The notes beneath the pieces were generated by a model. The model saw nothing but the letters and a program-made list of their open reading frames with translations, made no database searches and was not told the DNA's origin. Positions 1 through 64,000 of a stretch of DNA of 64,000 nt are shown here, piece by piece (positions within the stretch are counted from its first letter, which is position 1; every line of letters starts with the position of its first letter). Source of the DNA: Octopus vulgaris. Taxonomy: Eukaryota. The DNA lies in contig OX597828.1 in NCBI GenBank assembly GCA_951406725.2, positions 12,090,001-12,154,000 on the forward strand, written 5' to 3'. The translations under genes and the position numbers were made by a program.

Positions 1-2284
1 GTTGGAATAAGAAACTTGAGCAGGAAGTGTGTTCTTAAAAGGGTAAAAATCTGAAAAGGAAGGATACACATACACGCGCACACGCTGACACACACATACA
101 TGTACGTACGCACTTCCGTACTTACAAAGTTCACAATACAGTAAATAATTACGCTTTACTTAACCGCTGTTCATATTACAGTCTTTGCTCCAAGAATTTC
201 AATGTGATATTAGACGTGTTACACATTATAAAAGTTTTAGGGTTTCACATACGTGATATAGTGAAAGGAAAACTTCGACCAAACGAAATTATCCGTGCAC
301 TCAGTAAATAAAATATACTAGGAGTAAAAATACGATGACGCAAACTTCAATACAGTTGTTTATTAGAGTAGATCTGGTTTTTAATGTATACAGAAGGAGG
401 TGAATGGCATGTTTCGGTTTTATAAGAACTTTTCAGTGAAGCATATTCTACAGGGTTGTCTAGACATAAAGTGATCAACAGAATTAAAAGGAATTTAGTA
501 ACGCAAATTATGAATAGTGACAATATACTGCCGGGAAATACTTTTGGTATACTAACTGCATATTTAGGACTGCTTCATAAATTTAATAGAGACAGTTGTC
601 AACACAGAATTTTCAAGTATTTTATTAAATAAAAACACCCTCTAGAGGTTTAGAAACAAACAAACAAACAAAAAAACAATAGCAACTTCGGCAATTCAAT
701 AAGATTCTTTGATAGAAATTATTGATCAATATAATCATTGCCCATTACATTTTATCTCACTTGTACTGCACTACACTTAGTCACTTGGTGTTGAAAGACA
801 GCAAAAGCTGGTAGTTTTATTTCTACAAATACACGTATACACACACAAAGACACACTATACATAGTGGGTATAGTCATAAAACTTGTCAAGAATATTTTG
901 CCACTATGATTCTGTCAACTCCCTCTTGCCCTTTCCTAACAGACATTATTCTCTAGTCTTAAATTTGATAAACAAAGATTCTATAAACAAGACTAATAAA
1001 TTAAAACTGAACCAAAATCAGTGACAAGCTATGACTCAAACAGATTTGTTTCCCGATGTCTTAGATTGTTTCCCGAAGACAGCATGGACTTTGTCTGCCT
1101 TCTTACCCTATTAGAGGATTAAAGTAAAATTATACAAATGTGTATGATGTAATTGGTAACGTTAAGCAATTTCAAATACGTGCTTCAACTCAAACGTATT
1201 CGCATGAGTGTAAGCATGTGTGTGTATATGTGTGTTTGTATGTGCGTGTGTGTATATGTGTGTTTTTATGTGCGTGTGTGCGCGCGTGTGTGAGTGTTGT
1301 GTGTGTGTGTGTGCGTGTGTATGTATATATGTGTGTGAAGGCATATGGCTCAATGGTGCAATCTAGGTGCAATCCCATAGACATTCATGACCGAAGTGTG
1401 TCATTACTCTTTACCCTTTATATGTATACATTCATATGTATGTTGTACGGGATGTGGGGAGTATAAAATTGATCAAGGTGTATATGCACTTTTAAATAAG
1501 AGTTATGGGCGCTTCTTCCAGCATATTCTTTTAGATTAAAACTGTATTCGTACACTCGTATGCGAATTGATTCAGATATCTTTATTTGTATTATATGTCA
1601 TAAAGCTACTTAGAACTGATATCCACACTAAATCTATTGATTAAACCATCGTATTTATCCAGTAAATGTTGATCAAATAAAGATCGGTGTTTTATTTTTT
1701 CCGGTATAGCTATTCCAGTGCTAAGTTAAATGTTTTATATATATACTCTAATATGTGTCTCCTATGTATGTGTCAATATGATTGGTGCGTTATAATACTT
1801 GGCAGCTCATAAAATTTACACTATTTCATAATTTATAGTTGATATACATGTTTCTGAAACATATGTGGTAATTTCGTTTCATGTCTATCTGACAACAAGA
1901 TAGGACTTCTTAAGCATTAAAAGATCACAGATTTCCGTAAGCGTTTGACTACCGAAAGCATATTACATCCAGAGCTGGGTTATGCTACATATGTATTAAT
2001 TTATAAATCGATCTCACAACTTTATCTATTTTACTATGACGTGGATTATACAATCTGAATAATCTGAAAGCATTAGATCACAAATCTCTCTAAACGTTTG
2101 ACTGCCGGAAACTCATTGCGACCGGTGTTGGGGGTATGTATATATATACAAGTTCAGTAAAAATTTAGATTCAGATGAATATGGTACTTAAGTTAAAGGC
2201 ACTAGAATTTGGTGTGGTATTATCCATATAAATCAAAAGGGGTGATTATAATCAAAATAAGCAACAAGGATATCCCAATGTAAT

Positions 2285-2370
2285 GTAGTACAATCGTTTC
2301 ATGCTACTTCATTTAATTAAACAATGTAAGTATTACATCAGTTGTAAAATGTAGAGCACTCTTCGGCCAC
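2285..2370 (-). ncRNA. degenerate type-I hammerhead ribozyme motif with long stem II
   Basis: Minus strand reads GUGG-CCGAAGA-G-UGCU...AGCA-U-GAAA-CGAUUG-UA-CUAC. Stem I is GUGG/CUAC, the core is CUGAAGA with U->C, and stem II is UGCU/AGCA. Confidence 0.5.
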
Positions 2371-3156
2371 AAATGGAATTTTAAAAATAAAATTGACAAT
2401 GTTCATTTTTATACTTATTCCATTTGCCAACATTACAAAGAGGGTATGTATATAGACAGAGAGGTGAAATTTATCAGTAAAAACATGGTAGTAGAAGATC
2501 CTTACTCATGGGCAGATTTTTATCACTGAGTTCACTTTGTTATTTAGATTTACCAATGGGGAGGGGTTTTTCTATTAAGTTCAGTCGAGACAACCAAGAA
2601 TTTTTCTATTTATAGATAGAGGAAGGAGCAGTTTAAATGGCAGAGCCATAAATCCAACCCTTTTATGAGGAATTTAACTTTGGCACATTTGTATGTATTT
2701 TAGCTAAAGTTAGTAGGCTGAAGCTAGTGGGGTAAGGAGAATAGAGACTGCTAATAGCCTTAACCATTTAACAGCCATAATCCTACTTGTGATTTAAAAT
2801 ATCTTTTAGATAGTTTTTTCCAAAAGATTCCAATAAATTTTAGTATCTTATATACGGATGGGGAGTATAGAAATCAGTTCATATTTATAAAGATATATAT
2901 ATCAGATTATTATTAATATAGATTTATAGTTAGTTAATAAATAGTAATTTATTTGTATTAATGAGTTAAATTAAAGGAATATGCTAGATATATTATTTAT
3001 TTCCTGTAAAAAATAAAGTTTATCAATTAGCACATATATCAAGAGCCTATTAAAATATTTTAAAGTGTAATGGAAGGGAGATAATCAAGATGAACTTAAT
3101 AATTTCACTAGATATATGGCATATACATATCTACAAACAGACAGCAGACAGACTAA

Positions 3157-3179
3157 TAGATAGATAGACAGATAGATAA

Positions 3180-3240
<61 letters not shown>
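3157..3240. repeat. (GATA)n microsatellite at the 3' end of the Tx1-like LINE
   Basis: Direct reading. Confidence 0.95.
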
Positions 3241-3242
<2 letters not shown>

Positions 3243-3601
3243 TGTTTCTTTATTAGCCACACAGGGCTGCACACAGATAGAACAAATTACAAGGTAGAGC
3301 TTTTCTTTTGGGGGTAAAAAAAGGGAGTGGTGGTTTTCGATCAAAAGGGATCGTAAAAGGAAAGAAAGAGGATAAAAAAGGGAGGGGTTAAAAAAAGGGG
3401 GGGGGGCAAAAAAAAGAAAAATAGGGATCGTTATCACAGAAATGTCAATATGAAGTGTAAAGGGGAGGACAGGTGAGGTTTACCCGTGGAAAGAAAAGCC
3501 TACGGAAAAGACCACGGTAACCTTGGTCAATGAAGTCACATGTTATATTTCTTTTTTTTTTTTTTTGCAAATAAGCAACTCTCTGTATTAATTTTTCCGG
3601 T

Positions 3602-5212
3602 TCATAGAATCATAGTCAAGGTGGCTTCGTCATTCATACGTGCCATCCTTGCTACATTCACCCATCTTTTTTTAAAACATTCACTAGACAAAACTTGCCT
3701 CTCTACTCTCACTTTTTTCTTCAAGTGATACTTGAAGAAGTTGATGAGAGATTGACCAGAGAGGAAAGTGTTTGTCTCTAATCCTTTCAGGCGCGTCCAC
3801 CAGATACATTCTTTCGCCATAGCCACAAGTATGATAAAAATAGCTCTTCCTTCCCGTTTGAAGGAAGGAGGCGTGACGATATTAACGATAGACTCGGCTG
3901 ATAAACCGACTCGTCCCACACGTGACAGCAGTCGTTCGACATAAGCCCACAGGTCGGAAATTGCTGGACACTGCACGATTGCGTGCAGAGCGGTTTCGTC
4001 GCTCTGCCCGCATCTCGGGCAGGTCGGCCCCGTGTTTCTCGAGCCATGCCTATAGAGCTTATCCCGAACGGGTAGCGCTTCTCGGTAGCACCGCCAGGCC
4101 AGGGATCTCTGGAAGTTGTCCATAGGTCCCGGGCCGAAAGTCGTTTGAAACAGGCGGGTCAGGTATTCCTCGTCGACGCCCAGGTTTGCCCCGAGCTCGT
4201 CGTCGTACCTCCCCTCCACTAATCCCCTATAGAATGCTTTGGTTGTGTTGAAGTCACTCAAGGTCGACCCAGGACGGCAGAGTTGCTCGAGAGCAACGCG
4301 ACACTCGCGGTGCCATTCGCCCTTCCTCGGCCTCTTTTTGATCTACGACTGTAGTTCGGTCATGGAGACGAGTTGCGGGAATGCGTGCCTCACAAACGGC
4401 GACCACACCTGTTCACCGTCGTCTACATAGAGCCAGAGATGTCGCAGTCTCAGCGCGTGTCTGCGCATCATCAACCACGGCATGCCCAGCCCTCCTTTTA
4501 ACGGGTGTTGACAGCAAATGGATCGCCTGACCATCGGGACGTATCCTTTCAACAAGAAGCGGAAGAGGATGCGTTCTAGTTTGGTGATGGTAGGGTCGGG
4601 AGAAGGTACGACGGTCAGGCGGTAGTAGATGATGGACGCGATGTACGCGTTCACCACCTCCGCCCGACCTTTTAGGGACAGTTTCCTCTCGGCCCATTGC
4701 TGGGCGAGAGTGACCACCCTACTCGTTATCTCGTTCCAGTTCTTCTCCATTTGGAGGAAGTCTACATGCGTGTCCAAGGTAGCATTCCAATCCCCCACTA
4801 AGAGTAAAAGACGAGACGTTCCCAAGAATACTTCTAGACGTCGAAAGAAAGCCGCCCGACCTGTTAAGGGCGGTGCGTAGACTGATACGAGTCGAAAAGC
4901 GCACCCATTGCTGCCGTCAACATCCAGAACGATCAGTCTACCCTCCGGGTCTACGAATATCGTCTTGACTTCGAGATCCAGGCTCTTGTGAAAAAGTACT
5001 GCGGTGCCACTACCGCCCATCCTCGGCAGACAGGGAGCGAAATAAATGTTAAACTGTCCGCCAAACATGGACTTTAGGGCCCGTGGCTCGTGGAGTCTGG
5101 TCTCACTTATGGCTATGATTCCCAAATCATGTGACTTGATGTCATTTAGGAGGTATCCTTGTTTCCAAGGAGACCCCAAGCCACGCGCATTCACACAACC
5201 AATCTTGACCAT
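3602..5212 (-). pseudogene. Tx1-like ORF2: truncated AP endonuclease fused in frame to the post-RT region and CCHC zinc finger
   Basis: MVKIGCVNARGL..ISETRL..SVYAP..GDWNA runs directly into LQMEKNW..W..RKLSLKGRAEVVN..PLKGGLGMP. After one in-frame TAG (4343-4345) the same frame continues to CPRCGQSDETALHAIVQC. No QG or YADD motif is present. Confidence 0.88.
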
Positions 5213-5262
5213 GATTCTATTGGGGTGTGTGCTTTAAAACACAAAAATGAAAGTACAGAGAG

Positions 5263-7610
5263 TTATTCACTTGTGTCGAAAGTTTTGGCTTCCTCGTTCT
5301 TTAGTGTGTCTTCGAGGAGGTTTTTATACAGTTTTTGGGACAGATATTTCTGGAAACCCCCTACAGCATTTGGGAAGAGGGCTTTGAGTTTGTGGTGTTG
5401 TGTTTGTGTGATGTGTAGTATTTTGATGTGTTTGGGTGGTGTAGTGCGTGGATGATTGCTATTTTTAAAGTGATCTTCACAAATGTTTGTGTATCCTGTG
5501 ATGTACTCCATTAGTTTGGAGTCTTTGGTGTCTATCGCTGATAGCATTGTTTTTGTGGTGTTGGTGCTTGTTTTGTTGTGTATGGAGTTTTCAGGGTTCA
5601 GGTATCTCCCTGCTTTGGTTGCGATTTCTTGTTTGGTTTTTCTTGATCTTTTTCTTTTACCCCCTGTGGCTATTTGCCATTCTGTCGAACTTTCATCGTT
5701 AGATGAAAAGTCTGACGAATCAGCAGGGGGCAAGGGTAATGCGTCTGGGTGTGTTTGTGCGGTTGTAGATATTGTTGTGGTGCGCGGGGAGGGTGTTGCT
5801 GGGGGGTTTGTTGTGGTTATTGTCTCTCCTACATCCTTGGTGCTTGTCTTCTTCGTTGTTATTCTTGGTGTTGGAATTGGTTTATTTGTTGTTGGTGGTG
5901 ATGATTCTGTTCTTGGCGCTGGTGTTGATGTTGTTTGGTTGGGTTGGCTTGTTCTTTGTTGTTTTTCCTGCATTTCCGCATACAGCTTCTTGACTAGCTG
6001 TCCATATTGTGGTGTGGGCAATAATGCTGGCTTTTGTGATTTTTCCTGTGGCTGTTGTTGTTGTTGTAATTTTGCGGTAGATTTGCACTCCTTTTTGATG
6101 TGTGCCTCACTGCCACATGTATAGCATCGTGGCCTTCTGCCCTCGACTACTACGTATAACTTGCGGCCATCCTCAAGATGTACGTGGGTGAGGATTTTAT
6201 TGATGTCGTCTTGACTTATGTGGAAGAGGAACTCTATTCTCTTTCCCAGCCAGTCCTTGTTTTTCGAAACACCGATATCTAGGATGTTTAAGTCCTCCAT
6301 TTCGGATGTTAAGGCGGATGTTATCCACAGAGTTGTAGTCACTTGGGGACACCACTGATAATGACCTTCGTCACCTTCTGGCCGAGGTAACTCGGTGTCA
6401 TCGTTAGTTCATCAGAATGAAGGGTTATCGTTGAGAATTTCTTCGCCAACTCTTCATTCTGAAAAACCACCTGTACGTGGGCGAACTTGTTCGCCCAAGT
6501 CACATAATCATTGTATCCCCAGATGGGGCGTAAGCACTTTTCTATTTTCTCTGTGCTTGCCTTTTCTGGACTTTTAGTTTTTTTATTTGTTATTTTATAG
6601 ACAATTGTCTTCTTTTCCTCATTCAGTATGTGTTGAGGTATGTGTAAGAGTATTTTTCCGTTTTCATTTGTAATAAGGTTTCTGCAATCTTTTATCTGTT
6701 GTGTAGTAAACGAAACTTTTGTTACCTTTTCTTTTATCGCCTCGGCGAAGTTTGTTGTTTTGTTATTGTTGTTACTGCCGGTGGTGTTGGTGTTGATGGC
6801 AGGGGTGTGGGTTGTAGATTTGTGGTTGCTGATTATGCAACTAGCAAGGGGTGGAAAATTGCCTGCGTAATTTAGTCCTGCATTAGCGCAAATTTCGGCA
6901 TTTCGTTTGCTTGTCGTCGTTATTTTTTCACTTGTTGGTGATAGAGTGAGCAGTGGTTGAAGGGAATTGTTGTTGTCGTCGTCGTTGTTGTTGTTGTTGT
7001 TGTTATTGTCGTTCTTGGTGACGGCGGTGGTGTTAGTGGTATTAGTAGCATTGACGGCACGGTCTTTGGTGGCGGTGATGGTGATGTTGGTATTGTTATT
7101 GGTGGCGGCGAGCTGGCAGAAACGTTAGCACGACGGGCGAAATGCTTAGCGGTATTTCGTCTGCCGTTACGTTGTGAGTTCAAATTCCGCCGAGGTCGAC
7201 TTTGCCTTTCATCCTTTCGGGGTCGATAAATTAAGTACCAGTTACGCACTGGGGTCGATGTAATCGACTTAATACCTATGTCTGTCCTTGTTTGTCCCCT
7301 CTGTGTTTAGCCCCTTGTGGGTAATAAAGAAATAGGTATTGTTATTGGTGGCGATGTCTTTAGCACGGATAGCAGTTTTAGTAGCAGATGCTGCCATGGT
7401 GTTGTTGTCGGTGTTGGTGGTGGACACACTGATGGTGTTGACGGTGCTTGGCCTTGCGACCTTTGTTTTGTATTTGTTGCTGTTGTCGATGTTGATGGTG
7501 GTGGAGGTGGTGTTGTTGCCAGGTTCAGCGTATGCTAACAGAGCATCCTGTTTTTCTGTCTCTGCGTCACGCTTGACTTGCATCTCAGCCTCGTGGTGAC
7601 CAGTGGCCAT
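5263..7610 (-). pseudogene. Tx1-like ORF1 (gag-like RNA-binding protein), interrupted by a SINE and two frameshifts
   Basis: ATG at 7610. Removing the SINE and one TSD copy keeps the frame open to about 6505. It is followed by VVFQNEELAKKF..GQKVTKVIISGVP and RPRCYTCGSEAHIKKEC (CX2CX4HX4C). Confidence 0.8.
7104..7334 (+). mobile_element. tRNA-derived SINE (family A here) with a 19-bp TSD
   Basis: Head is GGCGGCGAGCTGGCAGAA with B-box GAGTTCAAATTCC. TSD GGTATTGTTATTGGTGGCG lies at 7089-7107 and 7335-7353. Confidence 0.92.
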
Positions 7611-7835
7611 TTTTGAAATTAAAATGGCTAAATGAAACCACGAAGGCTATGAGAATTTATTTTACTTTAAATTTTGCCCGCAAGGGGCAAAATTTTGTGT
7701 AGATATTTATCAAAGGTTTGCAGTGGATGTTGTTGCACAACTTTTAAACACAAAATATTTGTCAATATACACTTTTGAACGTATAAAAATACCAACGTAC
7801 GTGGAGCCCATTTGACTTGCGTCTGTCTGTCCAGA

Positions 7836-7851
7836 GATAGAGGTAGGTAGG

Positions 7852-7950
<99 letters not shown>

Positions 7951-7963
7951 GTAAGTAGGTAGG

Positions 7964-8042
<79 letters not shown>

Positions 8043-8047
8043 GTAGG

Positions 8048-8118
<71 letters not shown>

Positions 8119-8127
8119 GTAGGTAGG

Positions 8128-8211
<84 letters not shown>
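7836..8211. repeat. (GATA)n/(GGTA)n microsatellite at the 5' end of the Tx1-like LINE
   Basis: Direct reading. Confidence 0.95.
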
Positions 8212-8212
<1 letters not shown>

Positions 8213-10442
8213 TCGACCTCCTAGAAAATATGCATAATCTTTTTTCGGATACTGTGAAGTTGACTTATACATCTATAACATCATAATTGTACTCTTACCA
8301 ACTTTGAAAAGAGTATGGGCGCTGCATAAATATTGACCTTGCTAAAGCCTTTAGCAAGATTATATGAATATTAGAGGTTTTCTATGGTAATCATTTTATT
8401 GTTGCCAACATTGTTCTCTCTTAATCACCTGTAATAAGAGGAATACCTGCAACTGCCCTCATAAGGATACTGTTATTAATCATTATATATAAGCTAAGTA
8501 CCTTCACAGATCAATAGAACGAGAAAGGGTGAAAACAAACAGTCAATATAATAGTTAAACCGTAAATCTATACAGTGATCCATTCAAAACAACTGCTTCA
8601 TAGTAAACAGTAGAGGCATAACCTGCATGTGCCTATAAACCTGCATTCATATATCAGATCTGTAGCTGGGAAAATATGCATGACGGATATTATCATTTAT
8701 TAGTTGATATATAGTTCCTGATAAGAATTAAGAAGAATTTTTGAAAATGAATCAAAACTAATATCAAAAGATATTTACTAAGAATTATATGGAAATGTTT
8801 TCTTTATAGAATGCGGGCGACTAATAATATTCATACTGAATCTATTTATGCGGATACCCTTGCAGTTCATTATATCAAACGCCTCTGGACAGTATAATGC
8901 ACAGTTGTTGCCACCTCTCATATACGATATGGCATGTCTTACTCTATTGATTAAGAGATAAAATATGCCTTAGGTTATTGAAGTTTCCAACTGAAAGTCG
9001 CACCGAACTGTAAGTACATACTGTCCCAGAACTGACCGCTTGGAAACCACATTATCAATGAGACACTTATTTTCCAGGTTACAATCAGCTGATCTAAATT
9101 TACATATATTCAATTTACTCGCAGAAGTAATTTGAAGTTGTTTCTAAGGCAGTATCATTAACTATGCCTAGATTGGTTATTACTATTTATATGAGTGGTA
9201 TGGCCATTAGTCTGCCATTCACTATATTGCTGTTGTAACTTAGATTATTGCCACAATCCATATTGCTATCCTAAATGAAATGCGCGATATTCCATATAAA
9301 TTCAGTAGCCCAATCATTATGACAACAATAGTAGCTCTACCGAAAAGGTTGCTCCTAATGTCACCATGCCGTTATCATAAATGCTTCTATTATCAACACG
9401 CTCAATATCGTCATCATAAATGAAGTCATTACATGATCCAATTGGTAATGAGGGATTAGTTGGGATAATTGAACATGAACATTTACAGATGTTACTATCA
9501 ACATTGTTCTGTCATCTAACATAAACTATAATTCTTGATTAATTAAAATCATTTCCGCCTCTCGATGATGTGTCACAATTACTAGATGTCAATTAAGACT
9601 AGCTCTGCTTGAGAAGGAGAGACAACCTCAAGATTGCAGTTATGGAAAATAACAGGCATAGCATCTGCAGATAAGTGGATAGTTGTAAGTGCATGCTTCT
9701 GGCTCAATAGCCGTCGTCAGCTTGACAAGTTTTCCATCTTATCTCCAGAAGCATAAGGATTTAGATTTATACAAAAATTAATAGAAAACATTTATGGCCT
9801 AGGTATACACACACCTACTCACACACACATACATACATACAAACACACATACACTCAGTGTCAGAAGAACCCGTAGTTTTTGCATGCAGAATATATAAAA
9901 ACATCTTATAATAACCTTATATCAAATTTATATGTACTACTACTTACATGTAATTGTACTTGCATATATTGCTTTTATTCTACGGTATAAAAATGTTTAT
10001 AGCTGAACATTTTAGACTTTCTATGGATTGTGAAGCTTTTGAAACTTCCATTATTGAAATTTAATTTTAGGACTAAAGAAAATGCCGCCTTTATATATTA
10101 CACATGATAAAGGTTCTACAATCAGACTAAAGCAATTCTTCGAATTTATTTGGCCAGTTTTGAAACTTTGTTCTTACCAGCGAGAATTGCGTGTTGGTTA
10201 CCTGATAAACATTTAGAATTTCGAGAGGACGTGGATTAAATCATTTTACGGTTGAATTCGAAATAGATAAATCTTAAAATGATGGTTTCAAATTTTGGCA
10301 CAAAGCCAGCCATTTCGGAAAGTGTGTAAATCGATTACAAGGATCCTAGTACTTATTTTACCCACCGCATAAGGGTGAACGGCAAGCTCGACCCCGATGG
10401 CATTCGAACTCAGATCGTAAAGATATATCAAATAATGCTAGG

Positions 10443-10873
10443 CAAGGCGGCGAGCAGGCAGAAACGTTAGCACGTCGGACGAATTGCGTAGCCGTATTTC
10501 GTCTGCCGTTACGTTTTGAGTTCAAATTCCGCCGAGGTCGACTTTGCCTTTCATCCTTTCGGGGTCGATTAAATATGTACCAGTTACGCACTGGGGTCGA
10601 TGTAATCGACTTAATCCGCTTGTCTGTCCTTGTTTGTCCCTCTATGTTTAGTCCCTTGTGGGCAATACAGAAATAAGAAACGATTGCACGCTGGACGAAA
10701 TGCTTAGTTTTATTTCATCTGTTTATATGTTCTGAGTTCATATTCCGCCGAGGTCCACTTTGCCTTTCATCCTTGCGGAATCGATAAATTAAGCACTAGT
10801 GGCGTACTGAGGTCGATCTAATCAACAGGCCTCCTCCCCCAAAATTTTGGGTCTTGTGTTTAGGGTAGAAAAG
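10443..10873 (+). mobile_element. family-A SINE dimer inserted into an older opposite-strand family-A copy (about 10290-10935)
   Basis: Two monomers. The TSD TATATCAAATAAYGCTAGG lies at 10424-10442 and 10874-10892. Confidence 0.85.
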
Positions 10874-12144
10874 TATATCAAATAACGCTAGGTATTTTGC
10901 CGGGCGCACTAACAATTCTACAAACTCACCGCCTCGATAAATTTATAAATAATAGCATGAAAATATTGGATTAGAAATCCTTCGCATTCCTTAAAATTTT
11001 TCAATGCATTTCAGAAGCTTAATCGGTTTTTCTGACCTTGTTTGTCCACTCTGTGTTTAGCCCCTTGTGGGCGGTAAAGAAATCGGTATTTCGCCCTTCG
11101 CTACGTTCTGAGTTCCAATTCCTTCCAATTAAGTACCAGTGAAATTCTGGGGTCGATGTAATCGACTAGTCCCCCACCCCCACCCCAAACAAAAACTTCA
11201 GTTCGATTTTAAACGTTAAAAACGAATTATTTCACGTTCTCTTGAAGCTTCTAAATTCTTATGGTGAAGCCAGCATATACTTCTCATTGGTAAGATCAAA
11301 GTTAATAAAATGGACAGATTTACCCTCTCCCCGAAATGGCTGGCTTGGTGCTACACATGTGTGTATGTATGTGTGTGTGTGCGTGTACATATATATATAT
11401 ATATATATATATGTTCATACTTTCTTTGATATTATGTCAGAACGTCTATCGTGTTTACAGACGATGTGGATTGGAGACCCAGCTACAGACTTCAACTTTT
11501 TTCGATCCAAACGTTTTTTTTTAACTCATTATTTACATTGATCTATTTATAGAGCATAAAACCTGACGATTAAAAGTCACAAACAAATTTGAATGTGAAG
11601 AATAAATTATTTTCTGTTCGTTCATGGACTTGAAATCACATTTCGAAGGTAAGATTTCATTTTGAAATCAGGAATTGTTATTAGAGAGAGCATCTATATT
11701 GGGAGAGATGAATGAGAAAAGTATGTGTGAGAGAGAAGCGGAAAGAGAGACGAAAAAAATATGGAGAATAAGGAAAGAAGCGGGAACCTAAGAAGATTGC
11801 TATACTTTACATTGAGACATACTACTACTCCCCCTTTGCAACATTCAGTTTTTCTACATCTCATTTCTTTTATTCATCTTTGTTTTACTATAAGAGAACA
11901 TCGGGTCTGCGTTTTCTTTTTTCACGCAATATTCCAGGTTGCATCTGTAATGGCCCATAAAATTTGGTAAAGATTCATTCAGAAATGGCGACATTGTTGC
12001 AAAACAAAAAGCAACGCTTATATGTATGTGTATGTGTGCATAGGCGAACATGCACGAGTAAGCATACATATGCATATGCATGGTTATATTTGTGTGTACA
12101 TGTGAGTGTGTATGTGTGTATATATATACACACACATACACACT

Positions 12145-12267
<123 letters not shown>

Positions 12268-12470
12268 GTTCAGAATTTCTTACAATATACATGTGTGTAT
12301 GCAAGTGTATATGTATATATGTATATAAATATATAGATTAATCAGCCGAAATTGCGAAGATGATCTGGTTCTTGACTGATGACTGAGGGCTTCGAATGTC
12401 CCGTCCTGTGGTTCTTGTGTCGTCTCTTTGGTGTTTCATGTTCTTGTCCATGTCTGTATTTATTTTTTAC

Positions 12471-12524
<54 letters not shown>

Positions 12525-12560
12525 GATATAGATATATACTTATATATATACATACATATA

Positions 12561-12605
<45 letters not shown>

Positions 12606-13650
12606 GCATATATATATATATTTATATATTTATATATATTTACGCCAGCATACACATTTGTACATGTATATTTGTATATACACTATGCATATATATTTGT
12701 GTATGTATGTATGCATGCATGTATAGATATCACACACCCACGCATTCACATACATAGAGATATATGTATGTGTGTGTGTAAGAGAGAGAGTGAGACCGAG
12801 AGTTTTAAGTCTGCACAAATAAATACGCAAATACCACACACATCCTTACACGCATAGTTCCCTCTGTGGATTTCATATCCTATATAAACTGTTAAAAGCT
12901 AATGGCCCATGTTAAAAACAAAATGGAGAGTGAAAGACAGAATAAGAGAAAAAGAGAAATATGGAGGGGAAGAGCGAGGGAATAAGAGTTTGCGGGAGCG
13001 TTGAAATTTCTGTTCTGGCGAATAATTTGGGGCTTAAAAGAAGAGAAGAAAACACAAGCTTATTTATTTGATTCAATGTTACATACACCATGGGGATTCT
13101 ATCATCTTACTTACTGTACGAGAGAGCAAGAGTTAATTTTCTTTAAAAAGAAATAAATTATAAACAAACAGAATATAATAGTACTATCTAGAAAAAGGGT
13201 ATTATTCCTTTGGGAATATTGATTTATTTTATTTTTCTAATATCTTGTTTCTTATACATTTAGGCGATCATGCTTTTTACATTCTGAAGGCTATGTTATT
13301 TTTACAAGAGCAAACATGGAAATAAAAATATTAAGATTTTGAGGTTTACCTCGTAAAAGCACCTCCTTCGTTAATCCGATTGTTTGTTTATTCACGCACA
13401 CGAATTAACATACACACACCCACACACACACACACACACAGATATAAACATATACACACACAGATGTAAGCATATACACAAATACGATATTCATGTACAT
13501 ATACGTACAGAGATGCATATACATACATGCGTACATACATACGTACGTACGTAAGTTCATACTTATTGAGGGGGTAAACAAATATACACACATACGCACA
13601 TACACATACTTGTTTTTCTTATTATTATTACTATCATCATCATCATCATC

Positions 13651-13718
<68 letters not shown>

Positions 13719-14149
13719 CATAAGAGTGGGGTAAAAGAAAAGTTTCCATATCATATTTCATAATAAGTATTCACATTTACTTATACCGTATACAACCACA
13801 GAGTTGCCATTTCACCATTCTGCCATTACGTCGCCTTTACCCACAGTTTTGTTGTTATTGTTTATCTTTGTTTTCTTTTTTTTTTTCCTGTCCAACTTTC
13901 AAGGCCATCGACTGTCTCTCACGTCTACCATTCTTACATAATAAACACGTGTTATACGGTTGTATATATGTTACGAGAAGAAAATTTAGAACACGTGTAT
14001 TATATTGGTACCAAATTTTGGCACAAGGCCAGCACGTTCGTAGGTAAGGGGTAAGTCGATTACATAGACACCAGTGATTAACTGGTATTATTTTCATTAT
14101 TTACATTATTTACATTTAATGGATGTTTGTCCTCATCTTATTTGTTGTT

Positions 14150-14198
14150 AACCCAACGTTTCGGCTGATATACCCCCTTCCAGCCTTCTTCAGGCGTC
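14150..14198 (-). ncRNA. minimal type-I hammerhead ribozyme
   Basis: GACGC-CUGAAGA-A-GGCUG-(13-nt loop)-CAGCC-GAAA-CG-UU-GGGUU. Confidence 0.78.
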
Positions 14199-14245
14199 TT
14201 GGCGAAATTTCGAACCTGGGTTCTCATTCCTAAGGTATTTTTTGA

Positions 14246-14290
<45 letters not shown>

Positions 14291-14425
14291 CATTACAATT
14301 ATTATTATTACAATTATTATTATTCAGACACTGCCTGGAATCGAACTCGGAATCTTGGCTCTAGACTGTACATTATTTACATTATTTAGATTTGACGGAT
14401 ATTTGTCCTCATCTTTTTTGTTGTT

Positions 14426-14471
14426 GACACAACGCTTCGGCTAATATACCCTCCAGCCTTCGTCAGGTGTC
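14426..14471 (-). ncRNA. minimal type-I hammerhead ribozyme (GAAA->GAAG variant)
   Basis: GACAC-CUGACGA-A-GGCUG-(loop)-UAGCC-GAAG-CG-UU-GUGUC, with a perfect 5-bp stem I. Confidence 0.72.
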
Positions 14472-15199
14472 TTGGGGAATTTTCGAACCTGGGTTCTCTT
14501 TCCTAAGGTATTTTTCGATGTTATTATCATCATCATTATTATTATTGTTGTTATTGTTCAGGTCACTTCTTTGAATCGAACTCGAAATCTTGGGGTTAGT
14601 AACCAGCGCTCTTAACCACTACGCCATATGCCTGTGGGTATATGGTATTATTTTATCGCACTCAAAAAGATGAAAAACGAATTTGAACGACCACGGTGGA
14701 ATTTGAACTCCGAGAATAAAGACAGGCGAAATGCCCCTAAGCGTTTTATCCGTCGTGCTAACCAGTCTGCAGGACGTTGCATAAAATACTTAACGGCATT
14801 TCTTCCAAATAACTATTCACATTTCATATCGCGACGAGGTCAACTTTGCCATTAGCACTTCCAGGGTCGAAAACGTGGAGGGACTCAAGTCTTTGCTTAA
14901 TTCTGCCTTATAACCGAAAGGCCTTCTATATATACACGTGTGTGTGTTTCTACACATACATATATCTAAATACATACATATGTACATGTATATACATATG
15001 TATATATATATATAATTAAAAATATATATTTATTTATTTATAAGTATATATATATGCGTGTGTGTGTATGTGTGTGTGTGTGCGTGTATGTGTGTGTATA
15101 CACACATACATATATAGCTATGTTTATTTACAAATATATGTACATTTATATACATATGTAAACACATACATATGTATATGTACTACGTAGATTTATACG

Positions 15200-15620
15200 T
15201 CGGGCTTCCACACAGTTTCCTCCTAACAAATGAACTGACAAGGTATAGGTCGGCCAGAACTATGACAGAAGGTACCTGCCCGCGTTGCAGCGCTCTGGGA
15301 CTGAACCTGAAAACAAATGGTAGCAAAGCGAGCATCTTAACTATACATCCATGCCTGCGTCTATGTCTCAGAGACTTCATGCATTTTCTGGCTTTCATTC
15401 TTTTATTCGTTTACTTGTTTCAGTCATTGGACTGCAGCCATGCTGGAGCAGCATCTTACGGGATCTTAACCGACCAAATCGGACCACAGGACTCATTCTT
15501 TGTAAGCCTAGAACTTATTATATCGGTGTCTTTTGCTGTGCCGCTAGTTTACAAGGCCGTAAACACATCACCATCGGTTGTCAAGTGATGGCGAGCGGGG
15601 AGGAACAAACACAGACACAA
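15200..15620 (-). mobile_element. degenerate family-B SINE pieces
   Basis: Similar to the copies at 42857-43271 and 55890-56346. Confidence 0.65.
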
Positions 15621-15636
15621 ATACATAAATATAAAC

Positions 15637-15690
<54 letters not shown>

Positions 15691-15701
15691 ATATCTACCT
15701 A

Positions 15702-15806
<105 letters not shown>

Positions 15807-15816
15807 ATATACGCAC

Positions 15817-15853
<37 letters not shown>

Positions 15854-15862
<9 letters not shown>

Positions 15863-16044
15863 ATTTCGGGACAGTCAAATAAACACACGCATTATTTGTT
15901 CGTTCTTCACTCGTTTATTACTATTCTTATTCTAACTCATGGACATGAGTTGAAATAAGAACAATAAGAAACGAGCGAAGAACGAATATATAGTGCGTGT
16001 GTTTATTTGGCAAAAAAGAATGACCGTCCCGAAATACAACAATA
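15854..16044. repeat. imperfect palindrome built from Penelope-like 3' end sequence
   Basis: Arms are TATTRTTGTATTTCGGGACRGTCA and TGACCGTCCCGAAATACAACAATA. The right arm resembles 22250-22315. Confidence 0.75.
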
Positions 16045-16100
16045 TCTGTTTCAGCACAAGGTTTCACATCGGGAATCTCGCAAAAGAAGTTCATAAACTT

Positions 16101-16179
<79 letters not shown>

Positions 16180-16249
16180 CTTTAAATAAAATGAGACAAC
16201 AAAGCCAAGGCTGTATGTAATTTATAGGACGTTTATGAAGTGAAAGGTA

Positions 16250-16297
16250 GTCTTACAGTTGTTTCTAGGACATTAGGGATATTCCTCCATCAGAGAC
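16250..16297 (-). ncRNA. degenerate minimal hammerhead motif
   Basis: GUCU-CUGAUGG-AGGA...UCCUA-GAAA-CAACUG-UA-AGAC. Confidence 0.55.
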
Positions 16298-16434
16298 GAT
16301 ATGAGCGAGTTAGCTAGAGGGAAATAGTAGAGTTCAATATAAGGAGTTATGTTGGAAAAGATGGGTATAGGAAGCATAAAAGGAAATAAGGGAATAAAAA
16401 TAAAAATAAAAATATGAACTCCTATCGGAATCTA

Positions 16435-17000
16435 TTGGGTTGTCCGGAACGTTCATGCCGATTCATAGTAGCTTAACTTTCGACTTATTTCAGAACATGT
16501 TTGAATCCATAAAATAGGATTTGACTACACCTCCATTTAGAGCACAGTTTAAGCTATATTTTCGTGGAGGAAGGTTTATGTTACTATAACCTGTGTTAAT
16601 TCTGTAACCCTTTAAAATGGAAGATAAGAAAGTTAATTTTCGGCATTTGATGCTTTGGGAACCAGGCAAAAATTGCTGAAGCTCGGCTGGGATGTGTTAC
16701 CCCACCCTCCATATTCACCAGATATTGCTCCTTCGGATTTCCACTCATTCAGGTCTCTGCAGAATAGTCTTAATGGTAAAAATTCTAATTCCTTGGATGA
16801 CGTAAAAAGACACCTTGATGAATTCTTTGCTATGAAACCACCTCAATTCTGGGAAGAGGCTATTTTCAAGGTAAAGGAAAGAAGGAGACGCATTGTGCAA
16901 CAAAATGGTTCATATTTGGTTGATTAATAATGCAATGACAAGTATTTATTGACCTTTTTCTTGTCTTTAAAAATGGGCCCGAACTTTCCGGACAACCCAA
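16435..17000 (+). mobile_element. internally deleted mariner transposon
   Basis: TIRs TTGGGTTGTCCGGAA and TTCCGGACAACCCAA, with TA TSDs. MEDKKVNFRHLMLW (ATG 16617) is joined to TRQKLLKLGWDVLPHPPYSPDIAPSDFH. Confidence 0.92.
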
Positions 17001-17380
17001 TACATATGGGCAAGAATTATTTCTACCCATTCTAAACAGCACTTTCCTTTGATAATGGAATTGCAACTGTAACATCCTACATACATTCGGTTGGGATGCA
17101 AGCGTCTTACCATACAGCCATGCCTGCGCCTATTCATTTATATATTCCTGTCTTTATGTATTTATTTGAAATGTTATTGATACTAAAGTTACAAATTAGA
17201 GCCAAGGGAATAGAAATATTAATGTTCCTGAAATATGAGAATCTCTATGCTTTTTATCTGGTTGTATTCCTAGTGGGATTCCACTTTGGATACATCTATG
17301 GTTAGAACACACAGACACAGGAATAAATCCACGCGAGCACACACACGCAAATAGAAATAAAACACAAGCATCAAAAACAT

Positions 17381-17775
17381 GTGCAGATGTGGCTGTGTGG
17401 TAAGTAGCTTGCTTACCAGCCACATGGTTCAGGGTTCAGTCCCATTGCGCGGCTCCTCGGGCAAGTGTCTTCTACTATAGCCTCGGGCCGACCAAAGCCT
17501 TGTGAGAGGATTTGGTAGACAGAAGCTGAAAGAAGCCGGTCGTATATATGAATATATGTATGTGCGTGTATATGTTTGTTTGTCTGTATTTGTTCCCCCA
17601 ATATCGCTTGACAACCGGTGCTAGTGTGTTTACGTCTCTGTAACTTAGCGGCTCGGCAAAAGTGACCGATGGAATAAGTACTAGGCTTACTAAGAATAAG
17701 TCCTGGGGTCGATTTGCTCGACGAAAGGGGGTGCTCCAGCATGGCCGCAGTCAAATGTCTGTATCAAATAAAAGA
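17381..17775 (+). mobile_element. family-B tRNA-derived CORE-like SINE
   Basis: GTGGCTGTGTGGTAAG head, CORE-like CCTCGGGCAAGTGTCTTCTACTATAGCCTCGGG block, and an internal TA/TG tract. Confidence 0.85.
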
Positions 17776-18202
17776 ATGCACATATATGTGCATATGTATG
17801 CATAGATATTCATATGTGCGCGCGAGTGTGTCTGTTTATAACTGTATGTGAGTGTGCTTGTGAGTGTAAGTGTGTAAGGTGAGGTATTCTGAGGAGGAAG
17901 CGGCATTGACTTTATAAATCGTTGCTCGGAGAGTCATGGTTTCAATCTTACGATCAAAAACAGAAACGCTAAACTATAAATAACGATGCAATAGTTTGTC
18001 GAATTTTAAACTTCCAATAAATTAAGCCAAAGGCGCAAGCAGGGCTGTGAAGTAGCTTACCTCCTAACCACATAGTTCCGGGATCAATCCCACTGGCGAG
18101 CATCTTGGACAAGTGTCTTCTACTATAGCCTCGGGCTGACCAAAGCCTTGTAAGTGGAAATGATAGACGGAAATTGAAAGAAGCCCGTCATATATATGTA
18201 TA

Positions 18203-18245
<43 letters not shown>

Positions 18246-18326
18246 GGTAAAATCAATTAATTAATTAATAATTAACAATTTTACCAAGTAGTTCGACATG
18301 TAATCGGTAAACTTAAACAAAAATTT

Positions 18327-18500
18327 TTATAATTATGAATCTAATTATAATTAGGGTTCAGCAAAAATATTGCTTCGCCACATATCGAAATTTAGAGATT
18401 TTCTTATGGTAGAGAAATAGCTAGTTTTCGTTGCTATTTCTAAATTTGGTGAAGCACTATTTTGCTGAACTCTAATTGCAATTATGCTATTAATTATAAA
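18327..18500. repeat. short inverted-repeat (hairpin) element in (TA)n
   Basis: TAATTAGGGTTCAGCAAAAATATTGCTTCGCCA pairs with TGGTGAAGCACTATTTTGCTGAACTCTAATT. Confidence 0.7.
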
Positions 18501-18516
18501 CATTATATATATATAG

Positions 18517-18576
<60 letters not shown>

Positions 18577-18751
18577 GTTTAAATATTTGTTGTGCAAGAT
18601 TTTTTATGTGAAGTCGTGTGTTGAAACAGATATTGTTATATTTCGGAATGGTCATATTGCCAGTTTAGCCAATAAAAACACACACACTATATATTTGGTG
18701 TTATTTTGCTTCAGTGATATTTATTTTTTACATTAATCTTAATCTTATTTC

Positions 18752-18796
18752 GGCCAAAGTTCTTTCGTCACACTCCTGTGACCGCATCAGTGGTCC
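18752..18796 (-). ncRNA. PLE hammerhead motif (CUGAUGC variant)
   Basis: GGACCA-CUGAUGC-G-GUCACA-GGAG-UGUGAC-GAAA-GAAC-UU-UGGCC. Confidence 0.6.
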
Positions 18797-19317
18797 TTTG
18801 TTTTCTTCTCACTTACTTGTGTCTCTCCTTACTAACCGTCAGCCATTTTGTATTTCTATTGTATGTCTTCATTTGCGCATGCTTATATCTCTATGTGCGT
18901 CTATGTTTATTTAGTGTGGGGGGGATGCCTGTAATATTTGTATCTTCTGGTTATATACATTCTTGTAATTTGTATTTTGTTTTTGTTGTTGTTGCTTTTG
19001 TTCTAATTTTATTCATGTGTTTACATCCACCCATTATTATCATTACATATGCTTGTATGTATGTATAACAACAATATTAGTAATAATAATAATAAATCTA
19101 ATCGAGAAAAAAAAAAAAAAAAAAGAATATACATATACATATATATATATATACATACACATACATATACATATATATATATATATATATATACATATAT
19201 ACACACATATATACACATATACATATACATATATATACACATATACATATATATAGATATTCATTTCTATTTCTTTAATTACCTGTGTATTTATTATGTT
19301 TGCAGGATCCACTATTG

Positions 19318-20652
19318 TCATATGTTGTGGTGTGCGCTATTGCTCCATTCTAGTTTTCTATTCAGGCTAGGTTTATTTTCTATTATATGTGTAGCTTCTG
19401 TAATTTGTCTAATTGTTGCATCTGTTCTATGTGTGGACAATATCTTAATCTCTATGTTATTGATTGATCCCCCGTGTTCTTGTTCGGCGTGTTGGTACAG
19501 AATCGATGAGCTTTTACCTTCCTTGAGTTGTCTCCAATATTCATTCACCCGCTCACCAATGCTTCTTGCAGTTTCCCCTACGTATGTTACTGTCTTGTTA
19601 CTGCATCGTCCCTCTATACATCTTATACTATAGACCACATTTCTGGCTTTACAGTTCGTTTGTGGGCTAAATCTACATACAGTGCAATAGTTATCCGTAC
19701 AGAGAGTTCTACTAAAAGGATAGGTTCTACCAATTATAGATCTGATAGGGTTGCCTGGCTTTTCAACAACCTTAATTCTTAGTTTAAGTTTATCTAGGGT
19801 CCTTCTAAAGCGGTACGCTAGTTCACCTCCAGGGGTGGTGTCAACGAACATGACACTCTGGTATTTATGGCTATCATACCAAGAGTTGGCCTTCCTTATT
19901 TTCTTTTTTGTCCTTTCTATAGTGTTCCATGACTTGTTCCTATAGAGTGGGCAAATCCCATTCCTATCATTACATAATATATTATCAAATTTCTTCATGG
20001 CTCCTTTGTATACTCTGATCCTTTCTTTATGGCTGTAACCTGAGAACTGCATGCGGTGAATGAAATACTGTATGTGCCTCTTTAATTCTGTAGGCTCGCA
20101 CATGCGTGACACATTTCTCATTATTCTGACGAGGTCTGCCATCAAAATATTGAATTTGGCATTGCCCGCAATGGCTGAGTTCCGGTGGATCAGGTATTTT
20201 GAGGCCATAGGTTTTGCATAGTATGAATGAAGGATTTGGGTTTTATTTTTCACAATTTCTAGCCAGAGTTCAGTGTCTAGTACTGGTAGTCTATGGTTGG
20301 GGTGTTTAGTGGGGTAGTCTATTGTGACCTTAATACTCTGGTGGATGGAGTTAGCTATTTGCTGGATGCTCTCCATAGTATTAGTTTCTATTACTATATC
20401 AACAGTACATTCTTGTGGGGGTGCCTTTACTACTATATTGATATCATCAACATAGCGAGAGTACATGTTTACGAGTATGGATTTCTGCAGTAGGCATTCT
20501 TTAAGCCTTCTGTCCCACCATACCATGAAGAGGTTGGCCACATCACCAGCGATACTAACACCGATGGCTGCCCCCTCGTCCTGGGCATATATTTTATTAT
20601 TAAATTTAAATGTGTGGCCTTTTAGGGTAACTCTTATACTAGCTCCTAGTAT
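19318..20652 (-). CDS. PLE polyprotein C-terminal part (RT motifs and GIY-YIG endonuclease), open to the stop but 5'-truncated
   Basis: Motifs [29 protein letters not shown], a CTDNYCTVC linker, and [26 protein letters not shown]. Confidence 0.9.
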
Positions 20653-22315
20653 AGTACTAGACACTGAACTCTGGCTAGAAATTGTGAAAAATAAAACCCA
20701 AATCCTTCATTCATACTATGCAAAACCTATGGCCTCAAAATACCTGATCCACCGGAACTCAGCCATTGCGGGCAATGCCAAATTCAATATTTTGATGGCA
20801 GACCTCGTCAGAATAATGAGAAATGTGTCACGCATGTGCGAGCCTACAGAATTAAAGAGACACATACAGTATTTCATTCACCGCATGCAGTTCTCAGGTT
20901 ACAGCCATAAAGAAAGGATCAGAGTATACAAAGGAGCCATGAAGAAATTTGATAATATATTATGTAATGATAGGAATGGGATTTGCCCACTCTATAGGAA
21001 CAAGTCATGGAACACTATAGAAAGGACAAAAAGAAAATAAGGAAGGCCAACTCTTGGTATGATAGCCATAAATACCAGAGTGTCATGTTCGTTGACACCA
21101 CCCCTGGAGGTGAACTAGCGTACCGCTTTAGAAGGACCCTAGATAAACTTAAACTAAGAATTAAGGTTGTTGAAAAGCCAGGCAACCCTATCAGATCTAT
21201 AATTGGTAGAACCTATCCTTTTAGTAGAACTCTCTGTACGGATAACTATTGCACTGTATGTAGATTTAGCCCACAAACGAACTGTAAAGCCAGAAATGTG
21301 GTCTATAGTATAAGATGTATAGAGGGACGATGCAGTAACAAGACAGTAACATACGTAGGGGAAACTGCAAGAAGCATTGGTGAGCGGGTGAATGAATATT
21401 GGAGACAACTCAAGGAAGGTAAAAGCTCATCGATTCTGTACCAACACGCCGAACAAGAACACGGGGGATCAATCAATAACATAGAGATTAAGATATTGTC
21501 CACACATAGAACAGATGCAACAATTAGACAAATTACAGAAGCTACACATATAATAGAAAATAAACCTAGCCTGAATAGAAAACTAGAATGGAGCAATAGC
21601 GCACACCACAACATATGACAATAGTGGATCCTGCAAACATAATAAATACACAGGTAATTAAAGAAATAGAAATGAATATCTATATATATGTATATGTGTA
21701 TATATATGTATATGTATATGTGTATATATGTGTGTATATATGTATATATATATATATATATATATGTATATGTATGTGTATGTATATATATATATATATG
21801 TATATGTATATTCTTTTTTTTTTTTTTTTTTCTCGATTAGATTTATTATTATTATTACTAATATTGTTGTTATACATACATACAAGCATATGTAATGATA
21901 ATAATGGGTGGATGTAAACACATGAATAAAATTAGAACAAAAGCAACAACAACAAAAACAAAATACAAATTACAAGAATGTATATAACCAGAAGATACAA
22001 ATATTACAGGCATCCCCCCCCCCACACACACTAAATAAACATAGACGCACATAGAGATATAAGCATGCGCAAATGAAGACATACAATAGAAATACAAAAT
22101 GGCTGACGGTTAGTAAGGAGAGACACAAGTAAGTGAGAAGAAAACAAAGGACCACTGATGCGGTCACAGGAGTGTGACGAAAGAACTTTGGCCGAAATAA
22201 GATTAAGATTAATGTAAAAAATAAATATCACTGAAGCAAAATAACACCAAATATATAGTGCGTGTGTTTTTATTGGCTAAACTGGCAATATGACCATTCC
22301 GAAATATAACAATAT
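20653..22315 (+). mobile_element. Penelope-like element, right copy (inverted duplicate of 18630-20284)
   Basis: Near-identical reverse complement of the left copy. A 1-nt A-run frameshift lies near 21030. Confidence 0.92.
22149..22193 (+). ncRNA. PLE hammerhead motif (CUGAUGC variant)
   Basis: Same sequence as 18752-18796, on the opposite strand. Confidence 0.6.
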
Positions 22316-22368
22316 ATATATATGCTTATATATATATAATTATATATATGTATATATATATATAATTA

Positions 22369-22408
<40 letters not shown>

Positions 22409-23897
22409 TATGTATGTATGTACGTATGTCTATGTCTTTGTATCTGTGTTTGTCCCCCCGCTCCACTTGATAGCTGGTGATGGAGTGTTTACATCCCTGT
22501 AACTTAGCGATTCGGGAAAAGAGACTTATGGAATAAGTACCGGGGTCGATACAGTCGACAATAAACTCTTCAAGCGGTACTCCAGTACGGCTGCTGTCTA
22601 ATGACTGAAACAAGTAAAGGCTAAAAGAAAAAATATGTGCGTGCATGCGCACATGTGTATGTGTGTGTGTGTGTAATCATTTACAGGGTCAATCAAATCA
22701 CACAGCGTCAAAGAAATCCGAACGGGCGACCGTTTCTATAGTTGATATTAATTGTGTTTCATTTTAAATTTCGCTTGGGGCTTATATACGTCAAATTTCC
22801 ACTTTTATGATCTCGTCTACTTATTTCACAAGATATAATTCTTCCCCTGGCAATATTGTAAATATCCTCTCTTGAAATAGTTAGGTGTAATTTAAAGCAT
22901 ATATCAGTGTGCGTATTGAATATATACACACGTAGATATATATGTTTGTGAGTGTGTGTGTGTTTCTGCGTATGTGAGTGTGTGTGTGTGTGTGTATGTA
23001 TGTATATGTATGTATATATGGATATACATATGTGTATATGCATATGTATATATTTATGTATGTGTGTATGTATTTATTTATTTAAGGTTGGCATCATGAA
23101 CCTCCCTAGACAATACAAAATATTTTAAAGTAATTTTAAGAACCACAGAGCATTTATTGCTGGGAAACTCAATGCTTAAAATAGAGGGAAATTTATAAAA
23201 CTTGTTTTGACTAAATCTTCTTTCTGTTGTTATGTCTGGAGGACAATGGAGAGCTTTTTCTTTTTTAACAGAACCGAATGATTCGCTAATGAACTACATT
23301 TGTATTTAAATTTCTTAGTAAAAGTCGATTTGTATTTTTTTTGTGTTTGCTTTTGTTTCCAGTAAGAACAAAAACAATATCTTGTCTATGAGTTGAAATA
23401 CCATATAAACAAAATTAAATGTAGATAAATGATGGCGAGCAGGTGTAGTGAAACAAAACAACGGATGGCAAAAAATAATCCAGACGTTAGAAAATAAAAT
23501 GGAGACGTTCGAAGTGAGAAAAATCAAGGTGTGATCAAGTAATAGACATACCAATATACGTAAATATACGTTTCTGAGTTAGTCAAAGTAAAAGAGAAAA
23601 CTATAGATGATATATTTATATATTGAATAAGGGATAATGTTTGAGTTTTAGCTATACTGCTTGTACACAGTAATGCTACGTGGTCGCCTGTTTCCTTGTG
23701 AATGTGTGTATGATAGTCCGTTGTTTGTATATATAAGTTACTTGAAGAAAGAACTTGGAATGTAAACAGCATAAATTAAAAGCTTAATCGAATGAAGTTT
23801 TCAGTTTCAAGTGTTCTCGAAATGAATCAGTTTAAAGTTGTGTATAATGTAATGTATGTGATGCAATCCATTTAGAAACGTATGCTTAGTGAATTTA

Positions 23898-24572
23898 AAT
23901 ACTAATATACTTTAGATAAATATACTTGTATGTGTATGCTAGGCGTAAATGCATTACATTATTTATTTATATGAAAATTTTAGAAGCTGCAATATCATAA
24001 AAGAATTATTTAAATATTGATACAATAGTAAGTTCCTACCTATCATCTGCGTTATGCTAAGGGATGTAACTCAAATAAGAGGATTACTGAAAGCGATGGC
24101 TACTGTAAGAGAATATTTATCTGGTGTTTGCGCCAGATGTTGTTTGTTGTTGGTAGTCATGTTAATAATAACAACAGCAACGACATCGTTCTACAAATAT
24201 TACTTCTGCTAAGGTACTGGTATAATAATTATTTTCAATACTAATATACTTTATATAAATATACTTGTATGTGTATGCTAGGCATAAATGCATTACATTA
24301 TTTATTTATGTGAAAATTTTAGAAGCTGCAATATCATAAAAGAATTATTTAAATATTGATACAATAGTAAGTTCCTACCTATCATTTGCGTTATGCTAAG
24401 GGATGTAACTCAAATAAGAGGATTACTGAAAGCGATGGCTACTGTAAGAGAATATTTATCTGGTGTTTGCGCCAGATGTTGTTTGTTGTTGGTAGTCATG
24501 GTAATAATAGCAACTGCAACGACATCGTTCTACAAAAATTACTTCTGCTAAGGTGCTGGTTTAATATTTATT
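23898..24572. repeat. tandem duplication, 2 x about 339 bp
   Basis: AATACTAATATACTTTA begins at 23898 and again at 24237. The two copies differ by a few substitutions. Confidence 0.95.
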
Positions 24573-24986
24573 TATAATAGCTTTTGAATTTCACTTCATA
24601 AAAATAAGTTGAATAGCATTGTATAGCATCAATTCATACTTAGACAAACCTCCACTATCCACTCAGGTAACTAAAAATTTACCAACAACAACAACAACAT
24701 CACGACAACAGGCTGTATTTCACTTCTCACTGGTATCAGTGGTATTACGGTTCTCGTACGTATATTGCTACGTGCATTTGTGCAGGGGCATACCTGTACA
24801 CGCATGTATCACAATTTTTCTATCATCTCTGCCACACACTCTCTTTCTCTCAATCTCTCTCTCTCTCTTTCTCTCTCTCTATATATATGTATGTATATAT
24901 TTATGTATATATATATATATATACACATACATACATACCTATATATATTTCTGTCCTCTACACAATTACTAGTTTACACATTCAAC

Positions 24987-25036
<50 letters not shown>

Positions 25037-26087
25037 CTATATCTGCGTGTCAGTGTGTGTGCGAACTGAAATGCAAAACAAGCGCATAAAAGCAAACAGA
25101 AAGTAAATATACAAGTATATGTATGTCTACAAAAACTTCGACAGAAATATACCCGAGCAATTTTATTTATTTGATCACTCGTTGACATCTATACCCTACT
25201 AATTTGATTTCATTTTGTGCATTTATCTTTCTTTCTTTTTTCCTCTTCTTTTGGGTCTTACACCGAATCGCGATCTCTTATGCTAAATTTTATGTATCTG
25301 ACATTTAAGCCTATTGCTCCCAACGAAATAATCCGTTTCGTTAGAATTTTATCTACAACCATAGTAAACCGTGTCAGTATTCATTTCTCTTTATAAAGAT
25401 TTCCATTTTTCTCTGTAAAAATAAAGATTTCCATTTTTCCCTATCAGAAAAGAAATATTCTTTCACTGATTACATTGCATTTTCCCTATGAAATGGATTA
25501 TATAAATAATGTGTGTGTTTGTATCGGTATGCAATTTCTGTACGTCTGTACCTACACACACACACATATATATGCGTGCCTCCTTTTTTGTTGAAAATGA
25601 AGAACGACACTATATAGATATTTTGGATATACACTTCACATGAGGATTTCTTTTTCTTTCATTTCTCCCCTTCATTCTTCCTATGTATTCCTCGTCTATC
25701 TCTCCCTTACCAATTCTACATTATTTTGTCCATCACCTCTCCTTCGTTGATGATCTACTACCCCAGCCATTAACTCACAACATCTGTTCTTATTCACTTA
25801 TCAAAGTTAACATCTAAAACATTTAAGTGGGAAATCCAAGATATTATATGCAAGAGAAATAACATTGACATATACAGAAACGTGGATAGATATATTCTCA
25901 AAATATGTGCATTTCATAATATATCTTAACTTATGGAGATATGGGATCAGAATGGGTGCTTATCATGAAAACCTTTAAATGTCCACTATTCTTATTCGTC
26001 TTATTTTGTAAGTAAATCTATATCTCAACAATTATCTTTATATCTTTATCTATATGTGTGTGTATTATATATATATTTATAAATATG

Positions 26088-26156
<69 letters not shown>

Positions 26157-26239
26157 ATATATTTATATATATATACATACGTATATATATATATTTACGT
26201 ACATATATATATGTATTTGTATATATATTTATATTTACG

Positions 26240-26288
<49 letters not shown>

Positions 26289-26421
26289 ATATATGTGTGT
26301 GTGTATGTATTTATATGTCCTCATAAATACATGTGTGTATGTGTTTGAATGTAACTCACAACTTGAGTTATTCATCATGATTTAGTCTTATTTCCACTGT
26401 CTTTCTCTTTCACTCTTTCTC

Positions 26422-26469
<48 letters not shown>

Positions 26470-27479
26470 TCTCCCTCTATTTCTCCCACTCATCTGCCGA
26501 CAATCAACATGAAGCTGCACGTGAATTTCTGACGGCATCGTGTGCGTGATGTATGGCCTCTAAATTAAACTAAACTAATATTATCTTCGAGACTCAAGAA
26601 AAGATTATAAACTCTGACTCGTTGTGACTCTCGGTAATTTGTCTTTACTGATTTACTGCTAAAAAGAAGAAAAAACTTTAGATAAGTTACGAAATGCTTA
26701 CTTGTGATATTATTCGCTTCCAAACAGCAGCCTCATGGAATATGATCCAAAAGAAATGATTGCCTTCACCTTTCAACGCCATTGTCCAATCTTAGAAGGC
26801 TCTAATATATCTTAGCAGATGACTTCTTGAAACCATTCTATGTGAAAATGTATTGAATTTTCAATACTGATTAAATAAATTTTTTGCCAAACTTTGCGTC
26901 TTCGAGAGCAAATTACCAGTCAAATAACATCAATTTTCAGGAGACTTCATTGCTTTCTTTTAGCTGTTTTTTTTTAATTTTTTTCTTTCTTTCTTCATTT
27001 AGTCGAGATTTCCTGAAGATGGTCAAGAACTAGAATTGTAGGTTACCTTCTAGCTTTCCTTTATATTGATGAGTCAAAGACAAAACCTCTAGGTGCTGTT
27101 TCAACCTCTTAGAAGTAACAGACTGAATTTCTCTCAAATCAGACATTGCCAAATTAGACGTGAATATATTCAATAATGTGATTCAGGATACAATATTTCG
27201 GAATCTACAAAATAAATACCTAGCTGCCCATGGCTTGGGTACTCTTTCACACAGGTTTAATTGGTTTAGGATAACCTAGGCGTAACTTACAGAATCATAA
27301 ACAATACTAACAAAAGAAAATTACAAAGCTTTACATTCTGAGTTCTAATTGTGTCGAGGAGGATTTGTTTCCATTTCTACCGGGTGGAGTAAATAAGTAT
27401 AAAAATATATGTATTAATGCTGATTATATTTCTTATCAAAGTGTCCTACAATTCTTTACCTAGCGTCGATGTAAATATT

Positions 27480-27807
27480 TAACATTTCATCCTCTCTAGA
27501 TCGATAAAATAAGTACCAGTTGAGTACTGGATTCAATGTAATCGGCTAAGCCATTCCCCGAAATTACAGGCCTTGTGTCAAGTTTGAAATCAATATTAAG
27601 TCTTCCTTATAAGGCAGCGAGCACGCCGGGCAAAATGCTGAGAGGCATTTCGTCCATCCTTACGTTCTGAGTTCAAATTCCGCCGAAGTCGACTTTGCCT
27701 TTCATCCTCTTGGGATCGATAAAATAAGCACCAGTTGATCAGTTGGGTCGATGTAATCGACTATTCCGCGCCCACAAAATTTCAGGCATGTGCCTTTGGT
27801 AGAAAGG

Positions 27808-27897
<90 letters not shown>

Positions 27898-28130
27898 GTT
27901 GTTGTTGTTGTTCTGGTGGCAGGCTGGCATGATAGTTAGCACGCTGGGCAAAATGCTCAGAGGTATTTCGCCCGTACTTACGTCCTGAGTTCAAATTCCG
28001 CCCAGGCCGGTTTTGCCTTTTATACTTTTGAGGTCGATAAAATAGTACAAGTTAAGTAGCGGATTCGATGCAATCGACTTACTCACTCTCCCGAAATTTC
28101 TGGCGTTGTGCCAAATTTTGAAATCAATAT
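27480..28130 (+). mobile_element. cluster of family-A SINE monomers separated by (TTA)n
   Basis: Repeated GAGTTCAAATTCCGCC...GTCGATAAAATAAGYACCAGTT blocks. Confidence 0.8.
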
Positions 28131-29624
28131 TGAGTCTTTCTTATGATCTTCGTTACTAATTCTTTTATTCAATTTTCTTCCATCGATCAAGTTTTCATTT
28201 CTCTCTTTAACGTTCTGAATTCAAATCCTCCTGAGACTAAATTTGAATTCACCATCCAAGTGAAAACTAGTAGTGTTGAAAATTAACAATACTTCCTCTA
28301 TACAATTCATTGTCGTGTATGAATGTTAGAAATAGTTATTAAGAATTCATAATCAACTTCATTAACGTCTACAAATGCTTTGTTTCTCTCATGTCTCCCT
28401 TGGTAATTTTCCCGCTTTTAAGTTGATCATTTTGGCTTGATTGTACTCGTCATTACGGCTTCTTTTGTTTAAATGCCGAGGCTCGTGGCTTAGTGGTCAG
28501 GGCGTTGCATTCATGGTCGTAAGATTGTAGTTTGGATTCGACCTGTTAGAAGTAGTAGACTGAATTTCCCTCTAACTGTATGTTGCCATACATTGATAAT
28601 GTTATCCAGGATGCAATATTTACGAATATACAAAATAAACAACGAGCTGCTGATGTCTTAAGTACTGTTTCAAGCATGCTTATTTGCGATACGTTGTGTT
28701 CTTCAGCAAAACTATTAATCTCACGTTGCTCGAGTCAGTTCAACTCGCAAGAAAAAGTAATCCTGCGATGGACATGCGTCACGTTCGGGGTGTGGAGGTG
28801 GAATACACCCGCCACAGTATCCGGGAAAACGGCCTTAAGAGCCTATGACTTGAGAAAGCCCTTTGATCATACTCTTAAACAGATTCAATATAAAATTCTT
28901 GAAAATTACTTATAGAAGCAGCCCAAGGATTATAAGTATTTTAATCTGTAAACCCAGAACATTTACGAATAATGAATATAAAGTAAAAGTAATCGCCATT
29001 CCTTTCCTTTGCAATCACTCATTGTTTCAAGTCTCTTTAAATTTCCAAGACATTTATTCTGCTTTATAAATACTGACAACTAGCTATGAGTACTGTATCA
29101 AAATGCAATTAAATGAAGTTTTCATAAAGAATAAAGATTTTTTGGAATCAAGGTTTTCAAGAAATACTCCGATAGCAGAATTTTCGTCTCAAAATCTGTT
29201 GAGGGGGTAGATGTTGAGAATTTAACAGATGCATTAGTGTTCCCTTTGAGGGCTTCACAGAAGTTTCCCTTTACGATAAAAAAAGACATATTAAACAAGT
29301 AATTATGAAATTACATCCTGCATTGTTATACACATTTGACATGGCTTGCGGGGTTAGATTACCGTGTGATATCTGTTCCTGTATTTCCATCTAGACAGCA
29401 GTGCCTGAGATGATACTAGTGTCTATCTGAAGTGGTCCAAGTTGCTGCTCCTTTCTTTCGGGGGCGAAAAGGGGAGACTTACCTGGAATGATCAACGGCC
29501 AGTCTTTCTTTACTTGTTTTCCTTGTCCTACACACGTGCAAATGCAGGGCCAGTCTTGTTCTCCCTAAATTATGGGTATTTATGAATGTATATTTATACA
29601 CATGCACACACACGCACACACATA

Positions 29625-31556
29625 CATCATCATCCTCATTGTTCGACCGTGGTCGAGACAATGGAATTCACTATGGTACGCCAGACCTCACGGTCCATCA
29701 TAGCATTACGGAGGTCCTGTTGCTGGATGCCTGTATCCCTGGAGATTACATCAGAGTAGGAGAGTGTGCGCCCTCTGGTATTGCGAGTAGATGGCTTCCA
29801 GAGGAGAAGAGCAGAAATTACTTCTTTTTCAGCTCTACAACAATATCCAGCAAACTGGACTCTCCTACCTTTCACAAGAGATGACACAGGTGGTAATTTC
29901 CCATATATTTGCATTTTAGTTGGATGGCGCTTCCACGAGAGATTTTGAGCTCTCATAAGGAGGAGAGTGTAGGTTCCATCCAACCGCCTCTCAAGCTTCT
30001 TTGATAACGTCCAGGTTTCTGAGCCATATAGTAGAATTGGTTCGACTGTGGCTTTGAATATTTCAAGTTTGAAGTCTCTACTTAGATTTGATGACCAGAT
30101 CTTATGCATGTCATTACAGGCTGACCAGGCCATACCCTTTCTAGTTAGAAAGTCTTTTCCAGATGATGATATGTATGACCCAAGATATTTATAATCAGAA
30201 ACCATATTTAAGGGCGCACTGTTGAGAGTGTGGATGATGCAATCATTGTTGGACAGGCACTTGTTTATGTATTCAGTTTTGGCCTCATTGAGGTAAAGAC
30301 CTACACAATTTGAGGCTTGTTCAAGAGATTGTAAAAGAGACTGGACATTGGAGAGAGAATCACTGATAAGAGCGATGTCGTCAGCAAAGTCAGTGTCTGT
30401 CAAGTACTCAGCTGGGTGTCTGGAACTTCTTCTTGGTTTTATTTCAAAGCCCTTGCCAGAGATGGTATCAACTGACATACGTAGCACATAATCAACAACA
30501 ATGATGAAAAGAAATGGGGCGAGTGTGTCTCCCTGCAGTATTCCGGCTTTGATTGAGAAAGATGATGTTTCTCCATCAGGGGTTAAGATGGTTGAAGACG
30601 TATCTGTGTAGAGGACCTTGATGGCAGAAATAATTTTGTCTGGTATCCCATAGAGCTTAAGGATTTCAAACATCTTGTACCTATCTACAGAATCGAACGC
30701 TTTAGAAAAGTCTACAAATACCATTGCAAGATCGCGATTAAATGCTTTTGATTCTTCAATAAGTCTGCGCAGGCATAGTATCTGGCTCAGCGTTGAGCGC
30801 CCATGTCTGAATCCATTTTGGTTCTTTCGGAGCAAAGGTTCAACAAAAAGGACAAGACGATTTAGGATCAGTTTGTTGTACAGTTTTGCAGCAATTGACA
30901 TTTGAGATATGCCCCTGTAGTTGGTGACGAGGGACAAATCGCCTTTTTGGGGTATTGGAATGATTTGAGATTGGTGCCAAATCTTTGGAGCGACAAAGGT
31001 GGAAAGTGTGTGGTTGCAGAGGTTGAGCAAAAGTGTGTGAAATCTATCATCCTTCCAAATTACAGCTGGGATGTTGTCGGGACCAAATGCTTTCGAGGCT
31101 TTTAGTTGCTTGGTGGCTGCTGTTAGTTCAAATATGGTAAAAGGGGAGGTGTTGATGTCCAGCGTGTCTGATATAGGCACACTTGGAAGAGTGGGGTTAT
31201 CAGGGATTTTGGCATTCTTCCCAAGGAGGTTTTTAAAATGGGTTGACCAATTTTCTAAACGCTTCTTATCTGATCCCCCTTTAATTCTAATCGATGACCC
31301 AGAATTTTTGCCTGATAGGTCTTTGATGGATTTCCAGGCGAGATGGTGTTTTTTACTAATGTGCTCTTTCGATAGTTTACTAATTTTGCCATTGATAAAT
31401 TCGACCTCGGCGTTCAAGTAAGTCTCATCAAGATTCTTCCTGGCAGCTATGAGTTGGATCTTCAGTGACTGGGATGGAGAACGGTGGTAAGCTAGTGATA
31501 TAGACTTTAGATGGTTTCTGGCTTCGATGACATTTGGGGAATTAGAAGGTTTGCTT
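29625..31556 (-). mobile_element. RTE-clade LINE, 5'-truncated
   Basis: Short 3' UTR with a (GAT)n tail; inserted in a CA/CATA microsatellite. Confidence 0.9.
29636..31556 (-). CDS. RTE-type reverse transcriptase, uninterrupted, lacking the N-terminal endonuclease
   Basis: Motifs [62 protein letters not shown]. The first about 29 aa of the called ORF come from the microsatellite. Confidence 0.92.
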
Positions 31557-31603
31557 ACATACATACATACGCACACACACACACGCAGGCACACACACGC
31601 AGG

Positions 31604-31639
<36 letters not shown>

Positions 31640-31657
31640 CATATATAATTATATATA

Positions 31658-31739
<82 letters not shown>

Positions 31740-31879
31740 TATATATGCATATGTATGTGTGTGTGTTGTGTTAGTCTTTGTGCGCGTAAGTGTGAGCAGG
31801 AAAATAAATTTTCATGCGAGTAAAAGTATAAAGGAGTATAAAATTTTGAAGTAGAAAGGAAAAACAATTGAAAACGCGC

Positions 31880-33000
31880 TTGGTGTGTTTAATAAGATTT
31901 ATTTGCCTTTAATTGACTAGTTTCACTATTTTATGATTTCCAAAGTATTGTGTGATGGAGAAAGCCAGAGCTATGCCGTGTTTGTCTCGACACCGAGTAA
32001 AGTCGTAAAAATTTTGTTTTCAGAGTTGATGAATCAAATTGTCATCATTTGAAGCGCATATAACATTGGATCAAGTTTTTCAGGTGATGATATGAATGGT
32101 AACTGCGCAAAAATTATGCCTGTGTTAGGCTGCAAAATGTGTACGTTATGTCGGCGTATGAGGTCACGTGATTTACAGACAATAATTTTGGCAAAATCAA
32201 AATGGTCCAGTAAATGCGTCATGCGATAATGTGAACGACAGGTTGTAAAACTAGAGAAATGGATATCTTGATTGTGTATATGTTTGTCTAAGTCTTTGTG
32301 CTGTATTAAACAGTATATTTGTTTTTCGGAAGAAGTAGATATTAATTATGGGTTAAAATCTGTGAGCCAGAAGAGGAAATCGATATCAACGTTTGTGTTA
32401 ATGTTAGAAGAGTGAACGTTTGAAATCAAAGTACTTATCATTATAGACAGAGGAATAGAATAAAATATATGACGAAAGTCAAATAATAATGAAAATAGAA
32501 ATAATAAAACTAATTTATAGATTAAGTTCTATGCAGGATTAGTGAGAAGTAACAAAGTAGGCGCATTTGTGGGAGAACTGGTCATCAAAAATAAACTTAA
32601 CGAAATGTTTGCATGATCAGAAACATTGCGAGAGTTCCTTAAGACAGTCTTTAGATCCTTTGTTGAGATTGCGTAAATACTTGTATAAGTTTGTGTATTC
32701 GTTTGTATACATTTGTAGAGCATATGTATATATTTTGACACAACTGTGGATTTCTTTTTCTTTCGTCATCTCTAAAGGAGTTTGAGTAGTACGTATATAT
32801 TTTGTCTTGAAATCTCCTTACGTCATCGCTGTATATTTTTTCGGTTTCCAATTTTCCATTGTTGTTTCTGGAACTGACTTCCGATTCACATACTGTTATT
32901 CAACTATTGCACCTTTGTCAGGTAAGCATGTTACCTTGGTTTTGTAGCTGGCTGAATTCACTGAGCGTGTTCCAGTTTTGTTGGCTAGAATACTTTTAAT
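31880..33000 (-). pseudogene. decayed Penelope-like GIY-YIG remnant with a degenerate 3' HHR (31911-32026)
   Basis: Frameshifted KKYTAMT*GDFKTK..NSFRDDERKRN..SKYI. The RNA reads AACU-CUGAAAA-(long stem II)-GAAACUAGUC-AAUU. Confidence 0.5.
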
Positions 33001-34459
33001 TTCTTGAGTGCGACTAACTTTCAGTATTGACAATTGTCAATGATAATTACATAGTCAAACGCAATATGCGATTATATCGCTCGCTCTAGACATTCCAAAG
33101 GCATAAACCGGAATCCTTTCTTATAATTATACAAGCTAGATTTCCAGTTAACACCAATAAGTTAGTTAATGATCAATTTCTGTTGGAATATTAATAGCTG
33201 GACACAGTTTGCAAATATGAATCTTGAATTATTCATCACCATTAACCTAGACGTTCTAAGTTTGAATATAAATTCCTTTAGCCCCTTACACTCACTAGAG
33301 AATTTGATTTGTCAAGTGTTTTTGTCGCAACATTTGATTGAAACATATCAGTGGCTTCATATATGCACAATATTTACAAATGATATAAACTTTCTTAATA
33401 ACATCTATGCTGAGAAGTATATTTCTGGAGTTTAAATAATTATAAAACCGACGGACACCAGAGAGGTAGATATATTCATAAAGTTAAAAAGCAGAAAACC
33501 ATAACCAAAGCAAAAGCTATTGAAAACATTGTCAATAGTATTGTGTCTTCCAAAAATGATGCAAAACGAGATAAGTCGTTTAAGACAAGTCCAATCGCCA
33601 ACGTATTGGTTTGTTGTTTTGGTAAAAGTTTATTGGTGGAAATAGTAAAAGCAGCCCTATCTTCTTCATATCCAAATAGTTGAGAAGGTTTGCAAATGAC
33701 TAAAGTCTTCAATTTCTGAAACTTTTCACAATGGAGGATGTTTCGTTCGTGAGTAGTTAGCGTCCTTGATAAAGAAGCAAGAGAGAAATAATCTTGCAGA
33801 AATGTGACATATGCAGGACTAGATAGCTCAATATGTCCAGATTTTTTTCTATACGACAGTAAGCTGTGTTTTAAGAGAAAAACCACTGAATTAACTCGCA
33901 GACTTAGCAATCAAGAAGAGGCTTTCTTGACCTCCCTATTTTTCAGTACATAACAAGTACTTTGTTTTAATACAAATTTTGTGCCTGAAACCGTTTAATA
34001 ATGTGAGCATTATCACTATCACATGCTTACTATGTGTAAGTAAACTCCACAAATTTGTGGCATTTCGTCAAAAGGAGACCATTTTAAATACACATCGTCC
34101 TTTAAAACAGTATATTTCAAAGATGAGCAAAATGAAATTGCTCTGGAAGTGAAAGAGAGTGACAGGTATCAATATTTTGAGGTCATAACACACTCCATCT
34201 CTGAAACGACTCGCACCAGCCAGCTAGAGATATGTATAGGCATAGCGTAACAATTATTTGCTTACGTGCAAAAGCGTCGCACAATGAAAACAAAATTCAA
34301 ATCCTATGTTTTTAAGCAGGACACATCTTTAAAGGGTCCCTGGACGAAATGTCGCAGCTTTGTAACGTTTCATTAGGTACATACATTAAGTATGTGATAT
34401 TTATATTTGTATTATTATCATTATGAAAGTAATGTATGCCATTTAAGTGACACTGAGGA

Positions 34460-34503
<44 letters not shown>

Positions 34504-34634
34504 TTATTATTATTATTAGTAGTAGTAGTAGTAGTAGCAGTGGCAGCAGTAGTAGTAGTAGCAGCAGCAGCAGTAGTAGTAGTAGTAGTAGTAGCAGCAG
34601 CAGCAGTAGTAGTAGTAGTAGTAGCAGCAGCAGC

Positions 34635-34684
<50 letters not shown>

Positions 34685-34715
34685 CAGCAGCAGTAGTAGT
34701 AGTAGTAGTAGTAGT

Positions 34716-34786
<71 letters not shown>
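34460..34786. repeat. (CTA)n/(TAG)n/(CAG)n compound microsatellite
   Basis: Direct reading. A family-A SINE follows at about 34791-35000. Confidence 0.95.
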
Positions 34787-34787
<1 letters not shown>

Positions 34788-35277
34788 TAAGGCGGCGGGC
34801 TGGCAGAATCGTTATCACGCCCAGCAAAATACTTAGCGGCATTTCGCCGGTCTTTGTGTTCTGAGTTCAAATTCTGCAGAGGTCGACTTTTCCTTTCATC
34901 ATATTGGGGTCAATAAAATATATACCACTTGTCTAATGGAGTCGATGTAATCCACTTACCCACTCCCCGAAATTTCAGGCCCTGTACCTATTGTAGAAAT
35001 TTTCATCATCATCATCGCTTTTTCTTTGCTAGAAATATATGAAGATGAGAAAAAGATTTATGTTTGGTGTTTCATAACCTTTAGAACAAGAATCTCGACT
35101 CTACGTATTTCAACCGCACATCATCTTGCACAGTTGGAGAAGCAATCGCAAAGCCATGTCAATATAATAATTATTTCTAGATACTTTCTTATGTGAACAT
35201 AAACATTTGATCATTGTTGAAAATTTTATCAAGAATTCCCAGTTGGCCTAATAACGTTTACATACAGACACGCGAGC

Positions 35278-35320
<43 letters not shown>

Positions 35321-35341
35321 CTCTCTCCCTCTATCTATCTT

Positions 35342-35378
<37 letters not shown>

Positions 35379-35405
35379 TTATCAATCTATCTATCTACCT
35401 ACCTG

Positions 35406-35473
<68 letters not shown>

Positions 35474-36395
35474 CCCACTATCTATCTATCTATCTATATA
35501 TATATATATATATATATATCTTGAAACTGAAATTGAAATTTAGGTGTAACAGTATGATACTGAAATATTCGTTTCAAATTTTGGCGCAAGGCCAGCAAAG
35601 ACGGAGGAAAGTGTTAGCTCATTACATCGACTGATACTTATTTTATCGACCCTGAAATGATGAAAGGTAAAGTCGTCCCCGCCGAAATACAACTACTGAA
35701 ATATTGAAGTATCATCTTGTGTATTGTAGTTTAAAATCAGCTACAGGTGTTCAAATTTATTTGTGGCTAAAACACTAAATTCTTTACGCCCTGAATTCAC
35801 GTCACTTTCAAGCAGACGATAGTCATTAGGTTTTTGTTTGAAACGTAGTCAAAATGGCTTATCACTCACTGATACGAAAAGCTGAAAACTCACTATATCT
35901 AGTGCACAGGTACATGGTTTCGATAAATATATAGCCCTGAAATTATTTCTTATAACGTGGCTGTATTTTCTTTTCAAATGACTTTGAAACACATAACCAT
36001 GAAATATGACACATGGAAAACTGCCAGGCGCAAGCCGAACATAATACATACTAACTAGATTCCAATGCATTAGTAAAACTAACGAAATATTGTAGGTGTC
36101 TGGCCTCAAGCTGAATGCTGATACAGCTGCACCGTCCCATTATTCAGTTCCAGCGGAATTATTGATCTTAGTAGTGTGAAATTATAAAATGTTCTATGCA
36201 TTCTAATATACATTACTGGATTATCTTAAATCGTAAACAGAGACAAAGGGTCGTGATATAAACAGGAGGAAATCTATATCAGGCTACCAAAGAGCTTTTT
36301 CAAATAAATGCATAGTAAATTTAAGTTCAAAGATCAACAAAATGAATGTATTTAAGCACACACGCATACACACATACACACACCCACATATATAC

Positions 36396-36442
<47 letters not shown>

Positions 36443-36527
36443 CATATATCAATAAATACATACGTTTATCTTTAATACAAATGTGTGTACATTTGTACAT
36501 CTATATATACATATATACCTATATATT

Positions 36528-36613
<86 letters not shown>

Positions 36614-37699
36614 TATATACACATATATACGTATATATATATGTATATGTATGTATTTGTATATGTACACATATATACACATATATTTCCATATATATCT
36701 ATACATATACACGTATGAATGTGTGACGGTAGTCTGCGTCGGTCTGTGGGATGGAAGTGGGGCGTTACTGGGTTTGTGTGCGTGGTTTAAAAACTGACTT
36801 TTAAGCCCCTTTGAAAAGGATACATTTATCATTTTTAAACAAGATAGAGATATTGAAAACTGGAAAAGTTGTAAAGGGCGGAGTAACGTTATCAGCAACA
36901 AATGCTAATGAGCAAAAATTAGGAATAACTAGAACTGGTTGTGGTCAATATATGTTTCAAAGACAAGATATTATGAAAAACCGACCAGATGTTCTTTCTA
37001 TCTTGAACATCCAAATTCTTAACAGGCTTAGTCGTAAACGTGTAATAAGAAACTGCCTTCTGAACAACATGCCTCCGGGCTTAGTCCCACTGCTCCAATG
37101 CATGGCACGTTCGGGAAGTGTCTTCTACCATTGCCCCAGGCCGACTAAAGCCCTGTGAGAGGATTTTATAGAAGGAAACTGAATGAAGCGTGCCGTATAT
37201 ATATATATGTGTGCGTGTGCGCGCGTGTGTGTGTGTGTGTGTGTGTTTGACAAAAAACGACCCATTGTATAAGTAATAGATTTTTCACAAAAAAACAAAA
37301 AAAGTACTGTGGTGGATTTGTTTGACTAAACTCTTAAAGGCGGTTCCAAAGTTTGGTCACAGTCCAATGAGTGGAACAAGTAAAAAATAAAGAATAAAAG
37401 TTACATAGAATTTTCACTTCACTGGAGTGAAAAATTTATGCATTGCTTGTTTATCCTTTCTTTCTTATATACAAATGTGCCTGCTCAATGATGAACCACT
37501 TATAGCAATTCTTCGCTAAGCGGCTACATCATTTCGTGATAGTTGATGTTCAAGTCGGAGTCGTAGTGGTCAACCAACGAGCATTTATCGTACATACCTA
37601 TTAAATAACGTTATTAGGCGGAATTTTACACACTCACACACAAACACACGTGCGCATACACTCACACACACGCGGACGCACACGCAAACACATACATAT

Positions 37700-37921
37700 T
37701 TAGACGCGTGTACTGAAAAGTTCCTGGCTTTGGGTAAAAGAAAATGTAGGAGGATCAGATAATTCTGATTTTATTCAATATACACCCCTCTCGATTTTAT
37801 ACACTTATTGCAGCAGTCCTTCAGTTTTTCTATTCCTTGAAAAAGAGCTCGGAAAGTTGGACCTCCAGCCTGGCCTTTCACGATACTCTTAAAGCCAAAG
37901 ATGTTTCAGCTTCCCCTCGTA
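37700..37921. mobile_element. mariner-type MITE
   Basis: Degenerate TIRs ..CTGAAAAGTTCCTGGCTTT and AAAGCCAAAGATGTTTCAGCTTCCCCTCGTA. Confidence 0.55.
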
Positions 37922-37973
37922 AAATCTTCACGCAGCGAGGTGAAAATTCTATATATCTTAATATTTTATCTTT

Positions 37974-38024
<51 letters not shown>

Positions 38025-38235
38025 CAGCACGAAATTGATCAGGTCACGATCTCAATGCGACGAAAATATTTTGGCAAATTGCATTTTAATGTTGCAGTGA
38101 ATCTAACAGGTTTTTGTTTTTTTAAATAGCTTATAAACTTCTTCCACGCTGCAATTGTTTTTGTTTCAGCACACGATCTCAGCTCAGGTCACTTGCTGTG
38201 CAAGTACATCTCCGTAATACATACATATATATATA

Positions 38236-38278
<43 letters not shown>

Positions 38279-38289
38279 GTATGAAAACA

Positions 38290-39465
38290 GAACCATGAAA
38301 AAACCATAACACCAAATAACATAAACATGAACTATGTATCCTCTGATCAAGTGGCAAACCAAAGAGGCAACTCTTTTTTATTGACTTACCTAGAAAATAT
38401 GAAGGCCGACCTAAGCCAGGAGATCCAACGAGCTATCAGCAACCATTTATGCAAATCACAAGGACCACACACCCACTACCAACAAGAAAATCATACACAC
38501 ACAGCTCCATACAAGAACTACCCACATTGTTACCGCTGAACAACATAAAACATAACTTAGAACAATGCAAACATCAAACTCCCCTTACCTCGACATTCCT
38601 GTTAAATGTACGTGGCATCAACCCATCAATTATTGCCCAAAAATGGAAGATCCCATATATAGAGAGTTGCCTTGCCGAAACAGCACATTGCTTCCCTTTC
38701 TTTATCTTTACTGAGTCTCATCTGAACAACACACATATGGATGCCGAGGTGAAAATAAAAGATTTCACCATTGTTCGTGCGGATCGCACAGACCGAAATA
38801 AGGGAGGAACAGCCATCTTTATCCGTGACTCCTTTTCACTTGATGCCAAGGACATATTTTCCAATGGCTATTGTGAATCTGTATCACTATTCAGCAAGGC
38901 CAAGGACATAATCATTGTTGGTCTTTACAGGCCTCCCCAAGCACCTCTAAAGTGCTTTGAAGAGTGCCTTAGCAAAGTCAAATCCTTCCTTCGGAAGTAC
39001 AACTCTGGAAACATACAAGTGATGGGTGATTTTAACCTCCCTCATGTGAACTGGCCCACAAATACTCTGAAGTTAGACAAATGCTCTTCATCAGATAGAG
39101 CAGCAGCAGAATTGCTCTTTAATCTAATGGATGAATTCTTCCTGACTCAGCTAGTGCTCGAACCAGCGAGACAGAATAAAACGATCTTGGATCTGGTATT
39201 GACCAATCACTCTAGCTTCGTTCACAGTATTTCAGTTGAAAAAACTCTCCTCTCAGACCACGACATGGTACTCTGCAATTTTAATTCCCGACATATAAAA
39301 ACCAAACCAGCCAATCCCATTCCATGGCACCCATTTGACAGCATAAACTTCCACGAAGCGGACTGGGGAGCAATTAGAAAGGATCTGTCTTTCATCGACT
39401 GGTCTTTTACTCTCAATTCCACCCATATTGAGACCGCATGGCAGCACTTTGAGAACATTCGTTAG
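38290..39465 (+). pseudogene. CR1/L2-group LINE fragment: ORF1 end plus complete AP-endonuclease domain
   Basis: Motifs LLNVRGI, FTESHL, RADR..KGGTAIF, GLYRPP, GDFNLP, LDLVLTN, SDHDMV. Truncated before the RT. Confidence 0.85.
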
Positions 39466-39520
39466 CTACTGCACGCATTTTTTTTCTCTCCTTCTTTCTG
39501 TGTTTTTCTCTCTCTGTGTA

Positions 39521-39559
39521 TCTTTCTGTTGAAGAGCGTAGGCTCGAAACGTTAAAGAC
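39521..39559 (+). ncRNA. minimal hammerhead-like motif with variant core CUGUUGA
   Basis: UCUUU-CUGUUGA-A-GAGC-GUAG-GCUC-GAAA-CG-UU-AAAGA. Confidence 0.55.
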
Positions 39560-39678
39560 GTGTTTTATTTATATTTCCTGAGCGCCATACTAATACAATT
39601 GTTCATTTGTTTTCCACCTGCCTTCGTCTTTTGTTTATTTTCATAAAGCTTCCTGTTATATATGTATATATATATATA

Positions 39679-39728
<50 letters not shown>

Positions 39729-39909
39729 ACATGGCTGTGTGATTAGGGGCTTGCTTTCGTCCAAGCCACATGGTGTCAGGGCCAGTCCTATAGGGTGGTA
39801 CCTTGAGCAAGTACCTTCTACCATGTTCTCGGACCGATCAAAGCCTTGTGAGTAGACTTGATAGATAAAATCTGAATGAAGCCGTCGTATGTATGTATAT
39901 ATATATATA

Positions 39910-40508
39910 TTGCTACCTGAAAATAATATGCGTTAAAAAACCCATCAGTTTCAAATTTAAGTGATATTTTTGCGAATTTTATAAATGCTTAGAATAGAGG
40001 GTGGCTGTGTGCTTAAAAATTAAACTTCACAACCACGTCGTTTCAGGTTCAGTTTAACAATTCATCATACATATTCATACATATATATAATCTGATATAT
40101 ACTTGTCTGTATCTTTGTGTCTGTGTTTGTCCCCTAACCATCGCTTGGTAACCGATGTTAGTGTATTTACGTCCCGGTAACTCAGTAGTTCGGCAAAAGT
40201 GCTCCAGCATGTCTACCTTCAAATATTGAAACAAGTAACAGAATAACAGAGTATATATATGTATGAATGTGTATGATGAATGGTCACGTAGTTTCTATCA
40301 AGTAAATTCACTTACAATGCGTTGGTCACCCATGCACTTTAATAAAATGCACTCATCCAATGTAACGCACAGTTAGACTGAACCTGAAACATTTACATTT
40401 TAAGCACACAGCCACCCTGTATTCTAAGCATTTACAAAATTCGCAAATTAATCACTTAAATTTGAAACTGAATGGGTTTTTTTAACGTATATTATTTCCA
40501 GTTAGCAA
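39910..40508. repeat. local inverted duplication of a SINE head plus its flank
   Basis: 39910-40095 is the reverse complement of about 40245-40508, with indels. Confidence 0.8.
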
Positions 40509-41696
40509 GAGGTATTACAATCCTAGAGAAGTAAAACCACGTTATAGAGTGCCTCAAGATATTATTATTCTAAAAATTTTGGTATTTCTAATTAAGAAAT
40601 CGTGAAATTTCAAATAATTATTTTAGTAATAATCTTCATTTTAAAATATTTCCAGAATTTGTATTGTAATTAATATTTTAATTAAAATTATTTAATGGTA
40701 CTACTTATATATCAAATAAATCTACGTCAATGCTAGTGGCTGTGCTTATACTAACATTGAAAAATAAATAACTCTATGTTATTTGTATATGAATATATTA
40801 AAATTTCTACGAGCATCATACGAAAGGTAGTAATACGTTTTAATAAGTCTATAACAGGATTTATACGATTTACACACTGGTGACGCTACAACCACCAAAA
40901 TTATTCGTGAGTGTACCATTTAATTGATTGTCTTTGAAATCAGTATATCATAGAATCATGCGTTTTCACACATGATGCGAATGTGCATGGGGAGAGAGAA
41001 AGAGATCATGGAATTAGATTAGGTACGGTTTAAGCCAATTTATGGTTGCTTTAAAAGAATTAAGTTACTTTAAAAGAATTAAGAGTATTAGGATTTTGGA
41101 AAAGATACTGCTGGAAATTATGTTGCTAATAATGGAAGGGAATTTTGTTTTAGTCGAGAATATTTTAAATAAAATAAATTAAGCCAAACAGCAGGCAGTA
41201 TTATTTCAAAAATTAGAAATAGAAAAAAATCTTTCCTTTAATGGATAAGTAGGTAATTGGTTATGTTTGAATGACATTATACCAATGCAAATATAGTGAA
41301 TACAACTAGTATTCAGTATATTAAAAAGGACAGTGTCTTTTGTACTTTTAATATTTAGGCAAATGAGGACTGCGAACTTGCAGAGTCGTTAGCATACCGG
41401 GTTAAATACTTAGCAGCATATCATCCGTCCTTACATCCTGGGTTCAAATGCTGCTGGGGTTGAATTTATCTTTCATCTTTTCAGGCAATAAAATAAGTAC
41501 CAGTTGTGTACTGGGATCGATGTAATCGACTTGGTCCCTCCCCGAAATGTCTGGCTTTGTACCAAAGTCTGAAACTAATATTTTGGTAAATGAAGTCATA
41601 GACATAAGATGTACATAGAGATGAACTCATATCGTATACATTTTCAAATAGCATTATGAATTATAAACGCGGTTAGAGGAAATATATGTATAAATG

Positions 41697-41855
<159 letters not shown>

Positions 41856-41909
41856 GAATAAATAAACACATTAATGGAGTTGAACGAAGATGTTAATAAA
41901 ATTCTTTTA

Positions 41910-41991
41910 CTTTCGACATAAGTTTCGAAGACAACATGGTTTTATTCCAAAGGAATAAACGGTGTAAGATGCAATCTTCTCATCAGGAAAG
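41910..41991 (-). ncRNA. canonical-core type-I hammerhead ribozyme
   Basis: CUUUC-CUGAUGA-GAAGA...UUUAUUCC-UUU-GGAAUAAA...UCUUC-GAAA-C-UUAU-G-UC-GAAAG, with a GUC cleavage triplet. Confidence 0.85.
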
Positions 41992-42141
41992 AAAGAGAAC
42001 CTCTCTCATCAACAAGACATTATAACAATTATGATGACTGCCTACATGATAAGCAGAACGTTATTAAGTATTTTTTTAAAAACATTGATATATATATATG
42101 TATGTACGTTCGTACATATAGATGGATAGGTAAATAGATAG

Positions 42142-42172
<31 letters not shown>

Positions 42173-42856
42173 TAGAGAGAGATATATACATACATACATA
42201 CATACATACATACATACATACATACATACATACATACATACATACATACATACATACATACATACATAGAAAATCATATCTACAATTAGTATGGAAATTA
42301 ATTAATTTGTTAGGTACTAAAAAAAATGTGCGATGTCGTATAAATATCCAGTCAATAGAATCTATGCGTCTAAAGTACAAGTTGTAACTGATAGCGACTT
42401 ATATGTTAATCTTCTGAAATATGAAATTGAGAAAAGAAAGCTATTTTAATTGACATTATTTTATATAAAGTAAATTACGATGAACAGCAGGCGGTGTTGA
42501 TTACCAAAACATATGTGAGTAAAGGAATTTTCTGTATAGCTGGGTGTATGACACTGAGAGAGAATCTTTTGATTTTGGTTGAAGCAAGACAAAATAAAAA
42601 GGGTAGTTAATTTTGTAGGTAACGTATAAATATAATGAATACGACGCGAAGGGGTTGGATTTGAATTTATCGTCTCTCTTATAACTTCAAATACTGATCT
42701 TTTCGGTATATCCAGATATACAATAGCGTTGATATACATGTAAATTTTCTGATAATAATTCTCATTACGAAATTTGATCAATTATATTTTTAAATATATG
42801 AATATATGTATGCATACGTACATACATATGTATGTATGAGTATAAATAATTTGATA

Positions 42857-43067
42857 TACTCTTTTACTTGTTTCAGTCATTTGACTGCGGCCAATGCTGG
42901 AGCACCGCCTTTAATCGAGCAACTCGACCCCGGGACTTATTCTTTTGTAAGCCCAGTACTTATTCTATCGGTCTTTTTGCCGAACCGCTAAGTAACGGGG
43001 GACATAAACACACCAGCGTCGGTTGTCAAGCAATGCTAGGGGGACAAACACAGACACACAAACACAC

Positions 43068-43109
<42 letters not shown>

Positions 43110-43271
43110 GACAGGCTTCTTTCAGTTTCCGTCTACCAAATCCAATCACAAGGCATTGGTCGGCCCGGGGCTATAGCAGAAGACACTTGCCCAAGGTGCC
43201 ACGCAGTGGGACTGAACTCGGAACCATGTGGTTGGTTAGCAAGCTACTTACCAGGCAGCCGCTCCTGCGCC
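42857..43271 (-). mobile_element. family-B SINE, full length, with internal (TA)n
   Basis: GGCGCAGGAGCGGCTG head through the CAAGTAAAAGAGTA tail. Confidence 0.9.
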
Positions 43272-43349
43272 TGATATATACATGTATAAAACACACACAC
43301 ATATATATAGACATATATACATGTGTGTGTGTATATATATATATATGTA

Positions 43350-43648
43350 TCAATGGTATCTCACGTCGTTAGAGGACGTGTGAGAGTTCGGCAATTTCTT
43401 GCCGAACAATCACACAGATGATTTGTTCATTGCGATCAAACATTTGTGTTCACATAAGCTCACTCCCTCCATCAAATCGTCCTCACCTGTACATGTGCAC
43501 CATGTGCCACATGTCAGATGATGAAATGATCGTAGAGCAACGTGAAATTGAATGTCTTGCACAAGAACATATCAGAATGTCTGGGAATCGAACGTACGAA
43601 TTCGCAATCGTGAGTGCAATGCCCTTACCACTAATCCATGTGTCATCT
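43350..43648 (-). mobile_element. tRNA-derived SINE of another family
   Basis: A-box TGGATTAGTGG, B-box GTTCGATTCC, and a CORE-like TTCTTGTGCAAGACA block. Confidence 0.65.
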
Positions 43649-44165
43649 AAGGCTGAGAGAACAGAGGGCAGTATCTGTTATGGGTAGGGCTGAGGGAGCA
43701 GACAGACATCATAGTTGGTATAGTCATAAAAATCAAGATTTATTAGAAGCAATATCATGAGGTTTGGTAAAGGAAATCTTAAAACAAGATGTTAGCTGAT
43801 AATTAAGGGGTCTCTCACAAGCAGACCATTGACAATGAAGCAAGGGAGGTTTTATCATGTTTGTATTTGTAATTGTGTAACATTTCTCCGATTTTTCCGT
43901 TCTTGTTTTCATATACATTCACTTGCTTTCTTCCAAAGAATCTAGTGCTCTTAGCTTAGATTTTCTTGGGCCCTGTCAGATTAGACCGGTCTCGAGATTA
44001 ACAGGCCGAAACTGCAAAGACGATCTGCTTCTCGACTGATAATTGAAAGCTCCGAATGACCCGTCCTTGCTTTTTCCTCTCCTTTTTTGTATCATCTAAC
44101 TGTCCGAATGTTTTGTTGTCGCCTGTTACGTTCTTGTTCCGTTTTGTGTTTTGATTTTAAACACA

Positions 44166-44203
<38 letters not shown>

Positions 44204-44221
44204 TACATATATGTATGTATG

Positions 44222-44300
<79 letters not shown>

Positions 44301-44616
44301 CAAATAAGAAAAAGGAAGAAACAAATTTAGTTTATTCATCAACTTACGGATATTATAATGTTGGATTATTTATTCATTTTACAAACAAGAACATTAAAAG
44401 CTTACAAATTATTTTATATAAATCAATAGATAAGATAATAATACAAATATAGATCTTAAAAGTCATATTATAAATTATTGAAATCCAGAAATTACTTCTT
44501 ACAGCTGTTTCAGCCTATGTTGGATCGCATTTTCATTGCCTATAGATGTCAACAGTATATTGGATAAATGATATCCCATAGAGGGTTACACCCATAACCC
44601 GTATCTTACTTTGTAC

Positions 44617-44661
<45 letters not shown>

Positions 44662-45005
44662 TTAGAGATAAAACCACTATTAGGCAAATGAAACAGTGAA
44701 AAACATAAACCAAAACATAGAAATAAAATTAATTAATATAATATACAAAATATATAAAATATAAAATTCAAAATTTAAATTATTTAAATTTAAAATTAAA
44801 ATTAAAATTTTTTTTTAATTATTAATTTATACTTATAAATTTATATATATATATTATAGTTCATTTTTATTTTTGTTTTTTATTTATTTAATTATATATT
44901 TATTTAAATTTTTTTGTAATTATATTAAATATATATAACTATCAAAAAGTTTCAATAAGTTTAATATAAGATAAAAGTAAAATCACAAATATATATATAT
45001 ATATA

Positions 45006-45068
<63 letters not shown>

Positions 45069-45167
45069 GTGTAGGAAGACAGTTTGTGCCATTTATTCCA
45101 TGGGCTCGTCGTGAGCGTTTTGTCAAAAAGCTTGCTGTGCATTTTGTTGGAGAATTAAGTTCCTGGA

Positions 45168-45251
45168 TTTTCCTGAAGAGAAGGCTGCAAAATGGACTCC
45201 TTATTCAATCCGAATTAGGGACTTTGCAGCCTTTGAAACATATATAGAAAA
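45168..45251 (+). ncRNA. type-I hammerhead ribozyme with a 12-bp stem II
   Basis: UUUUC-CUGAAGA-GAAGGCUGCAAA...UUUGCAGCCUUU-GAAA-CAUAUA-UA-GAAAA. Confidence 0.8.
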
Positions 45252-45555
45252 TAATAAAAAGGAATTTTGTTAAATCTTCGTTCAGCTCCATTTCTTCCTA
45301 CACTAAATATATAAAACTTCAAATTTCCGCACTAAGGCACGGATTTTAGGCCCCATGGTCGTAACCTCAACCGTACCTTTTCTGTTGTGATTTTTGCTAC
45401 CCAGGTATCGGTTATCATTTGAATTATCCGTAATAAGATAATTCATTTATCTACTTCAATATATATATATATATACTTGCACACACAGATAAGCATACAC
45501 AAACTTCAATATACGTATATATATATGTATGTGTGTGGGGGGGGGGTTGCGTATG

Positions 45556-45934
45556 AGGCGCAATAGCCCAGTGGTTAGGGCAGCAGACTCACGGTCTTAG
45601 GATTGCGGTTTCGATTTCCAGACTGGTCCTTGTGAGTGTTTATCGTGCGAAAACACTTAAAGCCTCGCGAGGCTCCGGCAGGGGATGGTGGTGAATCCTG
45701 CTGTACTCTTTCACCACGACTTCTTCTCACTCTTTCTTCCTGTTTTTGTTGTACCTGTATTTCAAAGGGGCCAGCTTTGTCACACTCTGTGTCATGCTGA
45801 ATCTCCCCGAAAACTACGTTAAGGGTACACGTGTCTGTGGAGTGCTCAGCTACTTGCACGTTAATTTCACGATCAGGCTGTTCCGTTGATTGGAGGAGCT
45901 GGAATACCCTCGTCGTAACCGACGGAGTGCCGCA

Positions 45935-45935
<1 letters not shown>
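45556..45935 (+). mobile_element. tRNA-derived SINE (family C)
   Basis: GGCGCAATAGCCCAGTGGTTAGGGC head, GTTTCGATTTCC B-box, and a 3' hairpin CCCTCGTCGTAACCGACGGAG. Confidence 0.75.
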
Positions 45936-46008
<73 letters not shown>

Positions 46009-46899
46009 CCACAAAAATAGCCAGGTGTCTATCACTCGCGAATGAGATTGAGTTGTCCCGCCTGTGTATGACCTTCAGGTGTTTTAACACTTAGTATTAT
46101 GAGGGACACATGTGTCCAAAGCGCTCTACAGCAGCGAAACGTCGACCACGCCAACCCCATGTATGGAGCATGTGCGCTCGCTAATGTTTACAATATTAGC
46201 ACTATTTTAATTTCTAAGTGAATATATGTGTGCGCGTGCGAGTGCGTTTGGTTTTATGAGTGTGACACCTTAGGCAAGTGTTTTCTACTATAGCCTCGGG
46301 CAAACGATGCTTGTGTGTTTATGTCCCCATAACTTAGCGGTTCGGCAAGAGACACTGATAGAATAAGTACTAGGCTTACAAAGAATAAGTCCTGGGGTTG
46401 ATTTGTTCGACTAAAGGCGGTGCTCCAGCATGGCCGTAGTCAAATGACTGAAACAAATAAAAGAGTAGAATAATATATACCACACATATGTATGTATGTA
46501 TGTATTATGCCTGTCTGTGTGTCAAAACACCATATATTAGCATAATTGTGTCTATACATCGTTATTGAAAGCAAATATTTTTTATGTGCCGACTTAGTGG
46601 AAACATTAAACATAGCGCATAAATATGATGTATAAAATTAAATTATTCATACACATTTCGTTAATCAACTTATTAAAACGTCATTAAATTTCTGATTGAA
46701 ACTAGATTTATCACAAATTGCTTCTCACTCTCTGATTCAACTTATTATTTATTTACATATTAAATTATTATTCCAGATCATATAATTTTTAAAGCTTCTT
46801 TTCCCAACTTCTGTCTCTGTTCTTATCTCTACTCACCCATTTCTATATTTCTGATTTCTTTTAATCCGATTTAACTTTAAAATAATTTATATAAAATAA

Positions 46900-47240
46900 A
46901 TTACACGAACGTATATAAACAGGAGGTACAAATATTACCCACACACCCACTAACTAAACATAGACACACATAGAGGTATACGCATGCGCAAATAAAGACA
47001 CATACAATAGGAATACAAAATGCAAAATGGCTGACCGTTAGTAAGGAGAGACACAAATAAGAAAGAAGAAAGCAAAGGACCACTGATGAGGTCACAGAAG
47101 TGTGACGAAAGAACTCTGGCCGAAATAAGATTAAGATTAATGTGAAAAATAAATAACGCTGAAGCAAAATAACACCAAATATATAGTGCGCGTGTTTTTA
47201 TTGGCTACGCTGGCAAAATGACCATTCCTAAATACAACAA
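46900..47240 (+). mobile_element. solo PLE 3' end (pseudo-LTR) related to 21980-22315, with an intact-core HHR at 47077-47121
   Basis: Colinear similarity to the PLE end. HHR reads GGACCA-CUGAUGA-G-GUCACA-GAAG-UGUGAC-GAAA-GAAC-UC-UGGCC. Confidence 0.85.
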
Positions 47241-47329
47241 CTAACATTTATTTTAATACACTTTCAAAAACTTTCTTTTAACTTTGTACATTTACCTCTA
47301 TATATTTACAAACATAAACAAGTACACTG

Positions 47330-47637
47330 AAGCCTAGTACTTATTCTATCGGTATCTTCTGTCGAACCGCTAGGCTACGGAAACGTAAACACACCAGCAT
47401 CGGTTGTCAAGCGATGCTGGGGCGGGACAAACACAGACACACAAACATATACACACACATATGTATACATATATACGACGGGCTTCTTTCAGTTTCCGTC
47501 TACCAAATCCACTCACAAGGCTTTGGTCGGCCCGAGGCTATAGTAGAAGACACTTGCCCAAGGTGCCACGCAGTGGGACTGAACCCAGAACCATGTGGTT
47601 GGTAAGCAAGCTAATTACTACACAGCCACTCCTGCGA
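47330..47637 (-). mobile_element. family-B SINE, 3'-truncated
   Basis: Same head and CORE-like block as 42857-43271. Confidence 0.85.
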
Positions 47638-48833
47638 CTATGCACTGTTCAATAAAGTTTTTTTAAATTTAATTTGACTTAGTTTTTTTCTGTTTTTGGT
47701 CAGTAAGTATTACTTCTTATTGGCTTCTATCTAAAAGTCAAAGGAAATTAACACTCTTCCCTTCAAACTTTGCTTTCGTGACCTGACCTTCAATACTTTG
47801 AAACTGACCTATTTTCCATTTATATTTCAGACATATTCAGTGCTGTGTTGCTGAAGCAGAAATACTGTTATAGTAAATATTCTGCTCACTAACACAGGGC
47901 AGACTTGAGCATGTCTCTTGGTGGCTGCTAATATGTGCATCTCTGATCATGAGCAAGTGTAATGGGGGAACATCATAGCCATCTGTTGAGAGATTCTTTG
48001 AGGCTTGAAGGTAATATTGGCCAGTTTTCATACTTTCTATGAGTAACCAAATAGGAATTAACAGTTGCTACCCAAGAACAAAATTCGTGTTGTACAGTGT
48101 GATCATTGGGTTCAATGTGAATCTTTAATCAGAGAGGCTGCAGTTTTCGAATCAAGTCTCCATGAATTCCCTCCTGCTCGCTGAGGTCAGCTAACATCTA
48201 CATATAATGATTATTCCAGATCATATAATCTTTAAAACGTCTTTTTCCAACTTCTGCCTCCGTTCTTATCTCAACTCATCCTCTTATAATTTTTCTCCTT
48301 TGTTCCAAATGTTATTGCGTCCACTTTGTAAAAGTTTTCATAGTGAAATTTCACCAATGTACTTTGAGCTGATATTTATGTATTACATATCAATGGTGTT
48401 GTTTATATTTATCCCAGGACAGGCTTTTCTCTAAATTGTTTCCAATTACAACTGCTTGTTTCTTTAATGCACATTATTGATATGGCATCACACATCATTT
48501 TACATACTTCTTCACACAAAAATTAAGATATTATTAAAAATATATAAATTCCCATGAGCTTTTGAAAAAATCGCTTTTTATGTATCTGTTATCTTTTAAA
48601 TTTTACTTGCTTCAGTTATTAGGCAACGGCCATGCTAGGGCACGGCTTTGAAGAATCTTGAGACGAATGAATCGGCTGCTGTACTTTGTACTTATTTATT
48701 TATTTATGTATTTATTATCAAGCCACATATTTATATTATCGATAATTTTTGACGAACCGCTAAGTTACGGGGACTTAAAAACATCAACACCGGTTGCAAA
48801 AACAGCAGTGGTGTACAAACACAGACACAGACA

Positions 48834-48879
<46 letters not shown>

Positions 48880-48930
48880 AAAGACGAAGGCAGGTGGAAA
48901 ACAAACAAACATATATATATATATATATAT

Positions 48931-48982
<52 letters not shown>

Positions 48983-48983
48983 G

Positions 48984-49126
<143 letters not shown>

Positions 49127-49130
49127 TATA

Positions 49131-50211
<1,081 letters not shown>

Positions 50212-51140
50212 GATGATCTTTCGGTTTCCATTTATCATATCTAACAACAAGGCTTTGGTTGGAACGTGGCAATAGTAGAAGAGACCTGCCTGAGAAGCCG
50301 CATAGTGGGACTGAAGCCAGAACCAGATTTTGTATCACATGCCCACTCATTCGCCTATATGCGCATTAAATTTTAACACAAATATGTCAGTATTGGCATT
50401 TGTAATGAATAACGTTATCTGAAGATCTACTTTTTAGTTCTGGTGTTAATTACTGCACACATTTTACTATGTATATGATTTCTCTTGCTGGGTTAACAAA
50501 CTTAAGAGTATTTTAAAGTATTTTAGTTCAAGTTGTACTCGTTATATTTGTATTTGTATAAATTTCCATAAACATAATTAATTATTGGTTTCTCGAAGCC
50601 AATATTCGTAGATTAACTATTTTGGTTTCACTCATTTCTCTAGAACCAAATTTTAAGTACATACTAGTCTTTCCAAATGACGTCACCTGCTGTTAGTACT
50701 CATGTAATGTACTTAAAATATGCTCAATGGAAGCAAAATTACTTTGTATTTACATACAGTTTCAGATTAATTTTAATGTATCTTTTTTCCATTATGCTAC
50801 TTATAACAAACATATATAGATATCAGGCGGCAGATATTGTTGATTTGTTATGAAAACAAATCCAAGTTGGCACCGAAACATCGCTGCTTCATTGGTTGAA
50901 ACAGGCCACGTGAGTGAAAGACAAGACAGTAATTCACATCTACATTATTATTCAGAGACATACACAGACGAATATATCTTTATTTCGGATACACCATTAT
51001 GCTTCACTTAATTATGAACATCAATATTTAACCTGAAATTTTGCCATATAAAATTTCACAGTACTCAAGTATCGGTTGTAAATGCGACTAGTTCCCAATT
51101 CAAGGTCATAGAACAAGACTATGACTGAGAGCGTTAAGTT

Positions 51141-51436
51141 TAAAGTGATAGTATGTTGTCAACTTAATGTGACAGTCCCATGAAAGGGAAGAATGCTACT
51201 GCTATTTAGCTCCAGGAAACACCGTTTCCTGTTGGACGTGATACATTTTTCTGTGTCTTTATGTCTCTGAATGCTGTCTTTGCTGGGTGGAGGTGCTTAT
51301 CTTCATTTTGAATACATAAGGACACAGGAAATGTGTCAAGTCCACCAGGAAACGGTAATTCCTAGGGCTAAATAACAGTAGCATTCTTCCCTTTCATGGG
51401 ACTGTCACATTAAGTTGACAACATACTACCACTTTA
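51141..51436. mobile_element. MITE-like hairpin with about 125-bp inverted arms
   Basis: TAAAGTGATAGTATGTTGTCAACTTAATGTGACAGTCCCATGAAAGGGAAGAATGCTACTG recurs as its reverse complement ending at 51436. Confidence 0.85.
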
Positions 51437-51681
51437 TCGCATTATTTCTATTTTCAGCTTTGGGTTTGTAATTCTTTATATGAACCAAGACGAAACTTTT
51501 TCGTTTCACGTATTTATGAAATGATAAAGCAGTTTTTCCTTTGTACAGAGCTGACAGAAGCTATCGGGGAGCCAATGTATTCTTTTGATTTTGTCACAAG
51601 GGCTGCTTCTTCCGATGTCTTTCGAACCATATGTATTTTGAAACTGATGTGGTATTTCATTTATTTCTGGATCTAAAGGTT

Positions 51682-52085
51682 TGCTATTCTCTAGAAAAAC
51701 GACGACGCCGTGGTTATCTCATTCTTGCTCACAACATCATAAGCGGAAAGTGTAATCTCTCGAAAGAGGTATTCTTCACTCCTGCTCCAGAGCGTCGGCT
51801 GCGTGTAGGGTCACTCCGAAAAGCTCTATCTGCGACGATTTCATCCCAATCGAAGGAGAGGGGCTTTCTCCGTCCGGGTTGCGGATCCGTGAAATAAGCT
51901 GCCGGACGAGATGGTGAAGATGCCGACGACCGCTCGGTTCAAAGTCTCCCTTGACCACAAATGGCCTGAACTCTTTGCATGAACACCACCCTGTACATAA
52001 CTCCCTGTCCCCCCTACATGGCCTTGCTTTTTGCTTTTTGAGCCAAAAAATTAACTTAACCTAACTAACTTAACTTAACTTAACT
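51682..52085 (+). mobile_element. CR1 LINE 3' fragment
   Basis: YSLEKRRRRGYLI..; same 3' UTR as 53620-54200; (AACTT)n tail. Confidence 0.8.
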
Positions 52086-52674
52086 ATGCATATAAAGTTA
52101 TAATGTTTTCTTTATTCAGCCTATTGGTGTGTGACTATAGTGTGGAATCTACTGATTCTTCATCTCTGTGTATTTGCTTTTCTTTTATCTTTTTTTGTAA
52201 ATGTACGATCAGATGCGCCTTTGCAATTGCATTTGTGCAAGGTTGCTTGTGTGGTGTTTACAGAATTTTGGTTATGTCGTGGATGTTTATGATTCCTGTA
52301 AAATTATAGCAGGACTGAAATGGCTTTTTGATTGACAAATTTCGTGACATTGGTGTCACGTGGTAAACTTAATGCTTATCAGCGATAAAAATGATTAAGC
52401 AACATTTAAGAATACATCCAATATCCGAGGAGGATAATTCTAGATTAGTTTTTCAATTTCTACGTTTGGATTATTTAATGTGAATTTTATTTATCTCATT
52501 TTGTTGTTGAAGCAAGGATTCCACGATGACAATCAACAAACTGATTCAAATGAATAGCTATTTTGTTATTCAAGTCGATGTAATCGACTGTGCCATTCTC
52601 TAGAAATGCTGAAACCATTATGTTCTTTGTTGTTGGGATTATAAATACTACCTGTATGTAGAAAGTAAACAATA

Positions 52675-53246
52675 CAGGGGAGGGCAAAAGCTAGGTATAC
52701 ATTTGCTTAATACGAGTGGAATGTTCTATCAGTTTTCTATTTCTTTCTTTTTGTTTTGTTTTTGAAACCTCAGCAATTCATTAATCGACTAAGGGATCTA
52801 CTGGAGATGCCCAGTTCATTGGAAGCCCTCGTTTTTATTTCTGGTGACTTTGAGTGAATGCTTGAGCCACGTGTGTTTCATTCTCTCAAGTGGTAACACT
52901 GACCACTTGACCACTTTTGTGTGCATTACAGATGGACTCAGTCTGCTCAAAATTGTCACGTTTTCTGTAAATTGTTAATCCTGACGGATCTGGTCTTCGA
53001 AATTATTCTTCAGTTCTTTTCTGTCTAACCGCTTCTGCTTTCTCTGTTTTGCAGTACTCCTTCAAGATCCACTTTCGTTCACTGTTGGTCAAAGTTCCAA
53101 CCATGTAAAAGATATTTGAAATTAGGAATAATTATTTTATTATAGAAGGGATTATAAGTTAAAAAAGAAAATGAAATCGGATCATTCTTATAAAAAAGAA
53201 ATAGAGAAATATTAAGCAACTGCATACCTCATTTTTCTCACTCTTG
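52675..53246 (-). mobile_element. decayed Tc1/mariner-superfamily element with an N-terminal HTH (DUF4817-like) remnant
   Basis: From ATG 53104: MVGTLTNSERKWILKEYCKTEKAEAVRQK..LTIYRKRDNFEQTESICNAHKSG..ASNELGISSRSLSRLM, with stops. Degenerate TIRs. Confidence 0.65.
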
Positions 53247-53619
53247 TATATCAATTTACGTTTCTGTTCCGTGCAGGTTACTTTGCTTCTATATTTTCTT
53301 CCGTTCAATGTTTCCCTGGCTGTTGATCCATATATCTGCTATTGTATATACACTCGCCCTCAAATTTACAGATATATCTACAATACTCCAACACACTACT
53401 ACGGTACTAAACTGCTTGGTTACCATCGGGAGATTATTAGCTGTAACTTTGCTCTTTCAAGGGAAATCTGGGGCTAAACAGCAACTACGGCAGCATTCTA
53501 AAACTACTACCATTCCCAGTCCGTCCAGATGAATATTAAAAAAAGAAAAATACTAATATGCACGAAACTCCAGCCAACCAATAACGTCATTAGCTCCGAA
53601 CACTGGGATGGATTGCACG

Positions 53620-54200
53620 CTATTCGGAATGCTCACAGCAGCTATATTCCTACCGCTCTATGTAACGCTGGTGAGACCCATATTGGAGTACGGGATTCAA
53701 GCCTCTTCTCCTTATCTCCTCAAAGACATACATCATCCCGAAAGAGTCCACAAGCTGGCTACCCGCATGGCTCTTGGTCTCAAGCATTTATCTTATGAAG
53801 AAAGGCTGAAGATGCTCGAACTTTATTCTCTCGAAAAACGACGACGCCATGGTGATCTCATTCTCACTCACAACACCATAAGCGGAAAGTGTAACCTCTT
53901 GAATGAGCTGTTCTTCACTCCTGCTCCAGAGCGTGGGCTGCGGGGTCACTCCGAAAACTCTATCTGCGACGATTTCATCTCAATCGAAGGAGAAGGGCTT
54001 TCTCCGTCCGGGTTGCGGATCCGTGGAATAAGCTGCCGGACGAGATAGTGAAGATGCCGACGACCGCTTTGTTCAAAGTCTGTCTTGATCAGAAATGGCC
54101 TGAACCCTCTGTATGACCGCCCTCCCTGTACATAACTCCCTGTCCCCCACATGGCCTTGCTTTTGCTTTTTGAGCCAATAAAAATTGAATTGAATTGAAT
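53620..54200 (+). mobile_element. CR1 LINE 3' fragment
   Basis: LYVTLVRPILEYG..LSYEERLKMLELYSLEKRRRHGDLI..RGHS..; (AATTG)n tail. Confidence 0.88.
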
Positions 54201-54814
54201 ATGCAGAGTATCAGCATCGGCCACGTTCATCCGAATGGACTACACCAGTCCCCGCTGTGGTTGCTCTGAAATCCTACTGCACCCAAAATTTAAATGAACG
54301 AAGGAAAAATAATACAGTATCCAACGCTGCTTTGCTGTATTCCATTCACAAAACTTCTGCACGTTATGGTATATTGCATGATATTCCAGATGAGAGCATC
54401 GAAGTTTACCTGATTTATCAGGATATGTCGTCCAGCATGTGTCATTTAAGTAAAGTTACGATTAAAGTGTTCTAGAGTCACGCTGGACCGAAACCTAGAT
54501 TAATGAGAACTTGGACGAAGTGATGAAGGGTATGGTCAATCTCACAAAGAAATAAAATGAAAAGTAGCTATCATTTGAAAAGTGCCTTCCATAGTTATTG
54601 GGACGAGGTGATGACCTGTTTGGTCAATCTCAATGTGAAACTACCCGAGAGAAAACTATCTTAGAAAGCAGGGTCGGGTGAAATTTGCGAATACCTATAT
54701 CACCTTTGTGGAGAAAAGATCTCTTTCTTTATTGTTGAAGTGTCAATCATCGGTTAGCATGATTTAATCTGAAATAGCATCTGCGACCATTGGCTAAAGC
54801 TTTGAACTAATTAA

Positions 54815-55852
54815 TTCAGCTGACTTGATCTGAAGAATAGCACAACGGGAACAGAAATTTACGCTCATTTCATTTATCATGCACTAGATAAAAATTGTAA
54901 GGAGTTTTAATATGACACAATTAGCAGTGAAAGGGTATTGTTGATTATAAACGAGAATATAATATCCGTCTGCCAAAATTCAGAAAGCCCTTTTAATTGG
55001 TTAGTCCATTTCACACAATGATGAGCATACGTCTGTAGAAAGTGGGACCACCTCTCAGCAGACATTGTGTCTCGCTATGGTTCTAAATATAAAATTATAT
55101 TTTCATCGGCTGAGACAAGAAGGTCGTATGATTTACTTAATCTGGTGATTGTATGTATGTGTGTGCGAGTGTGTGTATACATATATGTATACATATATAC
55201 ATATATATATATATATAATTCATAACTAAGGGCAAACGAAAAAATTTCTAATGCCAAATATGCCGAAAAATTGGACATATTGTCCATTAACCATATAATT
55301 TTTTCACAACATGCACGCTACTCGAAAAAAGGTCGACCGAAATTTCTAAAAAATTCCATTATTACCATATCGGACCGATTTCAGGGTTAGCTCAGTGATA
55401 AATGTGGCAAAAGAAATAAATGAGATACTTATTCATACCCATGGAAGAAGCAAACACTAAGTCATGAGCACAATTAAGTACCCCAATTACATCCAAAATA
55501 GAAATACTCCAGCCCATTCGAGACACATGCGATTTGAACTGAGGCCCTCACAGAGTGAGATAGTCCGGAAGTGAACGCTTAAATTTATATCTAAAATCGG
55601 TCCGATATGGTAATAATGGAATTTTTTAGAAATTTCGGTCGACCTTTTTTCGAGTAGCGTGCATATTGTAAAACAAATTATATTGTTAATGGACAATATG
55701 TCCACTTTTTCGGCATATTTGGCATTAGAAATTTTTTCGTTTGCACTGATTTATGAATTGTTTATAAATTTAACATTTAAAGGTATTTTTTAATATGCTG
55801 GCCATTGATAAAAAATTTTTTTTCGAAAAAACTTTTATCCTATACTAGACAT

Positions 55853-55885
<33 letters not shown>

Positions 55886-56068
55886 CGTAGGTGGAGGAGT
55901 GGGTGTGTGGTAAGTAGCTTGCTTACCAACCACGTGGTTCCGTGTTCAGTCACACTGCGTATCAACTTGGGCAGGTATCTTCTACTATAGCCTCTGGCCG
56001 ACTAAAGCCTTGTGAGTAGATTGGGTAGACGGAAACTGAAAGAAGCCCGTCGTATATATGTATGTATG

Positions 56069-56127
<59 letters not shown>

Positions 56128-56721
56128 TGTATGTGTATATGTTTGTGTGTCTGTGTTTGTCCCCCCAACATCGCTTGACAACCGATGCTGGTATGTTAAC
56201 GTCCCCGTAACTTAGCGGTTCGGCAAAAGAGACCAATAGACTAAGTACTAGGCTTACAACGAATAAGTCCTGGCGCTCCAGGCGGTGTTCCAGCATGGCC
56301 ACAGTCACATGACTGAAACAAGTAAAAGAGTAAAAGAATAAAAGAGTATATGTATGCATGTATGTGTACACACACTCGCACACACATACAAACAATCAGC
56401 AGATTAAGTAAATCTTACGATTTACTGGACTCAGCCGATGAAAATATATTCAGACGCATAGCGAGATACAATGACTGCTGAGAGGTGGTCCCACTTTCTA
56501 CAGACGAATGCACATCATTGGGTGAAAAGGACTAACCAATTAAAAGGGCTTTCTGAATATAGGCAGACGGATATAGTATTCTCGTTTAAAATCAACAATA
56601 CCCTTTCACTGCTAATTGTGTCACATTAATACTCCTTAAACTTTTTATCTAGCGTATGATAAATGAAATGAGCGTAAATTTCTGTTCCCGTTGTGCTATT
56701 CTTCAGATCAAGTCAGCTGAA
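54815..56721. repeat. nested inverted repeat (fold-back) of about 1.9 kb
   Basis: Outer arms 54815-55200 and 56346-56721; inner arms 55217-55384 and 55591-55759. Confidence 0.9.
55890..56346 (+). mobile_element. family-B SINE, full length
   Basis: Head, CORE-like block, internal (TA)n(TG)n, and (GTAAAAGA)-type tail. Confidence 0.9.
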
Positions 56722-56747
56722 ATATATATATCTATATGTATACATAT

Positions 56748-56815
<68 letters not shown>

Positions 56816-56919
56816 TTATATATATATATATATACATATACATGTGTGTATATATAACTACATATGCGAAAATATATTTTATATATATACACATATATTC
56901 ACATGCATACACATGCGTA

Positions 56920-56970
<51 letters not shown>

Positions 56971-57058
56971 AATGAATGCATTCATTCATTATATATATAT
57001 TATATAAGTTATATACATATCTATGATTAATATATATTATATATGATATGTGTGTGTA

Positions 57059-57111
<53 letters not shown>

Positions 57112-57337
57112 ATTTCTATTATTATTTATCGATTTCTTTACTTACCTTATTAGTCTTTTTTACAACACATATAAAACTTGATAACTAAATCAAAATATTG
57201 TTTGAGCAACATCTTTGATAATGCGTCCTATTTCCTCTTTATTCAGCATTATTATTTAGCATTTTTTCTTTGTCCTTCCCTTCTCCTTTTTTCTTCTTCT
57301 TCTTTATCTTCCTCTTCATATTATTATTATTATCATT

Positions 57338-57568
57338 CAGTAGTTTTATTTTTATAGCGTGCTTTCACTTCACTAACGAGCGCAGCTCTGTGTGCCTTGG
57401 GTATGTGCTGTGATTTGCTGTGATGCTCTGATGGTTATTGTATGGAAAGTGTTCTGTGTAGGATGTGTGCAGTGCCTAGTAGTGCAATTTTCTGTATGTT
57501 ATATGTGTTTGTAAGTCCTGGTGTTTTTGTTATGTATTTGTCTGAATATTTTTTTATCATGCCTAATG
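57338..57568 (-). mobile_element. 3' fragment of an R4/Dong-like element (same family as 60449-64000)
   Basis: Near-identical to 60449-60685 and flanked by (TAA)n. Confidence 0.85.
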
Positions 57569-57569
57569 A

Positions 57570-57625
<56 letters not shown>

Positions 57626-57628
57626 GAA

Positions 57629-58002
57629 GGCGGCGAGCTGGCAGAAAAGTTAGCAGTATTTCGCCTGCCGTTACGTTCTAAGTTCAAATTCCGCCGATGT
57701 CGACTTTGCCTTTCATCCTTTCGTGGTCGATAAATTAAGTACCAGTTACGCACTGGGGTCGATGTAATCGACTTAATTCGTTTGTCTGTCCTTGTTTGTC
57801 CCCTCTATATTTAGCCCCTTGTGGGTAATAAAGAAACAGGTATTTCGTCTGTGTTTACGATCCGAGTTCAAATTCTGTCGAAGTCGACTTTGCTTTCATT
57901 CTTTCGGGGTCAATAAATTAAGTACAAGTTGTGTACTGGTGTCGATCTAATCGATTGACGCCCTTTCCCAAAATTTCAGGCCTTGTGTTTAGAGAAGAAA
58001 GG
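57629..58002 (+). mobile_element. family-A SINE dimer ending in (TTA)n
   Basis: Two GAGTTCAAATTC..GTCGACTTTGC monomers. Confidence 0.85.
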
Positions 58003-58074
<72 letters not shown>

Positions 58075-58605
58075 GAGTGAAAGAGCAGTGCATGCAATCA
58101 AAGTGACACTGGGGTAAAATATACAAAGCCAAGTATACCCATCATGATTACCCGTCTGATAAGGGTACACTAGACATATGCATCACAACCACAAGTGCGC
58201 GATATGGTGATCTCATATCAAGACAAACTGCGCATGACCTTACGGGTGGGGCCCAGTTAGAATTTTCTTCTGGTCGAGTATCACATTCCGCTCAAAAGAT
58301 GTTGAGCGAAACACACGAGATTCCAAAAGTGAATTATTCAAACCAAAAAGGATCCCTTTCAACACATGGCCATGATGCTCCCCCACTACTTCTGCTCGCG
58401 AGCAGAGATTCACATATCGTCAGCCACTAAGGGACATGCTCAACTGGTTAAGGTCAAACAAATGACAAGCAAATCTGTGCTATTGAGCACAATATTTGCT
58501 GTAGTCCATCTTTTATACCAAGACAAAACAATGTACATGATAACACTTCCAATCAGTTAAGATCAGAAGCCATGAGAGCCACTGCCTGGTACTGCATCAG
58601 GGCAT
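58075..58605 (-). mobile_element. about 530-bp non-coding repeat flanked on both sides by (TAA)n
   Basis: Sharp boundaries with ATT arrays, and a diverged inverted partial copy at about 47900-48010. Strand is inferred. Confidence 0.6.
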
Positions 58606-58681
58606 TATTATTATTATTATTATTATTATAATTACTACTACTACTACTACTACTACTACTATTATAATAATAATAATAATA

Positions 58682-58717
<36 letters not shown>

Positions 58718-58886
58718 GTTATTGTTATTTTTATTATTATTATTATCATTATTATTATTATTATTATTATTTTTGGTATTATTATCATAATCATTATTAT
58801 TATTATTACTACTACAACTATCATAATAATAATAATGATAATAATAATAATTATTATTATTATTGTTATTGTTATTGTTATTATTA

Positions 58887-58918
<32 letters not shown>

Positions 58919-59069
58919 GTTATTTTTGTTATTATCATTATTATTATTATTATTGTTGTTATTTTTATTGTTATTATTATTATTATTATTGTTATTTTTA
59001 TTATTGTTATTTTTGTTATTATTATTATCATTATTATTATTATTACTGTTATCTTTTTTTCTTCTTCTT

Positions 59070-60393
59070 TCAAATTTGCTTCCATTTCTTGCCGTGTGTC
59101 ATCCCGACTCCTAGGGCAAAGAAACTCATAATATACATTTGTAGGCCATTAAACTAAACTCACTAGTTAGTTCATTTTTTTTTAAAGTTAAAGTAATATA
59201 CATGGGTAGTAATAGTTCTCACATCGACAATGCTCTTCTCAATACGTGTGATGTACCAGTTAAGACAATCTTTTGCACTTCTTGCAGGGATGGTAAGCCA
59301 GGGATCATTCTCATATAATTTTCGGTTCTCTTCTTGATCATTCCTAGTGCTCCTACGATCACTTGTATTGTAACCGCCTTGAGATGCCACATTTTCTCAA
59401 TTTCAATGAGCAGGTCTTTATATTTTCTGAGCTTGTCAAACTCTTTCGCCGAGATATTATGATTTACAGGAGATGCTCATGTCGATCAATAAGCAAACTT
59501 TATTGTTTTCGTCTTTCACAACAATATCCGGTTTATTGGCTTTGATGGTTCGGTCTGTATGTACTGGAAAGTCCCACAGAATCGTTACATTTTCTCCTTC
59601 AGTTACAGCTTCAGGGTGGTGATTATACCACTTGTCGGCAGTTTTGATATTGTAATGCCGACTTATTAGCCAGTGTAGATATTGGCCAAATCTGTCATGT
59701 CTTAATTTATACTCAACTGGTGCTAAGACTTTACATTCAGAGATTAGGTGGTCTACTGTTTCAATCATGTCGTTGCAGAATCGGCATTTTGGGTCTTCTC
59801 CATTTTTCATCACATTGGCCAGGTAGTTCCGGGTTAATAGGCTTTGATCTTGAGCAGCCAGGATGAAACCTTCCGTCTCTGCTTTTAGCCCTGAGCTCCG
59901 TAGCCACTGATGGGTTTGCTTCTGGTCAACATCAGCTTGTTTGCTACGGGCCACATATTTGCCGTGCAGAGGATTATCCTCCCACCTATCAGCCTATTGC
60001 TCGTGCGCTTTTTTCGTTGCCATTATTTTCACCTTCCTTGCAACAATAGTTGCCGTACTTCCCTCGGATTGTTCAGTTTGGGTATCCTGCACGAGATCAA
60101 TAGCAAATTTTTGCTTTCCTTTATGAGAGAATGAAGCTTCTTTCGTCTCTCGTGATTTTCCACGAGCTTTAGCATCCAGTCATTCGTTATTTCAAGATAT
60201 TTGGCCAGTCCAATTGTGGTTGTTTTGTAAGCTAGTTCAAATTGGATCAGGCCTTGACCTCTTTGGGCTCTGGGGAGGTAAAGGCGATCTACGTCTGCCT
60301 TTGGGTGGTGCATCCTATTACAACTCAGCAGATTGCGTATTTTCCTATCTATATTCTTTACTTCACTCATATTCCAGTTCAACACATTGTAGC

Positions 60394-60394
<1 letters not shown>
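59070..60394 (-). mobile_element. 5'-truncated R4/Dong-like non-LTR element, second family
   Basis: LKAETEGFILAAQDQ, CRFC..ETVDHLISEC, RHD, ILWD..KPDIV..LIDMS (CCHC finger plus restriction-like endonuclease). Confidence 0.88.
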
Positions 60395-60448
<54 letters not shown>

Positions 60449-60451
<3 letters not shown>

Positions 60452-63400
60452 TAGTTTTATTTTTATTTTTATAGCGTGCTTTCACTTCACTACCGAGCGT
60501 AGCTCTGTGTGCCTTGGGTATGTGCTGTGATCTGTTGTGATGCTCTGATGGTTAATGTATTGAAAGTGTTCTGCGTAGGATGTGTGCAGTGCCCAGTAGT
60601 GCAATTTTCTGTATGTTATATGTGTTTGTAAGTCCTGGTGTTTTTGTTATGTATTTGTCTGAATCTTTTTCTATCATACCTAATACACCTACTATGATAG
60701 GAATTGTTTCTGTGTTTAGATTCCATATTCTAGTTACCTCTATTTCCAGGTCTTTGTATTTTGAAAGTTTCTCCATTTCTTTTAGAGACACGTTGTCATC
60801 TGCTGGTATTGATACATCAATTAGAAAGCATTTTTTTTCTTCATGATCTCTGACAACTATATCTGGCCTGTTGGCCTTAATTTCTCTATCTGTGTGTATT
60901 GGCATATCCCAGGTTGCTTTCTTGTTTTCTGTGATCTTTTCTGGTGTGTGCTTATACCATCTGTTATTCCATAATGTTGGCAAAGCTTCCAGTGTATGTA
61001 GGTCCCAACTTTGTCGCGTCTGTGAATATATTCCTTCTTAGCCAACATTGGGCAGCCAGAAATAATATGATTTAGTTTCTTGTCCATCTCCACATATTCT
61101 GCAGTTATTTGCTATATTTCTTTTCATTATATGTTTTTGGTAATTTCTGGTGGGGAGGCTTTGGTCTTGTGCTGCAATTAAAAATCTCTCTGTCTCTGCT
61201 TTGAGTCCTGAGCTTCTCAACCATTGCTGGGATTTCTCTTTGTCTATTTCTTTTGCATTTAGTTTAGTCCACTATTTACCATGAAGGGGCTTTTCTTGCC
61301 ATCGTTTTATTATGGTCCTTTGCTGTTCCAGTTTTAGTTTGGATTTCATTTGCTTTATAGCTTTTGTCGTGTCTTCTTCTTCTTCTTCTTCTTCTTCTTC
61401 TTCTTCTTCTTCTTCTTCTTCTTCTTCTTCTTCTTCTTCTTCTTCTTCTTCTTCTTCTTCTTCTTTTTCTTCGCCTTCTTCATATTTGTTAGGTGGTATG
61501 ATTTCTTGTTTGTATTTGTCAGCGCTTCCTTAAGTACTGAGAACAGTTTTTTGTTTTGCTCGTGTTTTGCTCGCTATTTGTATCAGTTTTCCTTGCTTCT
61601 GAAGTAGATATTTTTGCAGTGCTATGGTGGTTATTTTATAATAGTTTTCCAACTGTATAAGGCCTCTACCACCTTCTATACGTTGTATATATAGCCTTTC
61701 TATGTCAGATTTTGAATGATGCATCCTAGATTCTGTCATTATTTTTCTTGTTTTCCGGTCTATTTTGGTTAGTTCATTTAGTGTCCAGTTAAGGAAATTG
61801 TAGCTGTAACTTATAACTGGGACGGCTAAAGTGTTAATACTTATTATATTGTTTTTAGCATTGAACTCTGTTTTCAGCATTGATCTAACTCGTCTATAGT
61901 ATTCTTTCTTTATTTTCTCTTTCATTTGTGTGTGTTGTGTCTTATCTAGTTCATGGATTCCTAAGTATTTGTATGTCTGGCTTTTGTCTGGCTTTTGTCT
62001 GGCTTTGGTCTAATTCTCTTATTTCATTGGCTTTATCTAGTATGATGGTGCTACTCTTAACTAGTTTTCCCCTTTTCAGCGTTGCTTTGGCGCATTTTTC
62101 AACTCCAAATTTTAAATCTATTTCTTTGGTAATTCCATGTACTGTCTATAGTAGTGTTTCCCCACTGTTTATCATTTGTAGCGTATAGTTAGTTTTATGT
62201 CATCCATACGTAAAAGGTGGCTGATTGTTTTGCCGTAACATTTGTATCCGCTTCCAGTTCTATTTAGCATATCAGATAGAGGTGACAGTGCCAAGCAGAA
62301 AAGGAGTGGAGAGAACGTGTCTCCCTGGAATATTCCTCTTCTAATGGGGATGGCTTTGGTTTTCACGAGTCCCTCTTTTGTTTGGAGCTGTAGCACTGTC
62401 TGCCACTTATTCATAGAGTGTCTTATGTATTTTATAATTTGTGGTGCTACTTTGTTAATGGCTAGCGTATCAAGGATCCACGTTTGGGGAATACTATCAA
62501 AAGCCTTTCGGTAGTCGATCCAGGCCATACTGAGGCCTTTCTTCTTTCTGCGCCTGTCTTTAGTTAAAGCTTTGTTTATCATTAGTTGATCTTTATAGCC
62601 GTAAGAGCCCTTGCAACATCGCTGCTGCCCTTCTGGAAACAGGTTGTTTTCGTCCAGATGCTTGCTTAATCTCCGCGATAGTACCGCAGTAAAGGCTTTG
62701 TACATTGTAGGGAGACAGGTTATAGGTCTGTAATTTTGTGGTTTAGCCATTTCAGTGGATTTGTGAATTAGGATATTTTTCCCTTTCGTGAGCCATTCAG
62801 GCATTGTCTCTGGCTCTGCTATTATGCCGTTAAAGTTTTCAGCCAGCTTTTTGTGTATTACTGTCAAATATTTTAACCAGAAGTTGGAGATATTTTGCCC
62901 AGGTGACTTCCAGTTGCTTAGTCTTGCAGTGCCTGGGAGACCTCTTCAGTTGTTATAGGGGTCCAGAGTTGCTCAGGTGCTAAGTTTGTTGTTTTAATAG
63001 TCCTTTTCTGAGGATGTTCATTCGCCGACCATATTTCTTTCCAAAATTCTTCCACTTTTTCTGCTGTTGGTGCTGCAGTGATGTCTTTTATTTTTGCCAA
63101 GTTCTTCGTAGAATTTTGGGGTGTTGGAGTTGAACTGTTTGTTTTGTTCAAAGAAACGTTGGCGTTTCTCATACCGGCGGATCCTTTGTGCTTTGTCAAG
63201 GATATCCTGCTTTAGCTTTCCTTTTATCTCAGGTAAATCTTTTTTTTCTGTAGTGTTGTATTTGCGCAGTATTTGTGTTTTTTCTTGTTTCTTAGTAGTG
63301 TTGATTCTCTACTAATTTCGTTAAGAATCGACATATCTATCTTCTTTTGTTTTTGGATATTATTTATCCACAGGGTTTGTTTGGGTAGTGGTATTCCTGT

Positions 63401-64000
63401 TTGATGGGTTTGAGGGAGTATCGAGCTTCTTTTGTGGCTGCAATGGCTGTTGCATATATTATGTCATTTAGTTCAGTGATATTGCCATTTGTTTCAGTGG
63501 CTATTAGTTCCGTGACGGTCAGGTATATGCTATTTATTATTTATGTTGTTGTTTTCTTTTTGTCTATTTTGGTTTTTGGGAGGTATAGTCGGTGGTCCAT
63601 TCTGAGATCTGTGGTTTTCAGTCCTTTGATTATTCTCATTTTTATAGTATCATAATCATTAGGTTCCCCTTCACTGTGTCCAGGTTTTAGATTTGTTTCG
63701 CCTTCTTTCTCATTCATATGTTTGTCTGTGGTATTCTGGATTAGTGCTTTTTGTACATTATTATACATCGCTACGGTCTGGGTTTGTTGTTTTTTGTTTA
63801 CTTCGTTTTTGTTGGAAATGTTACGTCTGTCTTCGTGTTTTACTATCTCAGTGTTTATATTATTTAGCATTATTGTGTGGTTACCATCTACATTTTCCTG
63901 ATGTATTTTACCTTTTATATGTTCTATTTCTATTTCGGATTTTTTTTACTTTGAGAATATATCTTCGTAGGTTAGCTAGTTTATTAGGGTTCATTGCTGT
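60449..64000 (-). mobile_element. R4/Dong-like RLE non-LTR retrotransposon, frameshifted, continuing beyond the window
   Basis: RT motifs NYRPITCL, AWIDYRKAFDSIP, GIFQGDTFSPLLF, RMDDIKL; AAQDQ; CRIC; RPDIVVRD..LIDVSIP. The 3' end abuts (TAA)n. Confidence 0.92.

Follow-up and report, generated by a model that had tools for sequence, protein, structure and literature searches.

The stretch of Octopus vulgaris DNA analyzed here (the window, 64,000 nt) carries on its minus strand, at 14095–14642, an insertion of two units built from a tRNA-like head, an (AAT)n spacer and a minimal hammerhead. Both units lie together between the copies of a 12-bp direct repeat (14643–14654 and 14083–14094), and the two halves of an older SINE on either side overlap by 13 bp when compared with intact copies in the window, in agreement with the original prediction of a discrete insertion that splits another SINE. 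The second unit, described there as 5′-truncated, starts at tRNA +41. All features are on the minus strand:

14643–14790, minus strand: older host SINE, 5′ half, of an unrelated family with many copies in the window
14643–14654, minus strand: target-site duplication, upstream copy, 12 bp
14634–14642, minus strand: 9 nt ahead of tRNA +1 (7 nt of element 3′ UTR and a 2-nt fold-back); short palindrome together with the start of the head; putative RNA 5′ end
14557–14633, minus strand: unit 1, tRNA-Arg-like head, with A-box at 14616–14626 and B-box at 14573–14581
14521–14556, minus strand: unit 1, (AAT)n-type spacer
14367–14520, minus strand: unit 1 body, the 5′ leader and first ~45 codons of a Penelope ORF; start codon (14498–14500) mutated
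14426–14471, minus strand: unit 1, minimal type-I hammerhead with damaged core (GAAG); predicted cut between 14431 and 14430
14371–14388, minus strand: 9-nt repeat, codons for Asn-Asn-Val read in frame; the first RT start site lies in this region
14359–14366, minus strand: 8-nt filler separating the units
14095–14358, minus strand: unit 2, 5′-truncated at tRNA +41, with B-box at 14338–14346, (AAT)n at 14248–14324 and ATG at 14225–14227; stops where the first RT start site lies and lacks the ~30-nt tail
14150–14198, minus strand: unit 2, minimal hammerhead with intact core, a stem I mismatch and a 3-nt insertion in loop II
13990–14094, minus strand: host SINE, 3′ half
14083–14094, minus strand: target-site duplication, downstream copy, 12 bp

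Other copies of the host SINE are found in the window at 7116–7271, 10458–10613, 27620–28130, 34803–34961, 41379–41581, and 57650–57987. The two inserted units are 91–95% identical to the family majority, and the layout of their hammerhead is a 5-bp stem I, an extra A, a 5-bp stem II, and a loopless palindromic stem III. The predicted motif stands as two hammerhead-shaped structures, but not in its exact form, and both ribozymes are damaged: unit 1, which no longer has its start codon, reads GAAG instead of GAAA (loss of core A15.1), and in unit 2 the loop insertion is accompanied by a G.G mismatch in stem I. Rfam and ARAGORN gave no scoring match in the window, and Rfam at E ≤ 1 on four loci returned hairpin and microsatellite noise alone. 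The (TAAATAATG)n stretch had been taken for the 3′ tail of the element, a reading we abandon: the family runs ~30 nt further, and the 9-mer encodes Asn-Asn-Val repeatedly in the frame of an ORF (see below). Elsewhere in the window there is an old degenerate PLE-like RT remnant (20146–20736, minus strand), with 26% identity to both PLE families studied here, and a 339-bp direct tandem duplication, 96% identical (23894–24573).

The proposed tRNA origin of the head is well supported, its best match among 30 tRNAs being the genome's own tRNA-Arg (50/73 identical), with an alignment score of 62 compared to at most 35.5 in 100 shuffles. A- and B-boxes are kept at the correct spacing and a scorable cloverleaf has been lost; in having a tRNA-derived head with both boxes the unit resembles a tRNA SINE. 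Head and hammerhead were expected to be linked in other genomic copies, and they are in 30 out of 30 loci drawn from the best 40 of 5800 candidates, as well as in four of the six family loci present in a systematic sample of 800 kb (80 stretches of 10 kb from the 2.8-Gb genome). Octopus SINEs derived from tRNA (OK, OR1, and OR2) were reportedly described by Ohshima and Okada in 1994, with no link to a hammerhead or to Penelope. One of these families, which we take to be about 270 bp long and related to tRNA-Arg, could be the short unit.

The six sampled loci extrapolate to ~21,000 insertions genome-wide (Poisson range roughly 8,000–46,000). The extension of ~30 nt past the 9-nt repeat includes a 24-mer with 4478 exact genomic copies, and the first 70 insertions, by position, that carry it were used to describe the architecture of the copies (the position-ordered set). 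An inverted 5′ copy is present in 51 of them; 40 of 45 inverted arms end at body 139–159 and a single one (1/45) has the ~30-nt tail, while exact 36-mers reaching past the tail end number only 31 versus the 4478 exact tail 24-mers. Direct repeats of at least 10 nt flank 35/70 insertions, compared to 3% of 600 shuffled flank pairs, and the target-site duplications of the family are 10–17 bp long. Inverted upstream copies together with a one-sided 30–40-nt tail are the reported signature of EN+ Penelope-like elements (Craig 2021, PMC8557442), and two internal RT start sites, which match the optional tail, have been shown in vitro for Anolis Poseidon (Frangieh 2024, PMC11167929). The idea that a Penelope RT rather than a LINE mobilizes the unit is upheld by the inversions, the one-sided tail, the target-site duplications, and an autonomous Penelope element with the same head. 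Two units on the same strand, in contrast to what a tandem element would require, are rare (2/70 position-ordered insertions and 0/6 sampled loci), and a route through tandems or circles is thus unsupported.

It is evident from the autonomous element what the unit is. In L180, an RT thumb and a GIY-YIG-type domain end at a stop codon and are followed by the same head, hammerhead, and tail. Among 30 loci found with this RT piece, the head directly follows in 24 (two of them being the query and a 99% duplicate), which are all those with a complete EN end, the other six breaking off earlier. At the other end of the repeat the tail runs directly into the ORF (31 exact matches), and in L412 and L414 the ORF is flanked by the repeat on either side. 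The element reads head, (AAT)n, 20 nt, ATG, hammerhead in codons ~10–25, RT/EN ORF, 29 nt, and again head. The majority ORF has 831 aa, starts ~30 nt before the hammerhead, stays open through the hammerhead and the 9-nt repeat, and has its stop codon 29 nt ahead of tRNA +1; an intron at the 9-nt repeat was discarded because the frame is open across it. The RT matches RVT_1 (E 2.7e-6) and the nearest protein homologs carry PF00078/PF26215. Pfam GIY-YIG gave no match on the EN (L199), and this assignment comes from a motif recognized by eye, alignment with the EN of relatives, and the presence of PF01541 in some homologs. The closest protein relatives (P0121–P0128) are 55–69% identical, and one of them (P0123, 55%) retains the peptide coded by the hammerhead. 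Copies are 86–96% identical to the majority (60 alignments), and no intact young copy was seen; no Zn-finger linker motif was seen in the element and viral contigs contained no relative of it. In a tree of 80 rows, which included no named Poseidon reference, the element falls apart from the Neptune-like rows. Given a single ORF with a PLE-type RT, pseudo-LTRs with hammerhead flanking that ORF (L412 and L414), and inverted 5′ copies with a one-sided tail, it is best placed among the EN+ PLEs, probably in the Penelope/Poseidon clade. The search for an autonomous PLE sharing the hammerhead and the tail has therefore a positive answer, and since this element carries the same head, the window unit is its terminal repeat (a pseudo-LTR) and not the independent SINE/retrozyme hybrid originally proposed.

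Two other candidates for the partner were rejected. The dominant young GIY-YIG family (781 aa, Zn-linker, Neptune-like) had no hammerhead, head, or tail in common with the unit, either in 30 loci or across 20 stretches of 10 kb, in which the pieces of the family described here are separate insertions, and an RT fragment beside a tail (L188) turned out to be an insertion into an old Neptune copy. At L141–L146 (e.g., L143:1580–5280), a Neptune-like PLE of very recent age and high copy number has many 781-aa frames still intact, an additional frame upstream that reaches up to 479 aa and has no convincing Pfam match, and a long tandem-repeat 3′ region; a canonical hammerhead was not found on its strand. 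Eukaryotic PLE ORFs, several of them with hammerheads, also appear in contigs of prokaryotic MAGs (L330–L346), which likely reflects host contamination.

Within the hammerhead, free core position 7 is the sole site that varies at the subfamily level (T 86, A 43, C 7), and all 13 core positions agree with the majority in 49 out of 132 spanning copies. As to covariation, the same minimal motif has different paired stems in 24 related loci (one of them, L139, from the same genome); the L139 motif (L139:2591–2640) is a distinct minimal hammerhead that belongs to another repeat family of the octopus. Minimal hammerheads of PLE type are reported to need dimers, and a palindromic stem III suits dimer cleavage (PMC4209133). 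Of 128 starts of internal segments, 18 lie 0–6 nt past the predicted cut, compared to 7.9 expected; however, a GTTAAC palindrome overlaps the site of this excess and 15 starts are found at a second palindrome, so that cleavage in vivo is only hinted at. Most templates were uncut at the hammerhead. Insertion of Poseidon in vitro is reported to proceed without hammerhead cleavage (PMC11167929). Judging from its position, a cut would remove the first AUG of the element; in other systems, self-cleavage can permit cap-independent translation (PMC13725137).

The 5′ ends of the copies seem to indicate where their templates begin. Head starts are reached by 37/70 insertions, 26 of which stop at tRNA +1..+8, compared to 4.9% expected under a uniform truncation rate (P ~ 4e-26), while 11 read 53–1099 nt into EN/RT with no second pile-up. 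A similar pattern was found by eye in copies continuing into the ORF: from eight that reach the upstream head start, five stop there (L388, L402, L404, L414, and L426) and three (L250, L425, and L427) have EN upstream of the 5′ head; three further copies start inside the head. The 11/37 and 3/8 that read through imply that longer RNAs are also used as templates. Exact 24-mer counts, which are influenced by CpG decay and subfamily variants, fall from 8224 in the body to 3033 in the head and 500 at the EN end. Among intact junctions at the head start (patterns of 19 and 22 nt), 530 fold back and 271 read through, making fold-back the commonest form. A palindrome at the head start is present in the master sequence, one of six perfect inverted repeats of at least 5 bp and among the strongest local hairpins; the +1 boundary coincides with it and may reflect fold-back on a longer RNA.

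The majority line has another peculiarity. No TTTT is found in the 2.5-kb ORF, the 3′ UTR, the head, or the body, i.e., none in a unit of ~2.7 kb, versus ~6 predicted from 16 equally T-poor relatives; shuffle tests on this majority line are moderately significant (P 0.009–0.027). Altogether, 63 related ORFs of at least 400 aa (from 101 loci) contain 702 TTTT runs versus 463–624 expected, and one ORF has none. GGGG is likewise missing from the majority ORF, an absence that is common among the relatives (16/63). A natural 569-aa copy has three TTTT, matching the chance expectation, and decayed copies regain such runs. The one related ORF without TTTT, over ~2 kb, belongs to the closest DNA relative (L254:2673–4710, 48%), which has no tRNA head and whose 3′ UTR is rich in T. 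Across the 63 related ORF loci, many on short contigs, no A/B box was found beside the ORF or hammerhead apart from one weak match far downstream, and ARAGORN with relaxed threshold gave noise on the relatives. The clade of the nearest proteins (P0121–P0296) has 2.0–2.9% Phe compared to 3.5–4.7% in a sampled neighboring clade, either by composition or by clade-wide avoidance of T runs. In RNA-seq from a second organism the element is covered equally on both strands, 69–74% of the reads run on into unlike sequence, and there is no pile-up of starts or ends at the head or the cut. These reads include the EN–head junction (28 and 14) and the +1 fold-back (533 and 414), the latter being the main loose end. 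No circle-specific joint was seen in standard RNA-seq, a kind of library ill-suited to circles.

How these copies originate could be explained in several ways. At first sight, ~270 nt with a tRNA head, a target-site duplication, and, in many copies, a 3′-terminal repeat would fit a conventional tRNA SINE, mobilized by a LINE through a simple-repeat tail, in which the match to a hammerhead is incidental. We regard this as extremely improbable: where a LINE-derived 3′ end with an A-rich or simple-repeat tail should be, the unit has the 5′ end of a Penelope coding sequence, its inversions and one-sided tail are Penelope traits, a core that varies only at position 7 between subfamilies hardly looks incidental, and L180, the 24 complete EN ends running into the head, and L412/L414 contradict it. 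The original prediction, an independent non-autonomous SINE/retrozyme that forms tandems, processes itself through paired hammerheads, possibly into circles, and borrows a Penelope RT, has in its favor the window copy itself, a direct tandem with no TTTT between units, as well as the palindromic stem III, the starts just past the cut, and the precedent of Schistosoma (PMC6765202). However, the head and body are those of the autonomous element, with no separate short-form sequence seen and hence no separate non-autonomous family, and the head-to-tail units each with a hammerhead that define a retrozyme are restricted to 2/70 and 0/6 loci, the window copy being an exception. Moreover, copies begin at the head and not at the cut, where the excess of starts is nearly equaled by that at the other palindrome, Poseidon still inserts in vitro when its hammerhead is mutated (PMC11167929), and the circle joint is missing from the RNA reads mentioned above. 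Self-processing through tandem hammerheads is refuted as the main route by this copy architecture, and we consider such an element very unlikely overall.

A different possibility is that the repeat is indeed a Penelope pseudo-LTR and the tRNA head a mere passenger, an old tRNA or SINE fragment caught in the 3′ UTR, with transcription by Pol II or read-through and short copies being 5′ truncations that pile up by fold-back on the palindrome. Among its attractions are the strength of the palindrome in the master sequence, the predominance of fold-back junctions, the internal LINE-like promoter of D. virilis Penelope (PMC2377424), a TTTT-free ORF in L254 where there is no head, and the strand symmetry of the RNA reads. 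But hairpins of similar strength at +27, +61, +203, −137, −206, −217, −303, and −319 account for at most a couple of ends each, and about ten position-ordered copies start at +1..+8 with the palindrome gone (flanks inspected by eye). A passenger would also hardly explain a head fixed in 24/24 complete EN ends with both boxes intact and correctly spaced, nor the zero TTTT against some six expected, and we think it unlikely. The 5′ ends at +1..+8 and the TTTT-free ORF are instead suggestive of transcription by Pol III, which may extend to the coding RNA.

Our preferred reading, which we hold with reasonable confidence, is that the window insertion represents two pseudo-LTR copies of the Penelope element, that the tRNA-Arg-like head likely acts as a Pol III promoter, and that the RT-endonuclease of the element would copy the transcripts back into the genome. 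Pol III would start a few nt ahead of tRNA +1, and RT internally, at two sites ~30 nt apart and 120–165 nt into the ORF, as in Anolis Poseidon in vitro. A start in a solo or upstream repeat would give SINE-like copies of ~270–300 nt, one in the downstream repeat of a long transcript would give copies bearing the ORF, and the cDNA would often fold back on the short palindrome at the RNA 5′ end. The hammerhead would remain uncut in most templates and be cut only as a dimer or with the help of proteins. The direct tandem of the window likely reflects one re-start of RT, both units having decayed afterward. Transcription of the short copies by Pol III is probable, while that of the coding RNA is plausible and proposed more tentatively. 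With similar reservation, the whole could be an autonomous coding retrotransposon transcribed by Pol III from end to end, from a captured tRNA promoter, in which a 2.5-kb strand has been purged of TTTT, an uncapped RNA is translated from an AUG that precedes an in-frame hammerhead acting as an off-switch, and solo repeats behave as SINE-like parasites.

Compared to known systems, the element shares with the described Penelope/Poseidon PLEs (Anolis PAc, PMC11167929; D. virilis, PMC2377424; PMC8557442) a single ORF with RT and, judging by motif, a C-terminal GIY-YIG-type domain, pseudo-LTRs, a hammerhead over the ORF start, two internal RT start sites with an optional 30–40-nt tail, inverted 5′ copies, and AT-rich targets. 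It differs from them, as far as they are reported, in the A/B-box head within the pseudo-LTR, the 5′ ends fixed there, and the TTTT-free coding strand, the described Penelope promoter being LINE-like (Inr/DPE; D. virilis, PMC2377424). In behavior, the short copies are closest to the Schistosoma Pol III hammerhead retroposons and to TRIMp3. Sm-alpha and Sj-alpha are also short repeats in which a type-I hammerhead comes after a Pol III-type promoter, but they are reported to be non-coding, to propagate as tandems, and to carry their promoter 3′-terminally once the unit is cleaved (PMC6765202), whereas the octopus head belongs to an autonomous element, its hammerhead is of the minimal kind, and tandems seldom occur; the available text of that review mentions no autonomous partner sharing their head. 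TRIMp3 elements (Cassandra, Helenus, and Ajax) have a small-RNA-derived Pol III promoter inside the terminal repeat, but are non-autonomous LTR elements, whose autonomous partners must use Pol II (Kojima 2024, PMC10886601), while the octopus head sits in a coding PLE. Metazoan non-LTR retrozymes are likewise short type-I hammerhead repeats related to PLE pseudo-LTRs, but they are defined by tandem arrays and circular RNAs (PMC7229834; bioRxiv 10.64898/2026.07.22.740005); neither account, in its available text, mentions tRNA heads, Pol III, or octopus, and a term search of the main text of the latter found no cephalopods among its samples. The available text of the O. vulgaris repeat annotation (PMC13282606) does not mention the head-plus-hammerhead arrangement either, and our searches of the literature turned up no account of a PLE repeat with a tRNA/Pol III head. 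What appears new here is the pile-up of copy 5′ ends at tRNA +1..+8 of a PLE head and the TTTT-free majority ORF.

The textbook picture assigns autonomous retroelements to Pol II, with R2 riding on the transcription of rDNA, and reserves Pol III for SINEs, which are short and non-coding. This separation would not survive a coding Penelope that carries a tRNA promoter in its terminal repeat and leaves short copies that cannot be told from SINEs. Such an element would also supply the link that has been missing from PLEs to Sm-alpha and similar hammerhead retroposons of Pol III, and would make both the promoter of PLEs and the purpose of their hammerhead testable on one construct of ~300 nt. If the element is indeed transcribed by Pol III from end to end, Sm-alpha-type "SINEs with hammerheads" would have a direct route from Penelope elements. 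In practical terms, roughly 20,000 SINE-looking insertions in the O. vulgaris genome are ends of the Penelope element.

Follow-up and report, generated by a model that had tools for sequence, protein, structure and literature searches.

Two folds of the hammerhead type lie close together in the window, which is the whole 64,000-nucleotide stretch of Octopus vulgaris DNA analysed here, and each has an unusually long middle arm, termed the stem II region. The question raised by this locus is what these folds belong to, and whether so long a hammerhead is a working RNA structure. Hammerheads (HHRs) occur in Penelope-like elements (PLEs), where their role is an open question (PMC8557442). The two copies, A and B, are probably clipped 3′ ends from two subfamilies of a Hydra-like PLE, each with a type I hammerhead fold; in the replicating parents, the ribozyme likely cuts only as a dimer that forms via an 8-nt palindrome in stem III. 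The fold is a real, selected RNA structure. Its association with PLEs is already known, its length is new within the literature searched, and its cleavage is predicted.

Two Clipped Hammerheads in Microsatellite DNA

Copy A (41856..42083, minus strand) is a lone, short-ended, 5′-truncated arm of PLE subfamily A that lies between microsatellites. It covers offsets -94 to about +130 from the core C3, and its terminus is the short 3′ end of the family; a partner arm was looked for and none was found. Hammerhead A (41910..41991, minus strand) comprises stem Ia, the core, the stem II region and a minimal stem III. Read along the minus strand, it begins with the stem I strand CUUUC (41991-41987) and the core CUGAUGA (41986-41980, with C3 at 41986), continues through a stem II region of 53 nt (41979-41927) and GAAA (41926-41923), and ends with stem III CUUAUG, U16.1, C17 at 41915 and GAAAG (41914-41910), the predicted cut being 3′ of C 41915. 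Its stem II is an 11-pair rod with one U-U mismatch, an asymmetric loop and an inner hairpin. The stem III palindrome (41916..41923, minus strand) reads ACUUAUGU, while the family has ACAUAUGU. A predicted outer stem Ib has its 5′ strand at 41996..42003 (minus strand) and its partner at 41905-41898, which is the GAAUUUU part of the flank. The conserved 3′ motif, UCUUCGUUCARCUCCAUU, occupies 41873..41890 (minus strand), near the short end.

Copy B is a two-armed insertion. Its short arm (45064..45079, minus strand) is an inverted 16-nt piece of the short 3′ end, with its outer end in (TA)n, and is joined by AGA microhomology to the long arm (45077..45464, plus strand). The long arm is the 5′-truncated end of PLE subfamily B, runs from offset -96 to about +290 (~390 nt) and also has its outer end in (TA)n. 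Hammerhead B (45168..45251, plus strand) has the same parts as A, namely stem Ia (UUUUC, 45168-45172), the core CUGAAGA (45173-45179, with C3 at 45173), a stem II region of 55 nt (45180-45234) that forms a 12-pair rod plus an inner hairpin, GAAA (45235-45238), the minimal stem III, the site AUA (45244-45246) and GAAAA (45247-45251). The predicted cut is 3′ of A 45246. The stem III palindrome of B (45238..45245, plus strand) is ACAUAUAU in place of the family's ACAUAUGU, and the 5′ strand of its predicted outer stem Ib (45157..45164, plus strand) pairs with 45260-45267. Downstream on the plus strand lie the conserved 3′ motif (45275..45292) and a tail of ~150 nt (45314..45464), the latter reaching from the family's short end (+140) to its long end (+288 to +291).

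Both copies contain the type I hammerhead core (C3 U4 G5 A6 N7 G8 A9, G12 A13 A14, A15.1-U16.1, H17), surrounded by three helices and open at stem I, with a stem III of two pairs only. An earlier, sequence-only reading of the window had placed hammerheads at both sites. They are present, and the pattern describing their family has 7,485 matches in the genome compared to 9 in the reversed control. The downstream motif which that reading considered common to A and B is likewise found in both; its “conserved flank” is made up of the GAAUUUU segment, which is likely the 3′ strand of an outer part of stem I, and of a 3′ motif conserved in its own right. It had also described the two stems II as pairing but different in sequence. 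Both do pair, folding as rods with z of -3.0 (A) and -4.5 (B) against shuffles, but the two regions are homologous, with about 70% identity over 125 nt.

Near-identical genomic copies are abundant, with 1,781 first-look candidates for A and 1,502 for B. Among the 40 candidates scored in each search, whole-length matches are 94–98% identical to A and 96–99% identical to B. A and B are not the two arms of one insertion, which is ruled out by their ~70% identity and their different subfamilies. They are separated by 3 kb of other repeats and are likely independent insertions into microsatellites whose proximity is due to chance; chance-close pairs are expected because there are 7,485 arms per 2.8 Gb. 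Since A and B are opposite in orientation, they cannot pair with each other in one transcript. Both are short and ORF-less, and no PLE ORF match was found within the window. The window copies are dead fragments, ordinary debris consisting of stubs of PLE ends.

The Parent Element Is a Hydra-like PLE

Both families extend upstream into RT-endonuclease ORFs. A single intact ORF of 900 aa combines RT and endonuclease and features DKT, YRDD, a C-terminal IYQ..YIG, CxxC and CxH, which were read by eye and by alignment to homologues. There are 37 such homologues, at 34–41% identity, and Pfam and PDB searches with the ORF returned nothing significant. The A and B subfamilies are 58% identical in the aligned C-terminal part of the protein. 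In a set of loci chosen by the endonuclease alone (90 of 150 loci listed), the hammerhead region lies downstream on the same strand in 86 of the 90, mostly 500–600 nt past the stop, and the core pattern is intact in 78 of 85 endonuclease-selected copies.

The traits of the Hydra clade that are found in this element are DKT, the hammerhead, (TA)n targets, and the replacement of CCHH by CxxC around E and N together with CxH. DKT, CxxC/CxH and the (TA)n targets match the published description of the clade (PMC8557442). The RWK motif of the clade reads RWL in the octopus element. In addition, the CxCX5C linker ahead of the endonuclease, which Hydra-clade PLEs have (PMC8557442), is absent, and Asn-rich sequence is found in its place. 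Because this linker is absent, the element is called Hydra-like rather than filed as a member of the Hydra clade, the references having been compared by eye. Naiad or Nematis identity was ruled out by domain order and motifs. It is almost certain that A and B are PLE hammerheads, and the repeat is an autonomous Hydra-like PLE and no new repeat class.

Like Hydra-clade PLEs, including Hydra-1_Obim (Craig et al. 2021, PMC8557442), the octopus element has a type I HHR near its 3′ end, a DKT-type RT and, at the C terminus, GIY-YIG. It also has in common with them a short palindromic stem III, (TA)n targets, inverted 5′-truncated arms and a tail. Its unit is 3.68 kb compared to under 3 kb in Hydra-clade PLEs, and its tail is about 150 nt compared to 30–40 nt (PMC8557442).

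The motif sits after one RT-endonuclease ORF ends and before the next ORF copy begins, with the predicted cut 263 nt upstream of an ATG at +337. In one natural partial tandem, the ORF is flanked by two hammerheads that lie on the same strand at a distance of 3,682 nt. The ~150-nt tail of whole elements forms the 5′ UTR that runs up to the ATG, and the unit is therefore circularly permuted. The partial tandem (pLTR), the adjacent inverted truncated copy and the tail are all present (loci L291 and L290). Contigs of 4 presumed-RNA runs cover parts of the element; strand, ends and level are not readable from them.

A comparable arrangement is that of the Poseidon PLE of Anolis (Frangieh et al. 2024, PMC11167929), in which the HHR is near the start of the ORF, two internal ends 3′ of the HHR define the tail, and the targets are AT-rich. 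However, the Poseidon ORF starts inside stem II, while the octopus ATG is 263 nt past the predicted cut, and the RT starts of Poseidon are 30–40 nt apart, while the octopus ends are about 150 nt apart (PMC11167929).

The Length of Stem II

The sequence-only reading held that the extended stem II sets these folds apart from textbook minimal PLE hammerheads. It is indeed longer, but it extends a known trend, as helix II of the min-HHRs is already “larger than usual” at 7–8 bp (Cervera and de la Pena 2014, PMC4209133). In File S2 of PMC8557442, the 26 rows for Hydra have a stem II of 3–7 bp and a loop of 3–10 nt, a region of at most about 26 nt, compared to 11–12 pairs plus an inner hairpin, 53–55 nt, in the octopus form. 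This means that the long form exceeds the published relatives checked, being about twice their middle arm. Two spike-moss PLE-X1 hammerheads in File S2 have loops II of 29 and 35 nt and are marked non-canonical; they come from a plant and from endonuclease-less elements of another clade, and are two cases compared to thousands of octopus copies (PMC8557442). No published description of the long-stem form was found in the PLE hammerhead literature searched, and specialist PLE-variant reports and supplements may already show it. The accessible part of the octopus repeat annotation paper (PMC13282606) makes no mention of hammerhead, ribozyme or Hydra.

The octopus form has much in common with the min-HHRs (PMC4209133), namely a helix I of 4–5 bp, a palindrome formed by 15.2-16.2 and loop 3, predicted dimer action, many families per genome, compensatory changes, and inverted pairs 100–700 bp apart. 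The min-HHRs have an unpaired nucleotide before helix II (PMC4209133), whereas the octopus form has a longer helix, apparent pairing of G10.1 and a predicted stem Ib. The octopus form would be expected to work like a min-HHR, yet it falls outside that consensus by the length of helix II.

Long forms are also by far the more numerous in this genome. The 7,485 matches given above and the 5,501 (control 11) of a second, disjoint long-spacer pattern amount to at least 12,986, compared to 838 matches (control 26) for spacers of 12–41 nt, or about 15 to 1, an approximate ratio because the patterns differ slightly. Spacers of 72–101 nt have 823 matches (control 28). By eye, 30 loci yielded seven more sequence-distinct families with a long rod, a palindrome and different stems I. 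Of the stem II regions tested, 36 of 42 have z below -1. A weak PLE protein match is found near only one of the seven further families, which are described here as putative long-rod motifs with no PLE assignment.

The Rfam check suggested by the sequence-only reading did not recover either hammerhead. At the gathering threshold there were 0 hits in the window, and none of the 71 hits obtained in 41500-45700 when E was allowed to reach 10 is a hammerhead. Since the long forms escape Rfam and outnumber the short ones by this ratio, counts of ribozymes in genomes of this kind likely fall far short.

Selection and Covariation

Divergence was compared in pairs with over 30% third-position divergence (mean 0.443) among 78 mapped loci, a comparison free of core ascertainment. 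It is 0.008 at the 11 core positions, 0.065 in the 3′ motif, 0.126 in the palindrome, 0.15–0.18 in the stems and 0.229 in inner stem II, and reaches 0.472 in the upstream UTR. H17 is A, C or U in 78 of 78 copies, which is partly set by the pattern used. The ACAYRUGU palindrome is present in 76 of the 78 and is broken in both window copies, and the 55-nt length is kept in 72.

Parsimony on a tree of 209 distinct copies, in which p values are descriptive only because the tree was built from the tested columns and A-type rows were hand-shifted in stem Ib, gives 0 lineage-level compared to 7 terminal core changes in 152 unbiased leaves (p 0.0025); palindrome changes keep self-complementarity in 5 of 5 lineage-level cases compared to 4 of 14 terminal ones (p 0.011), and the corresponding test of pairing kept gives p 0.0015 for stem Ia, 0.036 for IIa and 0.059 for Ib. 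In 16 hand-picked representatives, 91.4% of cells pair, compared to 36–50% in slid controls, and 7 of 22 pairs change on both sides. Moreover, other long-stem motifs carry other self-complementary 8-mers. The covariation in stem I that had been noted from the two window copies is borne out across subfamilies, where stem II covaries as well, though mismatches are frequent.

The fold is not uniformly clean. Stem IIa has A-C at its fourth pair in 81 of 209 copies and U-U or G-A at its seventh in 67, and its lineage-level breaks (11) are matched by its repairs (11). The G after A9 pairs with C in 117 of 209 copies and with U in 85, and a shifted register is possible in the U subfamilies. RNAalifold recovers only stem II, and when helices were sought blind, one rich in G-U and outside the model came out ahead of stem Ib, while IIa was absent from the list. 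Stem Ia has a pairing probability of 0.04–0.08 in three of four monomer folds. Two further pairings were rejected: a pseudoknot of the stem II bulge with the 3′ motif, which pairs in B-side subfamilies only, and a six-pair interaction of the 3′ motif with the core strand, which is uncompensated in A.

The core, palindrome, stems and 3′ motif are constrained between subfamilies and decay after insertion. The earlier claim that the structure is under selection thus holds for replicating lineages but not for inserted copies. We infer that the conserved 3′ motif is recognised by the element's protein near the short end. A young, high-copy family such as this is a natural mutational series, in which the catalytic core and the dimer palindrome are selected in replicating lineages.

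Insertion Ends and the Template

Arms were analysed in 30 loci chosen by the 3′ motif. Nearly all of them (41 of 42) end at +139/140 or +285-291 from C3, and each of the 16 two-armed insertions consists of a short-ended arm set back to back with a long-ended one; in all 10 that were inspected, the outer ends lie in (TA)n. The insertion ends lie 66 or about 215 nt beyond the predicted cut, while 33 of 41 arms run across it. None of the 41 arms has its 5′ end within 5 nt of the cut, and there is no pile-up of junctions there (9 among 13 matches, compared to 7 among 14 for a control position at a distance of 14 nt). Single arms start near the cut at +74 (L372), +80 (L290) and +86 (L384), too few for a cleavage footprint. 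We infer from the family's insertions that a doubly cut linear RNA cannot be the template, since they end beyond the cut yet run upstream across it.

In 57 long loci there are six forward arms with the whole ORF from the ATG. The start is at about +276 to +293 in four of them, at +146 in another and at -71 in the last; an additional pair, likely duplicates, is inverted at +337 to +345. Four of the six start no more than about 12 nt from the long priming site, as is expected if the polymerase goes once round a circle. In this small sample, the starts fit either a single circuit of a circular template or transcription that begins near +280.

Proposed Mechanism and Alternatives

On the basis of the selected core and palindrome, and of the published behaviour of PLE hammerheads, we lean towards cleavage that depends on dimers, probably with assistance from protein, and takes place in tandem transcripts of the parents. 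Cleavage of PLE HHRs as dimers and with protein assistance has been published (PMC4209133; PMC11167929), and monomeric PLE min-HHRs do not cleave (PMC4209133). Two hammerheads in one tandem transcript would pair through the palindrome, probably with the help of the element's protein, and dimer cleavage would release an RNA of unit length. A peripheral scaffold is predicted to be provided by the long stem II and by the outer segment of stem I, which may supply a contact between stem I and stem II. The template would be either tandem RNA that stays uncut or a circle made by re-ligation. Among the points against the proposal are the inverted arms of most insertions, which cannot dimerise in cis, and the anole PLE, in which cleavage is not required for insertion in vitro (PMC11167929). 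The cleavage assay of 41910-41991 suggested earlier would use a misleading substrate if this segment were taken alone, because its palindrome is broken, the outer stem I segment lies outside it, and published monomeric PLE min-HHRs do not cleave. A more far-reaching proposal, that the long stem II and outer stem I are a distinct hammerhead architecture, dominant in the genome, with efficient dimer cleavage and re-ligation and with elements copied from unit-length RNA circles, is doubtful.

The same architecture could instead make an efficient monomer, stabilised by tertiary contacts of the long stems II and I, in which the palindrome is merely a two-pair stem III. An internal loop in stem I contacts stem II in canonical type I HHRs (PMC3088659), a stem Ib with an internal loop is predicted here, and the 55-nt length is tightly kept (72/78). 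However, the loop pair stays self-complementary for a dimer in all 5 lineage-level palindrome changes, something that a monomer does not require, no convincing covarying stem I-II pseudoknot stood out, and stem III has a probability of at most 0.22 in monomer folds, so that a monomeric ribozyme appears quite improbable. Alternatively, the fold may serve the element's protein, or priming, as a platform for binding or folding; cleavage in vivo would then be slight or absent, and the long stem II a tolerated insertion. The arms that run uncut across the site (33/41) and the lack of a junction excess there are in keeping with this, as are the anole PLE, whose HHR mutants insert normally and give no reads ending at the cut (PMC11167929), the variability of inner stem II, which varies most within the fold, and the existence of 72–101-nt forms (823 compared to 28 in the control). 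What makes a mere platform rather improbable is that none of the 11 catalytic positions, nor H17, has been lost in the face of 44% synonymous divergence, a pattern more in line with catalysis than with binding.

Finally, the octopus motifs resemble animal non-LTR retrozymes, for which circular intermediates have been proposed, in their type I HHR, weak palindromic helix III and link to PLEs (PMC7229834; bioRxiv 10.64898/2026.07.22.740005). The window copies, being short and ORF-less, could be taken for non-coding tandem repeats of this type. Retrozymes are short non-coding tandem repeats (PMC7229834), whereas the A and B families are the ends of coding elements, extending into RT-endonuclease ORFs with a 3,682-nt unit, and the loci examined showed no short tandem arrays. 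A retrozyme origin is thus very improbable and, for the A and B families, largely refuted.

Private Lesions of the Window Copies

Each window copy has acquired a mutation of its own in the stem III palindrome, through which the parent elements are proposed to form dimers. Copy A differs from its nearest copy in 2 of 136 columns, one of which is A15.3>U at 41921. This change occurs in 1 of 36 A-type copies and is private to copy A. The earlier description of A's core as fully canonical is correct. Copy B has a single difference from its nearest copy, G16.2>A at 45244, which occurs in 1 of 45 B-type copies and is private to copy B. It changes GUA to AUA and breaks the 15.2-16.2 pair. Both lesions arose after insertion, and each likely impairs the hammerhead that carries it, as the predicted energy of the palindrome self-duplex changes from -7.0 kcal/mol in the family to +0.8 in A and -1.4 in B.

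Arm junctions and short-spacer derivatives

In Hydra-like PLE insertions, arms that carry the whole ORF start near the long or the short end position in five of six cases (L289, L301, L375, L380, L290, L291). The same microhomologies are reused at independent arm junctions (L335, L339, L351, L353), and two of the recurrent ones lie at the complementary strands of stem Ib, the predicted outer segment of hammerhead stem I. This pattern suggests that template switching is steered by the RNA's own stems. A set of 18 short-spacer matches (L070-L087) represents the long stem II with internal deletions, in which the inner hairpin is often lost.

Linker and target choice

The Hydra-like PLE protein (L289:3474-6176; L064; L067-L068) lacks the Hydra CxCX5C linker and instead contains an Asn-rich low-complexity stretch, which varies in length. 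These elements still insert into (TA)n, and this persistence of targeting without the linker calls into question the targeting role proposed for it.

Other elements in the window

A near-perfect 3.7-kb palindrome occupies 18630-22315 and looks like a two-armed insertion of a PLE outside the family of copies A and B, the two truncated 3′ ends in the window. It contains an RT-like ORF (20706-19321, minus strand; RVT_1, E 0.003) and a GIY-YIG-like ORF (20998-21615, plus strand; E 0.008), both under the Pfam cut-off. The stretch 47018-47240 (+) is an end from the family to which the palindrome tips belong, and a short-stem hammerhead-like core lies inside it at 47083 (+). An additional hammerhead-like core, with stem II GGCUG/CAGCC, lies at about 14160-14193 (-).

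A 339-nt unit, 96% identical, is tandemly duplicated at 23894-24573. SINE-like repeats lie between copies A and B (42860-43270) and beside copy B (45555-45700), with more copies elsewhere within the window; the latter repeat has weak tRNA similarity at 45557-45610.
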